Sequence record: OL615011
Length of the DNA stretch: 64,000 nucleotides
Source: Shigella phage vB_SboS_Gloob
Reading direction: 5' to 3' (one strand)
A program made the translations under genes and the position numbers. Positions 1 through 64,000 of the stretch are shown in pieces (the first letter of the stretch is position 1; every line of letters starts with the position of its first letter). The notes under the pieces are model-generated. The model saw only the letters and a list, made by a program, of their open reading frames with translations. It had not been told where the DNA came from and did not search any database.

Positions 1-753
1 ACAGTTTCTCAGACTTGGAGGTATGCACTTCATCCACCACGATGTCACCGAACTGGTGGAACCATTCTTTCGGCTGGTCTTGAATGCCCTGCCATGTACT
101 GATGACGATTGGTTTGCTGATTTCCTTTGTCGCGCCCTCAAAGATCAACTGAGTGTTGACAACGGGCTTCCAATCACTGCCGTGTGCGTACTCTTCAAAG
201 TTGTCGTACAGCTGAGTGACCAGGTGAATCGACGGCACCACGATAAGCGTCTTCAGAGGACTTTCGAGAGCTTCTCTGCGCTGCCTGTAGTACCGCGCCA
301 TGACATACAGAATAAAGGACTTACCAGCACTTGTAGCCAGTTCACAGACGCATCTGGTTTGACGCATAGCCTTGGCGATGGTGTCGTACTGATAGTCACG
401 GGTCTCAGCATCGATGTATTCGTGATTTTCGGTGCGGATCTTTGGATGGAGACTGTCGATGAAGTCATGGATTTCTTGATCTGGGATGTCCTGAATGTAC
501 TTCAGAGCCGGATCCAGTTCAATGGTGTATTTGTTGTTCTTGCAGAACTTGAACACCTCAAACAGTAGGCCGATATCAATCAGGCCGGATGACTTGGTGA
601 ATAAGCGAACAACCCCGTCCCATTTAGAGAAGGGGTTGGGAACGAAGTTCGGGTCTTCGAATTTGAAGTAGTCATTCAGCTCTTCCCTGATAGAAAGATC
701 TGCGATGCAACGCATGCGGACTTCGTTAACCTTAACAATCTGAATGTCTGCCA
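1..753 (-). CDS. uvsW: UvsW-like SF2 helicase, N-terminal ~250 aa; gene runs off the window edge
   Basis: Minus-strand ATG at 753 with GGGAG SD; translation MADIQIVKVNEV...LATSAGKS (Walker A)...TWQGIQDQPKEWFHQFGDIVVDEVH (DEVH box) matches remembered T4 UvsW; not in ORF track because it is open at the edge. Confidence 0.85.
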
Positions 754-775
754 TACAAAATCTCCCAAGATATAT

Positions 776-786
776 GGGGTATTTAG
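776..786 (-). promoter_or_regulatory. late promoter motif CTAAATACCCC (read on minus strand)
   Basis: Exact 11-mer about 25 nt upstream of the uvsW-like ATG; overlaps stop codon of upstream gene. Confidence 0.5.
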
Positions 787-1556
787 CGATCCGGCCAGAC
801 TCCGTTCTGTTCTTTATCCATGCGATGGTACAGACGAACACGCTCAAACATCTTTGTCAGGATGTCATCGCGGTTGAACTCTATGATGGTTGGCGTCAAC
901 GATGACTCGTTGGCAATCACATTGATGAGGCGGGTGATCTTGACACCGAACATCTGCTGGAACATAACAGAGTACAAGCACAGCTGGATACTGTAGTCCT
1001 CGATCATTCCCCGCGTCTTCATGGTGTTCGATGTCTTGAAGTCGATGATAGCAGGCTTACCCTCATAAACCCCGATAAGGTCCACTCGACCTGCGAGACC
1101 AAGCACCTCGCTATATAACGGGATCTCCTGAGCATAGATCTTTGTCATCTTGTTCAGATAGGGGAACAGCTGCTTGAACATGAACATGTATTCGCCAGCC
1201 GCTTCCAACACTTCTTTCATTGGGCGGTTCTTCAAATACAGTTCACATGCAAGGTGCAGCTTCTCCCCTCGGTCAGCGCAACGCATGGTCTCAAGGTCGG
1301 CGGCCTCTGCACCCAGCTTCTCCCTCCAAGCCTCAAGCCATTCATGATCACCAGTACGCCCCAGCATCGTCGTTACAGACGTCAGCTTGACACCAGTTGG
1401 TGACACATAATGACGACCGTTCTCCGTCGTCACACACTCCAGTTCCTTATGAGGAAGTTCGTACTGCTGGAATGTGTAATGACGATTTTCGAAGTCGTTC
1501 AGCTTGCGCAGGGCTTGGAGAGATGCCATCAGGAACCATCCATATATTTTCGCCAA
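783..1556 (-). CDS. PD-(D/E)xK-type nuclease-like protein (257 aa)
   Basis: ORF track; motif VDLIGVYEGKPAIIDFKTS resembles D...ExK nuclease core; no search performed. Confidence 0.4.
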   Translation of the reverse strand: MAKIYGWFLMASLQALRKLNDFENRHYTFQQYELPHKELECVTTENGRHYVSPTGVKLTSVTTMLGRTGDHEWLEAWREKLGAEAADLETMRCADRGEKLHLACELYLKNRPMKEVLEAAGEYMFMFKQLFPYLNKMTKIYAQEIPLYSEVLGLAGRVDLIGVYEGKPAIIDFKTSNTMKTRGMIEDYSIQLCLYSVMFQQMFGVKITRLINVIANESSLTPTIIEFNRDDILTKMFERVRLYHRMDKEQNGVWPDR

Positions 1557-1981
1557 TCAATGGCATTCTTCACTTCGTATCCCAGCTTGTTCAGGCGATC
1601 CAAACAAGTCTCGATGAACTTGACTTTTGCTTTCTGCTCTTGCAACAGAACAGACAGCTCTACATAGTCATCGTCGGCTTTGACCCATGTATCCAGGTCA
1701 GACTTCAGGGGGCGAACCTTCAGGGGGCGCTCTGCGTAGATGTTCGGGGGTAACTCCCCTGCATAGTAGCGGCGCAGATAGAGATCGATCTGGCGGAAGC
1801 GCCCGTTGAGGAATTCAAGATAACGCCCCTCACGCAGATAATGTCGTTGTACGGCCATCCAAGAGCGCCCGATTTTCAGTGAGATCTGGTCAAGGTTCAT
1901 GTCTTCTGGGTCCACTGTAATCAGCGGCTCCAGTTCGTTCATGATGTCCTCGGTTGCCATTGTCTGTAGTTGTTCTTTCAT
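1529..1981 (-). CDS. uvsY: UvsY-like recombination mediator (150 aa)
   Basis: ORF track; pattern YYAGE...VKADDDYVELSVLLQ...LGYEVKNAIDWR parallels remembered T4 UvsY (YYSGR...VLSADKDVLKVDTSLQ...RGFAIKHIQDMR). Confidence 0.55.
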   Translation of the reverse strand: MKEQLQTMATEDIMNELEPLITVDPEDMNLDQISLKIGRSWMAVQRHYLREGRYLEFLNGRFRQIDLYLRRYYAGELPPNIYAERPLKVRPLKSDLDTWVKADDDYVELSVLLQEQKAKVKFIETCLDRLNKLGYEVKNAIDWRKYMDGS

Positions 1982-2023
1982 AAAATATCCCAGCTTGTCA
2001 ATGTCATAGAATTATACCGTATT

Positions 2024-2524
2024 TCATGGATTAGAATCAATCACCTTCCCACCAGATAGTGGGACCAGCTGCTGGAACTTGAACGTCACTGTCGTCACCA
2101 GCTGAGGTACAGCCGCATCCACATCCACCAGTACGTTGTCCAGAGCAGTCGGACGGGCTTCCTCCAGCACGAGAGTGAGGCCAATCGGTCGGTTGAGGTT
2201 ATCCAGTAATTCAATGGTAATGTCCTTGGAGACAGCCAAATCCTTGCCGACGTTGCTGGTGATCCATTGGTGGATCTGTAACCACGATTTCCAGTCCTCG
2301 TCTATAACGAAAGTAAATACGACGGGATCATAGGTTAAACGTTCTGAAGGGATAGAAACCAGTACGTCGCCAGGAGACGGACCATCGATGCCTTCGGAGT
2401 ACACTCCTGGTATACTGAAGTCGTGGATGTTACGGGTTAGGAGTACAAGGTCTCCGATAGTCAGACGCCACTTATCGGACGCCGCGAAATTAGGGTTTTC
2501 GTTCTTGAATTGTACGTCGGACAT
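2024..2524 (-). CDS. hypothetical protein (166 aa)
   Basis: ORF track, ATG start, non-biased composition. Confidence 0.5.
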   Translation of the reverse strand: MSDVQFKNENPNFAASDKWRLTIGDLVLLTRNIHDFSIPGVYSEGIDGPSPGDVLVSIPSERLTYDPVVFTFVIDEDWKSWLQIHQWITSNVGKDLAVSKDITIELLDNLNRPIGLTLVLEEARPTALDNVLVDVDAAVPQLVTTVTFKFQQLVPLSGGKVIDSNP

Positions 2525-2562
2525 AATAGCACCTTTTGCTGTGGAGATATTTTGTGACCCTG

Positions 2563-3207
2563 ATGCGCGGGATCAGTAGATTGTTGTTGTTGGCATGCGC
2601 GATGCTCTTGCTTACGAGCTGTCGCATCTTTGTCACGCCAATAATTTCTGTTTCCGAACTCTGGAACCCAGAAGTACGCACCGTACCTGTGACGTTGTCG
2701 GCCAGTGTTCCTACTTGTAACAAGGGTATGCTGGACATCATCGTGCAAGAGTTCCAGACCTTCCAGAAGCTCGTGCCTTTGGGTTGCTTCGAGGAGAACA
2801 CGAGCACCCTCAAGCCATACTGGAAGACCACGATTCCCCTCCTGCGTCGTGGCGATGAAGGGAAGATTCCATACCTATCAGCAAGTATTTATTACTCTCA
2901 GAACAACAGCATCATCATCACTTTTAATCCATCATTCTACGCCAAGCTGAAGCAACACATGGTTGGGCGACTGAGTGAAACGTCGGATATAATCGTGACG
3001 TTCAAAATCATGAATGACTCAGACAAGCCAGTACGAATCGCAACTCAGGGTGTGTTCGTCAACAACGACGCAGTTGGGAATGAGATGAATATCTTTGAAG
3101 TTAACCCAGGGGGAACCATCTGGATTAGACTGAGTAATGTGGGTGTGAACTCCCTACTGTTGGATGGCATCGAACCAGTGGGAGTTCTTCCGGCGCGGGA
3201 GCGCTGA
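2563..3207 (+). CDS. putative lipoprotein (214 aa from ATG 2563; track ORF begins at TTG 2536)
   Basis: N-terminus MRGISRLLLLACAMLLLTSC has a signal peptide and lipobox-like LTSC; plus-strand ORF exactly fills the gap between two minus-strand genes. Confidence 0.45.
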   Translation: MRGISRLLLLACAMLLLTSCRIFVTPIISVSELWNPEVRTVPVTLSASVPTCNKGMLDIIVQEFQTFQKLVPLGCFEENTSTLKPYWKTTIPLLRRGDEGKIPYLSASIYYSQNNSIIITFNPSFYAKLKQHMVGRLSETSDIIVTFKIMNDSDKPVRIATQGVFVNNDAVGNEMNIFEVNPGGTIWIRLSNVGVNSLLLDGIEPVGVLPARER

Positions 3208-3209
3208 GA

Positions 3210-3938
3210 TTACTTCAGGGCGCTCTTCAGATTATCAGAACCTATGTTGTTGATAACGCCACCAGCGCACAGGTCTTTAGCCCACTCAGACAGTACATTG
3301 GCGAACGAGAAGTTCAGACACTTGCTGACCATGTCTTGGATGTGGGCTAACTCTGAGGCAATACCATTGGCGATATCCTGACCGATTTGCGCCACCTGAG
3401 CAATAGCATCGTTGATATATCCGGTAACTTCGGCGGCCAGCGCCTGGATCTTTGCTAGGCCAGCGCTTACGCCCTGCGCAACTAACTCAGCCAGTTCGGC
3501 CATCTTGGCAGTAACAGTGCTGAGAGCACCCTCCATAGCCCCGATCCACTGGCGCCCAAGAGTCTGTATGACGCCGAAGGCATTGTTGATCAGATCACAG
3601 TTGGTCGGCTCGCGCTCGATTGACTTCAGGCCAGATTTGTACGACACGGAAGTCCCGATGCGGGAATACGCTTCGTTCACAGTCTGATCACCATAGTTGT
3701 TCAGCGTGGTGAGGCTGGTGTCGGCAGAGGTGAACATCGTGTTCGTTTCATTGAGTTTGGCTGTGGTTAGACCGCCTGCCGTCAGAGCGCCCTGGATTTG
3801 CGTATTTCCGGTGTTTGCCAGTGCAGCTGTAGTCGCCTTGCCGCTGGTGATTAAACCCTGAGACGTGCTGCTGAGGGACGGGAGAGGATTGTTAAATGCG
3901 TTACCCTGCTCAAGGGCGTCATAGATCTGTGCGTTCAT
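3210..3938 (-). CDS. hypothetical late protein, Ala/Gly/Thr-rich (243 aa)
   Basis: ORF track; start taken at MNAQIYD because the upstream in-frame ATG lies inside the promoter palindrome. Confidence 0.5.
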   Translation of the reverse strand: MNAQIYDALEQGNAFNNPLPSLSSTSQGLITSGKATTAALANTGNTQIQGALTAGGLTTAKLNETNTMFTSADTSLTTLNNYGDQTVNEAYSRIGTSVSYKSGLKSIEREPTNCDLINNAFGVIQTLGRQWIGAMEGALSTVTAKMAELAELVAQGVSAGLAKIQALAAEVTGYINDAIAQVAQIGQDIANGIASELAHIQDMVSKCLNFSFANVLSEWAKDLCAGGVINNIGSDNLKSALK

Positions 3939-3961
3939 AGAAAATACCCCCATGGATGATG

Positions 3962-3972
3962 GGGGTATTTAG
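3962..3972 (-). promoter_or_regulatory. late promoter motif CTAAATACCCC inside a palindrome (AAATACCCCCAT / ATGGGGGTATTT)
   Basis: Exact motif 25-30 nt upstream of gene start 3938; inverted repeat spans about 3936-3972. Confidence 0.5.
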
Positions 3973-4185
3973 GGGATCATGGCAGTTTGTAAACGAAGTT
4001 GGACCAGAACTTGCGAGCGAACTTCTTGGCATAGACCTTCCAGTCGGCGTATTCGCCCTCCTTCAGGTCATTGTAGGTCTCGAACCCTACTGCTCCCAAG
4101 AAGTACGCCGTGAAGATATAGCAGAACAGATTGACGACAAACATGATGTATCTCCGCTGTGTGAACTCAAATTATTTATGGTATG

Positions 4186-4608
4186 TTATAAAAGGCGCTT
4201 GGTCTTCGGCTTGCCCATTAGAGTGATGTCCACAGGGAGGCCAGTTTTCTTGCAACGGTTGATCATATCCAGAGTGCCAGTAGACGAGCCGTCCCACATC
4301 GCAATCGGATACACTTCCAGCCTGGTCTGCCTGACGAGTTCCAATGCCTTGTCTAACATGTCCTGATTGCGTTTGTTACCCATCCCTTTCCCATACCTTT
4401 CATAATAGCTCGGAGGGATTGGCATAGGAGTGATATGAACATAATTGATTTCAGCCCAATCACGGCAAATCGTGTCGACACCCGTGGCCTCACCCTCGAT
4501 CAACGTATAGACTTCATGAGGATCGAGAAGTTCGTCCAGCTTGGCGAATACCTTATCCCGCTCGGTGATTGAGCGGGAACCTGTAACGAGTACGATATAC
4601 TTCTTCAT
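4186..4608 (-). CDS. SLOG/DprA-like Rossmann-fold protein (141 aa)
   Basis: Start MKKYIVLVTGSRS; glycine-rich loop after a beta-strand resembles DprA/LOG-like families; weak, by eye only. Confidence 0.35.
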   Translation of the reverse strand: MKKYIVLVTGSRSITERDKVFAKLDELLDPHEVYTLIEGEATGVDTICRDWAEINYVHITPMPIPPSYYERYGKGMGNKRNQDMLDKALELVRQTRLEVYPIAMWDGSSTGTLDMINRCKKTGLPVDITLMGKPKTKRLL

Positions 4609-4613
4609 AGAAC

Positions 4614-4958
4614 TCACAGCGCCCCAAGATTGCCGATGACATACAGGGAGCACAGAGGAGTGCCTGACGAACGGGGTTCGATTGTCATCCCGCTCAGGCG
4701 GATCAGTTCCAGTAAGCCGTCAGTGGTTTGATACGCGCGTGTCGAACCGTTCGGACGGTATAGCTCCAGCTCGGTTCGCCCTTCCTTTAATGCGTTACGA
4801 ATGCGAGTGAACACACTGTGGCCGCCGAACTTCTGCTTCAGAAGGTCCAGCTTGGTGACCAGACGGCGCGATTTGCGCGGCTTACGCTTGTTTGGCTTTT
4901 CTAATTTGACGATGTGGGGGATCTCCACACGGTTGGTCATTTTGGTATCGCATGCCAT
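4614..4958 (-). CDS. hypothetical basic protein (114 aa)
   Basis: ORF track; ATG with GAGGA SD. Confidence 0.45.
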   Translation of the reverse strand: MACDTKMTNRVEIPHIVKLEKPNKRKPRKSRRLVTKLDLLKQKFGGHSVFTRIRNALKEGRTELELYRPNGSTRAYQTTDGLLELIRLSGMTIEPRSSGTPLCSLYVIGNLGAL

Positions 4959-5027
4959 GGTAAAGTCCTCTATTTGTAGGGGATAGGGTATGCGCTTAAC
5001 ATACCCCGTTCAAAGGTTTAGAACAAA

Positions 5028-5336
5028 TCAAGAAAAATTGAACTTGTTGTCAACGAAGGTCAGGCGGGAGCATACTTCTTCAACTGCATCAACCATCATA
5101 AAATCTTTGAATGCTTCATGCAAGGCATTCAGGAAGGAAGCTGGGACTAAACCACAAGCCGGGTTGTCAAACAGAGCTGAAGCAACTACTGCGTTGTAAG
5201 TTGAATCAGGAGTAGCAGACTGGCACAACATCATGGCTTCAGCGTTCTTTACCGCATGGTATTTAAAGGTGTTAACCACAGTGGTTTTGTTGGATTTTGC
5301 CAGTTGAGCTTCGAATTGTTCTTTGGTGATTGTCAT
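5028..5336 (-). CDS. hypothetical protein (103 aa from MTITKEQFE)
   Basis: ORF track; internal ATG chosen because it sits downstream of the promoter-like hairpin. Confidence 0.45.
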   Translation of the reverse strand: MTITKEQFEAQLAKSNKTTVVNTFKYHAVKNAEAMMLCQSATPDSTYNAVVASALFDNPACGLVPASFLNALHEAFKDFMMVDAVEEVCSRLTFVDNKFNFS

Positions 5337-5385
5337 GATATAGTTCCTTCGCTTCAAGTTGGTATTGTGTTGCTTGTCCTTGAAG

Positions 5386-5415
5386 TATACGGGGTTTATT
5401 GAAGAAGTAAACCCC
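5386..5415 (-). promoter_or_regulatory. sigma70-like early promoter overlapping a 10-bp-stem hairpin
   Basis: Minus strand reads GTTTAC-N17-TATACT; hairpin ACGGGGTTTA..TAAACCCCGT encloses the spacer; plus-strand flank is T-rich. Confidence 0.4.
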
Positions 5416-5436
5416 GTTTATTGAATAAATTTAAAA

Positions 5437-5673
5437 TTATTTGAAGCGATCCGGAAGGGTGTCGTGAACCTCGGCGCTCAGCACCAGGTACTTGCCGTCT
5501 TTAGTGGGGAAGCAATAGTCTTTCTTGATGTGTCGCATGTGTTCAGCCGTGGCCGCCACGCAGTCTTCGGTCACATCAGTCTTCTCACCGACCCACATGC
5601 TGGTCTTGGTGTTCAGGGTGCCCTGGAAGATTGTCCCAGTGAGTGGGCTTGCGCCGATCTTTTTAATTCTCAT
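5437..5673 (-). CDS. hypothetical protein (about 78 aa)
   Basis: ORF track. Confidence 0.4.
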   Translation of the reverse strand: MRIKKIGASPLTGTIFQGTLNTKTSMWVGEKTDVTEDCVAATAEHMRHIKKDYCFPTKDGKYLVLSAEVHDTLPDRFK

Positions 5674-6047
5674 AATTTCTCCCAAGTCCAGGTTTGAGCT
5701 TTAGCCTTTCCGATGACAGGAATATCCCGGTGCATATTCCGGAATGACCCAGTCTGATAGAAACTGATCTTCACCCGTTCATGGTTGACGCTCTGAGCCC
5801 ACACATGATGGCCGTCTGGGTAAAATTCACGTTCGTTACCGCCGTCTTTGGCCACCCGAGTTACGACATAAGTGTCGATCAGATAATCGAATACCGTGTT
5901 AGAATCCGGGGTGGCTTCGCCCTGGCTTGTGGTCCAATCACCAACGCAATTTGAGTAAAGAAGATGATTCGGAACCTCAGTCAGGACAGTCATTCCTTCT
6001 TTGATTTCGAACACATCACCAACTTGAAGCAGGGGTAAATTGCTCAT
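5670..6047 (-). CDS. hypothetical protein (125 aa)
   Basis: ORF track. Confidence 0.45.
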   Translation of the reverse strand: MSNLPLLQVGDVFEIKEGMTVLTEVPNHLLYSNCVGDWTTSQGEATPDSNTVFDYLIDTYVVTRVAKDGGNEREFYPDGHHVWAQSVNHERVKISFYQTGSFRNMHRDIPVIGKAKAQTWTWEKL

Positions 6048-6055
6048 AACAGACC

Positions 6056-6493
6056 TCAGCTAATGCGGAACAGATGTGGATAACCACCAGGATGGCCCTG
6101 ACCCGTAACGAACACATCGAACTTAGATCCTTTGATCAGGCCGGGGAGATTACCAGAGTCCAGCAGTTCGCGGATCTGATCCATCGCCAGCATCCAGTTC
6201 TTAGCAGGTTCAGCTTCAGCCTCTCCACGATTGAGGACGAGTTCACCTTCAGAATAATACTTCCCGCTGTCTTTCATATAGTACAGCTTGATATGGATGT
6301 ACTGAGGGGACGGGACCAAACGCCAGCCATCGTCAATCAGATCCTGGCGATCATTATCCAGGGACTGGTAATCGATCTCACCAGACGCCAGACCATAGCT
6401 GCGCATGTAGCGGAACTTCTCAACACGGTCTTTTACGTCAGAGATGAAGAACTCCTTCGTGGCAGGACTGATGAAAATGTATTTCTCTTTTGA
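6056..6493 (-). CDS. hypothetical protein (146 aa from MSKEKYIF)
   Basis: ORF track. Confidence 0.45.
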   Translation of the reverse strand, partial: SKEKYIFISPATKEFFISDVKDRVEKFRYMRSYGLASGEIDYQSLDNDRQDLIDDGWRLVPSPQYIHIKLYYMKDSGKYYSEGELVLNRGEAEAEPAKNWMLAMDQIRELLDSGNLPGLIKGSKFDVFVTGQGHPGGYPHLFRIS

Positions 6494-6513
6494 CATGATA
6501 TAGATCCTTCCTT

Positions 6514-6738
6514 TCAAAGAATGATGTGTTCGTCGATATCGGACTGCGTTGCAATCTCCCAGCGGACGACATTTTCGGTTGTGATGAAATCACGGTTCAG
6601 GTGAGAGGCTGGCACATACACCATCGTGTCGACCATGAAGTAACGCTGCTCGTTGTTCCAGGAGTCAACATAAGCCTCAATAAGGCATACTTCGATCACT
6701 TCGCCTTTCGGCTTCTTCACAGTCTTTTTCAGGTACAT
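6514..6738 (-). CDS. hypothetical protein (about 74 aa)
   Basis: ORF track. Confidence 0.4.
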   Translation of the reverse strand: MYLKKTVKKPKGEVIEVCLIEAYVDSWNNEQRYFMVDTMVYVPASHLNRDFITTENVVRWEIATQSDIDEHIIL

Positions 6739-6798
6739 GGCACAGCCCTCGGATAGTAGACGGGGCAATAATACCTCTCGCCCCGTTATTGAAAACTG

Positions 6799-6999
6799 TT
6801 ATCCTTCTTGTTCTTCCCAACCCCATTCATCTTCCCAAGACTGGCGAGGGGTCTTGCCCGCTTCGTAATCATCACGCCAGGCGTCGGCGTCGGCGGCCGA
6901 ACCACCCTGACTTTTCGCGACTTTGCACAATACGTCGTGCCACTCACGGAAAGTGGAGTTGGCGACTGTGGTGTTTACAGAATCTTCTTTCAGGCTCAT
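6799..6999 (-). CDS. small acidic Trp-rich protein (about 67 aa)
   Basis: ORF track; C-terminus WEDEWGWEEQEG. Confidence 0.4.
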   Translation of the reverse strand: MSLKEDSVNTTVANSTFREWHDVLCKVAKSQGGSAADADAWRDDYEAGKTPRQSWEDEWGWEEQEG

Positions 7000-7058
7000 T
7001 GTGATTTCCTCGATTAATAGAGAGGGTATTATTACCCTCATGCAATCTTTGAAACTCT

Positions 7059-7391
7059 TTATCCAGCCAAAGTCATATTCTGGGAACCAACCCCATCTTC
7101 ACATTCTGGATGACATGAAGTGCCCAGTTTTTCATGGATTACATCCAGATGGGTAAAGATAGCGTCGATGATATCGTCTTGGTCAGACTGGACGTCAATC
7201 ACCAAGCCGACCAGACCAGGCGCGGCCATTTCTTTATCTTCACCTTTCTGAGCGGTTGGGTAATCACCGTCGAGTTGGATACGGATGTTTCTGATATTGG
7301 TGAGGAGGTTGCACAAACGCTCTTTATGAGAACGAGCATTGACCAAGATTTGGGACACGGATTGTGTTGGTGATACGAGGTTACTTGACAT
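7059..7391 (-). CDS. hypothetical protein (about 111 aa)
   Basis: ORF track; SD partly inside an 11-bp perfect inverted repeat at about 7397-7437. Confidence 0.4.
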   Translation of the reverse strand: MSSNLVSPTQSVSQILVNARSHKERLCNLLTNIRNIRIQLDGDYPTAQKGEDKEMAAPGLVGLVIDVQSDQDDIIDAIFTHLDVIHEKLGTSCHPECEDGVGSQNMTLAG

Positions 7392-7483
7392 GATTTGTAC
7401 TCCTGTTGTATGGTTGACTGTACAAGCATACAACAGGCAGGTGTATTGAACAACGCGGGTATTAAATCGACACGATAAAGGAA

Positions 7484-7723
7484 TTAACTCGGAATGTGCC
7501 TAGCGATCTTCTTGTTGATGTCGTCTAGCAGAATATTCATCGTATCTTTGTAGACCTCTACAGCCAATATCGATTTGGAATTCATGAATGAGCTGAAGAT
7601 ACCAGATTTCAAACGCCTCAACTCCTTTTCCGCTTCTTCAATCTGTCTCATGATGTATTTCTTCGCGCCCTGTAGCTCTATAGCACGGATGTCTATTTCT
7701 TTATCGTTCATGATGGCCTCCAA
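7484..7723 (-). CDS. hypothetical coiled-coil protein (79 aa)
   Basis: ORF track. Confidence 0.45.
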   Translation of the reverse strand: MEAIMNDKEIDIRAIELQGAKKYIMRQIEEAEKELRRLKSGIFSSFMNSKSILAVEVYKDTMNILLDDINKKIARHIPS

Positions 7724-7760
7724 TTAGTTTGGCACATCATATAGCGAATCCCCATAATGA

Positions 7761-7784
7761 AAAACCCCGCCGAAGCGGGGTTTT
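7761..7784 (-). terminator. rho-independent terminator after capsid gene
   Basis: Minus strand CCCCGC-TTCG-GCGGGG followed by UUUUUC. Confidence 0.7.
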
Positions 7785-7803
7785 GTAGGACCAGCCTGTT
7801 AGA

Positions 7804-9135
7804 TTAGAACAGACCTTTGATCAGACCTTTACGGAAGTAAGGGTTGCTGTCCTGAGCGATACCATCGGCAGTCACGTAAACCTGTGGGTCCTGGTTCGCT
7901 GGGATCTGTACGAATGGGTTCGCGCAGATGCCGTAACGAGTTTTGAACGCCATACGTGGGCTGAAGGTGGTTTCACCCTGGGTGCGGTACATTTCCAGCG
8001 GCACATACGGCGCGAAGAAGATACCAGCATCCAGCGCGGTTGCGCCTTTGTACGCCAGGGTGATGTATTCAGCAACCGCATACGGGTCGATGTATACACG
8101 CATACCGTTGGACAGTACACCAGCGAAGGTCTGGCCAGTTGGGTCGATCGCCAGCTTGGTGTTTTCCTGCAGCGCCGGAGCGTAATCCAGCATGCCGGAC
8201 ATTGCCAGAGCGGATGCTACGTTCGGAGAACACAGAACACGGTTGCCTTTACCACGACGGGTGTCAACACCGATGCCGTTCGCTTCAACTTCCAGCATGA
8301 AAGTCATGTACTTCCATTTTTCCAGCGCCCAACGACCGGAGATGTCGGTGGAGATGTCTACAACGCCGTTTGCGCCGAATTTTTTGAAGCGTACTGCACT
8401 GAAGTTCATGGTACGGATGAACTCACGGTTCATTTCCGCCTGAATTTCAGTTACCATCACGTCGGACAGGATGCTGTCAACGTCTTCGCCGTGGATCGCC
8501 ATCATGTCCTGGCGCAGTTCATGGCTGTAGTCAGCGTACAGGCCACGAGACTTCGCAGTCACGGTTGCTTTCTGAACGGTGATACCAACACGCGCCCATG
8601 GGTTGGTGGTGGTGCCCAGCAGTTCAGCGTCGGTGGTTGGCATGCCTTTACCGATGGTGGTCACGCCAGCGCCGGAACCTTCGATCTCGGCCTGAGTAAA
8701 GCCAGATGGATCGCCAGCCTGTACAGTACCGTCACCAGAGTAGCCGGAATCAGCTTCCTGCATGAACAGTTCTTTACGGGACTGTTGGGTGTTGGATGAG
8801 TCGCCGACGCCCTGGCGAGCACGCAGAGCAAAGATCTGACCGTCAGGACCAGACAGCGGCTGTACGCCGAAGAAGTCCATCGCGATGTTGATCGGAGCCA
8901 GACGTTTTGCCATGTCGATCAGGACTGGCTGCCATTTGCCCACAGAGTTGTTCACAGAACCAGGAGCGTCAGATTCGCCCAGGTTTTTGGCGTTCCACTC
9001 AGCCTGGTTTTGCAGCAGGCGGACAGCAACGTTTTCGGCAGAAAGCGGCTGGATACTTTCAGATTCTTTCTGAAGAACTGGCAGCCACTGCTCGCGCATT
9101 TGTTCGGTAACAAGTTTCTTAGCCATGATGGTCAT
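7804..9135 (-). CDS. major capsid protein, T4 gp23-like (443 aa)
   Basis: GVQPLSGPDGQIFALRA and C-terminus YFRKGLIKGLF parallel remembered T4 gp23; position after scaffold and protease genes. Confidence 0.9.
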   Translation of the reverse strand: MTIMAKKLVTEQMREQWLPVLQKESESIQPLSAENVAVRLLQNQAEWNAKNLGESDAPGSVNNSVGKWQPVLIDMAKRLAPINIAMDFFGVQPLSGPDGQIFALRARQGVGDSSNTQQSRKELFMQEADSGYSGDGTVQAGDPSGFTQAEIEGSGAGVTTIGKGMPTTDAELLGTTTNPWARVGITVQKATVTAKSRGLYADYSHELRQDMMAIHGEDVDSILSDVMVTEIQAEMNREFIRTMNFSAVRFKKFGANGVVDISTDISGRWALEKWKYMTFMLEVEANGIGVDTRRGKGNRVLCSPNVASALAMSGMLDYAPALQENTKLAIDPTGQTFAGVLSNGMRVYIDPYAVAEYITLAYKGATALDAGIFFAPYVPLEMYRTQGETTFSPRMAFKTRYGICANPFVQIPANQDPQVYVTADGIAQDSNPYFRKGLIKGLF

Positions 9136-9186
9136 TCCTTACATTGATATTCAGTTAAGTTGAAATTACTTAGTAGTTCAAAATCA

Positions 9187-9204
9187 AGCCCCCTTTCGAG
9201 GGCT
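9187..9204 (-). terminator. hairpin terminator after scaffold gene
   Basis: AGCCC..GGGCT stem followed by U-rich tract on minus strand. Confidence 0.45.
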
Positions 9205-9217
9205 GTGGCTGCTAAAA

Positions 9218-10090
9218 TTAGCCGTTGATGCCGAAGCGACGATTATAGTCGGCCAACTGACGCTTGATAGATTCTTTCAGCTCTTTGTCTGTTTCATCTT
9301 CATCGTCTTTGCCATCATCGTCGCCATCATCGCCTTCTTTCTTAGACTTTTTGCCTTCGTCGACTTTGTCTTTGTCGCCTTTGTTGTCGTCGTCACCGTC
9401 TTTGCCGCCGACTTTGTCCTGGAAGTCGTCATCGTCATCGCCTTCTTTCTTAGCAGACTTACCTTCTACCAGGTTGCGGAAGGTGTGTACGCGGGAAGCG
9501 AATTCGCTTTCGGTGGTGAACTGCACCGCTTCCAGCAGATTGACAACCGTTGCTTTCTTGGTGTCGACCATGCCTTCACAGATACGGGCGATCACAGAGT
9601 CGCGCAGAGTCGCATTCGCGGCTTCTTTGATTTGACGGTTTTCGCTTTCAGCAGCCGCAGCGCGTTGTTCTGCTTCGGTCAGGCGGGCAGTCAGCGCAGC
9701 GATCTGGCCGTTTTCGTCAGTCGCAAAGTTGATACCAGCTTCTTTCAGAACGCCAGTCAGGCCAGTCAGCAGGTTTTCAGCTGCTTCACGCTTGATCTGA
9801 GCATCGATTGCAGGAGCGTTGGTGTTAGCCCACTCTTCTACAACAGCGTTCAGGAAGCTGTCAACTTTGGTTGCGATCTCCATCAAGTGAGACTCTTTCA
9901 GCTGAGCAATCTCAGACTGATGAGCTTCAACCAGACGCAGGCGCTCGACGTTGGCAGCGTTTTCGGTTTCTTGAATAGCGGTCAGGCGAGCGGCTTCTAC
10001 TTTAGATTCCAGCAGGCCAGACACTTTATCCAGGAAGTCGGGGCTGAGGCCGTTAACGCCCTCAAACAGTTTTTGCAATTCAGGTTTCAT
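9218..10090 (-). CDS. prohead scaffolding protein, gp22-like (290 aa)
   Basis: Coiled-coil plus poly-acidic D/E/K low-complexity tail; located between protease and capsid genes as in T4. Confidence 0.65.
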   Translation of the reverse strand: MKPELQKLFEGVNGLSPDFLDKVSGLLESKVEAARLTAIQETENAANVERLRLVEAHQSEIAQLKESHLMEIATKVDSFLNAVVEEWANTNAPAIDAQIKREAAENLLTGLTGVLKEAGINFATDENGQIAALTARLTEAEQRAAAAESENRQIKEAANATLRDSVIARICEGMVDTKKATVVNLLEAVQFTTESEFASRVHTFRNLVEGKSAKKEGDDDDDFQDKVGGKDGDDDNKGDKDKVDEGKKSKKEGDDGDDDGKDDEDETDKELKESIKRQLADYNRRFGING

Positions 10091-10114
10091 GATTGTTTCC
10101 TTCTGAACGATTTT

Positions 10115-10124
10115 CAGTATTTAG
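10115..10124 (-). promoter_or_regulatory. late promoter motif variant CTAAATACTG
   Basis: About 25 nt upstream of scaffold ATG 10090. Confidence 0.45.
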
Positions 10125-10135
10125 TGAGGCTGAAT

Positions 10136-10804
10136 TCAGCCCAGATGTCTCAATGCGATATCGAGGCGGCGCAGGAAGTCGTCTTCGAACTGAATATTGG
10201 TTTTCACCAATGAATCGACCACTTGCCCTTTGATGTCTTTAGGAACCCAAATCCCCGAAGATTCATCAAGCTGCCATTCAACAGATTCGCTCACAGCCTT
10301 TACATAACAAACTTGTCCAGAAGGACGGTCGACTGCATCAACAGCAGTGAGCATAAAGCCAGGTTGAACGTCGTCATAACCGTTCACCGACTTGGTCTCA
10401 CCAAGGCCACGTGTAGACACGGCCAAGTTGAAGTCTGCTTCAGCCAGAGCACGAATGATCTGGCCTTTTGGTGTATTTAGCACACGCGCTCGACCGATTG
10501 CGTTTGTACCCTCCCAACGGAGGCTCTCGGTCTTCAGCGCAGCTTCAGCAATATCTGGGAAAGGGTAGTCGGGATGTTTGAGTTCACCGATTGCGCGACG
10601 ATCCTGAACATACTCTTTGTCATATGCTTCGACAGCTGGTATGCCCACTTTCTGGAGATCGTAGTTGCGTCCATTACGGTTCACCTGATTACACATCACG
10701 AATGGACCTTCGATGAACATAGCCTTACCCCCGGTGGAGGTCGTGCTTTCACCAATTTGGAGGTCTTTCCCTATCGCCGTGATCTCACGCAACAGTTTCA
10801 TCAT
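10136..10804 (-). CDS. prohead core protease, gp21-like (222 aa)
   Basis: GELKHP, GRARV, STRGLG, AVDAV parallel remembered T4 gp21 motifs; conserved position. Confidence 0.8.
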   Translation of the reverse strand: MMKLLREITAIGKDLQIGESTTSTGGKAMFIEGPFVMCNQVNRNGRNYDLQKVGIPAVEAYDKEYVQDRRAIGELKHPDYPFPDIAEAALKTESLRWEGTNAIGRARVLNTPKGQIIRALAEADFNLAVSTRGLGETKSVNGYDDVQPGFMLTAVDAVDRPSGQVCYVKAVSESVEWQLDESSGIWVPKDIKGQVVDSLVKTNIQFEDDFLRRLDIALRHLG

Positions 10805-10811
10805 TCGCTCC

Positions 10812-11117
10812 TTAACTCAGTCCCATCATTTTGCGGAACTTCATCGCTTTCTTCTTACGACGCTCAATCTTGCGACTGTAGCCCATACCCATGCGTTTCT
10901 TGGCTCGGATTGCCTTGCGGTTGCCCAGCTTGCGGGTACGGCGCTCACTGGCGACCATAACCTCACAACGAGAACCATCCGCAGACAGTTTGAAACCAGG
11001 AGCGCACTGCAGGCGACGGCGGCGTTTACCTTTTGCATTCACCTTGTCAATGACTTTCTGCTCGTCCATGCGGGAAGCCAGGAAATCAGCGAATGTTGCA
11101 ACTTCTTCGATTTCCAT
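10812..11117 (-). CDS. basic prohead core/internal protein candidate (gp68 position, 101 aa)
   Basis: Highly basic K/R-rich ORF between portal and protease. Confidence 0.4.
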   Translation of the reverse strand: MEIEEVATFADFLASRMDEQKVIDKVNAKGKRRRRLQCAPGFKLSADGSRCEVMVASERRTRKLGNRKAIRAKKRMGMGYSRKIERRKKKAMKFRKMMGLS

Positions 11118-11127
11118 GATGCTCTCC

Positions 11128-11301
11128 TTATTCGTCTTGCGCAGGAGACATGTCTTGACTCAGAGAGTTCATGACATATGCGGTGCCCTGTTGAACGAGT
11201 TCCTGGGCGCGAGCGGACAGTTCAGTTTGACATTCAGCAACAGCAGCATCGGTGTCACCAGCGATGATTGCTTTTACCAGATCGATAGCGGCCATGTTCA
11301 T
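11128..11301 (-). CDS. small prohead core protein candidate (gp67 position, about 58 aa)
   Basis: ATG at 11301 (MNMAAIDLVKAIIAG); position matches T4 gp67. Confidence 0.35.
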   Translation of the reverse strand: MNMAAIDLVKAIIAGDTDAAVAECQTELSARAQELVQQGTAYVMNSLSQDMSPAQDE

Positions 11302-11332
11302 ATCCTCTAAATGTTTTCTATACTTAGTCGAA

Positions 11333-13024
11333 TTATTCTTCACCACCAGGAGGGTTAGTCGCTGGGATGACGTTAGGTCTGAATTTCAGTGGGCTGACTT
11401 CACCGCCGCCGAAGCCGCCTGATTCATCTGCCTGCACTTCAGGATATTTGCCTTCTTTCTTCTCTTGCGCGATCTTCTCTTGCTGATCTTTGATGTCTTC
11501 GTCAGACATACGCAGCAGATTGCGCTGAGCAAAATCGATAGAGAACAGGGTGCCAATGTACGGTTCGATCTGACCAAGAGCAGACATGCGTTGTGCCAGG
11601 ATTTCGTTTTCCTGCTGCTCACGAATGAAGCTGTCAGATGTAAATTCGAACTTGACAAACGGCTTGATCTTTTCGTTCCAATCAGTCTGGTCAGTGATGT
11701 TCTTCAGGATCAGCTGGCGACGAAGAAGTTCAAGGAAGAATCCTGAATAACGACGGCGCAGGCCTGCGCAGAATTTGTTGAAGCGCAGTTCTTCCTGGGT
11801 GATTTCGGCAAGATTGGAACCACCGATGTTGATGGAACCTTCCTCTTGGAGGCGGCTCTTAGGGATCATCAGAGCCTCGTAGAGCTTCTCGCGGAAGTAT
11901 ACCACATGATCCATTTGACCCAGTTGATCGCCGCCACCTACGTTGGATATCTCCGTTGCGTTCTGCCCTTCGCGGCGCGGCAACCAGTAGTCTTCAGCGA
12001 TACCCATCAGATGGGTGTTGCCTGCTACTTTACCAGTGGTGCGATCATACGCCAGACGGTTCTTGAATTTACCCATCATCGCCTGCATATACTCTTCCGC
12101 AGACTTCTTACCCAGAGTACCCACGTCGAGATAGAACGCTCGCTTCTCTGGGGCACGCGTGATGGCGTAGATGACCGTCGCATCCTCAGTTGTAACGAGG
12201 TTGTTCAGGGGACGGATAGCAGGGTTCAACAAGCCTGGGATAACCCCATTGGCCAACGGATCTTCACCACTGTCGATGTAGACAACGCTTTCTTCATCAA
12301 ACACCAGTTCCTGCTGTGACGGCTGGAAGTTCTGAGACGTGCCCGATTGCCCAGTAAACTGATTGCGGTTGTAGTTCGGGTTGTAGTAGTATTGAAGTTT
12401 GACTTCTCCAATTACCTCGATACCGTCGCGAACTTCTTTCTTCACGATGTATACAGGGCGGATGCAGCGCGAATCCAGCATCACCAGTTTGGCAATACCA
12501 CCTTTCTTGTTCTTTGGATCTACGACAACATGGTATGCTTGACGACCTTCTACATACCAACGACGGATCTTTTGATATGCGGTGTTATTGAAGTCCATGA
12601 GTTCAAGAACTTCCTTGAAGGCATCATTGATCTTTTCTTTGATGGAGTCGTCGATGCCTTCAACCTTTTCCAGATTGATTGTGACAGGAGTCTCATCCTC
12701 TTCACAGGTGACGACGTCGTTCACGATAATATCGACAGCCTTACGGATCTCAGGTTGCTGAGCCATAGACTGATATTCTTCGACGACTTGTTTGACGCTG
12801 AGTAGTTCACTCTCAACGCCTACGAAATTGAATGTGTTGGCACCGCCCTGCAAGATGATAGAACCATCCTGAGCATCGTCCAGCGCAACAACAGCCGCTT
12901 TTGAAAGCAACTTCTCTTCTTGGTTCGTTACCAGTTTGTCGGTGTCTACCGGGGCTTCAATCTTCCCGCCAGTACCGAACAGACCGAAGAACCCGTTACC
13001 GAATGCACCATTACCGAATGCCAT
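11333..13024 (-). CDS. portal protein, gp20-like (563 aa)
   Basis: RRWYVEGR, VIYAITRAPEKRAFYLD, EDYWLPRREGQ parallel remembered T4 gp20 (RRWYVDSR, VIYRITRAPDRRVWYVD, EDYWLQRRDGK). Confidence 0.9.
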   Translation of the reverse strand: MAFGNGAFGNGFFGLFGTGGKIEAPVDTDKLVTNQEEKLLSKAAVVALDDAQDGSIILQGGANTFNFVGVESELLSVKQVVEEYQSMAQQPEIRKAVDIIVNDVVTCEEDETPVTINLEKVEGIDDSIKEKINDAFKEVLELMDFNNTAYQKIRRWYVEGRQAYHVVVDPKNKKGGIAKLVMLDSRCIRPVYIVKKEVRDGIEVIGEVKLQYYYNPNYNRNQFTGQSGTSQNFQPSQQELVFDEESVVYIDSGEDPLANGVIPGLLNPAIRPLNNLVTTEDATVIYAITRAPEKRAFYLDVGTLGKKSAEEYMQAMMGKFKNRLAYDRTTGKVAGNTHLMGIAEDYWLPRREGQNATEISNVGGGDQLGQMDHVVYFREKLYEALMIPKSRLQEEGSINIGGSNLAEITQEELRFNKFCAGLRRRYSGFFLELLRRQLILKNITDQTDWNEKIKPFVKFEFTSDSFIREQQENEILAQRMSALGQIEPYIGTLFSIDFAQRNLLRMSDEDIKDQQEKIAQEKKEGKYPEVQADESGGFGGGEVSPLKFRPNVIPATNPPGGEE

Positions 13025-13054
13025 GATTAAGTCCTCAACATTTTCTTGTAATTA

Positions 13055-13083
13055 GTGCTGGGGGAATAAGATTCCCCCAGCAC
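13055..13083 (-). terminator. 13-bp-stem hairpin between tail tube and portal genes
   Basis: GTGCTGGGGGAAT-AAG-ATTCCCCCAGCAC; likely partial terminator after tube gene. Confidence 0.5.
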
Positions 13084-13091
13084 TGAGGACA

Positions 13092-13625
13092 TTACAGAGA
13101 CTTATCAGAAATGGCCTGGAAGTAACGCAGATCGACAGTGAACTGAGTATATGAGTCCATTGCAGACATATCCAGTTCCAGCTGGCCGAGGTTCTGAGGC
13201 CAACCCCCCTGCAGAGTCCAGGTCTTAGTGACGTTGTCGTTCGCATCCAGTAACTCCATGATCACGTCACGGAAATAATCATCTGGATTCGCCGCCGCAC
13301 GGTTGCTGTTGCTTCCGTTAATGTACTGCTGCCAAACTTCAAAGGCGTTGTAAGCAGAGTTGTTCACGACGTTGATGAACGTAATAGGAAGCGCTTCGAA
13401 GCGACGATCACCAGGGAATGGAAGTTCACGACCACCCCAAGGCACAAGGATCTCACCCAGCTGGCCAGTAGGAGTGTTGGTTGTTACTGCCAACAGAGAC
13501 ACGTCGCGAATGGTATCCGCGCCAGCTACGAATGCTGGGAAGTTGACGGTCACACGCCAGCGGTGCTGACGTTGTACGCCGCCCCCACGTGACATGGCCG
13601 CGCGAAATTCATTAACTGTAGCCAT
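13092..13625 (-). CDS. tail tube protein, gp19-like (177 aa)
   Basis: Size and position immediately downstream of sheath gene. Confidence 0.75.
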   Translation of the reverse strand: MATVNEFRAAMSRGGGVQRQHRWRVTVNFPAFVAGADTIRDVSLLAVTTNTPTGQLGEILVPWGGRELPFPGDRRFEALPITFINVVNNSAYNAFEVWQQYINGSNSNRAAANPDDYFRDVIMELLDANDNVTKTWTLQGGWPQNLGQLELDMSAMDSYTQFTVDLRYFQAISDKSL

Positions 13626-13678
13626 TATAGATTCTCCAAAAAGAGTTACACAATTCTAATTAGTGCCTTCAATGAAAT

Positions 13679-13696
13679 TGCCCTCCGAAGAGGGCA
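13679..13696 (-). terminator. hairpin with CUUCGG loop (GCCCTCTTCGGAGGGC) between sheath and tube genes
   Basis: Perfect stem with tetraloop; same 16-mer recurs at 26471. Confidence 0.5.
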
Positions 13697-13703
13697 TGTT
13701 CCA

Positions 13704-15599
13704 TCAGGAAGCGGCTACGATGCCACCGCCAGTTTCGATCTCGCTGAACTCCATGTCCGGACGTACTGCAGCAAAGTCCAGATACACCCAGTTGATGGAG
13801 TATTCTGGTTTCAGCCAGATACCCGCAACCATCTGGTTCGCAGCGATGATGTCGGCGGTGTTGTTGTCGGCGTCGCACTTCACCTGACCATCGTAGATCG
13901 CACCCATGTTGGCCAGCTGGCGGATATACGGGCGTACAGCGTTGCTGAACAGGCTACGAGTGAATTCATCGTTGTTCTCACCAAGGTAGTATTTGGCGAT
14001 TGCAGCGATGTTCTGCTCGGCCATGATGAACAGGCCGCGAACGTTGATGCGGTCAAACGCAGACGGGCGAGTCAGACCAGTCTTGTCGCCGTACAACACG
14101 ATGCCTTCGTTGGAGAAGGTGACGATGCTGTTGATCTGGTTGCGATACAGCACAGCACGCTCATCAGAAGACGCAGACCACGCCATGCGGTTATAGTTGT
14201 TGTATTTGCCACGGTTGTGGAACGCAGGGGATTTGTAGATGCCCGCGATCTCAATGCTGCGTGCCCAAACACCCGCCGTACCACCACAAGCAGGGATCCA
14301 GCGCATCTTGTCGTTGTACTTGTCGTACACATACGCCCAGTTGTCGTCCATGAAGAAGTAGGAAGAGTCACGTACCAGGCTTTCACGCCAGGCCACAACA
14401 TCTTCCATCTCACGACCACGGTTGCCGACCACAACGTCACGCAGAGGAGACACGAAGGACACAGTGTCTTTGCGCTCGGTGGAGAGATCAATCAGCGTCT
14501 GTTGCTCAATGAGTTCTTCGCAGAATGCAAACACAGGCTTGGCGTCATACGCTTCGGCATTGTTCAGGGCTTCAATGGCCGCCACACGGTTGCCAGTGTA
14601 ATCGTCTACACCACCTTCGAGTTCAGTGACGCCAGCAGCCAGGGTAGTGGCGAAGGTGTACACCCAATTTGAGGTGTCGTTGATCACGTCTTTGAAGTAC
14701 GCATTGGAGCCATCGGATTTCTTAGAACCCTGAGTGGCCTGCATCAGTTCATATTTTTCGATAATAGAACCGGAAGCACCAACAGTGGTGGTCACTGCAG
14801 TCGCAGTCAGACCGTTCGCATCAGGAACGATAGCAGTCACAGCCTGAGGACCGATTGCTTTGTGAGTGACGGTGACGGTGTTGGACTTCACGACAACAGA
14901 AGAATACACGTCAGTCAGAGCCGTCAACGCAGTGCCGATTTTGGTCGCCAGGGTGGCCGGGGTGTCAGTATCAGTGTACGCCACGTCTTCGCCAGCAACA
15001 GAGATTGAGCCTGCACCAGTAGCCGTACCGGATACAGAGATACGATCAACCTGACCAACAGCGCCAGAAGAATCTGTGATGCGACCGACTTTGTCAACGA
15101 TGACGATGTGGTATTCGCCAGCCTGTGGAGCATAGGCGAAGTTGTTACGGAATTCCCAAGTCGGGAATCCAGCAGCATCACACACGTTGATCGCAACGTC
15201 GTTACCCAGGGAGCCAGCATAGCGGCCTGTCCAGGTAATAGACGCAGATGGGGACGCGGTTTCGAAGTCCAGTTTGTTACGGATAAGGATTGCAGTCTGA
15301 CCTTTGGTTACAGCGTTACGTGCCGCCGGACCGACCACACGGGTCACCCATGCAACAGAGCTGTAAGACAGGAAGTCAGCAATCACCAGGAAGTCGGTGG
15401 CAGTTGCATCGTTTGGCTTGAAGAATTTCTTCACCAGACCAGTTTCACCACCAGTGACCAACACAGGGAGTTCTGCTTCACCCCATTGGAATTTACCGAC
15501 GGTCGCACCCTGAACAACAACGGATGGAGACGTCTGAAGCGTGGCATCACGCTCAGTCCACTGTACGGACGGCGCAACGCTGAAGCTTTGAGTTGCCAT
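13704..15599 (-). CDS. tail sheath protein, gp18-like (631 aa from MATQSFSV)
   Basis: C-terminal FDRINVRGLF and EYSINWVYLDF parallel remembered T4 gp18; AAGGA SD before ATG 15599. Confidence 0.9.
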   Translation of the reverse strand: MATQSFSVAPSVQWTERDATLQTSPSVVVQGATVGKFQWGEAELPVLVTGGETGLVKKFFKPNDATATDFLVIADFLSYSSVAWVTRVVGPAARNAVTKGQTAILIRNKLDFETASPSASITWTGRYAGSLGNDVAINVCDAAGFPTWEFRNNFAYAPQAGEYHIVIVDKVGRITDSSGAVGQVDRISVSGTATGAGSISVAGEDVAYTDTDTPATLATKIGTALTALTDVYSSVVVKSNTVTVTHKAIGPQAVTAIVPDANGLTATAVTTTVGASGSIIEKYELMQATQGSKKSDGSNAYFKDVINDTSNWVYTFATTLAAGVTELEGGVDDYTGNRVAAIEALNNAEAYDAKPVFAFCEELIEQQTLIDLSTERKDTVSFVSPLRDVVVGNRGREMEDVVAWRESLVRDSSYFFMDDNWAYVYDKYNDKMRWIPACGGTAGVWARSIEIAGIYKSPAFHNRGKYNNYNRMAWSASSDERAVLYRNQINSIVTFSNEGIVLYGDKTGLTRPSAFDRINVRGLFIMAEQNIAAIAKYYLGENNDEFTRSLFSNAVRPYIRQLANMGAIYDGQVKCDADNNTADIIAANQMVAGIWLKPEYSINWVYLDFAAVRPDMEFSEIETGGGIVAAS

Positions 15600-15639
15600 A
15601 ATCTTATTCCTTCTCGGTAGAGTTTCGCTCAATTTGAAA

Positions 15640-15648
15640 GTTATTTAG
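15640..15648 (-). promoter_or_regulatory. late promoter motif variant CTAAATAAC
   Basis: About 40 nt upstream of sheath ATG. Confidence 0.4.
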
Positions 15649-15651
15649 TGA

Positions 15652-17862
15652 TCACCGTCTCAGCCATTCTTCCATGGACATGCCAGAGCGTTCGTCATAC
15701 ACCTGAACTCCACCAAACCCTGGGATACTCTCTATAGAGTGAGGATCTGGTGTTGAAAGCACACCCCCGAAAGGTAACATCTGAGATTCTTCCATCGCAG
15801 ATAATCTTCCTCTCATGTCCACAGAGATACTTGAGTTTGTGAGATCACTAAACCATTCTTGTTTCACCGCCCATGCATAGAGCACGAGAGGCATCACACA
15901 GTCATCATGACAACCATCATCGGCTTCATACCTTGTCCCAGTCCATACGAATGTACTGAGTTCATCTATCGTGTCCTGGTCATCAACCACCAGCATCTCA
16001 CGTTCGATAAGCGCCTTGAGGTTAGCACAACCATTCGAACGCACTTTCTTGTTCGTGTTGATGCCAGGCTCAGGGCGGCGACCACCAATTCGTTTGCCAG
16101 TACCCTTCGCATCTGTGGTAGTGAAGATGATCTCTGGGTATTCAATTTCCTGGTATAGAATTGTGATTACCTGGCCGCCCACGTCGTTGTTGGTTTCAAC
16201 CAGCATCGGACACGTGCCATATTTCTCGCCCATGTCGGCGATAGTGTATGCATACATCATTGGAGGTATCGTGTTGTTCCGATACTTGGCCGCAATCTTG
16301 TGAGGATAGTCTGTGATGTCCAAGATGGTAAGGACAGAGTAATCCCCCTCCACGCCTTTGCCTGTATCGGCGATACCCATGTAGATGCGCTTCGGATCGT
16401 AATCGTGATAGATCTTGGTGAACTCGTTCGGCTCCTGATAGAGTTTCGAGGTCATCTTGTCTAAGCACTTGGCCGGAATCAATGAACCGACGGAACCACG
16501 GAACTTGATACCGAATTCCTGATCGAAACGTGCATCGCCCAGCTTCGCCCTCTGTTTGGATTCCCAGTTCGGATCCTTGGTGTATGTTGGAACACGATAC
16601 CAAGGCACCTCTGTGAGTTTGAAGTCGTTGTACTGAGGGTGTTCTGGGTTCGCCTTGGTGACGATGTCGTAGAACAACCCGCGCTGGCCTTTCGGCGTAC
16701 TGGTCAAGATACAACGTGAAGTCTCTGCAGATGCAATCGCAGGGAATGTTGACTCCCAGAATTCAAAGTCATTTTCGATGAACGCCACTTCGTCCACATA
16801 CAGGAGCGATACAGATCGACCACGGATAGAGTCAGAAGATGTCGCATAAGCATAGATCTTCGATCCGTTTTCGAACTCGATGAGCGTGGAGCCGAACTTC
16901 TCACAACCCTGCTGGAGGAAGAATGGCAAATCCTGGTATGCCTTGCGGATACGGTCTAGGATTTCAATCGCCTGCTTCTCTTTGTTCGCCAGTACCGCGA
17001 TCTCTTTGTCAGAGTGGAACATCGCATACCAGAGCAGGAACGCTGCTACGACTGTCGTGTTGTGGCTGAGGAAGCCGTTGGTGTAGTAGCGCTGATCACT
17101 AGATTTCACCTGTAGGTCATACATGTGATGCATCTCACCAGTCTGCCATACCTCAACGACTTCTTCTAGACCTTCTTCGGTCATCAGCCGTGAACCAGCA
17201 ACCAGATCTTTAGCAAACACTTCCTTCATGTTCTGATTGAAGAACATGTGATCATCGGCCACGTTGATACGACGACCACTGGAAGTGATGACAACGTACT
17301 CTTGGTACAGCTTGGTCTTGTGCGCGGCGATGACAGGCACCCAGCCTTTGTCACAGCGAACAAAATAACGCTTGCCGAAGCGGCTGTCTACGAACTTATC
17401 GTGTTTGCCAAAGGCATTCAGTGGCTCGGCGTGATTTGGTCCCTCGAAGCGGCTGTGAAGCTCCTCGATGGTGACTTTAAACTCTTCTTGGCTGAACGTA
17501 TCGTAAACCTCGACGATGCTGTCACCCTTCACACACTTGCCAGACTGACGCGCCTGGACTACGGCGTTGAAGCGGTGATCCTGGAAGTCATGGAACAGCT
17601 GCTTCTGATAATCATGCATATCGAAGAGGATGAAGCCCTTATCGATGGTCGTGATCTTGTAGTAGTTGGCGGCGAAGTAATGAGCGTCCATCGCGCACTC
17701 AACGAACTCCGATTCTTGATCGTCGGTCAACATCAACTCTACACGAGGAGCACGCACAGACGGCTTGCGCATGAACGTCTGGTCCATACGCAATCTGACA
17801 TCATCAATCTTGAATCCCGTCTTTATCGGGGCATATTCAATATCACGCTTCTGATACGCCAT
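15652..17862 (-). CDS. terminase large subunit, gp17-like, interrupted by a mini-intein
   Basis: Walker A QARQSGK|C...HN|TTVVAAF; ATG at 17862 (track start 17871 is GTG). Confidence 0.9.
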   Translation of the reverse strand: MAYQKRDIEYAPIKTGFKIDDVRLRMDQTFMRKPSVRAPRVELMLTDDQESEFVECAMDAHYFAANYYKITTIDKGFILFDMHDYQKQLFHDFQDHRFNAVVQARQSGKCVKGDSIVEVYDTFSQEEFKVTIEELHSRFEGPNHAEPLNAFGKHDKFVDSRFGKRYFVRCDKGWVPVIAAHKTKLYQEYVVITSSGRRINVADDHMFFNQNMKEVFAKDLVAGSRLMTEEGLEEVVEVWQTGEMHHMYDLQVKSSDQRYYTNGFLSHNTTVVAAFLLWYAMFHSDKEIAVLANKEKQAIEILDRIRKAYQDLPFFLQQGCEKFGSTLIEFENGSKIYAYATSSDSIRGRSVSLLYVDEVAFIENDFEFWESTFPAIASAETSRCILTSTPKGQRGLFYDIVTKANPEHPQYNDFKLTEVPWYRVPTYTKDPNWESKQRAKLGDARFDQEFGIKFRGSVGSLIPAKCLDKMTSKLYQEPNEFTKIYHDYDPKRIYMGIADTGKGVEGDYSVLTILDITDYPHKIAAKYRNNTIPPMMYAYTIADMGEKYGTCPMLVETNNDVGGQVITILYQEIEYPEIIFTTTDAKGTGKRIGGRRPEPGINTNKKVRSNGCANLKALIEREMLVVDDQDTIDELSTFVWTGTRYEADDGCHDDCVMPLVLYAWAVKQEWFSDLTNSSISVDMRGRLSAMEESQMLPFGGVLSTPDPHSIESIPGFGGVQVYDERSGMSMEEWLRR
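17059..17535 (-). mobile_element. mini-intein (159 aa, Hint domain only) inside terminase P-loop
   Basis: Begins CVKGDSIVEV, block B TSSGRRINVADDHMFF, ends MYDLQV...GFLSHN followed by T; excision restores QARQSGKTT. Confidence 0.8.
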
Positions 17863-18544
17863 CGTCTTCACCTTCTTCCTTCGGCTCTGCCTGAACTTCG
17901 ATTACATCTTCTTCGGGATCAGGTCCTTTGGACGCAGCTTTCGCTGCAGTACGTTCTTCAGCACGTTTACGGGCGTCTTCGATGGTCTTCAGTAGATCAC
18001 GGGAAGACCTGGCCTGTTTGCCGACGTTGACCGTGGTTGTACCATCAGGGGACGTGGTGACCTCGACAGTTGTTTCGTCCCCAGGAGGTGGCTCTTTGTC
18101 GCCTGTAACGGCCTTGATGGTCTTCTGGTTCTCCATCAGGTCTTTGTTCAGACCGCGCATGAGTTCGCCCAACTCTTTGAAGACTGTGAACGCGCGGGGT
18201 GCTTCAGTCGTCGTCGCGAGTTTGGCCGCCTGTCCCATCATGAACATCGTGGCTTCCTGCATGGCATAAGTCGTGTCACGGATGCGTTTGTAGTCGGTGG
18301 TGGCGTCCGTGTCTTCGAAGTCTGGAACCTTAGACTCCTTGGACTTCAGCTCTTCTGGGTCCAGAGAAGGAGGGAACACCACAGGCTCATACCCTGCAGG
18401 CTTTTCACCCAACCATTCGCCTGTATCCGGATCATAATCTTTTCCAGCCACAGGCGAGGTCTTCTCCATGACTTCTTGAGCGACCTCATCCCGCGCTTGG
18501 ATAGCACCGAGGGTGGACAATAGGCGTTCTGACATAGCACTCAT
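17843..18544 (-). CDS. putative terminase small subunit (gp16 position, about 233 aa)
   Basis: Immediately upstream of and overlapping terminase large gene; acidic C-terminus; by position only. Confidence 0.45.
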   Translation of the reverse strand: MSAMSERLLSTLGAIQARDEVAQEVMEKTSPVAGKDYDPDTGEWLGEKPAGYEPVVFPPSLDPEELKSKESKVPDFEDTDATTDYKRIRDTTYAMQEATMFMMGQAAKLATTTEAPRAFTVFKELGELMRGLNKDLMENQKTIKAVTGDKEPPPGDETTVEVTTSPDGTTTVNVGKQARSSRDLLKTIEDARKRAEERTAAKAASKGPDPEEDVIEVQAEPKEEGEDDGVSEA

Positions 18545-18546
18545 AA

Positions 18547-19242
18547 TCAATCTCCAGGATGATGTACACCGTCTTTGTCAACACGGAACCATTCTGGTAG
18601 TTCCGTCCACGGCGTTTTCAAATCATTAGACATTTCGATAATTATCTCTTTGATCCCGTTAGGATCCCCGCCACCACCATTGTCCACCCAATAGTCGTAC
18701 CCATAGATGAAGCCGCTCAGCTGGAACATGAAGGAGCAGTCGACGTGTGGTGAATCAGAAGCATCCCCTTCCCAGTTATCGGACATCTGGTGGTTAATCA
18801 GTTGGATCTTGATCTTCTGGTCTTGCTGTAGTGTATCGTTGTCCTTGATGCCACAGTCTAGAGAGGGGGTGAATACCGAATAAACCTGCTCTAGCACCTG
18901 TAACATCTCAACCAATTTCTTGGTTCGGATATTGTACTCAAAATCGATAATCAGGGGAATTCGCTGCTTCGCCCCGGCTGTTGGCGTCGATTGTCGATTG
19001 TGGTACGTCTTCGTCACCTGTTTGTTGATCTCAAACTGACCAAAAGAGAAGGTCGCAAATGGGAGCATGTTGGATGGCACGTTCCTGTTGAGGTCATTGC
19101 GTCTCCCGATGGCCATGTGTAATGGGACTTCCATAAGGCCACGCTCTGTGTTCACCTTCAGATCAGACATAATGGTGGCAAACAGATTGATGTATTTCAT
19201 CAATGAATCATGGTAGAAGTAATTTTCAAATGGTCTGGCCAT
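18547..19242 (-). CDS. tail completion / sheath stabiliser candidate (gp15 position, 231 aa)
   Basis: Gene order gp13-gp14-gp15-gp16-gp17 as in T4. Confidence 0.45.
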   Translation of the reverse strand: MARPFENYFYHDSLMKYINLFATIMSDLKVNTERGLMEVPLHMAIGRRNDLNRNVPSNMLPFATFSFGQFEINKQVTKTYHNRQSTPTAGAKQRIPLIIDFEYNIRTKKLVEMLQVLEQVYSVFTPSLDCGIKDNDTLQQDQKIKIQLINHQMSDNWEGDASDSPHVDCSFMFQLSGFIYGYDYWVDNGGGGDPNGIKEIIIEMSNDLKTPWTELPEWFRVDKDGVHHPGD

Positions 19243-19244
19243 GA

Positions 19245-19895
19245 TTATTCTCCAAAGTCGATCTTCATCTTGTCTACTGCAAGCCCCTTCTCAAGCACAT
19301 CCGCCAAAGCATTGTCGGTCTGCAGAGAAGAATCCTTGTACACGTCCGGTTCGTTCTCTTCGTCCAAGATGGACAGACGTTTGTCGATATCGTCGATCTC
19401 CGGAACGCCTGTATCGAAGTTTTCGTTGCCGTACTGGAACAACGTGCACGGCAGAGAGAACGTATACCATTTGCCAAATTGCATGAAGTCTTCATCGTTG
19501 TTTGGGTTGTTGACCTTGAAGATCTTGTTCGCCAGGGGCAGGTAGATCAGGTCACCTTCCTGAGGTTGTTGTTCAATCCCAACACCGTTGCCTATCACCT
19601 CAGCAAAGCGACGGCGCGAGATAGAGAACGTCACCTCATCCTGTAGATTAATACCCCCGAACTTCTCCCACATCTGGGTGTTGAAGCCCTGGTAATCCTG
19701 CATGTAAACTTCGATGTCGAACGCTTGGTCGAATCGATGGTTTGCATCGTTGGTAACTGGGAATTTTTCAACGATGGAACGTGGTATATACTTGACGTCT
19801 ATCCCACGCAACTGAATCATTTCTTGCACCAAATCTTCAATCAGCTTCTGTGTGCCTTGGTGATTGGTGGCGTTGAAATATTTTGAAGTGGCCAT
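19245..19895 (-). CDS. neck protein candidate (gp14 position, 216 aa)
   Basis: Gene order; late promoter motif upstream. Confidence 0.45.
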   Translation of the reverse strand: MATSKYFNATNHQGTQKLIEDLVQEMIQLRGIDVKYIPRSIVEKFPVTNDANHRFDQAFDIEVYMQDYQGFNTQMWEKFGGINLQDEVTFSISRRRFAEVIGNGVGIEQQPQEGDLIYLPLANKIFKVNNPNNDEDFMQFGKWYTFSLPCTLFQYGNENFDTGVPEIDDIDKRLSILDEENEPDVYKDSSLQTDNALADVLEKGLAVDKMKIDFGE

Positions 19896-19914
19896 ATCGA
19901 TACCCTCAATTTTG

Positions 19915-19925
19915 AAGGTATTTAG
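19915..19925 (-). promoter_or_regulatory. late promoter motif CTAAATACCTT
   Basis: About 20 nt upstream of ATG 19895. Confidence 0.45.
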
Positions 19926-19954
19926 TCGAAGTTTATTCTTTTGAGGAATAACTC

Positions 19955-20167
19955 ATGCAAGTGGAAGACATCAAAGAAGTTCGCAGCGGTCGTCGCGTCC
20001 GAATCATCTGTGTGGACGCCAAGATTGGAGGCGGTGATTACGACATCGTCGGTCTGGTGAAGGAAGTGGATGGCACAGACTTCATTGAGTGGTGGAACTC
20101 CAACGACAAGACCGAAGACGGCCTGCTGCGTGGTAGTGGTAACGGAAACCTGGATTTGAAAATCTAA
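19955..20167 (+). CDS. small hypothetical protein on opposite strand within the neck module (70 aa)
   Basis: GAGGAA SD, ATG start, followed by a strong hairpin. Confidence 0.45.
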   Translation: MQVEDIKEVRSGRRVRIICVDAKIGGGDYDIVGLVKEVDGTDFIEWWNSNDKTEDGLLRGSGNGNLDLKI

Positions 20168-20170
20168 AAG

Positions 20171-20192
20171 AAGGGCGGGGGAACCCGCCTTT
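20171..20192. terminator. bidirectional hairpin terminator AAGGGCGGG-GGAA-CCCGCCTTT
   Basis: Perfect GC stem flanked by A-run and T-run between convergent genes. Confidence 0.65.
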
Positions 20193-20194
20193 CC

Positions 20195-20947
20195 TTATCC
20201 CATAAAGAAGTCAATCGGGTACTGCTGACCAGTACGCAGTTCTTCCTCTAAACGCTCGATCTCGCTTTCGGCTTCACTGAACATAGTATCGCCATCCAGC
20301 TCGATACCACCTGGGAGACGGATGCCTCTTGCCTTCTTGAGTACTTCAGCCCAGCGGCGCTTGACCAACGCAGTTGCATACGCCTTCAGCCACATGTCAT
20401 TCCATGCTTCTTCATTACCCTCTACCTCTGGGTCGATGTTCTGGAAACATTTGAACGCCAAAGCCTCGTCCTTTGTCAGGGCGAATTGTGGGTAGAGTTT
20501 ACGCTGGAATTTCTTGTACACGAAGGTGCGCTTCACGTTCAACACACTGGTGATGTCGGATAAACGCTGTTGCATTGAAACATAGTCGATCAAGCGGATG
20601 GAAACGAGGGCGGCCTTTGGCACCAACATGGCTTGGGCCATCTGCCATTGAGGAGTTGCCCAGTTACCGATCGATTCAATCGGAGGACCGACGATGACTT
20701 CAACCACGTCGTCGATGTCTTTGGGGAATTCGATGTAACCGTTGGCGATAGTTTCTTCAGTCACCTGGTGAACAAAGAATGCGTCCTGACTGCCATCACG
20801 ATGATACTCCCAAAACTTCTGTAGAGCGTCATCGACAGCGTCGGATACCTGTGATGGGTCGAGGTTGATCTGAATTACGGGTGCCCCCAATTTCTTGAGG
20901 ATGTAATTCATAAACCCCTTGCGGTCTCTGATAGAATTAACGGCCAT
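20195..20947 (-). CDS. neck protein, gp13-like (about 250 aa)
   Basis: ILKKLGAPVIQINLDPSQV parallels remembered T4 gp13 ILRRLGAPIINVELTPDQI. Confidence 0.6.
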   Translation of the reverse strand: MAVNSIRDRKGFMNYILKKLGAPVIQINLDPSQVSDAVDDALQKFWEYHRDGSQDAFFVHQVTEETIANGYIEFPKDIDDVVEVIVGPPIESIGNWATPQWQMAQAMLVPKAALVSIRLIDYVSMQQRLSDITSVLNVKRTFVYKKFQRKLYPQFALTKDEALAFKCFQNIDPEVEGNEEAWNDMWLKAYATALVKRRWAEVLKKARGIRLPGGIELDGDTMFSEAESEIERLEEELRTGQQYPIDFFMG

Positions 20948-21275
20948 TGACGTTCCCCTTACCACTCTGGAGGTCAGATACCGTAATCCGCAGAGTTCGC
21001 ACGTCGTCGGACAGACTGCTGCTATTGAGTTTTAATTCAGCAACGTTCTGCTTGACGTAGTTGACGTCTGTGTTTAATACAGCGATCTTCTCACTCATAT
21101 CGTTGACTTTGACAAGGATCTGGTCAACCTTGTTGGAATCCCGCTCAACCACATCAAGACGGTTTTCGAACTTACCCATCATCCAAACAACCGAGCCAAC
21201 AGAGACTATCGCCGCCGTCAGCACCCCGGTGAGGATCGCTTTCACATCGATCACAGTGTTAGTTTGAGTTGTCAT
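20937..21275 (-). CDS. membrane-anchored coiled-coil protein (112 aa from MTTQTNTV)
   Basis: N-terminal TM segment AILTGVLTAAIVSVGSVVWMM then heptad-like region; AGGAGG SD. Confidence 0.45.
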   Translation of the reverse strand: MTTQTNTVIDVKAILTGVLTAAIVSVGSVVWMMGKFENRLDVVERDSNKVDQILVKVNDMSEKIAVLNTDVNYVKQNVAELKLNSSSLSDDVRTLRITVSDLQSGKGNVNGR

Positions 21276-21507
21276 CTTGGCCTCCTGACGGGAGTTCAAT
21301 CCCGAGGTGTTCCGCCATGAGTTGTACCGTCGCTGTCAGTTGATCGATTTGCGCTGCCTGCGCTGCAATAGTTCTGTCCTTTTCTTCCTGATTTCGACGG
21401 GCGTTCAGAGCCGCTAAACCAGCAGCACTGTCTGTGCAGATGATAGCCCCAGGGCAAGAGCTACTTCTCATCATCGATGCATGCCCCTGTACTTTTACAC
21501 CACGCAT
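21259..21507 (-). CDS. hypothetical protein (82 aa)
   Basis: ORF track; GAGGAT SD. Confidence 0.4.
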   Translation of the reverse strand: MRGVKVQGHASMMRSSSCPGAIICTDSAAGLAALNARRNQEEKDRTIAAQAAQIDQLTATVQLMAEHLGIELPSGGQDDNSN

Positions 21508-21526
21508 GATAATATCCTCTGTTGAT

Positions 21527-21545
21527 GGGCGGGGTTTCCCCCGCC
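21527..21545 (-). terminator. hairpin GGCGGGG-UUUC-CCCCGCC after the giant gene
   Basis: Perfect stem immediately downstream of stop at 21559. Confidence 0.45.
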
Positions 21546-21558
21546 TTGGTATTACTAC

Positions 21559-24500
21559 TTATGCCAGAGCAATCAAACGGAAATCTTTGAATGATGGCGG
21601 CGCTGTACGGTTGCCTCTCACCAGCAGGCGGATCTTCAGGCCAACAAACGGATTGGTGCTGTCCACAGTCTTGTCATATTCGTATTCAAAGAATGTGGAA
21701 CCATCGTTGACCAGAGGGGATGTTGGAGTCACGGTTTCCCATGCCACGTCATCCATCTCCTGACCAGCGCGGAGCAGTTTCACCTGTACAGTCATTGAAG
21801 ACTGAGAAGGCAGCATCGCACCGAAGTATTGCTTCAGGGTGGTGCAAGGGTTATCGAAGCCGATATCCTTGGTCACATAACTGAACACGTCTTCAAACGG
21901 ATCCACCCCGTAGGTGTTGAAGATGATAGTGAAATCATCTCCATCGATCATCGGAGCCGTGTACACGTTGCTTTCGTTACGCGTCATTGTCGCCCGCACC
22001 TGGAAGTCACCCACTTGACGATAGATCCCTTCCGTCGGCAGCGGTACGTCCGTATCGGATTCGAACTCAGCCCAATCAGAGAATGAGTTGGAGGTCGCAT
22101 CGCGGTAACGGTATTCCAGTTTCAACACAGATCCTTCCAGCGCAGAGTTGGTGACACTTGCATAGAACATGTCCACCAAGTAGTTACCCAGGAACGACGC
22201 CTCTTCCCCGCCGATCTGGCCGTCAGAGTCCGCGTTGGAACTCAGCACGACTTTGAAGCTGGTGAATGAAGCATCAGTTACAGTGTGCTGGGTGTTCAGC
22301 TGCTCCGGTGTGAATCCACAGCCGCCAGTCAGACCAGACAGCGTCACACTCTCACCAGCAGTCAGGCCATGGCCTGGTGCGTACACGGTAACAGTGGAAG
22401 AACCGCTCACGCAGTTGACCATGTTCAAGCCCAGCGGACGGATCTTCGGACCGACCTTGGCATCGAAGGTCACGATGTTATCACCAGCACTGAAGTTGCA
22501 GCGATATACACGGAACTTCATATCGGCAGTCTGGTTTGGAGTCCAGGTCGTACCGTTTGAAGATGTGAAGAACACGCCAGTGTACGGCTGTTTGGCAATG
22601 AACTCGTTGGTCAGCAGGTTTTTCTTGCCCATCTCGGCGATGTACGCGTTGTAATCCTGGGTGTTGGCCAGTAGTACAATCGCGAATTCAGTCTGAGCCT
22701 GCAGATACACAGGGTAATCGAACTTGAACATCGTCGGCACAGAAGAGTCCGTGGAGATGGAGACTTCTGATGGGTTCAACGTCTTACGAGTGACCACAGT
22801 TGTCGCTGGAAGCCCGTTGCTCATTTCACGTATTTCCAGAGTGATCGGGATATCTCGTGACTTGGTGGAGAAGAACACTTCGATCCCTTCGATGTACTCA
22901 CCACCAATATTGGTAGCAACCATGAAGGATTGAGCAATCGGGTCTTTCCACTTCGCAACTTCAACCGTCTCCGTCTTGTTCTCTGTGGACTTGGTCGCAG
23001 TGTAACCCAGGACGCGAGTGTTGACATAGGTCTTTTGAATGCCCTGTTTCTTACCGAAGGATTTGTGAACCGCTTCAGCATTGGTCAGGGTATCATCAGC
23101 AGACTTGCTGTCAACAGGGCTGTCGGTCAGACGGAAGACGTTGTCGCCCGTGTTGAACTTAACAGTCTCGTTCTGAGGAACTGCGAACACGCCTTTGATG
23201 TTGCCGTTGGCGTCAGTATTCAACGCACCACCCAGGGAGCCGCCGTTGGGTGTACAGTACGCGCTAACATCACGTCCAGAGAAGAACGGATACACGCGAG
23301 TAAACGGACGCAGACCTGTGGCTTCGAAGTTGATGTTCGTTTTGCGCATGTATGGGATTACCTGCGTTTCAACGATCTGCTCGCCAGTCAGGGTAGTGGT
23401 CGTCTTGTCGGTGTACGTGTACGTGGTGACGTCACGGGTAGACACAGTCGTGCGGTAGCGGTAGCCCCACCATACGCCGCCTGCGCCATGCGGTTCCCAC
23501 ACACGCTCAGACACAGACACAGTACGCCATGTGCCATACACGGAACCTTCTTTGATCGCGCCGCGTGTGTTGATCGTTTCGTTGATTACACGTGGAGCAA
23601 CATAGTAGTTCTCGAACCAGTAGTCGGTGGTTGGGTTCAGTTTCAGGAAACCTTCCCAGTTGAACACCGCATATGGGTTCACGTTGATGGTCGTGGTCGC
23701 ATAATCCTGGCGCACAGAGATCTCACGGGTGTAGTTGCATACAACCATGCCATCCTGAACGTTGTTCCAGCCCACTGGCGTCAGGTCAACCGCATTCTGC
23801 TGAACGAACGGGCGTAGGCGACCATTGTCAGTGTCGATTGAACCTACCCAGTCAGCGGACAAATCGTCGATCAGACGGAAGTCTTTGAACGGGTCGGCAG
23901 CGATACCGTTTTTGAAGCGCGGGTTGCCAGTGATCGGGTCGAACACCTGCTGAGTCATAGCTGAAGATTCCAGCTGTGACAGTGAGGTGTAGTATTCAAC
24001 ATTGGAGATACGGGTCTCCAGTTTACCGATATCACGCATCGTGTAACGACGGTTGTCGATGGTACGAATCTGAATATCGTCGATGTTGGCCGTGTAAGGC
24101 GGGATCATCAATTCGTACAGACGCATGCCGTTGTCTGGGATCGCAGGCGAAGCCAGGTTGTTGGAACTCACACCACGCGCAACGTTAAACACGCCGTTGT
24201 CGGCCAGATACACGGCATCAATACGAGGCAGATAGTACTCCGCATCGAGGACGATGGCAGTGTTCGGGCGAACCATGTCCGTGTCGGACGCTCCGCTGGT
24301 GATCTTAGGACGGAAGTCCAGGCTGTCTGCCAGACCATACACAGTACCAGAACTGGATGAAACATAGTTCGGGATGTCTTGGTAGTCGATAGACGAATAG
24401 GAGTCCGCCGTAAAGAAGTCACCGGAGCTGTGGGCGAAATACTGATACACCACCGTGAACACGCCTGAGATGGCTCCAGTAGACGATACGAGGTTAGAAC

Positions 24501-26397
24501 GGTAGTACGCCGCATCGCGCTGGCCGCCGTCCAGAGTGAAGTTCGAGGTGACGTCAGCGCCATTTGCGTTCTTCACGCTGACCAGTTTGTAGCCGTCGTG
24601 ATTGTTCAGCTGTACGCTGGCCGCCGAAGTGAACGTTGCGGTCTCGGTGACTTCGGTCACAGTCTTTGTCTTGATCGTTGCTGTGGTACGCACCATCAGA
24701 GCCAACAGGTTGATGGATTGGTTGGCATAGCCAGCACCCAAAGAGATCTGGAGAGCAGAACCCACTGGTGTACCTGTCAGAGACAGTCCTGAAGAAATAT
24801 CGAACTGAGCTGCAGTGCCATCTGCCTTCGCCGCCGAATACAAAGAGAATTCAGGACTGAAGCTGTAGCCCAGAGGAGCAGAGATAGAGCCTGTGCCTGC
24901 CGCACTCAACGTGATCTTGTTTGACCGCAGGACGGTGTAGTTGATATCAATGGTTCCAGTAGGAGCCAAGGTCTTCACGCCGAATACAGGCAGAGGGAAG
25001 ATCAGGTCAATCGCCGAACTCTGGCTGAACTGATTAGACTCCAGTTCGCAAGAGAACATTGTTGTACCGCTTTCTTCATAAGCGACTTTGGTCACCGTGC
25101 CCATGTCCCCAGTCACGACCAGATCACGCATGTACAGACGGAATTCAGTACCGGAGCGCTCTGCTGAAATCAGCAGCGCCGTTGCCTGGGTCACGCTCGA
25201 AGCGTTCAGGAACTTGTAACGGATTGTGCGAGAGACAACCGGAACCCCTTTGGAGTTCTTGGACACCAGATAGTTGCCAGTCGCAACAGCCACAGGGTTG
25301 TTGTTCAGGGTATCAGTGTCACGGGCTTTATCAATGGTGACCAGCTCTTCGCCGAGGTTTTCGATACGACGGCCACGAACGTAGGAGATCCCTGGCTTCA
25401 TGACCGCCACGAATTTGCTTGCGTCACCACCTTCAGCCGGAGTGTACACGCCGCCGTTGTTGTTCTCTTTCAGATGTTCACGCAGGTCGATCTGATGCGT
25501 AGACACGTTGTAGTCACCATTGGTCTCATAGGTACGCTGAGCCATGGTGTCTTCGAGGATGTTGTACGTTGACTGGGTGACCATGGACTGAATGCGACCG
25601 TCTTTCACCTTCGCCAGTTCAACGAAGTCGGCCACTTCTTCATCATAACCGTAGCGAGACAACACGAGGTCGACGCGCAGGCGATGCGCGCCAGGCGCTT
25701 TAGAGTTCGGAGTACCCTGCGCATTGGAATACAGGCTTTCGTCTTCTGCTTCTGTAACAATGGTTTCTGTTACTTTGAATCCAACGCGGTGTGAAGTAGA
25801 GTTGGACGCGTTATCTACGATCAGAGTAGCTGGTTCAACATCTAGGAACATACCACGAACAAAATAAACACCCTTTGTCATGCGAGCAACAATCGAACCG
25901 CCAACAGTAGCAGCCACACCATAGCCGACGCGGATGAAGTTATCGTTCACGTCGTAGGTGTTGAAGTACAGGTTATCCCCAGCTTCGAAACCGTCTGAAC
26001 TACCACTCTCAGTCATCTCTAAGATGGCATACATTGTATCCGGCTCAGCCAGGTAACGTTCCAGAGACAGGACGCGTGCTTTCGCATTGTTGTCCTTGCC
26101 CAGAACATAGAGTTCGGAGATACCTTCCAGATCAGTGAACTCGCTACCACCAGCCAGAGTGAACTTCATGGACACTGCGGTGTTGGTGATTGTCAGACCG
26201 CCGGGAATAACCATAGATCCTTCTTTGAAAAGATGGTTGCCGATCTTTTCAAGCTGGTCTTGGAAGATAGTCTGAAGCTGGTTCAGTTCACGCGTCTGTA
26301 CTTTGATAGGAGCCGGACGGAACAGGATGCGTGAAAAACGCTTCTCTGGATTCCAGTCATCCCAGTACGGGCGGCGGTTGAGGTTCATTTCTTGCAT
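21559..26397 (-). CDS. giant virion structural protein (1612 aa), function unassigned
   Basis: ATG at 26397 (MQEMNLNRRPYWDDW); the 88-codon extension in the track overlaps the upstream tailspike 3' end and is rejected. Confidence 0.6.
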   Translation of the reverse strand: MQEMNLNRRPYWDDWNPEKRFSRILFRPAPIKVQTRELNQLQTIFQDQLEKIGNHLFKEGSMVIPGGLTITNTAVSMKFTLAGGSEFTDLEGISELYVLGKDNNAKARVLSLERYLAEPDTMYAILEMTESGSSDGFEAGDNLYFNTYDVNDNFIRVGYGVAATVGGSIVARMTKGVYFVRGMFLDVEPATLIVDNASNSTSHRVGFKVTETIVTEAEDESLYSNAQGTPNSKAPGAHRLRVDLVLSRYGYDEEVADFVELAKVKDGRIQSMVTQSTYNILEDTMAQRTYETNGDYNVSTHQIDLREHLKENNNGGVYTPAEGGDASKFVAVMKPGISYVRGRRIENLGEELVTIDKARDTDTLNNNPVAVATGNYLVSKNSKGVPVVSRTIRYKFLNASSVTQATALLISAERSGTEFRLYMRDLVVTGDMGTVTKVAYEESGTTMFSCELESNQFSQSSAIDLIFPLPVFGVKTLAPTGTIDINYTVLRSNKITLSAAGTGSISAPLGYSFSPEFSLYSAAKADGTAAQFDISSGLSLTGTPVGSALQISLGAGYANQSINLLALMVRTTATIKTKTVTEVTETATFTSAASVQLNNHDGYKLVSVKNANGADVTSNFTLDGGQRDAAYYRSNLVSSTGAISGVFTVVYQYFAHSSGDFFTADSYSSIDYQDIPNYVSSSSGTVYGLADSLDFRPKITSGASDTDMVRPNTAIVLDAEYYLPRIDAVYLADNGVFNVARGVSSNNLASPAIPDNGMRLYELMIPPYTANIDDIQIRTIDNRRYTMRDIGKLETRISNVEYYTSLSQLESSAMTQQVFDPITGNPRFKNGIAADPFKDFRLIDDLSADWVGSIDTDNGRLRPFVQQNAVDLTPVGWNNVQDGMVVCNYTREISVRQDYATTTINVNPYAVFNWEGFLKLNPTTDYWFENYYVAPRVINETINTRGAIKEGSVYGTWRTVSVSERVWEPHGAGGVWWGYRYRTTVSTRDVTTYTYTDKTTTTLTGEQIVETQVIPYMRKTNINFEATGLRPFTRVYPFFSGRDVSAYCTPNGGSLGGALNTDANGNIKGVFAVPQNETVKFNTGDNVFRLTDSPVDSKSADDTLTNAEAVHKSFGKKQGIQKTYVNTRVLGYTATKSTENKTETVEVAKWKDPIAQSFMVATNIGGEYIEGIEVFFSTKSRDIPITLEIREMSNGLPATTVVTRKTLNPSEVSISTDSSVPTMFKFDYPVYLQAQTEFAIVLLANTQDYNAYIAEMGKKNLLTNEFIAKQPYTGVFFTSSNGTTWTPNQTADMKFRVYRCNFSAGDNIVTFDAKVGPKIRPLGLNMVNCVSGSSTVTVYAPGHGLTAGESVTLSGLTGGCGFTPEQLNTQHTVTDASFTSFKVVLSSNADSDGQIGGEEASFLGNYLVDMFYASVTNSALEGSVLKLEYRYRDATSNSFSDWAEFESDTDVPLPTEGIYRQVGDFQVRATMTRNESNVYTAPMIDGDDFTIIFNTYGVDPFEDVFSYVTKDIGFDNPCTTLKQYFGAMLPSQSSMTVQVKLLRAGQEMDDVAWETVTPTSPLVNDGSTFFEYEYDKTVDSTNPFVGLKIRLLVRGNRTAPPSFKDFRLIALA

Positions 26398-26432
26398 TTT
26401 GATGCTCCATCGATAGGTGCCATTATAGACAT

Positions 26433-26443
26433 ATTTAGTATAC
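26433..26443 (-). promoter_or_regulatory. late promoter motif variant CTAAATATGTC
   Basis: About 35 nt upstream of giant-gene ATG. Confidence 0.4.
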
Positions 26444-26470
26444 AGCCAACCGAGGAATAGAAAGAAATAA

Positions 26471-26486
26471 GCCCTCCGAAGAGGGC
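26471..26486 (-). terminator. terminator GCCCTCTTCGGAGGGC plus U-tract after tailspike array
   Basis: Stem-tetraloop followed by UAUUUCUUUCU on minus strand. Confidence 0.65.
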
Positions 26487-26492
26487 TCTGAT

Positions 26493-28955
26493 TTAGTTGA
26501 CAGAATCCAGCATCGACAAACATTTCAGCTGAACTTGCACAACACTTTCGTTGGTCACGGCTGGAACAGTCAACCCAGATGCAGATATGCCGAAATTCGC
26601 TATGAAGCCTGTGGTCTGACTCCGCACGACATCTGTACCCGTGCCGCTCCCACCGTTGCAAGCAAACTGGGTCTGTTTCGAACCGAAAGCATCACCATTA
26701 CCACTTACACATAACTGCCAAACTCCGCGAGGAAGAGTTCCCGGTATTGTTATGGAAGCCGCCCCCGCAGGCCTGGTGAATTTAATATTTTCAAAGAAAA
26801 TAGTATCTTCAATTGTAGCCGTGTTTCGTGTTCCGAAACTCAGTGCCTGGTTTCCAACAAAACTGATGGATGTGCGACTGTCAAGAACAAAGCTAGACAA
26901 AAGCCCAGTCTGTGCTGTGACGTTACAGTCGACGATGTTGCCGTGTGCAGTGACCGCTTTCGGAATACCCTGAATTTTGTAACCAACAGTCCGGTAATTC
27001 AGAGAAAGGTTATTCAATTGTTTAACAGTATTCCCGATCATCTTGACTTTCTGGCCGCGATAAACCTGACCAGAAGTTGCCCCCGCATTAACGCAAATCC
27101 CCTCCGTTTTGTTATTAGAGGTATTGCATTTCATGACCACGGTATTATGGCTGATGTCTATATCGTTGTAAACAAAGTACGAGCTGTCCCCCGCACCAGT
27201 TGCTATGGAAACACCGTCGACAGAACGGAGTTCGCAATAGTTGTTTAGCACTTTCACGAAAGGTTCAGGATAAGTTGTGCTCGTGGGTTCACCCCCGCCC
27301 CCGACGTCGATAGACCTGGTATACTTCGCCCCAATCAATGGACCCGTGGTCTCACTGTCTGGAATGTCGCGAGAACGGACGTAGTTGTTTGCAATTATCA
27401 GGTTATACGGCTCATAATTTGGACTCCAGCCGACGCCACATTTGGCATAAATACCCACAACGCCGTGTTCTAAACATTGGTTTCCCGTGATGATCGCTTG
27501 TCCACCACCATGGAAATCAATACATTTTCTACGACAATTTTGGATCTGATTGTTGGTGACTGTAACGTTTCTGACTCGGCGGTTTCGGCCGTGTGTAATG
27601 CCATACCCAGGGTCATAACTGGCGTTGACCAAGTCATCACCGGATGGATGCCCGATATCATTAATGACGTTGGCGTCGTAGTTCAGGCGATAACCAGATA
27701 GCACATAAATGCCGCCACTGTAGCATTTACTGATAGTAGAATTGACCACCAAAATACCGTTCGGTACGTCTGAATCCACGGTGTAGTCGGCTGTCCCATA
27801 AGCAACAGCGGCGTTCCTGATACCGATACCAACCCCAGCAAAGTTGAATCCGGTTATATGACAGTTATTAATCAAAATGCCACGACATGCTCTCTGCACT
27901 TTAATCCCACACGCCCAGCTTCCGATGTAACCACCAAGGAAAGTGCCCCAAGTGCTCCTCCAACCCGCAATTTGGGTGCCTGCGGAGTCGTAGGAAGGGA
28001 ACTGCCCAGATACACCAGAATAAGCACCACTAGTGTAAGCAGAACTGTCAACTGAATTGTTGGGTCCTGTGATTTGAGCTGAATCATACCCAAAGCCAGT
28101 TTCACCTTTCTCTGCATACCCGGTGGTTGGGTCTATCGCTGGGAAAATGCTGGGTCCGGTTATCGTCAGTTGCACAGTAACGTTTTCACAATTAACTAAT
28201 GATAAAGCGTCAAGTCCGTGTGTATTGACTTTAATCGAACCATTGAATACCTTTATCCCTTTCTTGTTCACGAGCGCTAAACAAGGGCTGAAGTTTCTTG
28301 TTCCATCAGAAAAGTCAGATTCACCGGGATATTTGTTAGCCAACGCAGGATTTTTGGACACGAGGTAATTTCCTCCACCCAAATTCAAATCCCCAGAAAC
28401 TGATTCAAAGAAAGCTTGGAGGGCTAACGTGTCGTCCGTGCTACCATCACCGATAGCACCGAAGTCTTTTGGAGTCAAAATTCTTTTGGCTGGGTTAGAT
28501 TGTAAAACCCAGGTAGAAGAAGAAATGCCTCCTGTGTTAGAGACTGTGTCGTTCGCCGATACCGTCTTCGGCAGAGAACCCGCCCAACGATACAATTCCT
28601 TCCCGTCACTCACCAATTCGTTCTTGACGCGGATAGTGAATCCAGACGTAAAGTTTTCGACCAGAGTAACGAACTCCCCACGTATTACAGCCAAAGCACC
28701 CAGGTCGACAGTGCCCGTATTGTGTACAAGAATGCCGTCTGTCAGGCTGGTGATGGTAGCGCCAGCAGGCAGGTTAGAAGGTAGTGCATAGGAGCGCTGA
28801 GTGACCTTATCGTAGATTACCTTGTAACCAGTCAGGGTGGAACCTGGTTTAGCATACAGAACTTCGGACTTCTTGCATCCAAACTTGCGAGCAATGGAGT
28901 CCTTGTTTGTCTCTTTGGAGACAGAGCCTTTCGGCTGTGAAAATTGCGGATTCAT
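26493..28955 (-). CDS. tailspike protein (about 820 aa), beta-helix depolymerase-like
   Basis: Start MNPQFSQPKGS with AGGAG SD; N-terminal WAGSLPKTV docking motif; Asn/Gly-rich repeats typical of right-handed beta-helix. Confidence 0.7.
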   Translation of the reverse strand: MNPQFSQPKGSVSKETNKDSIARKFGCKKSEVLYAKPGSTLTGYKVIYDKVTQRSYALPSNLPAGATITSLTDGILVHNTGTVDLGALAVIRGEFVTLVENFTSGFTIRVKNELVSDGKELYRWAGSLPKTVSANDTVSNTGGISSSTWVLQSNPAKRILTPKDFGAIGDGSTDDTLALQAFFESVSGDLNLGGGNYLVSKNPALANKYPGESDFSDGTRNFSPCLALVNKKGIKVFNGSIKVNTHGLDALSLVNCENVTVQLTITGPSIFPAIDPTTGYAEKGETGFGYDSAQITGPNNSVDSSAYTSGAYSGVSGQFPSYDSAGTQIAGWRSTWGTFLGGYIGSWACGIKVQRACRGILINNCHITGFNFAGVGIGIRNAAVAYGTADYTVDSDVPNGILVVNSTISKCYSGGIYVLSGYRLNYDANVINDIGHPSGDDLVNASYDPGYGITHGRNRRVRNVTVTNNQIQNCRRKCIDFHGGGQAIITGNQCLEHGVVGIYAKCGVGWSPNYEPYNLIIANNYVRSRDIPDSETTGPLIGAKYTRSIDVGGGGEPTSTTYPEPFVKVLNNYCELRSVDGVSIATGAGDSSYFVYNDIDISHNTVVMKCNTSNNKTEGICVNAGATSGQVYRGQKVKMIGNTVKQLNNLSLNYRTVGYKIQGIPKAVTAHGNIVDCNVTAQTGLLSSFVLDSRTSISFVGNQALSFGTRNTATIEDTIFFENIKFTRPAGAASITIPGTLPRGVWQLCVSGNGDAFGSKQTQFACNGGSGTGTDVVRSQTTGFIANFGISASGLTVPAVTNESVVQVQLKCLSMLDSVN

Positions 28956-28988
28956 AACGAATCTCCTGTTGTTATTCTCAATGGAAAG

Positions 28989-29011
28989 CCCCACTTAGTT
29001 AATAAGTGGGG
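28989..29011 (-). terminator. hairpin CCCCACTTA-GTTAA-TAAGTGGGG between tailspike genes
   Basis: 9-bp perfect stem downstream of stop at 29034. Confidence 0.45.
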
Positions 29012-29033
29012 AAAGGAAAGGTGTAAAATTAAT

Positions 29034-31241
29034 TTAAGAAGATGCAGACCATTGTGGCATGCTGAGTGTCCACTTACCAATTGACGTCCAATAAGTAGCA
29101 GTAAATGTAGCAGTCTTAGTTGTGGCAGTATTCGCACCCGTAACATCAACAGGAACACCTGCAAAACTCAAAGATGCAATGTTACTACCACGAACCAACA
29201 TATTAATTTTTTGCCCGTTATACGGTGTTCCAGACACTGTGATATTCAAACCGGAAGTCACATTTAGATAATATAATGCGTATCCCTGTCGGACATCTAT
29301 AGGAAGTGTTCCAGCTGTATATTGTGCAAAGGATTGTGTACCACGGTCTACAGCCAAGCCGTCTGTGTTACCTATTGGGATAACGGTTCCGCCAGGGAAT
29401 GCCCTAGCCCTTGGAATATAGGCGTAACATTGGCTTGCCCCAGAGAAATCAAACCAACGGGTTCTCAGTCCATTATTAGGAGCATGGATCACAGCCCCAA
29501 CACAACCACGACCTCGATACATACAGTCACCGATGGAATGACTATGATTTATACCGGCACAATAAAAGTCCCGGCTTCCTCCGCTTAGGTTGATATCAGC
29601 AATATCATTACGCTCAAAGTACATTCCGTAGACGTTTGTTCCGTCTGCGCTGTCGTAAAGTCCAAACTGACTGGTGTTCTGGCTAAATCCACCTGTAATG
29701 CACACGGCAGATGTGGAAAAGGTATTCACGTAATCGACATCAGTGCTTCCGTCAGTGCTGTTAAAAACTACGATGCCATAATCGCACTTGTTAGCAGGGT
29801 CGCCAGAGTATCCTCGATGGTCTTTAATCGTAATAGCATTCGGGCCATTAAGGACAAACAGACGTTTACCACCTATTCCACCGTTCAAAACCTCAGAGTT
29901 AGATATAATAACCCCATAACTCATAAACTCGATTCTAATTCCGGTGTTTCCTGTTCCTAGCCCCATATCAATCCAAGGGTCGAAAACACCAGTGTTGTTT
30001 CTGGCGCTGTATAAATGCAAGCCGATACAGTTGTTAAACCCAGAAAGGTCAATACGTATATCGTGAGTCTTACAGTTTCGAATAAAGGCGCTATTAACGT
30101 CTAATGAAGAAGCTCGTGCTACAGTGACTCCATCCGCCCCAGCTTTAATTTTTGCATTGGGATGGAAAAATACTTGGGTGTTCTGACCGAATTTAATGGT
30201 TTCTGCTGCCGTTGATACGGTGTAGTCTCCTGCATTGAAATAAATCCCACCACCAGCGGCCAAAATTGTGTTGATTTCCGCGTTGGTCATCGTCGGATAG
30301 ATGTTTTTCAACGGGAAAACGCCGGTTTTAACGGCATAATCATCGAAAATAGTACCACCATACCCGCTGCCAATTAATTTAGTTCCTATATCAGAAGCCA
30401 ATTGGTCACGTAAAGAATTTTGGTCTACTCGTACCCAAGCATCAACATCAATACCACCAGTGGTAACTGGAGTAGATCCGGCTACCACAGTTTTAGGCAG
30501 CGTGCCTGCCCAACGATACAATTTACCTTCTGCCTTATATCCGACAGACTGAGAAGCCGTAATAACAGTAGCACCAGCTTCAAACGTGCCTACCATAGGC
30601 AAACCAGATTCGGCAGCTAATCGACTCAGGATAGGATCGAGAGCACCACTGAAATTACCAGAGGCTTGTTTAAGTGTATTAATCTCCTCTTGCACCGTCT
30701 GCCCAGAAGACGTACCAATCAGACTTGCTCCTCCATCGGAAGAGAGCGCCAGGTAATTTTGTTTGATGGACATCTCGGCCACGACCCAAACCCCAGCCGC
30801 TGGTGAACCTGTAAGGAAACTCACAACTCCTGTTGTGCTATTGTAGGTGTAGTCAACCCCAGGAACCTGGAACTTACCATCGATATACAGGGTCTGCACA
30901 CCATATGTGGTGAAGTCGGGTGTGAACGTTGTTTCGTTGCCAACGGCCTGGAACTTGTAGATTCGGATCCCGTTTTCATAATCTTCTGGGGACAGGATCT
31001 TGTCAAACAGACAGTACACAACGTCTTCTGGTTCAAGAGATCGACCGAGGTTGACAGTGTTACCATCGATTTCATAATTGTCGACAGGAACCTGGACGCC
31101 GCCGTTGATGGTGATGAAGCCCGTAACAGGATAGAACGGGAGGGAGATAAACGTCTCTCCGCCCGTTGCGGTATAAGTGTATGGAATCTGGTGCGGGGCT
31201 GTTACAACCGCTCCAAAGATACTCTCGACGTTTCTGGTCAT
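29034..31241 (-). CDS. tailspike protein with extended N-terminal attachment domain (about 735 aa)
   Basis: Start MTRNVESIFG; WAGTLPKTV motif at about residue 250; beta-helix-like repeats. Confidence 0.7.
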   Translation of the reverse strand: MTRNVESIFGAVVTAPHQIPYTYTATGGETFISLPFYPVTGFITINGGVQVPVDNYEIDGNTVNLGRSLEPEDVVYCLFDKILSPEDYENGIRIYKFQAVGNETTFTPDFTTYGVQTLYIDGKFQVPGVDYTYNSTTGVVSFLTGSPAAGVWVVAEMSIKQNYLALSSDGGASLIGTSSGQTVQEEINTLKQASGNFSGALDPILSRLAAESGLPMVGTFEAGATVITASQSVGYKAEGKLYRWAGTLPKTVVAGSTPVTTGGIDVDAWVRVDQNSLRDQLASDIGTKLIGSGYGGTIFDDYAVKTGVFPLKNIYPTMTNAEINTILAAGGGIYFNAGDYTVSTAAETIKFGQNTQVFFHPNAKIKAGADGVTVARASSLDVNSAFIRNCKTHDIRIDLSGFNNCIGLHLYSARNNTGVFDPWIDMGLGTGNTGIRIEFMSYGVIISNSEVLNGGIGGKRLFVLNGPNAITIKDHRGYSGDPANKCDYGIVVFNSTDGSTDVDYVNTFSTSAVCITGGFSQNTSQFGLYDSADGTNVYGMYFERNDIADINLSGGSRDFYCAGINHSHSIGDCMYRGRGCVGAVIHAPNNGLRTRWFDFSGASQCYAYIPRARAFPGGTVIPIGNTDGLAVDRGTQSFAQYTAGTLPIDVRQGYALYYLNVTSGLNITVSGTPYNGQKINMLVRGSNIASLSFAGVPVDVTGANTATTKTATFTATYWTSIGKWTLSMPQWSASS

Positions 31242-31247
31242 TTGAAG

Positions 31248-31288
31248 ATACCCCATAGAGGATTTGCCAATATGGGGTATTTAGTGAA
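31248..31288 (-). repeat. 41-nt module ATACCCCATAGAGGATTTGCCAATATGGGGTATTTAGTGAA, copy 1 (late promoter plus leader palindrome)
   Basis: Identical to 33467-33507; contains CTAAATACCCC on minus strand and inverted repeat ATACCCCATA / TATGGGGTAT. Confidence 0.75.
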
Positions 31289-31440
31289 TGGATAAGGAGT
31301 CGCAGGACTCCCACTTGTTTTATATGATTACGAATTTACCCAGGCTGATATCGTTAATCAGCGTAGCCACTATGTTTGCCAGTTGGGTGGTTGTTAACGT
31401 GTTCACATGACCACGCAATTGCTGGCTACAACAATGATTG

Positions 31441-33462
31441 TTAGCTTAGATTTAGACTAAACCCACCATTTGACTTGCTTATCATACCACGAACAGTTTT
31501 GTTGCCTCCACCGCTGTATTCGTCATATTGCATTTTGACATTTACAGCGATGTTGGCGTCAATTGAATCCCATCCAGCAAAGTTCAGGAACACATTTCCG
31601 CTAGTGTCTACTGATATTGTTGGCGTGGCGGCTGTTCCTTTTGTGAACGTACTTTGCACTGAACCTTCCATTGTGCTTGCTGCTGGAGTTGTGCCCATCA
31701 CCAATGTTCCCTGCAATCGCCCATGCCATGCGCTAGAAACACCTGAAACCGGGGAGTTGGCTACAACATCAACCGTCCACAAACTTACGTTTCGGTACGT
31801 ACTCACAGTGCCAATTTTAAAATTCCTGGAATCTCCAGCGGCTTTAATGAACAGCATTGAACCCGTAGCGCATTTACTTGAATCAGGCGCTGCACCTACA
31901 GATGCAAAATCAGAGAATGTGCAATTATCAAATTTTACTTTGCTATAATCGGTAGCTGTTAACTTAGCTTCTGGCGCATTAACATTTTCGAATTTAACTC
32001 CGCCATAGTTCGCCACTGCGCCTGTAAGCTGATTGGTATTGACATATACATCACCACCATTCAGCTTTCGGACCACCAGGTCACGACAGATAAATCCGTT
32101 AATAGAATCTCCCGACGTCCAGTTGTCGTTGGTGTTGAAGTTAAAGAACCATGCATGGTTACCAGAGTCTCCGCCGCCAAGTTCTATGCGTCCGGTGATC
32201 ACAATATTTGAATAACCATATCCACGCGGGTTATTATCTGCTACAGACTCGTCAATCAGCTTTGTTGCGCCAATAACACTTCCCCAATTCCCCCCGACGA
32301 CATCATAATTGATGGTTATGTTACGCATCAGTCCGGCAATCATCGTCTCTGTTATGGTGCTGTCCCAACCCCAATCCAGCCATATTGGTGCTACGCGGTA
32401 CGGAAGCGTGTAACGCCCTGTGCTACGATATTTGTAATTGACTGTAAGATTAGATATTTGATTATCCATGTTACCGTTATAGAAATACATTTTGATTGGC
32501 GTACCCTGTTGAGTATCAATGGCATCAACAGTTATCTGGCCACCACCACAATTGTTCGTCAGAAAGAAATCACGACGGCAACCATTATTAACTGTATGGA
32601 TGTCAACTACACCAACATTACCAAGGAGATGTGGATAGCGAGTGTCATTGTTCACACTGCGAGCAAAAAGATTTTTTACATTAGTACATTCGTAGCCCTG
32701 ATAGCACTTGTTAGTCTTGCCAATAAATGTGAAATTATTGCATCCATTCAGGCGCAGCGGGGTTAGTCCGCGTTTGTCATCACCGACATACTCAAGGGTG
32801 GAAGAAGCATCCACTTCAAACACCAGATTGGTGATATTCGTCAGGTCGAACACGCGCGTCAGGTCAAATGCACCGGAGTAAAGCAGGGTGTCCCTGATAA
32901 CCAGTCCGCGAATTTCAAGGCAGTCCATATTACTTAAAGTAAAGATGGTACTAAGACCGCCACTACCAGGACCAAAGTTCACAACCTGGTCAAAAATAAT
33001 TTCAACACTTTTTAGGTTGTTAGACGTGATGTAAGACTGTAAAGATTGCAGTGTACCGAATCGGGAGAAGTAAAGGACACGTTTGTTTACAACCGAATCA
33101 AGAGCATCTTTTACTGTAGATGATTCGTATCCGACAAGACTTGCCTTTTCACCCGTCAGCAGTTCAGAACCCAGCGTTTTGCTTTCAACGCTAACCCATG
33201 CTGAAGATGATACACCACCAGTTGATTGTGGTGTTGAGTTTTTGTCTACAGTCTTGGGCAAAGACCCACCCCAGGTATAACACTGGGCACCATTGATGTG
33301 CCACACGGCGTCGGTTGCGGTCGTTACAGTAGCACCGTCTTCAAAACTACCTTCGACCAAATTAAGACCCGATTCCAACAAAGCCCGCCGCCACAATTCG
33401 CGCGGGTTTTTGTTGATTTCTTTGGCTGTTGAACCTTTCGGCTGATTGAATTGCGGATTCAT
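31441..33462 (-). CDS. tailspike protein (about 673 aa)
   Basis: Start MNPQFNQPKGS; WGGSLPKTV motif; beta-helix-like. Confidence 0.7.
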   Translation of the reverse strand: MNPQFNQPKGSTAKEINKNPRELWRRALLESGLNLVEGSFEDGATVTTATDAVWHINGAQCYTWGGSLPKTVDKNSTPQSTGGVSSSAWVSVESKTLGSELLTGEKASLVGYESSTVKDALDSVVNKRVLYFSRFGTLQSLQSYITSNNLKSVEIIFDQVVNFGPGSGGLSTIFTLSNMDCLEIRGLVIRDTLLYSGAFDLTRVFDLTNITNLVFEVDASSTLEYVGDDKRGLTPLRLNGCNNFTFIGKTNKCYQGYECTNVKNLFARSVNNDTRYPHLLGNVGVVDIHTVNNGCRRDFFLTNNCGGGQITVDAIDTQQGTPIKMYFYNGNMDNQISNLTVNYKYRSTGRYTLPYRVAPIWLDWGWDSTITETMIAGLMRNITINYDVVGGNWGSVIGATKLIDESVADNNPRGYGYSNIVITGRIELGGGDSGNHAWFFNFNTNDNWTSGDSINGFICRDLVVRKLNGGDVYVNTNQLTGAVANYGGVKFENVNAPEAKLTATDYSKVKFDNCTFSDFASVGAAPDSSKCATGSMLFIKAAGDSRNFKIGTVSTYRNVSLWTVDVVANSPVSGVSSAWHGRLQGTLVMGTTPAASTMEGSVQSTFTKGTAATPTISVDTSGNVFLNFAGWDSIDANIAVNVKMQYDEYSGGGNKTVRGMISKSNGGFSLNLS

Positions 33463-33466
33463 GATA

Positions 33467-33507
33467 ATACCCCATAGAGGATTTGCCAATATGGGGTATT
33501 TAGTGAA
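33467..33507 (-). repeat. 41-nt promoter/leader module, copy 2
   Basis: Identical to 31248-31288. Confidence 0.75.
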
Positions 33508-33518
33508 ACATTTTACCG

Positions 33519-36500
33519 CTACACGTATACAATGCGCATTATTGCGTTCGTTCCGGCCTCAACAATTGATGTGACAGAACCAATTTTTACGCCAGTCGAA
33601 TCAGTAATTCTTACTACCCCGTCCACATTGTCAATCTTTGAATTAACAGTCTGGTTAATCTGTATGGCATTCACTTTGTTTGAGGATATTTCGCTTGCAA
33701 CCAGAGTACCAGTGGTCATGACTATACCCACAGAAGAACTTCCCTGGTTTAATACAGCGTCACGGATAATGGCTTTGGTGACATTTCCACCAAACTGAAT
33801 ATCTGCAGACGTAGTTGATGCCTGATTAATACGTTTTACACCAGATATTGTGATCAAAGATATTACACCTGAAGTGATGTCCAAGGAAATAGCACCTTTG
33901 TTCGTGGCTGGACTGGACAAGGAAATATCAGACAAGTGAACAACGCCAATGGTATTCCCAGCCCTTTGTTGAAAACGAATACCGCCGCTGTATCCTTGTC
34001 CGTATATCCCATTTATATGGGCATACGGAACGTTACCCAGCGCGTCGCGAATCGCAACTACATATTCAGCACCTTCGGACCATATATTTGTTGCGTTAAC
34101 TTGTCCTGAGTTTATCAACAAACCCGCACCGATCCCCGCCAATGTGTCAGAACCTGTGCGCTCTGTATTCAAGAACAGATTGCTAACATGGTTTAGGCCA
34201 TACGCACAATCAACTCCATTCGATATGCGTCCGCGTCCTGTGATCGATTCCGCCCACCCATTTTCACCATATAAACTAACGATAGAATACATGGCCGTGT
34301 CTGTGGTATCGCAAACTGCGTTAACAATCTTAACTGAAACATCATTGGCTTGAATTTTAACAGCACGTTTACGAACGTTGTAACAATCAATGTCTTCGAC
34401 GCGAATATTCTTTGCGCTCAACATCGTCGAGGTCGAGTCATATATCTGTACAACGACCCCATCACAATCTTCAAATGGAGCCAATTCGCGAACACGTATT
34501 GATTTGATCAAACCACTGGAAACTGTGGATTGCGTCGGCGCAGGATCGAGTGCTGTTCCGACGATAATGCCACGACATGGGCCATCCGCATCCCCTTGTG
34601 AGCCGTTCGCAACTGAAGTCAGGTTACGAATAGTCACATCATAAACCAAAAAATCTGTGATACCATTAGCATCGACAAATATCCCGTTGGCATTGGTTGC
34701 TCCTGTGCTGTCAAATACTTCAACAGAAACAACTCGAGGTCTAGAAGATCCCGTTTTAAGGTGAACGGCGCGGCGAATTGCTTTGTTATTACAATTCACC
34801 TTTACGTCCCGTAGAGTTGTAGAATTTACGGTTACAAACGAACCAGTATCACCCAATGCTACAACTTCACCATTGAATAATTTCTTGACAATATTCAAGC
34901 TAGAAACAGGAACGGCATATCCGTTCAAATCAACATCGAGTCCAAATTCCATGATGGCTTCGATGGATTCTTTTGCATCAGCAAGTCCCGTGGTATACAC
35001 ACCAGGCCAGCGCAGCTTACCACCATTGGGTAATAATTTGTACGAATTGGAATTGTAAGTCAGATACAAATGAGAACTCTGAACTGAAAATCCTTCAGAA
35101 AGACCCGTCACCGAAGTATCCAAGACGTAAACTTCGCCAGAAATGATTATGGTTTCAAACGCTTCGGTATCCATTTCTTGCCCAGCGTGAACCCCGCCAC
35201 CAATATAGTTGATCCCTACACTGGAACCCAAGAGACTAGACAAATGGTCTGCAGAGCCCAAGTATGGTATCAAAGTCACAACGACGTCACCAGGAGCATA
35301 CGTCAGGGTGCTACCGCTGACAGACACGATAGAAGCGCCCGTTGGAATGCCCGCAGGTAAACCCCAAATCTTCTGAGCAACTACATCGTAAATGATCGTC
35401 TTGCCGCCCAATTTGGTCACAGTATCCGAAGTCATGATCACCTGGGAAAGAGGGACATTGGTTGCCCGCGCCACTTCGTTTGGTGTGCGGTCAATCTGAT
35501 TGTACAGTGTTGGATCACCATTAATGACGACAACAACCTCATCACCAGCTTCGAGTTCGTCGGCCAGCGTGATGATCTTCGTAACAGAGTCATAAGTGAA
35601 GCCCAGGCCTTTCTGCTGGCGGGATCCATCGATAAAGATCTCAGAAACATCTTCGGCATCCACGTCCAACTCAATCTCAGTTTCACCACCCACAGCTGAT
35701 CCACTATTGTAGATCCAAGTGATAACCGTACCACCACCCGCACCGCCGGAGCCATTGCCCAACTGGATCGGGACGTATTGGATGACCTGCAGCTCGGAAC
35801 CTGATGGGATTGATGGACTGAAGTCGACATTGAAACCATTGAGGGAATACTTTGACTCTAGCAGGCGCTTCCCGTCAACATACACATCAACAATGGACGG
35901 CTGTGTGGTGAGAGTTACCTGAGCTGTGTCTGATGCAACTGTCTCAGTGAAGATGGTACGACTGTAAACGCGCCCCTGACCAAGACCGACGCCAGCAGTC
36001 ACAATCCAACCACGCGCGTCTCCAGACCAGGTAAAGGTCGCAGACACGCTATCGGTGGAGAGAGTCATAGGCTCTACAGAGCCGTACATTGGGCGACCAT
36101 TTGGGTCAATGGTCAGAGGATACAGGGAGAACTTTCCATACAAGTCACAGACTGTAACAGAATCACCAATGCGCGTAGGGGAAGGAAACACCACCGTAGA
36201 GACGCCCGTGGAGTTGTCTACCAGATAGCCTCGCCCTTCAGTGAGCGTTGCCGTAGAGGCATGCGGAAGGGCTTCCCAGCGAATACCACCGCCACCCAGC
36301 GGCATCCATCCACCATTTTCGTAGAAGCCCTCAAATTCGTCGGAGTCGGCATTGTAGCGAACAGAAGACGGGAGACCTGCGCTGGCATTACCCTCGGGTA
36401 AAGTCAGGACAGCATCTGGTCCATGCTCAATCGTACCCGTGTTGAGGATACCAGCCAAAGTAGACTGCTCTTCAGCCACCAGACCGAGAGGGAAAACAGG

Positions 36501-36521
36501 CTGTGTTGGTTTATTAGCCAT
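33519..36521 (-). CDS. large tailspike / branch-anchor protein (about 1000 aa)
   Basis: Start MANKPTQPVF; long N-terminal region then beta-helix-like C-terminal part; first gene of the array. Confidence 0.65.
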   Translation of the reverse strand: MANKPTQPVFPLGLVAEEQSTLAGILNTGTIEHGPDAVLTLPEGNASAGLPSSVRYNADSDEFEGFYENGGWMPLGGGGIRWEALPHASTATLTEGRGYLVDNSTGVSTVVFPSPTRIGDSVTVCDLYGKFSLYPLTIDPNGRPMYGSVEPMTLSTDSVSATFTWSGDARGWIVTAGVGLGQGRVYSRTIFTETVASDTAQVTLTTQPSIVDVYVDGKRLLESKYSLNGFNVDFSPSIPSGSELQVIQYVPIQLGNGSGGAGGGTVITWIYNSGSAVGGETEIELDVDAEDVSEIFIDGSRQQKGLGFTYDSVTKIITLADELEAGDEVVVVINGDPTLYNQIDRTPNEVARATNVPLSQVIMTSDTVTKLGGKTIIYDVVAQKIWGLPAGIPTGASIVSVSGSTLTYAPGDVVVTLIPYLGSADHLSSLLGSSVGINYIGGGVHAGQEMDTEAFETIIISGEVYVLDTSVTGLSEGFSVQSSHLYLTYNSNSYKLLPNGGKLRWPGVYTTGLADAKESIEAIMEFGLDVDLNGYAVPVSSLNIVKKLFNGEVVALGDTGSFVTVNSTTLRDVKVNCNNKAIRRAVHLKTGSSRPRVVSVEVFDSTGATNANGIFVDANGITDFLVYDVTIRNLTSVANGSQGDADGPCRGIIVGTALDPAPTQSTVSSGLIKSIRVRELAPFEDCDGVVVQIYDSTSTMLSAKNIRVEDIDCYNVRKRAVKIQANDVSVKIVNAVCDTTDTAMYSIVSLYGENGWAESITGRGRISNGVDCAYGLNHVSNLFLNTERTGSDTLAGIGAGLLINSGQVNATNIWSEGAEYVVAIRDALGNVPYAHINGIYGQGYSGGIRFQQRAGNTIGVVHLSDISLSSPATNKGAISLDITSGVISLITISGVKRINQASTTSADIQFGGNVTKAIIRDAVLNQGSSSVGIVMTTGTLVASEISSNKVNAIQINQTVNSKIDNVDGVVRITDSTGVKIGSVTSIVEAGTNAIMRIVYV

Positions 36522-36554
36522 TTCAAATACCCCTAAATGTGTTCGTTTCATCTA

Positions 36555-36565
36555 GGGGTATTTAG
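36555..36565 (-). promoter_or_regulatory. late promoter motif CTAAATACCCC with downstream palindrome
   Basis: Exact motif about 30 nt upstream of ATG 36521. Confidence 0.5.
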
Positions 36566-36573
36566 TTTTCACT

Positions 36574-37785
36574 TTAGAAAGAAGCGACTAGATTGTAGTC
36601 AACGGAGCAAGCAGTCGTCGTGTTCGCATTTGTTATCGTCAAACGAAGTTTTGAAGACACTACAGAACCCGCGAATGTCACCGTACCGGAAGTGGACTTC
36701 TGAATCAACAACTCCGACTTGATAGTCCCGTCACGAGTGATCGTCACTCGATACGTATCCACGACGTTGCCCGTACCCCATTGCGCGCTAATCAACACCT
36801 GGCAAAGGTTCACCAAGTCGAAGTCAGGCAATGCCGAGTTACCAGAAGCAGAGATAGTGATACTGCTTAGGTTGGTCTTCCCGATCTTTACACGGGCGGC
36901 AATGTCGGCGTCCAGGCTCGTCATTTTGGCGTTGTAGGTCGATGTGTTGACCTTTCCAGACAACGTGGTATTGATCGTGCCGATATCACTCTGAATGCCG
37001 CTGATGGAACTGTCCAACGCCGCCATCTTCGTGTTATACGTACTGACGTTCACTTTGTTGTTCGTCAGATCCAGTATACTGGTGTCCAGGCTAGACATCT
37101 TGGAGTTGTAAGTCGACGTGTTGACCTTCGCAGCCAGAGTGGTGTTGACAGTGTTGAACTGAGACTGGATATCCAACATATCGGCATCATATTCAACAAC
37201 CTTCAGATACGCGTTGAAACGCGTATCATTGAAGATAGAAGTCACAAACGCAGATGTGTCGTACTTGACAGTGTCGGTTCCACTCACCAGTAACATGGTA
37301 GTTGGCACACCAGTACCAGAGTAAGTGGTCAGATTTGTGCCATCGAAAGTGAGTTTGTTGTAGCCGCCAGATAACAACTCGATTTTCAGACCAGAGTTAA
37401 CCCCGGCAGTGTCTTCACTCACGCCGTGCTTGCGCAGCATAGACAGATTGACGCCATCAGTGGAATCAACTGGCTCATCTGCGATGGTAAGTTTCTTCCC
37501 CGTAGGGATACTGACACCAGCATTGGCTCGGATTTCTGCGGCAAAAGTCTTCCGCCCGTTGATAGTTTGTTCCCCGCCGTCGGTGCGAATCACCTTATTA
37601 TCCAACGTGTCGTAGATGTTATCCACAGAACGCTTCAGTTCATACGTCAAACGAGCAGACGGTGGAAACAGAGGATCGTTCACCGCAAAGTCGTCGATGA
37701 CATCGTTCTTGCTTACTTTATCGTCAACAGAAGAAAGGATTTCATCAATCTGCTGACCTGTGTATTGACTCAGAAAATCGGCCAT
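36574..37785 (-). CDS. tail fibre-like protein with internal tandem repeats (403 aa)
   Basis: AAGGAG SD; three about 25-aa repeats (KVNTSTYNSKMSSLD, KVNVSTYNTKMAALD, KVNTSTYNAKMTSLD). Confidence 0.55.
   Translation of the reverse strand: MADFLSQYTGQQIDEILSSVDDKVSKNDVIDDFAVNDPLFPPSARLTYELKRSVDNIYDTLDNKVIRTDGGEQTINGRKTFAAEIRANAGVSIPTGKKLTIADEPVDSTDGVNLSMLRKHGVSEDTAGVNSGLKIELLSGGYNKLTFDGTNLTTYSGTGVPTTMLLVSGTDTVKYDTSAFVTSIFNDTRFNAYLKVVEYDADMLDIQSQFNTVNTTLAAKVNTSTYNSKMSSLDTSILDLTNNKVNVSTYNTKMAALDSSISGIQSDIGTINTTLSGKVNTSTYNAKMTSLDADIAARVKIGKTNLSSITISASGNSALPDFDLVNLCQVLISAQWGTGNVVDTYRVTITRDGTIKSELLIQKSTSGTVTFAGSVVSSKLRLTITNANTTTACSVDYNLVASF
36880..37200 (-). repeat. about 75-nt imperfect tandem repeats inside the fibre gene
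   Basis: Repeated GTTGACCTT / GTCGA(C/T)GTG units encoding the repeated peptide. Confidence 0.5.
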
Positions 37786-37787
37786 TT

Positions 37788-38642
37788 TTAACTCCTTGAA
37801 CTTTCCAGGAATACAGTAAACCCAGCAGGATGGAAATGCTGACGGAAGACGCGCTCAAACACACCTTCAAAATCAGATACGTCGCCAGGAACTCTTATCA
37901 CATACGTGAATTCATCATAGTAGTAATCGTCACGCATTCCTGTCGCGCCGTCACATTCAAAGTTATCGTCCAGACCACCAATTTCTTCCTTGGGATAGTA
38001 CACACTCACAGGGCAACCAAAATAAATCCAGAAAAACAATTCAATCGCTTTCTTCGTCCCACGAATGCGATAAATGTGTTTAAGCAACTTCAACCAGCGG
38101 ACATGGTCCAGCGTTCGACGTTTGGTTCCCTCGACATACACAGAGAGCGTGTCTCCGTCTGAAGTCACCAAACTGTCCGAACCAACTGGCACAAACTTCC
38201 CGAACTCCAGGAAGGTCTTATCAACCGTTCTCTGGAATCCAAAATCAGCATACCAATCGTCGATGCGTTCGTTCTTGTCTTCCATTGAGATTAATGGCCG
38301 ACCGTCTACATCCAGCAAATTTTCGAAGTCTAGCGCCATCATGTTCTCAAACGTGCGCGTCAGGAACTTGTCTTCCAAGAAGTCCTTGGCCTCGGTCCCT
38401 GGTGTCTTGCGCTTCTTGATGTCAATCAGCTGCTCAATAGGAGATTGATCCGTATTTGGGTTCACCCAACCATCAGTGTCTGCCAGATACGCCAAGATCT
38501 CCTCTTCGGTGAATCCCTGCTGGCGATACAGCCAGTTGAAGAACGTGTCCATGAACTCGATGAACACTGGGAATTCATTCTGGTAGAACAATGGGGTTTC
38601 ATATTTCACCCCATTGTGTCCGTTATTGAGATCTTTGGACAT
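37788..38642 (-). CDS. baseplate-associated protein candidate (284 aa)
   Basis: Position between gp6-like gene and fibre gene; by position only. Confidence 0.35.
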   Translation of the reverse strand: MSKDLNNGHNGVKYETPLFYQNEFPVFIEFMDTFFNWLYRQQGFTEEEILAYLADTDGWVNPNTDQSPIEQLIDIKKRKTPGTEAKDFLEDKFLTRTFENMMALDFENLLDVDGRPLISMEDKNERIDDWYADFGFQRTVDKTFLEFGKFVPVGSDSLVTSDGDTLSVYVEGTKRRTLDHVRWLKLLKHIYRIRGTKKAIELFFWIYFGCPVSVYYPKEEIGGLDDNFECDGATGMRDDYYYDEFTYVIRVPGDVSDFEGVFERVFRQHFHPAGFTVFLESSRS

Positions 38643-40404
38643 AACGCACCTCCGGCTCCACAGTTACAGCACCGATGCGAAGCACCTGGTTCTGTGTGGC
38701 CTGAATGTTCTGGTCAAGACCGTCTGGAGACACGATGATAGTCACTCCCTCGGTGTTGTAGTTGGATACTGTGATGCGCTGGAGTTCAACAACGCCATTC
38801 ACATAATCAACCGTTCCAACAGCTTGTACCAGATATTCCTTGGTCGTGTCTGCTGTACTCACCTTGTAGATATTCAGGACACCGCTGACATCGCGCATGT
38901 AGTAAGTGAAGTCGACCTCGGCCGGAAGCGGCTTAAACCCACTGATACGCACAGAACCAGATGCAATTGAGCGTCCATAATCGAACGTGAAGCTGTCCAG
39001 TACCCCATAGTCTGGCTTGAAGTGGCGCTTGTACTTCACGGAAGCGATGTTTGACGCTATCGATCTGTCCATGTCGGTGATGGCCGACTGCAACTGCTCT
39101 TTATCGAACAGTTCGTCGAATCCTTCCAGGTTCCCCAAGCCCCAGTTGACAACACCGTTCTTTACGACTGTCTTCAACTGCTCTTCGGTGTAGGCTGTGG
39201 AAGTCGGATCCCAGAACACGCGGGTGGTGACATCAACATAAGTCAGTTCGGCGTCGACAATCTTGGGTGTGATCGTACCCACATTGTACTTGTCCAAAGT
39301 CGCCACGATATCTGCCTTCTCAGCGTCCGACAGCGTCTCACCAACAGAAGGTACTACAGCAATGTAAACGTATCCAGAGTCGGGCGGAGATAGCGTGTCT
39401 CCGCCATATGCTTTGGCGCGGGAGACGTTGGAGAACAGACGCTCGGTCAACACAGCATAATCGACTTCGGCTACCGCCGCACCCTCAGCCTGATAAGCCA
39501 GCGGAGCAAGGCGCTTGATGTCCTCAATGCTCTCTGGGTCTGTACCGCCAGAAGAACGTTCTGACACCAGTTCAACATCTACAAGGTTGAAGCCCCCGAT
39601 GGAAGACGCAGAGGACAAGGCAGTGATGTCATTGCCGTCTGCACCAGAGGTCTCCAGATACTGAAGGTACACGACGTTCCCGTCTTCTACTCGTTTACAG
39701 ATATACCCATCACCGAATTCAAACGTGTACATCCCGTCTAACCCCAGCTCAACGAAGTAGAGTTGTGCATACTGGCTCAAATCGAACGGGCTGACATATC
39801 GTGAGAAGGTAGACCGCACGTCGGAGGTCTCAGATTCCTGTACCTGCACCACCATGTGGTTGATGTCCACGGAAGAAGATGGGATCACATAGGTAGAGAT
39901 CGCGCTGCCTTCCACGTCATAGGACTTGTACAGCCAGTTGCCCTGCACGAGTTTGATGTTCTCGAACTTGTAAGAGCCGTCTACAAGAGAGGCGCTCACA
40001 GGTTGGTCAACCGTGAAGTTGTAGGATTTGCCATCCTTCGCCCCAATGAACATCGCCCGGCGATCCATTACAATCGTGTCTGGAGCCGTGCTGGCGTCAT
40101 ATGGAGTGACTGTGACGTTTGCGTACAGGAACGCCGCCTGGTAGTTGTGAGGGGTGTAAGACAAGAACCCCGCCGCCAGACCGACATTAGAACGCTGTTG
40201 AGCAGAGTGAAGATGGCTTTCGCCATTCAGCATGTTCTGCATGAACCCGATAGAGTTGGCATCCGAGGCCAAGATACGCACGATTGCACTGAGACCAGAA
40301 CCTTCAAAGTCATAATCCTTGAAAGTTGGATCAGCTTTCATGCGCTTCTTGATAAGATACTCGAAAGCCCTGACATCGAGTGAAGGAACTGTTTGTGTGG
40401 CCAT
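38623..40404 (-). CDS. baseplate wedge protein, gp6-like candidate (about 593 aa)
   Basis: Start MATQTVPSL at ATG 40404; size and position; no search. Confidence 0.45.
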   Translation of the reverse strand: MATQTVPSLDVRAFEYLIKKRMKADPTFKDYDFEGSGLSAIVRILASDANSIGFMQNMLNGESHLHSAQQRSNVGLAAGFLSYTPHNYQAAFLYANVTVTPYDASTAPDTIVMDRRAMFIGAKDGKSYNFTVDQPVSASLVDGSYKFENIKLVQGNWLYKSYDVEGSAISTYVIPSSSVDINHMVVQVQESETSDVRSTFSRYVSPFDLSQYAQLYFVELGLDGMYTFEFGDGYICKRVEDGNVVYLQYLETSGADGNDITALSSASSIGGFNLVDVELVSERSSGGTDPESIEDIKRLAPLAYQAEGAAVAEVDYAVLTERLFSNVSRAKAYGGDTLSPPDSGYVYIAVVPSVGETLSDAEKADIVATLDKYNVGTITPKIVDAELTYVDVTTRVFWDPTSTAYTEEQLKTVVKNGVVNWGLGNLEGFDELFDKEQLQSAITDMDRSIASNIASVKYKRHFKPDYGVLDSFTFDYGRSIASGSVRISGFKPLPAEVDFTYYMRDVSGVLNIYKVSTADTTKEYLVQAVGTVDYVNGVVELQRITVSNYNTEGVTIIVSPDGLDQNIQATQNQVLRIGAVTVEPEVRYVQRSQ

Positions 40405-40442
40405 GTTTATCTCCATCACCTGAACTTGAATATGGTGTTGAA

Positions 40443-40451
40443 GATATTTAG
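40443..40451 (-). promoter_or_regulatory. late promoter motif variant CTAAATATC
   Basis: About 40 nt upstream of ATG 40404. Confidence 0.35.
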
Positions 40452-40753
40452 CGGGATGGGATTGAATCTTCCTCGCGCGTTATTTTATTATACTATCACT
40501 CGCTCCACTGCGTTCCGCTCGGATAACACCGCCTTGACAGGCAGTCCCATTCCACAGCCATGGAGGCTGCTTTTCGTTGTTCGTTAACACTCACAACTCA
40601 AAGGGCACCACAGTAAGATACAGTCTCTGAGTGGTGTAGAAAAGTAGTTTTTGCCTATTAATAAACCACGCTCCTATTTGTTGGCCTTTAATTCAATAAC
40701 ACTTCCACCAATATAATAGTCCGGTCAATCAACCGTATATTAAGGAACCTCTC

Positions 40754-41326
40754 ATGCACATCAACACTGCTATCACGAAACACATCATTCCTTTGTTAGA
40801 GAAATATGAAGGGAAGAAATCAAAGGATATTTCGTTTGAAGATATATCCGCCGAAGTGAAGCGCTTGACACGTAAAGAAGTCAATTTCCGCCGTGTCCCC
40901 CCATCTGCAGTAGATCGGGCAAAGTCAGATTTGAACACGGCTTCCACTTTCTCCTTTAATATCGATGCCACGGCGACATTGGTATCCGAATTAACGCAGT
41001 CGTCACAAGCCCGTCGCGATCGCTTCCGCCATTTATGTGTGGCCAACGACTACCCCAGCACCCGTGTCGGCATCAAGCTTGAAGCAATCCGCTCCGAGGT
41101 GTGCTTCACAGTGAACTACATCCTGGAGCCTGAAACCAGCAACATTTATTTCGCAGCCATCATCGGCTTCTATGGTACATCCATTAATGGTTGGGCTGAG
41201 CGCGTTGAATTAAAAGAGACTCTGAACAAACACAGCATCCCGTCCACCCATTATATGTCGCTGGCCGCCGCTCGCGAATATGTGTATCTGCTCGAGCGTG
41301 ATGTGAAGTTAAAAGTGGTAAAATAA
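40754..41326 (+). CDS. hypothetical protein (190 aa)
   Basis: ORF track; AAGGA SD. Confidence 0.5.
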   Translation: MHINTAITKHIIPLLEKYEGKKSKDISFEDISAEVKRLTRKEVNFRRVPPSAVDRAKSDLNTASTFSFNIDATATLVSELTQSSQARRDRFRHLCVANDYPSTRVGIKLEAIRSEVCFTVNYILEPETSNIYFAAIIGFYGTSINGWAERVELKETLNKHSIPSTHYMSLAAAREYVYLLERDVKLKVVK

Positions 41327-41383
41327 CGCTTTATTCAATACAGAATTGCAGTAAAGTTAGTTGCATGGAAGGGAGGGAACACT

Positions 41384-41530
41384 ATGTTTTACATGATGTT
41401 GCTCCTCATCCTCCTGATCGGGATTACCTTTACTCTCCTGGGTCTACCCGATCAGTCCGGTAAACAGTCGCCCACTTCGGTGCATCCGGTTTTGAGTGAA
41501 GGTTCGTCCGCACTGCTGTGGGTAGTGTAA
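41384..41530 (+). CDS. small hydrophobic peptide (48 aa)
   Basis: Strong SD GGAAGGGAGGG; MFYMMLLLILLIGITFTLLGL is a single TM helix; too short for the ORF track. Confidence 0.4.
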   Translation: MFYMMLLLILLIGITFTLLGLPDQSGKQSPTSVHPVLSEGSSALLWVV

Positions 41531-43413
41531 CTCAAAGAGGAGAGGACTTTTCAAATTAGCTGGGCTGCGGTAAAGTATTAAACGTGAGGCGAACAGCGCA
41601 TTGAGTTAGGCATCTAAAGCCGACCTCACTAATCCCAGTCTCAGGGGCATGCGTGAATAGAGGCGTGACATCCACCTTGCATGGTGTTAGTGGACGCACT
41701 GACCGTCGGAGAACGAAACTCCCTGTTGTAGCGTGATTAGCTCAGAAATAGAGAGCACCCCGTTGGCAAGTCGACACCAACACATAGGGGAGGTCGGGGG
41801 CGCTAATCTCCATCACGCCGACAACATTATGAGTCTTCACAGAGGGTTCATAATGTTGCGTCAAAGGGCAACACAAAGGTTCCTGTTGGTTGAATTAACT
41901 TGATTCATAGTTCCTGCTGATCTTCCCGGATTCGAAGGAGCACCAACAGGCGAGGCCGGATGCGTAAGTTCCGGCAAATCGATGGCGAGGTGGTGCATTG
42001 GTGACACGGGGTAGCGCCCAGAAGTGTGGTTCGATTCCACACCCTCGCCAACAAATTAAAGGGTTTTCAATAACGGGTTGTAGAGTATAGTTAACCCACT
42101 GAACGAAAAGCTGTTTGGGCATTAGACAAACACTTCGATGTGAACCCAGGACATGGCGTCTTGTGCTCAAACAGGTTTTCGTTCTCGTTGCTTGCGGCTT
42201 TGCGGGTTTTAAGAAACAGACCACAAAGATAAATGCAAATGATAACGCTTATCTGGCAGTAGCTTAACAGCTAAAACACCAGTGAGGTCTTCCGACTCCT
42301 CATAACGAAATTCGGCGCACTAAAATAGGCGGGAGGGTGTGATTAATAAGCTCCCGCCGACATCTGAGAGGGCACTTGATCGAGGTCGGTATCCGCTATA
42401 CGGGATGCTGTAAAATGAATCCACGGAGTGTCCTCCCAGATGTGACTCACAGCACATCAGTTTGCAGTTATGCAAGCTTCAATAAGTTAAAACACGCCTC
42501 AGGCGTTCTGGGATGAAGCCCTGAAAAGTGGAATCCCCAGGGCTGGCAATCCCTGTTAAAGAAGTAGCCGTGTGGGGGTCAGCCCCCCACAACGCAAAGT
42601 AGAGTCCTCTGGACATTGAACTTAACCCAAGGGTTGATTCACATGGTGAACGTTCCCGGCGGCGATAGTACAAGATGAGGGGTCATTGAAGTTCAGAGAA
42701 CTCTACTTTGCGGCAGGTACTGCAAAACAGTGATCATCCTGACAAGTGTGATCACTCTACGATACAAACTGAGTTCGGGCTATCAACCCATACCGTTCTG
42801 GCGGGTCACAAAATACCAGAGAACAAGTTTGCTATCGGCCAGCCTCGTTTGGTCTGAACGTTAGAGGACAAGTGCTGAAGTGTGACGAAGACACTGAAGT
42901 GCGGGTTGTTTAGTGAATCCTGCTAAGCGCAAGGGTTGAGTGGCAAGAACCACCTGAGGATAAGTCAACGCCATTATTCGCCATGATAATGGCATCGGGA
43001 GGCACCCGACACTAAACCGTTTGGCCTGGCGAAAGCAGGCAAGTATCTGGGGTCGATCACCTTATCCTCACCCAGATGCGGGTTGCAGCCTGGCTGCAAC
43101 TCTGATGGCTCTCAATATTCCATAATGTATATCGGTTGTGGATGACAGGTAAATGAGCGGAAAGGCGAGAGCCATCAGAGTTGTGACCAACCCGATCTTG
43201 CAAGCCCGTATCCCTGTATGGTCAAGACTTGCAAGTGGAAAGCCCTGGAAAAATAAACGCCTGTTGTGAGGCCACGGTGCAAGCCAATGACCAACAGAAG
43301 CGCATGCCGTGAGGCGCACAAAGAGGCCTGCATGAACTGATCATGCACAAACGGGATAAAGGGTTGACAGTCCTTGGTTGGTTGCACAATAATGTGTATT
43401 AGGAGCAACATCA
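41531..43413. other. ORF-free, hairpin-dense region; candidate structured ncRNA(s) or cis-acting DNA element
   Basis: No credible ORF on either strand; long perfect inverted repeats and reiterated GGGTTG motif (see findings). Confidence 0.5.
41949..42050 (+). other. tRNA-like element with canonical T-arm and acceptor 3' half but aberrant 5' half
   Basis: TGTGG-TTCGATT-CCACA then CCTCGCC pairing with upstream GGCGAGG; body does not fit a standard cloverleaf. Confidence 0.25.
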
Positions 43414-43635
43414 ATGAGTTATTTTGTATGTGTCTGTGATGTTGAATATTTTGATAAATTTGCTAGGGAATCTTTCTATTCTTTCTTACCGATCCAATCG
43501 TTTAAAACTGAATCGGAAGCAAATAAATCAATGGAACTAATGAGACCTCTTTACAGGAAGGAACTTGCTATTTTGCAGGATTCTGACCTAATAATCATGG
43601 GTAATAGGATCACAAGATCGGTGCCCAAGATATAA
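43414..43635 (+). CDS. hypothetical protein (73 aa) abutting tRNA-Met
   Basis: AGGAG SD; stop 6 nt before tRNA. Confidence 0.45.
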   Translation: MSYFVCVCDVEYFDKFARESFYSFLPIQSFKTESEANKSMELMRPLYRKELAILQDSDLIIMGNRITRSVPKI

Positions 43636-43641
43636 AATTTC

Positions 43642-43717
<76 letters not shown>

Positions 43718-44126
43718 TATTAAGGGGCGATAGTTTAAGGGATAGCTGTCCGGACAGCGAATCCTCATAGAGAACGGCTGGGCGGCCAAACCCAGCAGGT
43801 GAGGTGAAAAGCCTCAGACCCCGCCAAATTTGTGTTGAAGAGACGTTGGGTCAGAACCAACTCGCCCGAAAGGGGGATCGTATAGCGGTAATTATGCTTC
43901 GACACAACAGCATTATGGGGAGCACCGATGAGATGAGGGTTCGGGCGAGTTAAGCGACGGCCGATTAAGTCCTGTACTCTGTTCAAGGTGGTCTTAACCT
44001 CCCCACCAAATATTGTTGGACTGCCAGCAAGCTCCGGTCTACGGCAGGCGTGATGGGATCGCGGAATTCAAATACCGCCTTGGGAGCACCTAAATAAACC
44101 AGTTGTTCAATAAACAGTTGGTGAGT

Positions 44127-44327
44127 ATGATGAAAACGTTCGGTGATTTTATTGCTGAGTGGGATGGCCTCGCTACCGACAACAAAGAGATTGTCGAGTT
44201 TGTTGAAAAGCGAGGTGACAAGTGGGTTGTCCTTGACCACACCAAGACGAAGGTTCTTGGTACACATGACACCAAAGCTGACGCTGATGCCCAATTAAGG
44301 GCGATTGAAGCGAACAAGCACGGATAA
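44127..44327 (+). CDS. hypothetical protein (about 66 aa) abutting tRNA-Asn
   Basis: ORF track (track start is TTG at 44103; ATG at 44127). Confidence 0.4.
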   Translation: MMKTFGDFIAEWDGLATDNKEIVEFVEKRGDKWVVLDHTKTKVLGTHDTKADADAQLRAIEANKHG

Positions 44328-44328
44328 A

Positions 44329-44404
44329 GACGATGTAGTTCAGTCGGTAGAACGGTGGACTGTTAATCCATATGTCACAGGTTCAAGTCCTGTCATCGTC
44401 GCCA
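44329..44404 (+). tRNA. tRNA-Asn (anticodon GTT)
   Basis: GACGATG acceptor, D-arm GTTC-AGTCGGTA-GAAC, anticodon loop CTGTTAA, T-arm ACAGG-TTCAAGT-CCTGT, CCA encoded. Confidence 0.8.
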
Positions 44405-44661
44405 GACAATGGGTGTGAACGAAAGTGAATAGGCACGAAGTACGCGACCGACAAGCTCCAAGCCTCTGTCCAATAGCCGAACGGAATCTGAAGACGACGA
44501 TAGTAACGCCCACCAAATTCAGAGTGTAGAGGCTACAGTAGTGCGCACCTCACGGGTTGCTACACCGGACACTCTGATACAAATCTGCCGCTGCGTGGAT
44601 TAGCTGAGGAAGGATGGCCGATGTCCTCGAGCGTGGCCCAGCACGCAGCGGTAGACCAAAT

Positions 44662-44745
44662 GTGAGTGTGGCAGAGCGGTCGAATGCAGGAGACTGTAAA
44701 TCTCCCCGTAACAGCGCGGTGGTTCGAATCCATCCACTCACACCA
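44662..44745 (+). tRNA. tRNA-Tyr (anticodon GTA), long variable arm
   Basis: Acceptor GTGAGTG/CACTCAC, anticodon stem GGAGA/TCTCC with loop CTGTAAA, T-loop TTCGAAT, CCA encoded. Confidence 0.7.
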
Positions 44746-44886
44746 AACACAGTAAGCGTTGCAGCCACGCTGTGTATCTGGCCAGAAGGCACTGGTCGCC
44801 AGTTAACCAATCGGCGCTGAGAAGCGCGGGGAGTTGGGCTACGGCAGATCAAATGCTCAATCGGGTGTGAAGCCCGTCTAAATTTC

Positions 44887-44970
44887 GCGGGAGCCATAGG
44901 GGTTGGACAGTAGCCGACTGATCATCGGCGACGATCACTGGACAGGTTCGAATCCTGATCTCCCGCTCCA
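44887..44970 (+). tRNA. probable tRNA-Ile (anticodon GAT) with atypical T-stem and long variable region
   Basis: Acceptor GCGGGAG/CTCCCGC, anticodon stem GCCGA/TCGGC with loop CTGATCA, T-loop TTCGAAT; geometry imperfect by eye. Confidence 0.4.
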
Positions 44971-44974
44971 AATT

Positions 44975-45063
44975 GGAAGGTTGCCCGAGAGGTTTAAGAG
45001 ACTCGACTGCTAATCGAGTGGGGCTTTTAGCCCCCGAAGGTTCGAATCCTTCACCTTCCGCCA
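44975..45063 (+). tRNA. tRNA-Ser (anticodon GCT), long variable arm
   Basis: Acceptor GGAAGGT/ACCTTCC, anticodon stem CTCGA/TCGAG with loop CTGCTAA, variable arm TGGGGCTTTTAGCCCCC, T-arm GAAGG-TTCGAAT-CCTTC, CCA encoded. Confidence 0.75.
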
Positions 45064-45158
45064 AATTTGCGATCATCGCGGAAATCCCAGACGCGAGTGG
45101 AGGCCAGGGTGAAGACTGGCACAGTTCATCGACGGCAAAGATGGCTGTCTCCTGGAAT

Positions 45159-45224
45159 TGGGTGGCCTGAATGGTAGGGAAAGCGAGCCAAGCGTCGTGG
45201 GTTCAATTCCCACTCACCCAGCCC
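45159..45224 (+). other. truncated tRNA-like element (about 62 nt)
   Basis: T-arm GTGGG-TTCAATT-CCCAC and acceptor TGGGTGG/TCACCCA but only about 31 nt where D and anticodon arms should be. Confidence 0.25.
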
Positions 45225-45474
45225 CAGATGGAATGGGTCCATCATCGCAAATCATATTTTGGGCGTGACTTCCTGAAGAGTTAGAAGATGTGCATGTCGA
45301 CTCTCTCGTAATCAGGTGTTTAGGAAGTTAAGAAAATCGGAGCGAGGATGGTGAAATGCAAATAGCTTTCTCTACGCTTACGACTTCGGGTTCGATTCCC
45401 GACGCGCTCTCCCATAGGGCAGTACCAGTGCAAAGTGTGTAGTCTTTTCAACCCATCCCCATCGATGTGGCATA

Positions 45475-45503
45475 GCCAGGTAAGGAAACCTGGCTTTCTT
45501 TTG
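45475..45503 (+). terminator. rho-independent terminator ending the tRNA region
   Basis: GCCAGGT-AAGGAA-ACCTGGC followed by TTTCTTTTG. Confidence 0.7.
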
Positions 45504-45508
45504 TCCGG

Positions 45509-45516
45509 TATAAATA
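45509..45516 (+). promoter_or_regulatory. T4-type late promoter box TATAAATA
   Basis: Exact T4 late consensus about 28 nt upstream of ATG 45544. Confidence 0.4.
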
Positions 45517-45543
45517 GATCTGAACTTGTACAGGAGGTGTATC

Positions 45544-45780
45544 ATGGCAACAGCCAAGTTTACTCTGGATGCAAGTACATGGACGCAAGTCTCAGATGGC
45601 ACATCATTGAAAACAATACAAGTGACTCAAGGTTCTGTGTATTTGTGCGATAACCCAACCACGCCGAGTGCTTCCTCTCCGGCTCATACTCTCTATCAAG
45701 GTAATATCGTTGTGCTCACCCCGCCGACTGTTGGGTGGGTTAAGAGCGCGTCTTCTGCTTCCTCTGTTATCGTGTCCTAG
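45544..45780 (+). CDS. hypothetical protein (78 aa)
   Basis: AGGAGG SD; ATG. Confidence 0.5.
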   Translation: MATAKFTLDASTWTQVSDGTSLKTIQVTQGSVYLCDNPTTPSASSPAHTLYQGNIVVLTPPTVGWVKSASSASSVIVS

Positions 45781-45788
45781 GAGGAGCC

Positions 45789-46307
45789 ATGGCCATTCTA
45801 CCTTCTCCTTACCTGGGCAATATGCTCCAGACGCACCGCATCAAAGTTGAAGTGAGGTTCTCTGGCCTCACAGCGGCTTTGCCTGCTGGAGCGACTGGTG
45901 TTGATCTCTTAACGTTGTTGGACGGCAAAACACCGCATCCTTCGTCTGTGACTGGGTTAGCCCCTTTCTTCAAATTGTCCGACCATAAGTTCCATGCATT
46001 TCCGGTCGATTCTATCTTGCCTGTCAAGGTGAACATCATCGGAACATGGTCCGGGTCGACCTCCAACCGAACAATGTTGCTGGACTTTGTCGGCTCAACA
46101 GGCAACCAGATATCCAAGAGTCGAGATTCCAGCGTACCACCCCCAGACGTTCTCTCCTTCATCACGTTCTTCAGTGTTGACAAGGCGGGGAACCTCGCGA
46201 CCAACGGGGCGCAGATGAAGCTGTATTCTTATGGTGGCGACTTCACCGTTAATGAGATCGTTCTGATCGCAGAGCAGGTGGTTCCTCTCTACATGAATAT
46301 CATCTAA
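45789..46307 (+). CDS. hypothetical protein (172 aa)
   Basis: GGAGGAG SD; ATG. Confidence 0.5.
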   Translation: MAILPSPYLGNMLQTHRIKVEVRFSGLTAALPAGATGVDLLTLLDGKTPHPSSVTGLAPFFKLSDHKFHAFPVDSILPVKVNIIGTWSGSTSNRTMLLDFVGSTGNQISKSRDSSVPPPDVLSFITFFSVDKAGNLATNGAQMKLYSYGGDFTVNEIVLIAEQVVPLYMNII

Positions 46308-46324
46308 TTTGTTCAACAACTAAT

Positions 46325-46354
46325 AGGGGTTTAAAATTTAACCGTTAAACCCCT
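46325..46354 (+). terminator. hairpin GGGGTTTAA...TTAAACCCC
   Basis: Perfect 9-bp stem after stop at 46307. Confidence 0.5.
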
Positions 46355-46377
46355 ATCATTGATTTGAGGATACACCA

Positions 46378-47076
46378 ATGCGTAATGTTTCTATCTGGGA
46401 AAATACTGAAGAATGGGAATTGCAGTCCACCCCAACTATAATCCGTATGTTCCAATACAAAGGCAACAAGCGTACTCTGAACGAGTTCTTGTCGCCGAAT
46501 TATATCCATCGCGGCTCCCAGCTCGCTCCGCGTGATCTCAACCAGCCTGGCGAATGCACGCCCTTTGATCTCGACGTGAAGGGGCAGGTTGTTCTTATGG
46601 GTTACTCTAGTATTACCGCCGCCGAAGAGGGCGACGGTCAGCCGTTCAAAGTATTCTATACGCGTGAACAGGCAATCCATTGGCTGGTCAAAAACTTCTT
46701 CTATTTCTATGGTGATGAAAGCGCAACCCGCCGTTGTCGTAAAGCCGTTTCTATGGACTTCGACGCAGAGAATCGGAAGTACCAGGCCATGGCTCGCGAG
46801 TACGAAAAGAATCTCGTCAAGCCTGTCACTGTGGTTGACAACAAATACGTCGCTGAATCCCCGCGTCATACAGTGAATATCGTTCCGGCTACGAAGGACG
46901 CCTCATTGGGCGAGATTGAAGAAAGCCTGAATCGAAAATATGTAGAGCCACCTGTGGCTCCTACCCCTCCGGCCAGTCGTGTTCTGAATGATCAGGGTGC
47001 TCCGGTAAAACAAAAGGTCAAGAAGCCGACTTTCATGGAAAACATGATGAAGTTCCTTCGTCTGTTCAAGAAGTAA
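46378..47076 (+). CDS. hypothetical protein (232 aa)
   Basis: ORF track. Confidence 0.5.
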   Translation: MRNVSIWENTEEWELQSTPTIIRMFQYKGNKRTLNEFLSPNYIHRGSQLAPRDLNQPGECTPFDLDVKGQVVLMGYSSITAAEEGDGQPFKVFYTREQAIHWLVKNFFYFYGDESATRRCRKAVSMDFDAENRKYQAMAREYEKNLVKPVTVVDNKYVAESPRHTVNIVPATKDASLGEIEESLNRKYVEPPVAPTPPASRVLNDQGAPVKQKVKKPTFMENMMKFLRLFKK

Positions 47077-47145
47077 GCCGAGATTCTCCTTTTCTATACT
47101 CCTGTAGATACGCTATGATAAGCCAATGTCTACAGGAGAAATAGA

Positions 47146-48444
47146 ATGAACGACAAAACTCAGAAACTTATAGATATCACCAAACAGGCGATAGAAGAAA
47201 ACGCCAGCCCTTTTATCTTTGCTCCATATACCCCGGATGCCCTTATGGGCGACCGCAAAACTATCTTCAATGCTCTCTCGCTTGACCGCAATGTCATCCA
47301 CTGGGAAGACTATCTCTACAAGCACACCCCGTGCGAACTCGTTGCCAACCCCGAAACCAATCAGCAGGTCTGGTTCAAGCGTGAAGATTACTTTGCACCG
47401 CTGTCCAATTACGCAAATGGTCAGCAGGGCATCAATGGCAGTAAGTTGCGCCAGGCCATCTGGCTGATGGTTGAGCACCTGAAGGCCGGAGGTTCCCCTG
47501 ACATCATCCACGGCACTGTCGTTGGTAGTCCGCAATCCCCTATGGCGACGGCAGTCTCTCGGCACTTCGGCGGCAAGACAACCACTGTACTCGGCGCGAC
47601 CAAACCAACCACTTGCATGAACCATGGCATGGTTGAGATGAGCGCCTGGTTCGGCAGTGAGTTCAACTTCGTCGGCTCCGGCTACAACAGCACGATCCAG
47701 CCGCGCTGTAAGAAGCTCATCGAGCAGGTGAATCCAAAGGCGTACTACCTGGAATATGGTATTACCCTGGACCACACAGTGCATTCCCCCGAGCGCATCG
47801 CAGGATTCCATATGCTGGGCGGCGAGCAGGTTGCTAACATCCCGGACCATATCACCGACCTGATCATCCCGGCTGGCTCATGCAACTCATGTACGAGTAT
47901 CCTGACCGGACTGGCGATGCATCCGAAGCCTAATCTGAAGCGTGTGTATCTGATCGGCATCGGTCCGAACCGCCTGGACTTCATTGAGAGCCGCCTGCGC
48001 ATCATCGGCAAACAGGCCAATCTACCGCATATCACAGACTTCACCCGCCGTTATCACGACAACCCAGACTATGTCCACGGCAAGAAGGAGCTTCAGCATG
48101 CCTCTAAGAGCGTTTCGCTGGCTGGCCTCCTAAGTGGTATCAGGCAGAAGGGAGAGCCAGAGGTCGTGCTTCCTCGTTTTGAGGTACACCATTGGGATCT
48201 CCACACCACCAATTGGGTTCGTTACAATGACCTGATGGATTATCAGTGGGGTGATATCGAATTGCACCCGCGTTATGAAGGCAAGGTCATGACCTGGGTC
48301 CAGCAACACAAGCCCGAGTTGCTCAATGAGAACACTCTGTTCTGGATTGTGGGCAGCAAGCCGTACATCGAGCCAATGAAGGCCGCATGCCCTGAGCTGG
48401 CTATCCCAGATGAAGTGAACGTCAACACCTTCACTCCTTCCTGA
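47146..48444 (+). CDS. PLP-dependent fold-type-II enzyme candidate (432 aa)
   Basis: GINGSKLRQAIWLM resembles the GGNKxRKLE lysine loop of the ACC deaminase / D-cysteine desulfhydrase family; by eye. Confidence 0.45.
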   Translation: MNDKTQKLIDITKQAIEENASPFIFAPYTPDALMGDRKTIFNALSLDRNVIHWEDYLYKHTPCELVANPETNQQVWFKREDYFAPLSNYANGQQGINGSKLRQAIWLMVEHLKAGGSPDIIHGTVVGSPQSPMATAVSRHFGGKTTTVLGATKPTTCMNHGMVEMSAWFGSEFNFVGSGYNSTIQPRCKKLIEQVNPKAYYLEYGITLDHTVHSPERIAGFHMLGGEQVANIPDHITDLIIPAGSCNSCTSILTGLAMHPKPNLKRVYLIGIGPNRLDFIESRLRIIGKQANLPHITDFTRRYHDNPDYVHGKKELQHASKSVSLAGLLSGIRQKGEPEVVLPRFEVHHWDLHTTNWVRYNDLMDYQWGDIELHPRYEGKVMTWVQQHKPELLNENTLFWIVGSKPYIEPMKAACPELAIPDEVNVNTFTPS

Positions 48445-48450
48445 TCCCTC

Positions 48451-48461
48451 CTAAATACCCC
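48451..48461 (+). promoter_or_regulatory. late promoter CTAAATACCCC with leader palindrome (ATACCCCA / TGGGGTAT)
   Basis: Exact motif about 22 nt upstream of ATG 48484. Confidence 0.5.
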
Positions 48462-48483
48462 ATACAATCCGTGTGGGGTATCT

Positions 48484-48942
48484 ATGAAAACCTTCCTGCA
48501 ATACCTACAAGAATCAGAACATCCTGTTTTCGGCAACCTGTTGTTGTATCATGGGTCTAATTGTGAATTCGATGAGTTCGACTTCAAGCGCTTCGGTCAG
48601 ACAGACTGCGGTACGCTCGGTCCTGGCTTCTATCTGACTGGGTTAGAAGAAGAGGCGCAGCGTTATGCAGACAACGCTGTCCGATATCGACAGGAAGGGG
48701 AACCCCACGTGATGAGTTTCCGTGTTCGCCTCAACAACCCTATTGTGCTGGATTCCAACAATGCCTCAGCCTGGGAAGACCGGATGAGGGAACTTGGCAT
48801 AGAACCAGGAAAGGTTCACGACAATGCAAAAGAGTTGATGGCTCAGGGCTATGACTCCGTCATCATTATTGATCCGGCGGCTCTGCCTATGGTGAGGGAA
48901 GTTGTTGTGTACAAACCAGGCCTGGCAGTGCGGGAAGCCTAA
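48484..48942 (+). CDS. late-expressed hypothetical protein (152 aa)
   Basis: ORF track; contains LLLYHGSN; function unassigned. Confidence 0.5.
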   Translation: MKTFLQYLQESEHPVFGNLLLYHGSNCEFDEFDFKRFGQTDCGTLGPGFYLTGLEEEAQRYADNAVRYRQEGEPHVMSFRVRLNNPIVLDSNNASAWEDRMRELGIEPGKVHDNAKELMAQGYDSVIIIDPAALPMVREVVVYKPGLAVREA

Positions 48943-48949
48943 ATACCCC
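48939..48949 (+). promoter_or_regulatory. late promoter CTAAATACCCC
   Basis: Exact motif about 28 nt upstream of ATG 48978. Confidence 0.5.
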
Positions 48950-48977
48950 ATATGGCTAACCCACTGAGGAACCCAAC

Positions 48978-49436
48978 ATGCCAACCTCCAAATTGTTTGA
49001 ATCAGAATACACCAATGACATCCCCGTATGGACTGGTGTTCAAGACGGTATCACGATTGAGCTGTTTGATCGTGAAGAGACGGGCGCGGAAGAGATCTAT
49101 GCAGGCGTTGAAGGCACTGATGTTGTTCGCGCCGCCGTAGCCCTTGCCACCTTCCTTGAAGATGCACCGATTGATGGTGTGCCGTTCGAGGCGCACGTAG
49201 ATCCCGAGGATCCAACGTCTATCATTATTACAGTGAATGGGGTGCCATACACTTCGTACAGTATCGAGACGGACGAAGAGGGCAGCGGAGCGCTGTATAT
49301 TGCCACTGACCTGCAGCTGGAAGACGATGAGATGGATTATCTGATTCAGAATGGGGTACTGCCGCCGTTCACCGATGAAGACCTGGACACAGAACTGGCC
49401 GCCGTCGGTGATGATGACGACTTCTGGGAAGAATAA
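48978..49436 (+). CDS. late-expressed strongly acidic protein (152 aa)
   Basis: D+E about 25 percent, almost no K/R; GAGGAA SD. Confidence 0.5.
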   Translation: MPTSKLFESEYTNDIPVWTGVQDGITIELFDREETGAEEIYAGVEGTDVVRAAVALATFLEDAPIDGVPFEAHVDPEDPTSIIITVNGVPYTSYSIETDEEGSGALYIATDLQLEDDEMDYLIQNGVLPPFTDEDLDTELAAVGDDDDFWEE

Positions 49437-49437
49437 C

Positions 49438-49464
49438 AAAAGGGGCGTTAAGCCCCTTTCTTTT
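49438..49464. terminator. bidirectional terminator AAAGGGGCG-TTAA-GCCCCTTTCTTTT
   Basis: Between convergent genes. Confidence 0.65.
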
Positions 49465-49837
49465 AAATCTCGCCCGTGTGGGCTGTGAATCTCATGGTAA
49501 CGATTTCGGTTCGCTCATCCTTTCGGAATTCGAATTTCAGACCTTCCCGGAGCATCCTTTCTTCCAGCAACTTCTTGAACTTTTTCATTTCGTGCTCTGA
49601 CGGATAATGAGAACATCTGTAAGCCTGGTGGAATGCCGTGAACATATTGTCAAAGGTGTGCCCACAAACGACGTATGCCATATCGTCAATTTCAACGCCT
49701 CGTGACGCCTCGAGCATAAGGTTTTTCTTCACTTCCTTGACAAAGATGTCGACAGCCTTTTCAACTTTGCTCATAGCATTCCAGGCCTGAGCCTGGGTTA
49801 TGGTTGCTTGCAGTTCCTGCGCGAAATTGTTCATCAT
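49463..49837 (-). CDS. hypothetical protein (124 aa)
   Basis: ORF track. Confidence 0.45.
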   Translation of the reverse strand: MMNNFAQELQATITQAQAWNAMSKVEKAVDIFVKEVKKNLMLEASRGVEIDDMAYVVCGHTFDNMFTAFHQAYRCSHYPSEHEMKKFKKLLEERMLREGLKFEFRKDERTEIVTMRFTAHTGEI

Positions 49838-50400
49838 TTCACCTTCCGAGTTGGATATTGGTTAAAGAGTTTACCCAGCTTCGACACGTTGATGATAGTC
49901 TGGGTCTTCCAGCGCTGGATCCCTTCCGGAGTAGTCACGGTCAGAATTGAATGCCCCCAAATATGGGAACCGTCCAGCACAGCCGCGCTGTGGCCGCCAA
50001 TCTTGTCTTCCAGTTTGCAGATGAAAGACTCATACTGATGTGCAGCGTTGCGACGGGCTTCCTTGATGAACAGACGTTGGCGCTCTGGATCGGCCTTGAC
50101 GATGTTCGGTGCACCTGGCCGATAAGAGCGGGTTGGTGGGTTATTGTCGGCAGTCAGGCTCATATACAAAGACTGCTTTGCCTTCATCCGATGGTAATCG
50201 TGATGCCCCATTCGGATGCCGACAGTTGACGGCCAAGGAGCACACTTCTGAAGATCCCAGCCATTGGCGGCCAGGTCGTCCATCACGTTCTTGATGATTT
50301 TGTTCGCGTACTGCTCGGCAGCTTCTTCGGCCTGCGACAGCAGAGGCTCAACAGCGATACGGACAGGAGTTTTGGGCATAGCCATGATATAGTCCTTCAT
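49834..50400 (-). CDS. hypothetical protein (188 aa)
   Basis: ORF track; start ATG overlaps stop of upstream small ORF (ATGA). Confidence 0.45.
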   Translation of the reverse strand: MKDYIMAMPKTPVRIAVEPLLSQAEEAAEQYANKIIKNVMDDLAANGWDLQKCAPWPSTVGIRMGHHDYHRMKAKQSLYMSLTADNNPPTRSYRPGAPNIVKADPERQRLFIKEARRNAAHQYESFICKLEDKIGGHSAAVLDGSHIWGHSILTVTTPEGIQRWKTQTIINVSKLGKLFNQYPTRKVK

Positions 50401-50561
50401 TCAGATACTTCAAATGCTAACAGGGTCACCATAGACATCATGGCACGAGTGAGTTCTTCTTTGACATCAGCGGAGAATGGGTACTCGCGGAGGAGTTTGG
50501 CCAATTCTTCCAATTTCGCGCCCACCTTCCGGTGCTCTGATTCGGTATATTCGATTGCCAT
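50397..50561 (-). CDS. small hypothetical protein (54 aa, MAIEYTESEH...)
   Basis: AAGGA SD; translationally coupled to downstream gene; too short for the ORF track. Confidence 0.35.
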   Translation of the reverse strand: MAIEYTESEHRKVGAKLEELAKLLREYPFSADVKEELTRAMMSMVTLLAFEVSE

Positions 50562-50583
50562 GATATAGTCCTTCAGTTCAAAG

Positions 50584-50606
50584 TAAGCCCCCGCAGGGGC
50601 TTCATC
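50584..50606 (-). terminator. hairpin GCCCC-UGCG-GGGGC
   Basis: Downstream of stop at 50610. Confidence 0.45.
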
Positions 50607-50609
50607 ATA

Positions 50610-51137
50610 TTAAAGACGGGAATCCAGCCAGGCGTTCTTTTCGTTCTGCCACTCCCAGGCCGCCTGGCCGCCTGCCATGATCACTTCCAAGGAAGGAGTA
50701 TTGTCATCTTCACCGCCATGAAGATCAGGGTCGAAGCCGTCATCTTCAGGATCGTCTTCGCATTCATTCTGATAAGCGGAATATTCGATATAATGGGCTT
50801 CGGCTTCGCAATCCATGTCGCCCAGAGCAGCCTCAAGAGTCATTTTACCTTCTGCGATCAGTTCGGCAGTCGCGTCGTCCAGGCCTGCGTCTTTCGCTTC
50901 AACGAAGAGTTCGTGACGTTTCTGGAAGAGGAAGAAGTTCATGGCATCAACGTATGAGTCAAATTTCTGTTTCAACTCTTGGCGGACGCCTTTCATGATA
51001 AGATGATACACCACCATGTAACGGCCAGCAGAAAGTTTGTCGCCGTCTGCCGCGCCGAAGAAGTTACCGAAGACGTGACCTTCACCTGCGTCAGACAGAA
51101 CTGTGTTTTTGTTTGCGGTTTCTGCTAAAATTTTCAT
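50610..51137 (-). CDS. hypothetical protein with acidic C-terminus (about 176 aa from MKILAET)
   Basis: ORF track; internal ATG chosen because early-promoter-like element lies just upstream. Confidence 0.45.
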   Translation of the reverse strand: MKILAETANKNTVLSDAGEGHVFGNFFGAADGDKLSAGRYMVVYHLIMKGVRQELKQKFDSYVDAMNFFLFQKRHELFVEAKDAGLDDATAELIAEGKMTLEAALGDMDCEAEAHYIEYSAYQNECEDDPEDDGFDPDLHGGEDDNTPSLEVIMAGGQAAWEWQNEKNAWLDSRL

Positions 51138-51232
51138 GATGTATTTCCTTCTCTTCAGATTGTTGTTTGTTCGTACTACAATTAGAAGTATACGCCAGTT
51201 ATTGAAGAAGTAAACTTTATTCAATAAATATT

Positions 51233-51445
51233 TTAATAAATTTTGAACTCTGCTCCCTTGTACGTTGCCGACCCTCGTTCTATGAGACCGTCTGGGACAA
51301 TCACCTTTGTCGGCCAACCACCATCTGGAGCCTTAACAGTCAGGCGTGTCTTGTGATCACCCAGCTGTGTCTGTTCATAGATCCTTCCGCGCACTATCGT
51401 CGCCCCGCCTTGGGTGACGAGCAATCTCTTGTTTACCACTTTCAT
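51233..51445 (-). CDS. hypothetical protein (70 aa)
   Basis: ORF track. Confidence 0.4.
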   Translation of the reverse strand: MKVVNKRLLVTQGGATIVRGRIYEQTQLGDHKTRLTVKAPDGGWPTKVIVPDGLIERGSATYKGAEFKIY

Positions 51446-51463
51446 TCCCTAAACACCAAAAGA

Positions 51464-51483
51464 AAGGGGAGTTTCCTCCCCTT
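51464..51483 (-). terminator. terminator AAGGGGAG-GAAAC-CTCCCCTT plus U-run
   Basis: Immediately after stop at 51488. Confidence 0.6.
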
Positions 51484-51487
51484 GAAC

Positions 51488-52060
51488 TTATTTCTTCAGA
51501 TCAGGCCACGCACCAGAGGTCGCAGTAGACCCAGCTGGGGGAGCAGACTCAAGATCGGGAGCACCCGACTGAGTAACAACAGTGGGATCTTTCTGTACGA
51601 CCCGGACCCCAAACTGCTTGAGAGCATCCACAGCCTGGGCTTTTCGCCCGTTGCTTTTGTAGTGGTTGTAGCCTTTGATACCGAATGATGCACTAATTGC
51701 TGTCAATAATGAATAGGTATACCATTCAGGTGCGGTATCGAGCGCCTGGAGGCCACCGATTACTGCTTTGATGAAATCCCCTTTATGATACTCACCAGGG
51801 AACAAAATCAGTTCCACAACCGGAGCAGTCATGACGAGGATAGCGGGTACGGCTAACACGATAGTCCAGAATTCGTCTTTCCAAGATCCGCCGACTTCGG
51901 TGATCTTAGACAGCTCCCAATCTGAGGAGGACTTGATGGCCTCCAGCTTGACGTCGTGTTTGGCTTGAACAACTTCCCGCTTATATTGAATCAAATCAGT
52001 CCCGAGGTTCCAGAGTTGCTTGAGCGCCCCTGGGATCATACCAACGAGGGGGATTGCCAT
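51488..52060 (-). CDS. membrane protein (about 191 aa)
   Basis: AAGGAG SD; hydrophobic segment FWTIVLAVPAILVMTAPVV. Confidence 0.45.
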   Translation of the reverse strand: MAIPLVGMIPGALKQLWNLGTDLIQYKREVVQAKHDVKLEAIKSSSDWELSKITEVGGSWKDEFWTIVLAVPAILVMTAPVVELILFPGEYHKGDFIKAVIGGLQALDTAPEWYTYSLLTAISASFGIKGYNHYKSNGRKAQAVDALKQFGVRVVQKDPTVVTQSGAPDLESAPPAGSTATSGAWPDLKK

Positions 52061-52139
52061 AATAAACTCCTTGGTCAATGAATGGCTCTATGGTTAAATA
52101 TGCCCACGTGCTAACGGCACGGATAACCTGGAGAATTAC

Positions 52140-55139
52140 ATGACCGTTTTCTATACGAACGTTGCCCGTCGGGGCAATGACCTGTTGATTCGAATCGCAG
52201 ATGACATGGGTAATCGCCGTCTGTTGAAAAAGAAATTCGAACCCACTCTCTATTTACCCACGGCTGATTATTCAAATGTTGAAAAGGTCGGCTTGCTCAA
52301 TGAACCCCTGGTGGCCAAGCAGTTCCCTGACATGCGCACTGCTGACAACTACCTTGAAGAGTACAAGGAAGTCCAGGGCGCGGCCATCTATGGACAGACG
52401 GATTATGCATACCAGTTCATCGCCCACAGTTTCCCCGGGAAGATCGAACCGGATTACTCCAACATCCATATCGCCAACCTCGATATCGAAGTGTTCACCG
52501 CCGGGTGGAAAGACGGGGAGATGACCAAGGGTCCATTTCCTCATCCGACTATTGAGCAGCAGACGTTCAAAGGTAGCGAGGCACGCATCCGCCGCTTCCA
52601 TCAGCAGGTACTGGCCAACCATGACTTCATCCGTGAGCACTTTCCCAGTTCCTTTATCAGCAACAACGTGACCGACCAGTTCCCTATCATTGATAGCAAT
52701 GGCAAGATCACCCAGGACATGAATGCAGCGTTCCCTATCACGCTCATCCAGCTTCAGGACATGGCGACCAATAAGTTCATGGTGTGGGGTATGCCGTGCG
52801 CGAAGGATCGTGCGAAGTTCAGATACGATCCAGAAGACGCGGAGATCGGTGGACTTGAGGTGGAGTACAAGGAGTTTGTCACCGAGCAGGATCTGCTGCG
52901 ATCTTTCCTTGACTTCTGGTCACAGCGTCAGTTTGATGGCTGGACAGGCTGGAACATCGAGACGTTTGATAGCCCGTACCTTGTTGAGCGCATGAACCAG
53001 GTTCTGGGCGAAGCCGAAACATCTCGCCTCAGCCCGTGGGGAATCATCAAGAAGCGCACCATCCGCGATAAGAAGGGTGACATCACGACATATCAGTTCG
53101 TGGGCTGCCCTATGCTTGACTACATGCAGATCTACAAGAAGCACACGTACACCACGCGTGAGCGGTACTCTCTTGATTGGATTGCGTATTGTGAGCTGGG
53201 TGAGAAGAAGATGGACTACAGTGAGAGCAAGTCGCTCTTTGACCTGTACTTCAACGACTATGCCAAACACACCCGATATGGTATCAAGGACGTCAAGCTG
53301 GTATGGCGTCTTGAGCAGAAGCTGCGTTTGCTTCAGCTGATGTTCGTCCTTGCGTACCGCACCAAGTCCAACTATGAAGACGGCCTGGGTACAGTGGCTC
53401 CGTGGCTGGCCATGTGCTACTATCGTCTGTATGAGAAGGGGATAGTGCCTAAGATCCAGCGTGTATACGATGGTCCGACCGATTTTGAGGGCGCATACGT
53501 CATGGAGGTGACACCAGGAATCTACTTCTGGGTCTTCTCTGAGGACTTGAACTCCCTCTACCCTCACATCATCCAGCAATACAACCTCGGTCCTGAGACT
53601 ATCGTTGGCGACAAACACCAGCGCCGTGAGATCATTGAGGCTATGTGTGAAGAGCTGGCTGCTCAGATGAATAACATGGCAACGCCGATGCACAAACGTC
53701 GGTTGATGAAAGCCCTTCACGACAAACTGTTGCGTGCGATTGACGAACGCCTGCAGGTTGTTGATGAACTGGTTGCCCTGGGTGAGTTCCACTTTGAGAC
53801 CCTGCGCCGCTACAACGTGTCCTTCACGCCGAACGTTCAGTTCTTCAGCAACGAGAAGATGTCGTTCCTGTCTGAAATCATGCGTGGTATCTACAGCGAC
53901 CGTAAAGTAGAGAAAGCCAAGGGTCTGAAGTATGAGCAGTGGGCTGGCTGGTGTAAAGAGATGGCGAAGGGTGACTTCCATCTTGAATCTGCGATGAAGT
54001 CGCGCTTCTATGATCCAGAGTGGTATGAAGAGCACAAGAACATTGATCTTGATGCACTGACCGAAGTGATGAAGAAGTGGGAAGATCTGGGGGTTGCCCA
54101 AGATACTCTTCAGCAAGGTCTGAAGATCTTGATGAACGCAGGTTATGGTGCGATCTCAAACGTCTGGTTCAAAGAGTACTTCAACCTCAACATCGCCGAA
54201 GCCATCACAACGTCCGGTCAGCTGATCAACAAGTGGAACAAGCGCTACACCGATGACTATCTGAACAAGCTGTGCGGCACGACAGGCCAGGACTTCGTCA
54301 TCGCGGGTGATACTGACTCCAACTACATCTGCATTGAGCGTCTTGTCAAGCAGTTGTGGCCTGATGTTACTGACCATCATGCTATGGTTGATAATATCGA
54401 CCAATGGATCAAGGACAACTACCAGCCGAAGACCAATGAGTGGGCACAGCTTCTGTGTAACACCATGAACGGATTTGAACAGCGCATGGTGTGGGAGCGT
54501 GAAGTAATTGCATCAGCTGCCGTCTGGCGAGCCAAGAAGATGTATGCCATGGCCGTGTACGACAGTGAGGGTATCAAGTACGAGAAGCCGAAGATCAAGT
54601 TCAAAGGTCTGGAAGCCCGTAAGTCCACCACGCCGGAATGGTGTCGTGAGCGTCTTGTTAAGTGCTATGAGAAGATCCTGCTCGGCACCGAAGAGGAAGT
54701 ACAGACGCTCATCTCCCAGTACAAAGAGGAGTACATGAAGCTCTCTGTAGACGATATCGCCAAGGCATCCGGTGTGTCCGACATAGAGAAGTGTGTGGCC
54801 GCCGACGGCTCGTTCATCTCTGGTGCTCACTATGCTGCCAAGGCATGTGTGGGTTACAACCGCATGGTAGAGAAGAACGAAGACCTCGGCCTGCCGATGA
54901 TTGAGTCGGGTGATAAGGTCAACATGGTACTGCTGAAGAATGGCAACCCGTTTGGCCAGAATTACTTCGCATATCCTGAGTTCTTCCCCGAGGAACTGGG
55001 TATGGGTAAATGGGTGGATTACCATACAGCCTTTGAGAAGTCCTTCATCGACCCTATTCAGTCCATCCTTGACGTGGTCGGCTGGTCACACAAGCGTCGT
55101 GTGAACCTTCTTGCCATGATGCAAAAGAAGAAAGGTTGA
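52140..55139 (+). CDS. DNA polymerase, family B, T4 gp43-like (999 aa)
   Basis: Exo I NLDIEVF, motif A DLNSLYPHII, motif C IAGDTDS. Confidence 0.95.
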   Translation: MTVFYTNVARRGNDLLIRIADDMGNRRLLKKKFEPTLYLPTADYSNVEKVGLLNEPLVAKQFPDMRTADNYLEEYKEVQGAAIYGQTDYAYQFIAHSFPGKIEPDYSNIHIANLDIEVFTAGWKDGEMTKGPFPHPTIEQQTFKGSEARIRRFHQQVLANHDFIREHFPSSFISNNVTDQFPIIDSNGKITQDMNAAFPITLIQLQDMATNKFMVWGMPCAKDRAKFRYDPEDAEIGGLEVEYKEFVTEQDLLRSFLDFWSQRQFDGWTGWNIETFDSPYLVERMNQVLGEAETSRLSPWGIIKKRTIRDKKGDITTYQFVGCPMLDYMQIYKKHTYTTRERYSLDWIAYCELGEKKMDYSESKSLFDLYFNDYAKHTRYGIKDVKLVWRLEQKLRLLQLMFVLAYRTKSNYEDGLGTVAPWLAMCYYRLYEKGIVPKIQRVYDGPTDFEGAYVMEVTPGIYFWVFSEDLNSLYPHIIQQYNLGPETIVGDKHQRREIIEAMCEELAAQMNNMATPMHKRRLMKALHDKLLRAIDERLQVVDELVALGEFHFETLRRYNVSFTPNVQFFSNEKMSFLSEIMRGIYSDRKVEKAKGLKYEQWAGWCKEMAKGDFHLESAMKSRFYDPEWYEEHKNIDLDALTEVMKKWEDLGVAQDTLQQGLKILMNAGYGAISNVWFKEYFNLNIAEAITTSGQLINKWNKRYTDDYLNKLCGTTGQDFVIAGDTDSNYICIERLVKQLWPDVTDHHAMVDNIDQWIKDNYQPKTNEWAQLLCNTMNGFEQRMVWEREVIASAAVWRAKKMYAMAVYDSEGIKYEKPKIKFKGLEARKSTTPEWCRERLVKCYEKILLGTEEEVQTLISQYKEEYMKLSVDDIAKASGVSDIEKCVAADGSFISGAHYAAKACVGYNRMVEKNEDLGLPMIESGDKVNMVLLKNGNPFGQNYFAYPEFFPEELGMGKWVDYHTAFEKSFIDPIQSILDVVGWSHKRRVNLLAMMQKKKG

Positions 55140-55173
55140 TTCAATAAACCAAAGGGGGATATAATTCCCCCTG
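55136..55173 (+). promoter_or_regulatory. sigma70-like promoter TTGATT-N18-TATAAT with the -10 hexamer in the loop of hairpin AAGGGGGA..TCCCCCT
   Basis: Overlaps polymerase stop codon; also plausible as polymerase terminator. Confidence 0.4.
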
Positions 55174-55201
55174 TTAACCCTTTGACAAACAGGTGATTGA
55201 A

Positions 55202-55543
55202 ATGAAACTCAATAAGATTCTTCTGGTGTGTGCTCTGGCTTTCTCTACCACCGCATGCTCTACCCTTGTGGACGTTGCGTCTACTGTAGACCTTGACGCG
55301 CCGACGTTCACCAATGAGCAGGCCGTGTCTAAGATGGAAGATACCATCAAGGCTCATGCCGCTCTTGACAACACCACTCCTGGTCCATTACAGACCGTCT
55401 GCAACTATGACGATTCCATCCAGGAAGACGAAACCTACCACTGCACCACCCACGTGAAGCAGGCTTCCGTCGTTCTGTATGCGGATTGTACCGAAGAACA
55501 GTGCGTTGCTACGGGCTACGACAAAGTTGAGGAAGACAAATGA
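55202..55543 (+). CDS. putative lipoprotein (about 113 aa)
   Basis: MKLNKILLVCALAFSTTACS has a signal peptide and lipobox-like motif. Confidence 0.5.
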   Translation: MKLNKILLVCALAFSTTACSTLVDVASTVDLDAPTFTNEQAVSKMEDTIKAHAALDNTTPGPLQTVCNYDDSIQEDETYHCTTHVKQASVVLYADCTEEQCVATGYDKVEEDK

Positions 55544-56319
55544 ACAACCTGGTCTGTCTCTATGATATGAAATCAAAGGTCGGTGGTCTGTATCGCGTCC
55601 TCGTGGATGTTGACCTGACGCTGGTCGACAGCCTCTCCCCTTGGGTGCAGTGGTTCAACGAAGAGAACATCGCTGCCGCTGCTATTGCTACGGGGGAACA
55701 TAAGTCATATCAGTTCCAGCCGATCACCAAAGAGTGCTATATGGCTCATGCTGGCGACCTGGCTATTCTGATGCGAGAACGTGCACATCCGGCGTGGTTG
55801 ATACGCCGCGTGTACCTCGCTGGGCAATGGATGTATGCTCCTACAGGGCGTGATCCTATGGATTGGTGGCGTCGCCCTGACCTGTACGCCAAGATGAACC
55901 CGCTTCCAGGTGCTTACGAGTTCCTGGTGAATCTGAAGAAGATTCTGCTCGAAGACTTTGACAATGTTGAATTCATCGCAGTGTCCAAGTGTGAGCCGGA
56001 ACACGAGCGCAGCAAGCGCCAGTTTGTCTATGACAAGTTCCCTGGTATCTTCAACGGATTTGTCAGTACTGACGAAAAGCATCTGCTGGCAGGCGATGTC
56101 CTGATTGATGACAATCCGAAGTATGTTGAGCCGTGCGGCCTGAACAACATCTTCGTCATCTTTGTTCCTCAGGGCAATTATGAAAAACTGGATCTTTCGA
56201 ATTCGGAAGATATGCTTTATATTAAACCAGTAGAAGGCCAGAACCACTTCGACTTCCTGAATCACAATATTGTTGAAGTGGTGAACCGCTTGATTGGTCA
56301 TTATCAATACGTCCGATAG
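55540..56319 (+). CDS. HAD-superfamily hydrolase, 5'(3')-deoxyribonucleotidase-like (259 aa)
   Basis: Motif I VLVDVDLTLVD (DxDxT). Confidence 0.55.
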   Translation: MNNLVCLYDMKSKVGGLYRVLVDVDLTLVDSLSPWVQWFNEENIAAAAIATGEHKSYQFQPITKECYMAHAGDLAILMRERAHPAWLIRRVYLAGQWMYAPTGRDPMDWWRRPDLYAKMNPLPGAYEFLVNLKKILLEDFDNVEFIAVSKCEPEHERSKRQFVYDKFPGIFNGFVSTDEKHLLAGDVLIDDNPKYVEPCGLNNIFVIFVPQGNYEKLDLSNSEDMLYIKPVEGQNHFDFLNHNIVEVVNRLIGHYQYVR

Positions 56320-56328
56320 GAGGACATC

Positions 56329-56634
56329 GTGCAAGAACAATCCAAGTTTGGGGAAACCCCAGACAAGCGTTCCGGTGATAGCGATATGGATGGCGTGATT
56401 ATCCATGTCAACAACTTTATTCGCCAGCAGGAGACTCCGACTCCTATCGGCGCAGCCAAGGCTCTTCATGACGTACTGGTGGAGATCGGTCAGCGCTCTG
56501 AAGCGGATGAAATCTTCTATAACTTCGACGACCAGTATAAAGTGAAGTTTGAAGAGAATGGCCGCCCACAGGTTGCTGTATTCTGGGCACCATGGATGGG
56601 CGGCGTGAGCTGGCGTATTGAGGATATTGCATAA
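56329..56634 (+). CDS. hypothetical protein (101 aa, GTG start)
   Basis: AGGAGG SD 7 nt upstream of GTG. Confidence 0.4.
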   Translation: MQEQSKFGETPDKRSGDSDMDGVIIHVNNFIRQQETPTPIGAAKALHDVLVEIGQRSEADEIFYNFDDQYKVKFEENGRPQVAVFWAPWMGGVSWRIEDIA

Positions 56635-57551
56635 TGGCTAAAATAATTGTAGTGAAAGGAACCAGTGCTACGGGCAAGGGTACGAGAGTGGTTCAGTTCA
56701 TCGAATGGCTCCGTACGAAGCTGGAGCCTACCGAACTAACCTACACTATCGGCGACAAGACGCGTCCGTTTGGGCTGAAGTTTGAAGAGATGAAGTTAAT
56801 CTTCGTCGGCCAGTACACTGTGTCCAACAAATCTGGCCTGGCCTCCTGGACTTCCATGGATGCTATCCACGCGGCCACAGGCTCCGGCGATATCGCTCGT
56901 GACCTGGTCAAAGGCTGGCTGGCCCAGGGTTACACCCTGGTGTGTGAGGGCGAACCTCTGATGCTGTCGGATAAATGGCGTCCTGAATGGATGTTCAAGA
57001 ACTATCCGATTGAATCACTGTCACTGCTGTACTTTGCATACCCTGACCGCTATCAGTACGATGCCCGCATCCGTGGTCGCTCTGGTAAAGAAGCAGGGGA
57101 CTCCGGCTGGTCGCGCAACGAATCTTACTCCAAGGAGTTTGAGAAGTCGAAGGCCGAAATGCTGGCGCTGGGCTTTACTGTGGCTGTTGATGATTTCAGC
57201 GGACAGGATATCCTGTATAAAGCACCAGAGGCCAACACCCAGGAGTTCACGACCAAACAGCAGTCCGAGTTGGCGGTGCTCCCATACGACGCCCCGCTGT
57301 GGGTTGTGGGTATTGCGATTTGTCATCAGATACGCTCTGAACTGCGCGATGTTGACATGCATACCAAAGACTTCTACGCCTACTGCGAAACCAATCCGAT
57401 GACCCGTGAGGTCGGTGGCCGGGATCCTTTGGCGCACAGAGTCCCTGAGAAGCCGCAGAAGGCATCCAAAACTAAAACCAAGGCGAGCGCCCAGCCAGAA
57501 GCACCGAAGGCAGCGTCGCGCTCTCTCCTTGACCTGATGAAGAAGGGGTGA
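56634..57551 (+). CDS. P-loop kinase, candidate 5-hydroxymethyluracil DNA kinase (305 aa)
   Basis: Walker A VVKGTSATGKGT; association with polymerase and PLP-enzyme genes. Confidence 0.45.
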   Translation: MAKIIVVKGTSATGKGTRVVQFIEWLRTKLEPTELTYTIGDKTRPFGLKFEEMKLIFVGQYTVSNKSGLASWTSMDAIHAATGSGDIARDLVKGWLAQGYTLVCEGEPLMLSDKWRPEWMFKNYPIESLSLLYFAYPDRYQYDARIRGRSGKEAGDSGWSRNESYSKEFEKSKAEMLALGFTVAVDDFSGQDILYKAPEANTQEFTTKQQSELAVLPYDAPLWVVGIAICHQIRSELRDVDMHTKDFYAYCETNPMTREVGGRDPLAHRVPEKPQKASKTKTKASAQPEAPKAASRSLLDLMKKG

Positions 57552-57553
57552 TC

Positions 57554-57751
57554 ATGAAACGGTTGTCTAATTATCTGTTATTCGTCGGTCTGGTTATGGC
57601 AGCCGTTTCAATGTGCGCTGCCCTAGCCTATCATTTCACCCCTCTGGACTTAACAACCTCAGAGAAGTTGAACGTGACTGTGATGTACTGTATTGGCGCG
57701 GTGATGTCTATCGGCGCTGCTGGTTACAAAATATTCAAGGAACCAAAATGA
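57554..57751 (+). CDS. small membrane protein (about 65 aa, two predicted TM segments)
   Basis: ORF track; ATG at 57554. Confidence 0.4.
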   Translation: MKRLSNYLLFVGLVMAAVSMCAALAYHFTPLDLTTSEKLNVTVMYCIGAVMSIGAAGYKIFKEPK

Positions 57752-58104
57752 AAATTCAAATCCCTCGCGATGCTGTGGCTGTCGCAATTGACTACACCGG
57801 AAACGCCAAGCACATTACTGCTGTGCGCCTGATTCCTGAAAAGAACTGCGTGATCCCTCAGTTCCAGCTGAATGCCAACCCGTCGTCTAAAGACTTCGGT
57901 CAGTGGCTGCAAGCGGCTCCGTTCCGTACCCAGACGAATGCCCAGATGTTCATCTCGGGTAAGACTCACACTGCAGCCCGTCTGTGGTTCGTGACCGCTG
58001 ACCGTCGCTTTATCGATATGTGGGAACGCCCGATGGGGTTCGTGAAACCAGAAGACATTCAGCTGGCTCCTGAAGAGGAAGCGAAAGATGACGCATCTAT
58101 CTAA
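57748..58104 (+). CDS. hypothetical protein (118 aa)
   Basis: AAGGAA SD; ATG 57748 inside longer track ORF. Confidence 0.45.
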   Translation: MKIQIPRDAVAVAIDYTGNAKHITAVRLIPEKNCVIPQFQLNANPSSKDFGQWLQAAPFRTQTNAQMFISGKTHTAARLWFVTADRRFIDMWERPMGFVKPEDIQLAPEEEAKDDASI

Positions 58105-59314
58105 AATGCCGACGGGATATACACCCCCGGCTGAATGGAAGTACCCGATTGACCTGGCTGTTGACTATCGCAAGCCGGAGAATCGCATGTACCTGCTCAA
58201 GGCTTGGGTGGAGGCGCTGTCCTACACCGAAGAGCACAACCAGCAGATGCGTCTGATGGATTATGCGATCGAAGTCACAGAAGGCATCACGCAGATTGAG
58301 AAGATCGAGCGCAAAATCTGGATGTCGTTCCTTTGGGGCTGCTGTTACAACGCCATCGGACCGTGGACAATCTACAGTGAGTTCCCTGTACCTCCTCAGT
58401 CCAAAGAAGAGATGCAGCGCTTCTCTGATTGGTACAACCTGAACTTTGAACGCATGCGCTTCGATACCGATTGCCGTTACCGCAAGTCCAAGATGATCCC
58501 GTGTGTTCAGTCCTACATTGATTGGCTGGCTGGGCGCTCCCAGATGGATGCTTTCCGCCCGATGTTAGAATTGGATATTCCTGTACACCAATTCACGAAT
58601 TTGTGGGATACGGCGATGTCCTGGAAATACTTCGGCCGCCTGAGCGCCTGGAACTTCCTGGAAGCCCTGAACATGGTGTTTGGCAACATGTGGGAGATTG
58701 ACGTCCCTGGCTTCATGCTGCGTGACCGTGATGGTAGTGAATCCAACCGCAACGGTGCGGCGTTCTTGTCCAACCGTGACGACTGGGTGACTAAGCACGG
58801 GAAGAAAAAGATCAACGGCTGTCCTATCACGGATGAAGAGTGTGACATCCTTGAGGCCGACCTTGAGCAGGCGTTCCAGGATTGTGTGGCCGAGTTCGGG
58901 CATCTGACGTTCATCAATCGCCTGAACTTTGAGACCTCCGGTGCATGCTGGCTGAAGAAGTTCTTCCGTGAAAAGAACACCCGTTACATTGGTTGGGATG
59001 CCGAGCGTACCTGGGATGAGATCGACTACATGGAACGCATCTGGCCGGAGTACTCCTGCGCAGCGCTCTGGGAAGCCCGTTCACTCTGGCTACCAGATAC
59101 CCTGTTGTGCGAAAAGGCTCCTCCAGGGCACGTTCCAGGCGTCCAGAAGTGGAAGATGCCTGTGTTCTTTGAGACTGGCGTTCCTCTACATATCTGGCAT
59201 CTGCAAAAGGGTACGCGCTGGGAGCCTGGCCAGGTGTATCGAGAATTGGGTAAACCGAAGATTGATAAACCGAAGTCCAACAGCGTCAACCTCATGGCAC
59301 TCTTGAAACGCTGA
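58088..59314 (+). CDS. hypothetical enzyme-sized protein (408 aa), candidate DNA base-modification transferase
   Basis: Size and neighbourhood only; no motif recognised. Confidence 0.3.
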   Translation: MTHLSKMPTGYTPPAEWKYPIDLAVDYRKPENRMYLLKAWVEALSYTEEHNQQMRLMDYAIEVTEGITQIEKIERKIWMSFLWGCCYNAIGPWTIYSEFPVPPQSKEEMQRFSDWYNLNFERMRFDTDCRYRKSKMIPCVQSYIDWLAGRSQMDAFRPMLELDIPVHQFTNLWDTAMSWKYFGRLSAWNFLEALNMVFGNMWEIDVPGFMLRDRDGSESNRNGAAFLSNRDDWVTKHGKKKINGCPITDEECDILEADLEQAFQDCVAEFGHLTFINRLNFETSGACWLKKFFREKNTRYIGWDAERTWDEIDYMERIWPEYSCAALWEARSLWLPDTLLCEKAPPGHVPGVQKWKMPVFFETGVPLHIWHLQKGTRWEPGQVYRELGKPKIDKPKSNSVNLMALLKR

Positions 59315-59350
59315 TATAAATATCCTCGCCTATAAAGTGAGGATATTATC

Positions 59351-59518
59351 ATGTTACAAGATCTGTTGGTCTACGCACTTCCGGGTGTGGTTGTTGGATT
59401 CATCGCAGGTGCTCTGGTCTTCCGTAAACACGCGCAAGACGGTGAAGTGATTGTTCAAAAGGGTAAAGACATCCTGGAACAAATCGAAGCCAAACTGGAA
59501 GAGCTGAAGAAAAAGTAA
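59351..59518 (+). CDS. small membrane protein (55 aa)
   Basis: GTGAGGA SD; TM segment LVYALPGVVVGFIAGALVF; too short for the ORF track. Confidence 0.4.
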   Translation: MLQDLLVYALPGVVVGFIAGALVFRKHAQDGEVIVQKGKDILEQIEAKLEELKKK

Positions 59519-59545
59519 TCTGACTGCGATTGCGTTCTTCAATAA

Positions 59546-59585
59546 AGGGGAATGGGTTATTATTAGCCCGTTCCCCTTTCTTTTT
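59546..59585 (+). terminator. terminator GGGGAATGGG-TTATTATTA-GCCCGTTCCCC plus T-run; -10-like TATTAT in loop
   Basis: Preceded by GTTCTTCAATAAA; same architecture at 62342. Confidence 0.6.
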
Positions 59586-59600
59586 GCAAGGAAATACATC

Positions 59601-59813
59601 ATGGCAATGCAACGAATTGAAGATATGTCCCTACTGGATATGGAAGCGACTTTTGGTGATTACTTTGAGTCCACTCCGAAACAAAAAGACCCTCTGGTTG
59701 GCCGTCTGGTGGTTTCTGAAGCGTTCGCACAGAAAGTTCGCGAAGGTCTTCCACCTGAATATGGGTGCTTCCGTAATGGCGCTTCCGTTATCGTCATGGG
59801 TGAATCTAAATGA
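59601..59813 (+). CDS. hypothetical protein (70 aa)
   Basis: ORF track. Confidence 0.45.
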   Translation: MAMQRIEDMSLLDMEATFGDYFESTPKQKDPLVGRLVVSEAFAQKVREGLPPEYGCFRNGASVIVMGESK

Positions 59814-60196
59814 CACAGTCCGAATACAAACAGTACCTGTACGATCTGTTCATGAAAGAAACGGATGGTACACTCCACCCTAAGAAAGCCACTATCGTCG
59901 TGCTGTATTCACAAGGTGCCCTGTCATTCTCCTATCTTTTCAAAGAATTGGATCTGATGGGCATTGAATATAAAAAGCACATTACGCCAGAACGCACTCT
60001 GAAGCGCGCAACCGCTCACTGCGTCCACTCGGTGGCGACTATCATGTTCCGCCATCATATTACATTCGATGAAGCGCTGGACCCACAGTATCACGAAGAA
60101 CGCTGGGGACTGCTGTTGCATAACGGTGCCAAGCCTGAGCACAAAGATCAACTCCTTGGGATGACCAAGGCGCAACTCGTGGATGGTGTGTTATGA
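59810..60196 (+). CDS. hypothetical protein (128 aa)
   Basis: ORF track. Confidence 0.45.
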   Translation: MTQSEYKQYLYDLFMKETDGTLHPKKATIVVLYSQGALSFSYLFKELDLMGIEYKKHITPERTLKRATAHCVHSVATIMFRHHITFDEALDPQYHEERWGLLLHNGAKPEHKDQLLGMTKAQLVDGVL

Positions 60197-61308
60197 TCTA
60201 TCTCCTGTTTGGTGTGCCATTGATATTGGCCATCCTGTTTGTGGTCTACCACCGCAAGACCCATGAGCCGAAAGAGACTCTGATTGCGACGGCGATTGTG
60301 GTGGTGCTGTCCTGTCTGATTCAGGTCGGGGCTTATGCTGCGTTCTCCCTCGGCAGTTCAGGGGACGTTGAGATCCTGAACGGTTACGTCACTGGCAAAG
60401 AGCGCAATAAGGTGAGCTGCGAGCACTCGTATCAGTGCAACTGCTATTACACCACATCATGCTCCGGCTCCGGTAGCAGCAAGTCCTGCACCCGTACCCG
60501 TCATTGTAGTACCTGCTATGAGCATTCGTATGACGTGGACTGGGATGTGTTGACGACTGTTGGTAATCTGACGATTGACCGCATTGACCGCCGTGGTCTT
60601 GGCCAGCCGCCGCGCTGGGCGCAGGTTCAGATTGGTGAGCCAGCCGCCCGTGAGCACTCCTACATGAACTATGTGCTGGGCAACAAGGACTCTCTGTTCT
60701 CCCGCTCAGACCAGCAGTTTGCTGAGCGCTTCAAAGACAAGATTCCCAAGTACCCTGAGGTCTATGACTACTATCGTGTCACTCGTGTCCTGAACGTGTC
60801 CGGCCTGACTTTGCCAACCACATACTGGAACGACTACCTGAATGATGTTCTGAAGAAGCTGGGCGCAGCCAAGCAGGTGAACATCGTCTGGGTTGTCACA
60901 TCCGGCCAGCCAGTTGAATATTTCCAGGGCTTGGTCTATGCATGGGATGGCGGTAAAAAGAACGACGTTATCGTCGTGACCGACATCAGCAAAGATCTGA
61001 AGATCAATTGGGGTAAGAGCACTTCGTTCGCTGATGGTATGCACAACCGTGAACTTCACTCCCGCAACGGTATGGACCTGACTGGGCATGATATGGGTAT
61101 CGGCGTCATGACAGACGTTGTTGCCAACATCACCAAAGGCTACAACCGCGTTGAGATGAAGGAAATGGAGTACCTGAAGTGGCGGGAACTCAAGACCTGG
61201 GAAGTTGTGGTTGTTGTTCTGCTGGGCTGCTTGCCGTTCACCGCAATTTTCATATTGCAGCGAATGGAGTACAATGGTGGCCGTCGTCGTTATCCGTTTA
61301 AATTTTAA
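60193..61308 (+). CDS. Cys-rich integral membrane protein (371 aa)
   Basis: N- and C-terminal TM segments; 12 Cys within about 40 residues (CEHSYQCNCYYTTSCSGSGSSKSCTRTRHCSTCYEH). Confidence 0.5.
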   Translation: MIYLLFGVPLILAILFVVYHRKTHEPKETLIATAIVVVLSCLIQVGAYAAFSLGSSGDVEILNGYVTGKERNKVSCEHSYQCNCYYTTSCSGSGSSKSCTRTRHCSTCYEHSYDVDWDVLTTVGNLTIDRIDRRGLGQPPRWAQVQIGEPAAREHSYMNYVLGNKDSLFSRSDQQFAERFKDKIPKYPEVYDYYRVTRVLNVSGLTLPTTYWNDYLNDVLKKLGAAKQVNIVWVVTSGQPVEYFQGLVYAWDGGKKNDVIVVTDISKDLKINWGKSTSFADGMHNRELHSRNGMDLTGHDMGIGVMTDVVANITKGYNRVEMKEMEYLKWRELKTWEVVVVVLLGCLPFTAIFILQRMEYNGGRRRYPFKF

Positions 61309-61326
61309 TCAAAAGAGGAAGTAAGA

Positions 61327-61896
61327 ATGTCTCAATCTAAGGGTATTTCAACAGGATGGATCGTTGGTTTGGTTGTTCTGGCACTGGTGGTGGTCGGCTT
61401 CGGCACCGTGATCAGCTACTTCAACGACTTCAACCGCACTGAGCAGCAGGTCAAGAAGTTCAACAAAGACTCTGAGAACTATCTGAGCAACTACACGCTC
61501 AAGGTTCAGGAGACGGCGCAGATTCCTGACATGTACAAAGACGGCCTGAAGGAAGTGATCAAAGGCACGTTCGAAGGTCGTTATGGTGCCGATGGTTCCA
61601 AGGCGGTGATGCAGTGGATCCAGGAACAGAACATCCAGTTTGATTCAAGCCTGTACAAAGAGATTCAGGTGGTGATCAGTTCTGGCCGTGACGAGTTCCG
61701 TATCAGCCAGACCAAGAAGCTGGATATTTGCGCAATGTACGAAACCAAGCTGGCTCAGTTCCCTGGTTCGTTGATTGCTGGCATGTTCGGCTACCCGCGC
61801 ATCGATCTTGACAAGACCTGTCAGGTGGTGAGCGATACCCGTACCCAGGCTGCGTTTGACGCTGGGGTTCAGAAACCGATCAACTTCAAAGGCTGA
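61327..61896 (+). CDS. LemA-family protein (189 aa)
   Basis: N-terminal TM; FPGSLIAGMFGYPRID matches the LemA C-terminal signature as I remember it. Confidence 0.55.
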   Translation: MSQSKGISTGWIVGLVVLALVVVGFGTVISYFNDFNRTEQQVKKFNKDSENYLSNYTLKVQETAQIPDMYKDGLKEVIKGTFEGRYGADGSKAVMQWIQEQNIQFDSSLYKEIQVVISSGRDEFRISQTKKLDICAMYETKLAQFPGSLIAGMFGYPRIDLDKTCQVVSDTRTQAAFDAGVQKPINFKG

Positions 61897-61900
61897 TATC

Positions 61901-62326
61901 ATGAGCGTGAAACTCACTGAATCACTGACGCTGGACCAGCAGCAGGCGCTGTTAGACGAAGTGGTGATCTCTGCTGTCAAACAGGGGATCATCCGTGACG
62001 ACACACTGATCAACCGCCCGGAGATGATTCATCATCTGGCGGTGTGCCTGGGTGAGGCCAGCAACCCTCGCAAGAAGATCCGTATGTTCAAGGGCGGCGT
62101 GATCTATCCAAACGGGCGTTTCGGTTTCATTGAACCAGTGCTGAAGACCGACGGCACCCCAAACAATAATGGTGGTCATATCAAGACCTCTGTTCCAGTA
62201 ACGCCGTATACTGAAGGGGTCGATCAGCTGTCTTGGTTCGAGACAATCAACACCATCTATATCATGGCACCTGACGGAGAGCCTGTTCAGGATTTGCGAG
62301 GCGTCAAAGTAGAATCTGAAGACTAA
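61901..62326 (+). CDS. hypothetical protein (142 aa)
   Basis: ATG 61901 inside longer track ORF. Confidence 0.4.
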   Translation: MSVKLTESLTLDQQQALLDEVVISAVKQGIIRDDTLINRPEMIHHLAVCLGEASNPRKKIRMFKGGVIYPNGRFGFIEPVLKTDGTPNNNGGHIKTSVPVTPYTEGVDQLSWFETINTIYIMAPDGEPVQDLRGVKVESED

Positions 62327-62341
62327 TCGTTCTTCAATAAA

Positions 62342-62375
62342 AGGGGATAGGGTATTATTGCTCTATCCCCTTTTT
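62342..62375 (+). terminator. terminator GGGGATAGGG-TATTATTG-CTCTATCCCC plus TTTTT
   Basis: Preceded by GTTCTTCAATAAAA. Confidence 0.6.
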
Positions 62376-62388
62376 CGTGGACAGGAAC

Positions 62389-62754
62389 ATGACAGACAAG
62401 CCAAGAAAGATCGCGATTATTGGAGCCGGACTGGGATCTCGGTTGATCAAAGTTCTACTGGAAGAGAAGCTGCCAGGAGTTGAGGTTGTGCACATCACTC
62501 CCGATGATATCCCGAAGCGTCGAAGTGAATCGGGTGAACGCATGATCATCTGTGACGATCTACAGCAGATGCCAGACACCAAGGAATTGATCGCCAAGCT
62601 GAAACGACTGGATGAAAGAGAATTACCAGCCGAGGCCAGCATGCGTGAATTTTACGCCGACCGCCGCTATCAAGAACCCACACGCCTGCGTGGAGCCGCT
62701 GCTCACAAACGTCAGGCCACTAAAATGAAGAACAAACGCCGGAGCAAACGCTGA
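62389..62754 (+). CDS. hypothetical basic protein (about 121 aa)
   Basis: ATG at 62389 (track start is GTG 62377). Confidence 0.4.
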   Translation: MTDKPRKIAIIGAGLGSRLIKVLLEEKLPGVEVVHITPDDIPKRRSESGERMIICDDLQQMPDTKELIAKLKRLDERELPAEASMREFYADRRYQEPTRLRGAAAHKRQATKMKNKRRSKR

Positions 62755-63191
62755 TGACTACCAAACCAACTTATGAAGAACTGGCGCAGACCGTTCTGAC
62801 CTTCGACAGCACCCTGAAGAATCTGTACAAGGTGCTGGGAAATAACCCGACTTCGGAGTCAGGCAACACAGTCAATCTTCTGTTACTGCTGAACCCTCTG
62901 TGGGATATTGATGCCACTGTTGCTGCCCTGAAGGAACCCACACCAGAGCCAGCCCCTGTATCCACGGGCATTCAGAATTATCTGGAGAACTTTGATGAGT
63001 ACTCCTTCACCGACCTGCTCCTGCGTGATATGATCAACGCAGAACGCCGTCGCCAGGAAAAGAACTGTCCTGTGGTCCAGTCTGATGAAGAAATCGAGCA
63101 GAGCGTTCGCGAAGGGCTGGAGGCTTCTATTGGCCTGGCTGTGATGATTGTTCAGGCGCTGTCCTATGCTGCCAAGGGGGAAACGAAATGA
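62754..63191 (+). CDS. hypothetical protein (145 aa)
   Basis: ORF track; TGATG stop-start overlap. Confidence 0.45.
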   Translation: MTTKPTYEELAQTVLTFDSTLKNLYKVLGNNPTSESGNTVNLLLLLNPLWDIDATVAALKEPTPEPAPVSTGIQNYLENFDEYSFTDLLLRDMINAERRRQEKNCPVVQSDEEIEQSVREGLEASIGLAVMIVQALSYAAKGETK

Positions 63192-63391
63192 AGCCGAAGA
63201 TGTCTTCAGTTGTTGTGGCTGCGGCTCTGGCGTTGTCGGAGAGCGTTCAGGTTGCCAAATACCGTGGTGATTTCTGGGATGAAAGTCGCTACGTCAACAG
63301 TGGTCCTGGCACCGCCGGACATGGTCGCCCGTCTGTAACCCGCAAGAAGAAGGCGAAGACCAATGGAAAGAACAAGCGCAAACGTAAGTGA
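63188..63391 (+). CDS. small basic protein (67 aa)
   Basis: ORF track. Confidence 0.4.
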   Translation: MKPKMSSVVVAAALALSESVQVAKYRGDFWDESRYVNSGPGTAGHGRPSVTRKKKAKTNGKNKRKRK

Positions 63392-63546
63392 GGAGCGCCT
63401 GAAGGATTTGTCCGTTGGCAATCCCAAGTTAGCCAGATCATGGGTGATGTTTGAAGAAGGTAAGATGATGGCCGACGAGATCATCTTCCTTCGAGCAGAG
63501 GTCGCTCGATTAAGTAAAACCGAACCCAAAAAGTAGAGGATATGTT

Positions 63547-63894
63547 ATGAGTTCTATTGAACAGCTGATCACCCCACAGTATGTGTACTCCAACATCGTT
63601 GAGCACCTGCGCTCACAGTTGAACGTGGGAACCCTGAGCAGCACTGACCTGAAAGATCTACAGATCACTGAAGTTGAAGTGGCCGCGTTCGGTAGCCGTT
63701 ATCACTTCAATGTGGACTACACGCGTGTAGAAGAGCAGCAGTCCTCTATCATCGCACTGGCCACTCCGGTCAACCCTCGCAAAGAGCCTGTGTCAGTCAC
63801 CCGCACGGTCGTGGGTTATCTTGAGGAAACTCTTGAGCCTGGGGCAACCCGACCGACATTCAACTTCCAGGCACGATTTGCCACCGAAGATTGA
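63547..63894 (+). CDS. hypothetical protein (115 aa)
   Basis: ORF track. Confidence 0.45.
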   Translation: MSSIEQLITPQYVYSNIVEHLRSQLNVGTLSSTDLKDLQITEVEVAAFGSRYHFNVDYTRVEEQQSSIIALATPVNPRKEPVSVTRTVVGYLEETLEPGATRPTFNFQARFATED

Positions 63895-63901
63895 TCTGAA
63901 C

Positions 63902-63925
63902 AAAGCCCTCAGCCGAGGGCTTTTT
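63902..63925 (+). terminator. terminator AAAGCCCTC-AGCC-GAGGGCTTTTT
   Basis: Perfect stem plus T-run after stop. Confidence 0.7.
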
Positions 63926-64000
63926 CAATTGAAGCCCACCACAGTATCATACCCACTCAAACAATATGTTTCCCTTTGACATTGATAGGATTTCTATACT

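Follow-up and report, generated by a model that had tools for sequence, protein, structure and literature searches.

Two adjacent genes of the phage DNA analysed here, a stretch of 64,000 nucleotides hereafter called the window, encode a TPM-type membrane protein of 371 aa and a LemA-like protein of 189 aa. The explanation considered best, held as a whole with slightly more than even confidence, is that they are a phage-adapted form of the bacterial LemA-TPM operon, whose products would be a periplasm-facing pair acting on a membrane complex. The identity of both domains and their membrane topology can be held with high confidence, while a function in membrane maintenance, proposed by analogy, is a tentative suggestion. 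Few bacterial membrane-protein families without an agreed function are as widespread as LemA and TPM.

The window is phage DNA. The region shares 97.5% identity with Shigella phage ChubbyThor and 95% with Ag3, both members of the genus Agtrevirus (Ackermannviridae), and the window phage is Ag3-like. The two open reading frames were found on the + strand exactly where the sequence-only reading had placed them:

60193..61308, + strand: gene of the TPM-type membrane protein (371 aa, ATG start, PHROG 2087); open reading frame, PHROG 2087 match with E 8e-164.
61309..61326, + strand: intergenic spacer of 18 nt with the ribosome-binding site AGAGGA at 61314-61319, read from the sequence.
61327..61896, + strand: gene of the LemA-like protein (189 aa, ATG start, PHROG 1383); open reading frame, PHROG 1383 match with E 5e-87.

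The AGAGGA element stands 7 nt before the ATG of the 189-aa gene, and the ATG of the 371-aa gene overlaps the stop codon of the upstream open reading frame (ATGA at 60193-60196). Homologs of the two proteins occur in 497 and 486 phage records (about 490 each), with a near-identical spread over phage genera. Judged from sequence, both genes are real and conserved. In plain library scans of both proteins only the two PHROGs were significant; NCBIfam and PADLOC matches were marginal and Pfam matches sub-threshold. The marginal PADLOC match of the 189-aa protein was to LeoBC (E 0.0015, aa 9-112, TM helix included). RefSeq names the 189-aa family "virion structural protein" and its 371-aa partner "hypothetical".

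Concerning the surroundings of the pair, a strong terminator at 59544-59579 comes after a TATAAATA motif at 59315, and no promoter space is left ahead of the next open reading frame. Sigma-70-like sites were not more frequent than expected by chance. The flanking open reading frames that were scanned matched PHROGs of unknown function, except for a kinase-like protein (PHROG 4409), and the annotated neighbours of the pair in relatives are replication or nucleotide-metabolism genes. A two-component spanin was considered and rejected: no lipobox open reading frame lies within or adjoining 61327-61896, and the partner is the 371-aa TPM protein, with three TM helices.

The 189-aa protein had been called LemA-like in the sequence-only reading on account of an N-terminal TM helix and a C-terminal signature. 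Both traits are present, as a single hydrophobic segment at aa 12-30 and as FPGSLIAGMFGYPRID at aa 145-160. The family assignment itself failed in the plain Pfam search, which that reading had named as its refutation test: the match to LemA (PF04011) reached 13.8 bits (E 0.054), below the gathering threshold of 26.2 bits, and was limited to aa 125-158. The assignment stood, however, as remote homology. Profile-profile alignment (hhalign) of the phage family with 80 bacterial LemA proteins gave a probability of 97.6% (E 3.4e-12, 161 columns), and of 86.6% (E 4.4e-6, 127 columns) when the TM helix was left out, against 0.1-5% in reversed-sequence and cross-family controls. LemA was also the most recurrent weak Pfam match over 47 family members (9/47, best E 0.0016), the best PDB sequence match of the family profile was the LemA structure 2ETD (E 0.0027), and a bacterial LemA HMM run on the open reading frames of the window matched solely the 189-aa one (E 4.8e-7). 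The phage family is large, with at least 1,425 clusters at 50% identity in a representative-library search; a HMMER search started from it did not reach cellular LemA, and the two families stay unmerged.

The architecture taken as typical of LemA (about 190 aa, one N-terminal TM helix and then an all-helical domain of about 150 aa) is that of the phage protein, which has 189 aa, its TM helix at aa 12-30 and an all-helical domain after it. The AlphaFold model is all-helical (pLDDT 86.6), with one helix covering aa 9-63, and the genuine LemA proteins used for comparison (about 165-215 aa) have an equal layout. The C-terminal motif F-P-x6-A-x3-G-F/Y is present as well: the phage motif FPGSLIAGMFGY aligns with FPGVIFAKMFGF of Thermotoga LemA (2ETD) and with FPGSLIAGMTGF of Neobacillus LemA. 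Taken together, these comparisons support the 189-aa protein as a probable distant homolog of LemA, with the following features:

61360..61416, + strand: N-terminal signal-anchor TM helix (aa 12-30), N-terminus predicted cytoplasmic; from the hydropathy peak and flank charges.
61729..61821, + strand: C135-C165 span, probable intramolecular disulfide; from all-or-none Cys presence.
61759..61797, + strand: LemA signature motif FPGSLIAGMFGYP (aa 145-157); aligns with 2ETD and Neobacillus LemA.

The flanks of the TM helix carry mean net charges of +1.33 (N-terminal) and -0.42 (C-terminal) in the LemA-like family, the same polarity as in genuine LemA (+1.76 and -1.36). In about 8 of 161 homologs a lipoprotein-type signal (lipobox) replaces the TM helix. 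The cysteines behind the helix number either zero or two in 157 of the 161 sequences; 95 homologs have both C135 and C165, 64 lack both and 2 have one of them. This co-presence makes an intramolecular C135-C165 disulfide probable.

The 371-aa protein had been described as having TM segments at both ends and a dense cysteine cluster, and both descriptions hold: hydrophobic segments occupy aa 1-19, 29-47 and 337-355, and seven cysteines fall within aa 76-108. Its AlphaFold model has a mean pLDDT of 89.9, and the chain can be divided as follows:

60193..60354, + strand: two N-terminal TM helices (aa 1-19 and about 26-54) with a short basic loop, YHRKTHEPKE, between them; from hydropathy and the model.
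60355..60792, + strand: Cys-rich beta domain (aa 55-200), predicted periplasmic; from model strands and invariant residues.
60418..60525, + strand: Cys/His cluster (C76, H78, C82, C84, C90, C99, C105, C108, H111); from Cys co-presence and strand register.
60805..61182, + strand: TPM domain at about aa 205-330, containing the motif W251-x-G-G-K-K-N-D258.
61201..61305, + strand: C-terminal TM helix (aa 337-355) and short basic tail GGRRRYPFKF, the tail predicted cytoplasmic; from hydropathy and charge.

The TPM domain, which the earlier reading had listed for checking, escaped plain Pfam searching and was recovered by profile-profile comparison. With PF04536 the gathering threshold was not reached, and the window protein had no match up to E 1; TPM_phosphatase was the most recurrent weak Pfam match of the family (12 of 50 members, best E 1.8e-4). 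The family profile had no match among PDB sequences. By hhalign the family aligned weakly with single TPM proteins (2.5% and 35.8%) and with 72% probability, over aa 213-327, with the TPM neighbours of bacterial LemA, controls giving 3% or less; the 72% score came only with a profile built from more than 70 of these neighbours. The predicted fold is that of TPM, with a central four-stranded beta sheet and amphipathic helices on its flanks. The loop characteristic of these proteins (W-G-x-G-x-K-x-N-G and then a beta strand) is also found: the phage stretch W251-D-G-G-K-K-N-D-V-I-V-V aligns with W-G-I-G-x-K-x-x-N-N-G-V-L-L-L of the LemA-neighbour TPM proteins, and W251, G253, K255, K256, N257 and D258 vary little or not at all in the family.

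Most of the invariant residues of the 371-aa protein are held by the Cys-rich beta domain, which had no sequence match in Pfam or PDB. Invariant or near-invariant positions there include G64, K69, C76, H78, C82, H111, D114, D116, W117, R141 and N159, and the model places long beta strands at aa 57-74, 80-91, 98-108, 114-121 and 124-128. Two cysteine pairs come and go together in the family: of C84 and C105, 139 sequences have both, 51 have neither and 1 has just one, the corresponding counts for C90 and C99 being 174, 7 and 10. The two pairs share one antiparallel register (84+105 = 90+99 = 189) between the modelled strands 80-91 and 98-108, and the ectodomain count of cysteines in the family is mostly odd (7 or 5). 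The Cys/His cluster is thus likely to be a disulfide-stapled beta hairpin with one unpaired cysteine.

As to topology, the hydropathy peaks at aa 1-19 and 29-47 correspond to model helices at aa 2-20 and 26-54. The loop between them has a mean net charge of +0.77 in the family, against -1.39 just past the second helix, which by the positive-inside rule places the loop in the cytoplasm. The C-terminal tail averages +1.79, and the segment just ahead of the third helix -1.14. The charge bias at every TM helix of both proteins agrees with the same rule. Because of this bias, the all-or-none cysteine pairs and the lipoprotein variants, both globular domains are predicted to be periplasmic.

The linkage of the LemA-like and TPM-type genes in viruses is strict. 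In every one of 80 viral loci, which represent 32 lineages, the 371-aa gene immediately precedes the LemA-like gene on the same strand, the gap between them having a median of about 15 nt. No third gene is conserved beside the pair, no neighbour being common to more than four lineages. One natural fusion of both proteins, of 553 aa, is compatible with the predicted topology. A TPM (PF04536) gene lies directly downstream of LemA in Thermotoga and Neobacillus, and of 80 diverse bacterial LemA loci 75 had a TPM open reading frame no more than 3 kb away and 54 had one directly after LemA. In the phages the gene order is inverted and the TPM gene comes first.

The complete phage records listed with the pair are all of at least about 100 kb and virulent, and the hosts of the pair's phages include Enterobacteria, Vibrio, Aeromonas, Acinetobacter, Xanthomonas and rhizobia. 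In ICP1 the cassette occurs in 8 of 82 genomes that have the flanking segment in common with at least 99% identity; the closest DNA relative of the cassette belongs to an Aeromonas phage (71%). Its presence in 8 of 82 near-identical genomes indicates that the cassette is dispensable in ICP1. Pairwise identities of the LemA-like and TPM-type proteins were correlated with a Pearson r of 0.90 overall and of 0.36 for pairs below 60% identity; the correlation is driven by close relatives and is not taken as evidence of co-evolution. PspA/IM30 among pair carriers was confined to 28 Acinetobacter phage records, with none in the window, and a general co-carriage of PspA with the pair was thus rejected. 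A DNA query for host LemA gave no match in complete E. coli genomes, the search being insensitive and the query contig, labelled E. coli, being probably mis-binned.

Compared with the bacterial LemA-TPM operon, the phage cassette is alike in having two tightly juxtaposed genes, for a protein of about 190 aa and a TPM-domain membrane protein. The smaller protein resembles bacterial LemA (e.g. TM0961, 2ETD) in its N-terminal TM helix, its helical domain and the FP-x6-A-x3-G-[FY] motif; a TM helix follows the TPM domain in both settings, and the charge polarity at the TM helix is the same. The differences are considerable. The phage TPM-type protein carries two further TM helices at its N-terminus as well as the conserved Cys-rich beta domain (about 150 aa), and it ends in a short basic tail, whereas the TPM proteins of bacterial LemA operons have a Gly-rich tail at that place. 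The LemA-like protein has GRYGADGSKAVMQWIQEQN in place of the central segment of cellular LemA. The Cys-rich beta domain and GRYGADGSKAVMQWIQEQN, the most conserved parts of the phage proteins, have no counterpart in cellular LemA and TPM.

In the best explanation, the pair would be the bacterial operon adapted to phage life, with both products in the inner membrane and their globular domains in the periplasm. The two N-terminal helices of the TPM-type protein would insert into the membrane, the disulfide-stapled Cys-rich domain and the TPM domain would lie in the periplasm, and the third helix would return the chain through the membrane to the short basic cytoplasmic tail. The single N-terminal helix of the LemA-like protein would anchor a periplasmic helical bundle. 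Both proteins would work jointly, probably as a physical complex, and may dock on the host inner membrane, either directly or on a conserved complex in it, stabilising or retuning a membrane function over the long infection cycle of large virulent phages. That the proteins form a complex, what they target and how they affect physiology are inferred; docking on a membrane complex is proposed by analogy, because the characterised TPM proteins are accessory factors of such complexes. TLP18.3/Psb32/LMTP1 takes part in PSII repair and maintenance, DUF5130 belongs to the M. smegmatis CIII2CIV2 supercomplex, TPM proteins have been proposed as chaperone-like assembly factors of membrane complexes, and B. 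subtilis YdjH is a conserved PspA partner (PMC11237479; bioRxiv 10.1101/2025.01.14.632903; bioRxiv 10.1101/2024.10.28.620569). In Flavobacterium columnare, disturbed membrane proteostasis induces lemA and a TPM gene (PMC13236525). The operon linkage of LemA and TPM, though visible in genomes, has received very little study, full-text literature matches for both terms being confined to one Flavobacterium mutant. The analogy borrows function from proteins (TLP18.3/Psb32/LMTP1, the DUF5130 subunit in 6ADQ chain J, and YdjH) that are 9-16% identical to the phage TPM-type protein and that all lack its Cys-rich beta domain.

Several observations speak against the best explanation. Both proteins fall short of their Pfam gathering scores, phages have the two genes in the opposite order, the most conserved parts of both proteins are without cellular counterpart, and co-occurrence with PspA is limited to Acinetobacter phages. 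Moreover, the 8/82 pattern in ICP1 is at least as compatible with a conflict-type accessory gene as with a housekeeping function in the membrane. The main rival is accordingly an accessory cassette for phage-phage or phage-host conflict, with the same domains and topology and another purpose, either superinfection exclusion at the periplasm or inner membrane or the masking of membrane perturbation from host envelope monitoring. T4 Imm and Sp are a precedent for such exclusion; like the T4 pair T/RI, they are phage inner-membrane proteins that act from the periplasmic side. The scattered presence in ICP1 with a 71% relative in an Aeromonas phage is the pattern of a mobile accessory gene, cassette neighbourhoods differ between lineages with no conserved neighbour, and both proteins are placed where phage DNA enters, on the periplasmic side of the inner membrane. 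Genes for exclusion or anti-defence, however, usually have a narrow range and evolve fast, and this pair keeps many invariant residues across diverse host groups; it descends from a cellular operon found across bacteria, and PADLOC gave no meaningful match (none for the 371-aa protein, the marginal LeoBC for the other). We consider this rival unlikely on balance. A role in lysis control is far less probable. Here the LemA-like protein would be an i-spanin or antiholin (type II, with a helical periplasmic domain) and the TPM-type protein a holin-like or regulatory partner, in the manner of T4 T and RI, where a small helical protein is joined to a larger globular periplasmic partner, held by disulfides. 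The architecture is superficially similar (N-terminal TM helix, helical periplasmic domain, periplasmic cysteines) and some LemA-like homologs are lipoproteins. Neither sequence nor fold similarity of the pair to T4 Imm, Sp, T or RI was detected, and these T4 proteins lack the cellular ancestors, LemA and TPM, that the phage pair has.

The label given by RefSeq and PHROG 1383 suggests another reading, in which the LemA-like protein is a true particle component delivered to the host membrane, for instance aiding DNA passage. The Acibel004 homolog ORF020 was indeed found in purified particles by mass spectrometry, with 10 unique peptides and 54.6% coverage, a value nearer to the structural than to the non-structural proteins of the same table; yet the same preparation held PspA/IM30, RNA ligase and NAPRTase, and the obligate partner ORF019 was not detected in the particles (PMC4128745 Table S6A). 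Moreover, ORF020 lies outside the structural module, between ribonucleotide reductase and thymidylate synthase. In LIMEstone1, whose small protein is about 96% identical to the 189-aa protein, the virion proteome of 39 proteins includes no ORF past 174 and the pair comes after the DNA polymerase at ORF178-182. The cassette is missing in 74 of 82 ICP1 genomes, and a TM- or lipid-anchored protein would be unexpected in a tailed virion. A virion role is thus very improbable, and the label is doubtful. The chance is just as slim, or a shade slimmer, that the TPM domain acts as a periplasmic phosphatase or nucleotidase, with phosphate release or a change in envelope phospho-compounds supporting DNA synthesis and with the LemA-like protein as a membrane adaptor. 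This would suit the Pfam name TPM_phosphatase, the weak phosphatase or ATPase activities reported for members such as TLP18.3 and BA41 (cited in PMC11237479), and the occurrence of the pair in large phages, often near nucleotide-metabolism genes. On the other hand, TPM as a phosphatase has been doubted altogether (bioRxiv 10.1101/2024.10.28.620569; bioRxiv 10.1101/2025.01.14.632903), and the highest conservation is in the Cys-rich beta domain rather than in the TPM domain.

Returning to the phage-adapted LemA-TPM operon, the sequence-only reading had suggested envelope remodelling, superinfection exclusion or interference with a host membrane system as possible roles. The evidence narrows these to an activity on the periplasmic face of the inner membrane, which is thereby indicated as a target of large phages. 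A more far-reaching proposal is speculative: large virulent phages would put a dedicated periplasm-facing LemA-like/TPM complex into the host inner membrane, where it would govern a universal function of the membrane, either by preserving its energised, intact state through a long infection or, equally, by masking phage damage from envelope-sensing defences, and the Cys-rich domain, with the unpaired Cys76, His78 and His111, would bind the target or a metal.

What the analysis offers is that a large family of big virulent phages appears to carry a streamlined, strictly paired derivative of the LemA-TPM operon. The annotation is corrected accordingly, "virion structural protein" being poorly supported and the "hypothetical" partner being a TPM protein. 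Simple test systems are at hand in ICP1, whose isolates include carriers and non-carriers of the cassette, and in the cultivable phages Ag3, CBA120 and Acibel004. As the pair is always co-inherited in large phages, phage genetics could be used to learn the role of the bacterial pair. If the pair gives just a modest gain in fitness, the result is a useful re-annotation and not a discovery; if the reading as a dedicated complex is true, the phage cassette would be the first genetically tractable way into the cellular function of LemA and TPM.

The region 60193-61896 holds two adjacent plus-strand ORFs encoding proteins of 371 and 189 aa, exactly where the sequence-only reading had placed them. 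Its outline of a protein with TM segments at both ends and a dense cysteine cluster, followed by a smaller one with an N-terminal TM helix, is accurate, and both genes are real. They are called here the big and the small gene, and show the following features.

60193-61308, + strand: big gene, 371-aa ORF, PHROG 2087 (function not assigned)
61327-61896, + strand: small gene, 189-aa ORF, PHROG 1383 ('virion structural protein')
Big protein, aa 1-19, 29-47 and 337-355: hydrophobic segments (TM1, TM2 and TM3)
Big protein, aa 76-108: seven cysteines
Small protein, aa 12-30: single hydrophobic segment
Small protein, aa 145-160: C-terminal motif FPGSLIAGMFGYPRID

The ATG of the big gene shares bases with the stop codon of the ORF upstream (ATGA), and 18 nt separate the big from the small gene, the latter preceded by an AGAGGA ribosome-binding site. 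At 97.5% and 95% identity, respectively, the region matches Shigella phage ChubbyThor and Ag3, both Ackermannviridae of the genus Agtrevirus. Both PHROG families are large.

Immediately ahead of the local gene block, the genes at 56634-57551 and 58088-59314 match those annotated in phage RPN242 as 'P-loop nucleotide kinase 2' and 'alpha-glutamyl/putrescinyl thymine pyrophosphorylase clade 2', while their PHROG names are guanylate kinase (4409) and unassigned (3271); we take their products to be thymidine-hypermodification enzymes, as in ViI-like phages. In Ag3 (NC_013693.1, 149624-150310) a SegD-like homing endonuclease gene lies directly upstream of the kinase-like gene, and PHROG 15209 ('endonuclease') matches the kinase-like protein of the window through PHROG positions 203-497, which suggests fused or adjacent endonuclease-kinase ORFs in some relatives. 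In the window, the same block encodes tiny predicted membrane proteins at 57548-57751 (67 aa, PHROG 4514) and 59351-59518 (55 aa, single TM, PHROG 3879), both PHROGs having no assigned function, whose Ag3 homologs are annotated as membrane proteins. A T4-type late-promoter motif, TATAAATA, occurs at 59315-59322, ahead of the 55-aa ORF, and a very strong terminator-like hairpin (16-bp stem plus T run) at 59544-59579, with the next ORF starting only ~20 nt on.

The small protein had been recognised as LemA-like from its C-terminal motif. This call stood as remote homology, but not by the Pfam test, in which the protein reached 13.8 of the 26.2 bits set as gathering score, with the match confined to that motif; a precomputed LemA domain was present in 0 of 98 homologs. 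A profile built from 47 homologs had 2ETD, a LemA crystal structure, as its top PDB sequence match (E 0.0027), the alignment being collinear across profile positions 31-159. Comparison by hhalign gave 96.5% probability against 25 Thermotoga-like LemA proteins and 97.6% (E 3.4e-12, 161 columns) against 80 diverse bacterial ones. Since a TM helix inflates such scores, the comparison was repeated without it, yielding 57% for the narrow profiles and, for the broad ones, 86.6% (E 4.4e-6, 127 columns); controls with reversed sequences or across families stayed at 0.1-5%. LemA was also the most recurrent among the weak Pfam matches of the family (9 of 47 members; next family, 4), and a bacterial LemA HMM scanned over the window matched the small ORF only (E 4.8e-7). 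We conclude from these profiles that the small protein is probably a divergent member of the LemA superfamily, and not a member of PF04011 by the Pfam criterion. The phage family is discrete, because searching 1.84 billion representatives with its HMMER profile gathered at least 1,425 clusters and did not reach cellular LemA. Compared with the latter, the central part of the phage protein is replaced by a strongly conserved motif, GRYGADGSKAVMQWIQEQN.

Concerning the big protein, TPM_phosphatase was the most recurrent of its family's weak Pfam matches (12 of 50 members, best E 1.8e-4). The search for a TPM domain proposed in the sequence-only reading was borne out by hhalign, with 72% probability over aa 213-327 against TPM proteins encoded beside bacterial LemA (controls ≤3%) and a conserved W-x-G-G-K-K-N-D loop within the alignment. 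By these sequence comparisons it is a TPM-domain protein. It differs from the bacterial TPM partner in two extra N-terminal TM helices and an extra Cys-rich beta domain of ~150 aa, which matched no known family and contains most of the protein's invariant residues.

The charges flanking the TM helices were as follows, the ectodomain being the part of the big protein between TM2 and TM3.

Mean net charge at TM flanks
Small protein, N-terminal flank: +1.33
Small protein, C-terminal flank: -0.42
Genuine LemA, N-terminal flank: +1.76
Genuine LemA, C-terminal flank: -1.36
Big protein, TM1-TM2 loop: +0.77
Big protein, after TM2 (ectodomain start): -1.39
Big protein, before TM3 (ectodomain end): -1.14
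Big protein, C-terminal tail: +1.79

The bias agrees with the positive-inside rule in all of these segments. The cysteines behave as predicted disulfide pairs: C135 and C165 of the small protein occurred together in 95 sequences and were jointly missing from 64, with only one of them in 2, and in the big protein the corresponding counts were 139, 51 and 1 for C84/C105 and 174, 7 and 10 for C90/C99, the last two pairs being compatible with one antiparallel hairpin register. About 8 of 161 small-protein homologs carry a lipoprotein-type signal instead of the TM helix. Taken together, charge bias, cysteine pairs and lipoprotein variants locate the globular domains of both proteins in the periplasm. 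The ectodomain of the big protein mostly has an odd number of cysteines, and therefore C76, beside the conserved H78 and H111, is left free; speculatively, it could be a metal ligand or the partner of an intermolecular bond.

Phage records with a homolog number 497 and 486 for the two proteins, and the counts for each host genus are nearly the same. Among 80 viral contigs retrieved via the small protein (32 lineages at 70% identity, down to ~37% identity), the big gene was upstream on the same strand in every one, at a median distance of ~15 nt (<400 nt in 78); no other neighbour gene was common to more than four lineages. A metagenomic example of a natural fusion exists in JGI 3300014198 (contig Ga0181608_113487, 1012-2673), where one 553-aa ORF joins complete big and small proteins in frame; it is topologically consistent with the periplasm-facing model and, coming from a single contig, is weak evidence. 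A gene with a Pfam Gad2 match (PF26128) lies ~2 kb downstream on that contig. Among the matches listed, the complete carrier genomes are all ~100 kb or larger, from virulent myoviruses or jumbo phages, nearly all of them infecting diderm hosts.

The same pairing is found in bacteria. In Thermotoga and Neobacillus a genuine LemA gene is directly followed by a PF04536 gene, and across 80 diverse bacterial loci, LemA has a TPM ORF no more than 3 kb away in 75 (immediately downstream in 54). The phage pair is therefore a derivative of this cellular two-gene unit, with the gene order inverted. A contig labelled Escherichia coli (CAVCLW010000025.1) carries a LemA gene whose protein is 56% identical to Thermotoga LemA; it is probably mis-binned, since that LemA DNA had no match among 5,426 complete E. 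coli genomes.

By computation, then, both are periplasm-facing inner-membrane proteins, co-inherited and homologous to LemA and TPM. They probably form a complex and, by analogy with characterised TPM proteins, would bind to the membrane or to a complex within it, stabilising or retuning this target during infection. Those characterised are PSII repair factors, a subunit of a respiratory supercomplex, and YdjH, which partners PspA; a role for TPM as a chaperone-like assembly factor has been proposed (PMC11237479; bioRxiv 10.1101/2025.01.14.632903; 10.1101/2024.10.28.620569); minor support comes from lemA and a TPM gene being induced together by stress on membrane proteostasis (PMC13236525). 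The wide host range favours a universal target, as do the many invariant residues. Acinetobacter myoviruses have a PspA/IM30 gene themselves (28 records, Acinetobacter phages only; ORF066, 2757-3440, in Acibel004), and no homolog of it was found in the 64-kb window.

The main rival is a role in conflict, such as exclusion or evasion of defence, for which the accessory status of the pair in Vibrio phage ICP1 argues just as well. The cassette occurs in 8 of 82 ICP1 genomes, only the eight 2017 DRC isolates (flanking segment at least 99% identical), within a block of about ten genes without legacy GP numbers (MW794146.1, 17.6-21.7 kb); the other 74 records lack it, with the adjacent segment at least 99% identical. 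So, it is mobile and dispensable in ICP1; its nearest DNA relative is in Aeromonas phage vB_AdhM_TS9 (71%).

A virion role is less likely. The 'virion structural protein' label stems from mass spectrometry of Acibel004 particles, in which the small-protein homolog ORF020 gave 10 peptides (54.6% coverage); the preparation also contained PspA/IM30, RNA ligase and NAPRTase, and lacked the big-protein homolog ORF019 (PMC4128745). The ORF020 gene lies between those for ribonucleotide reductase and thymidylate synthase. The LIMEstone1 virion proteome comprises 39 proteins, none beyond ORF 174 (PMC3296691), whereas the pair comes after the DNA polymerase at ORF178-182. The mixed preparation, gene position, LIMEstone1 proteome and ICP1 absence make a structural role unlikely. 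Control of lysis by the pair and an enzymatic phosphatase activity are also less likely than membrane binding or conflict.

A few homologs are already named 'LemA' by automated annotation, and LemA is among the phage genes listed in one preprint. In the literature searched, mostly without subscription journals, no paper was found to describe the partner as a TPM protein, the strictness with which phages pair LemA with TPM, or the topology of the pair. The pair would be of greater interest if it turned out to model the so far unexplained cellular operon in a tractable way.
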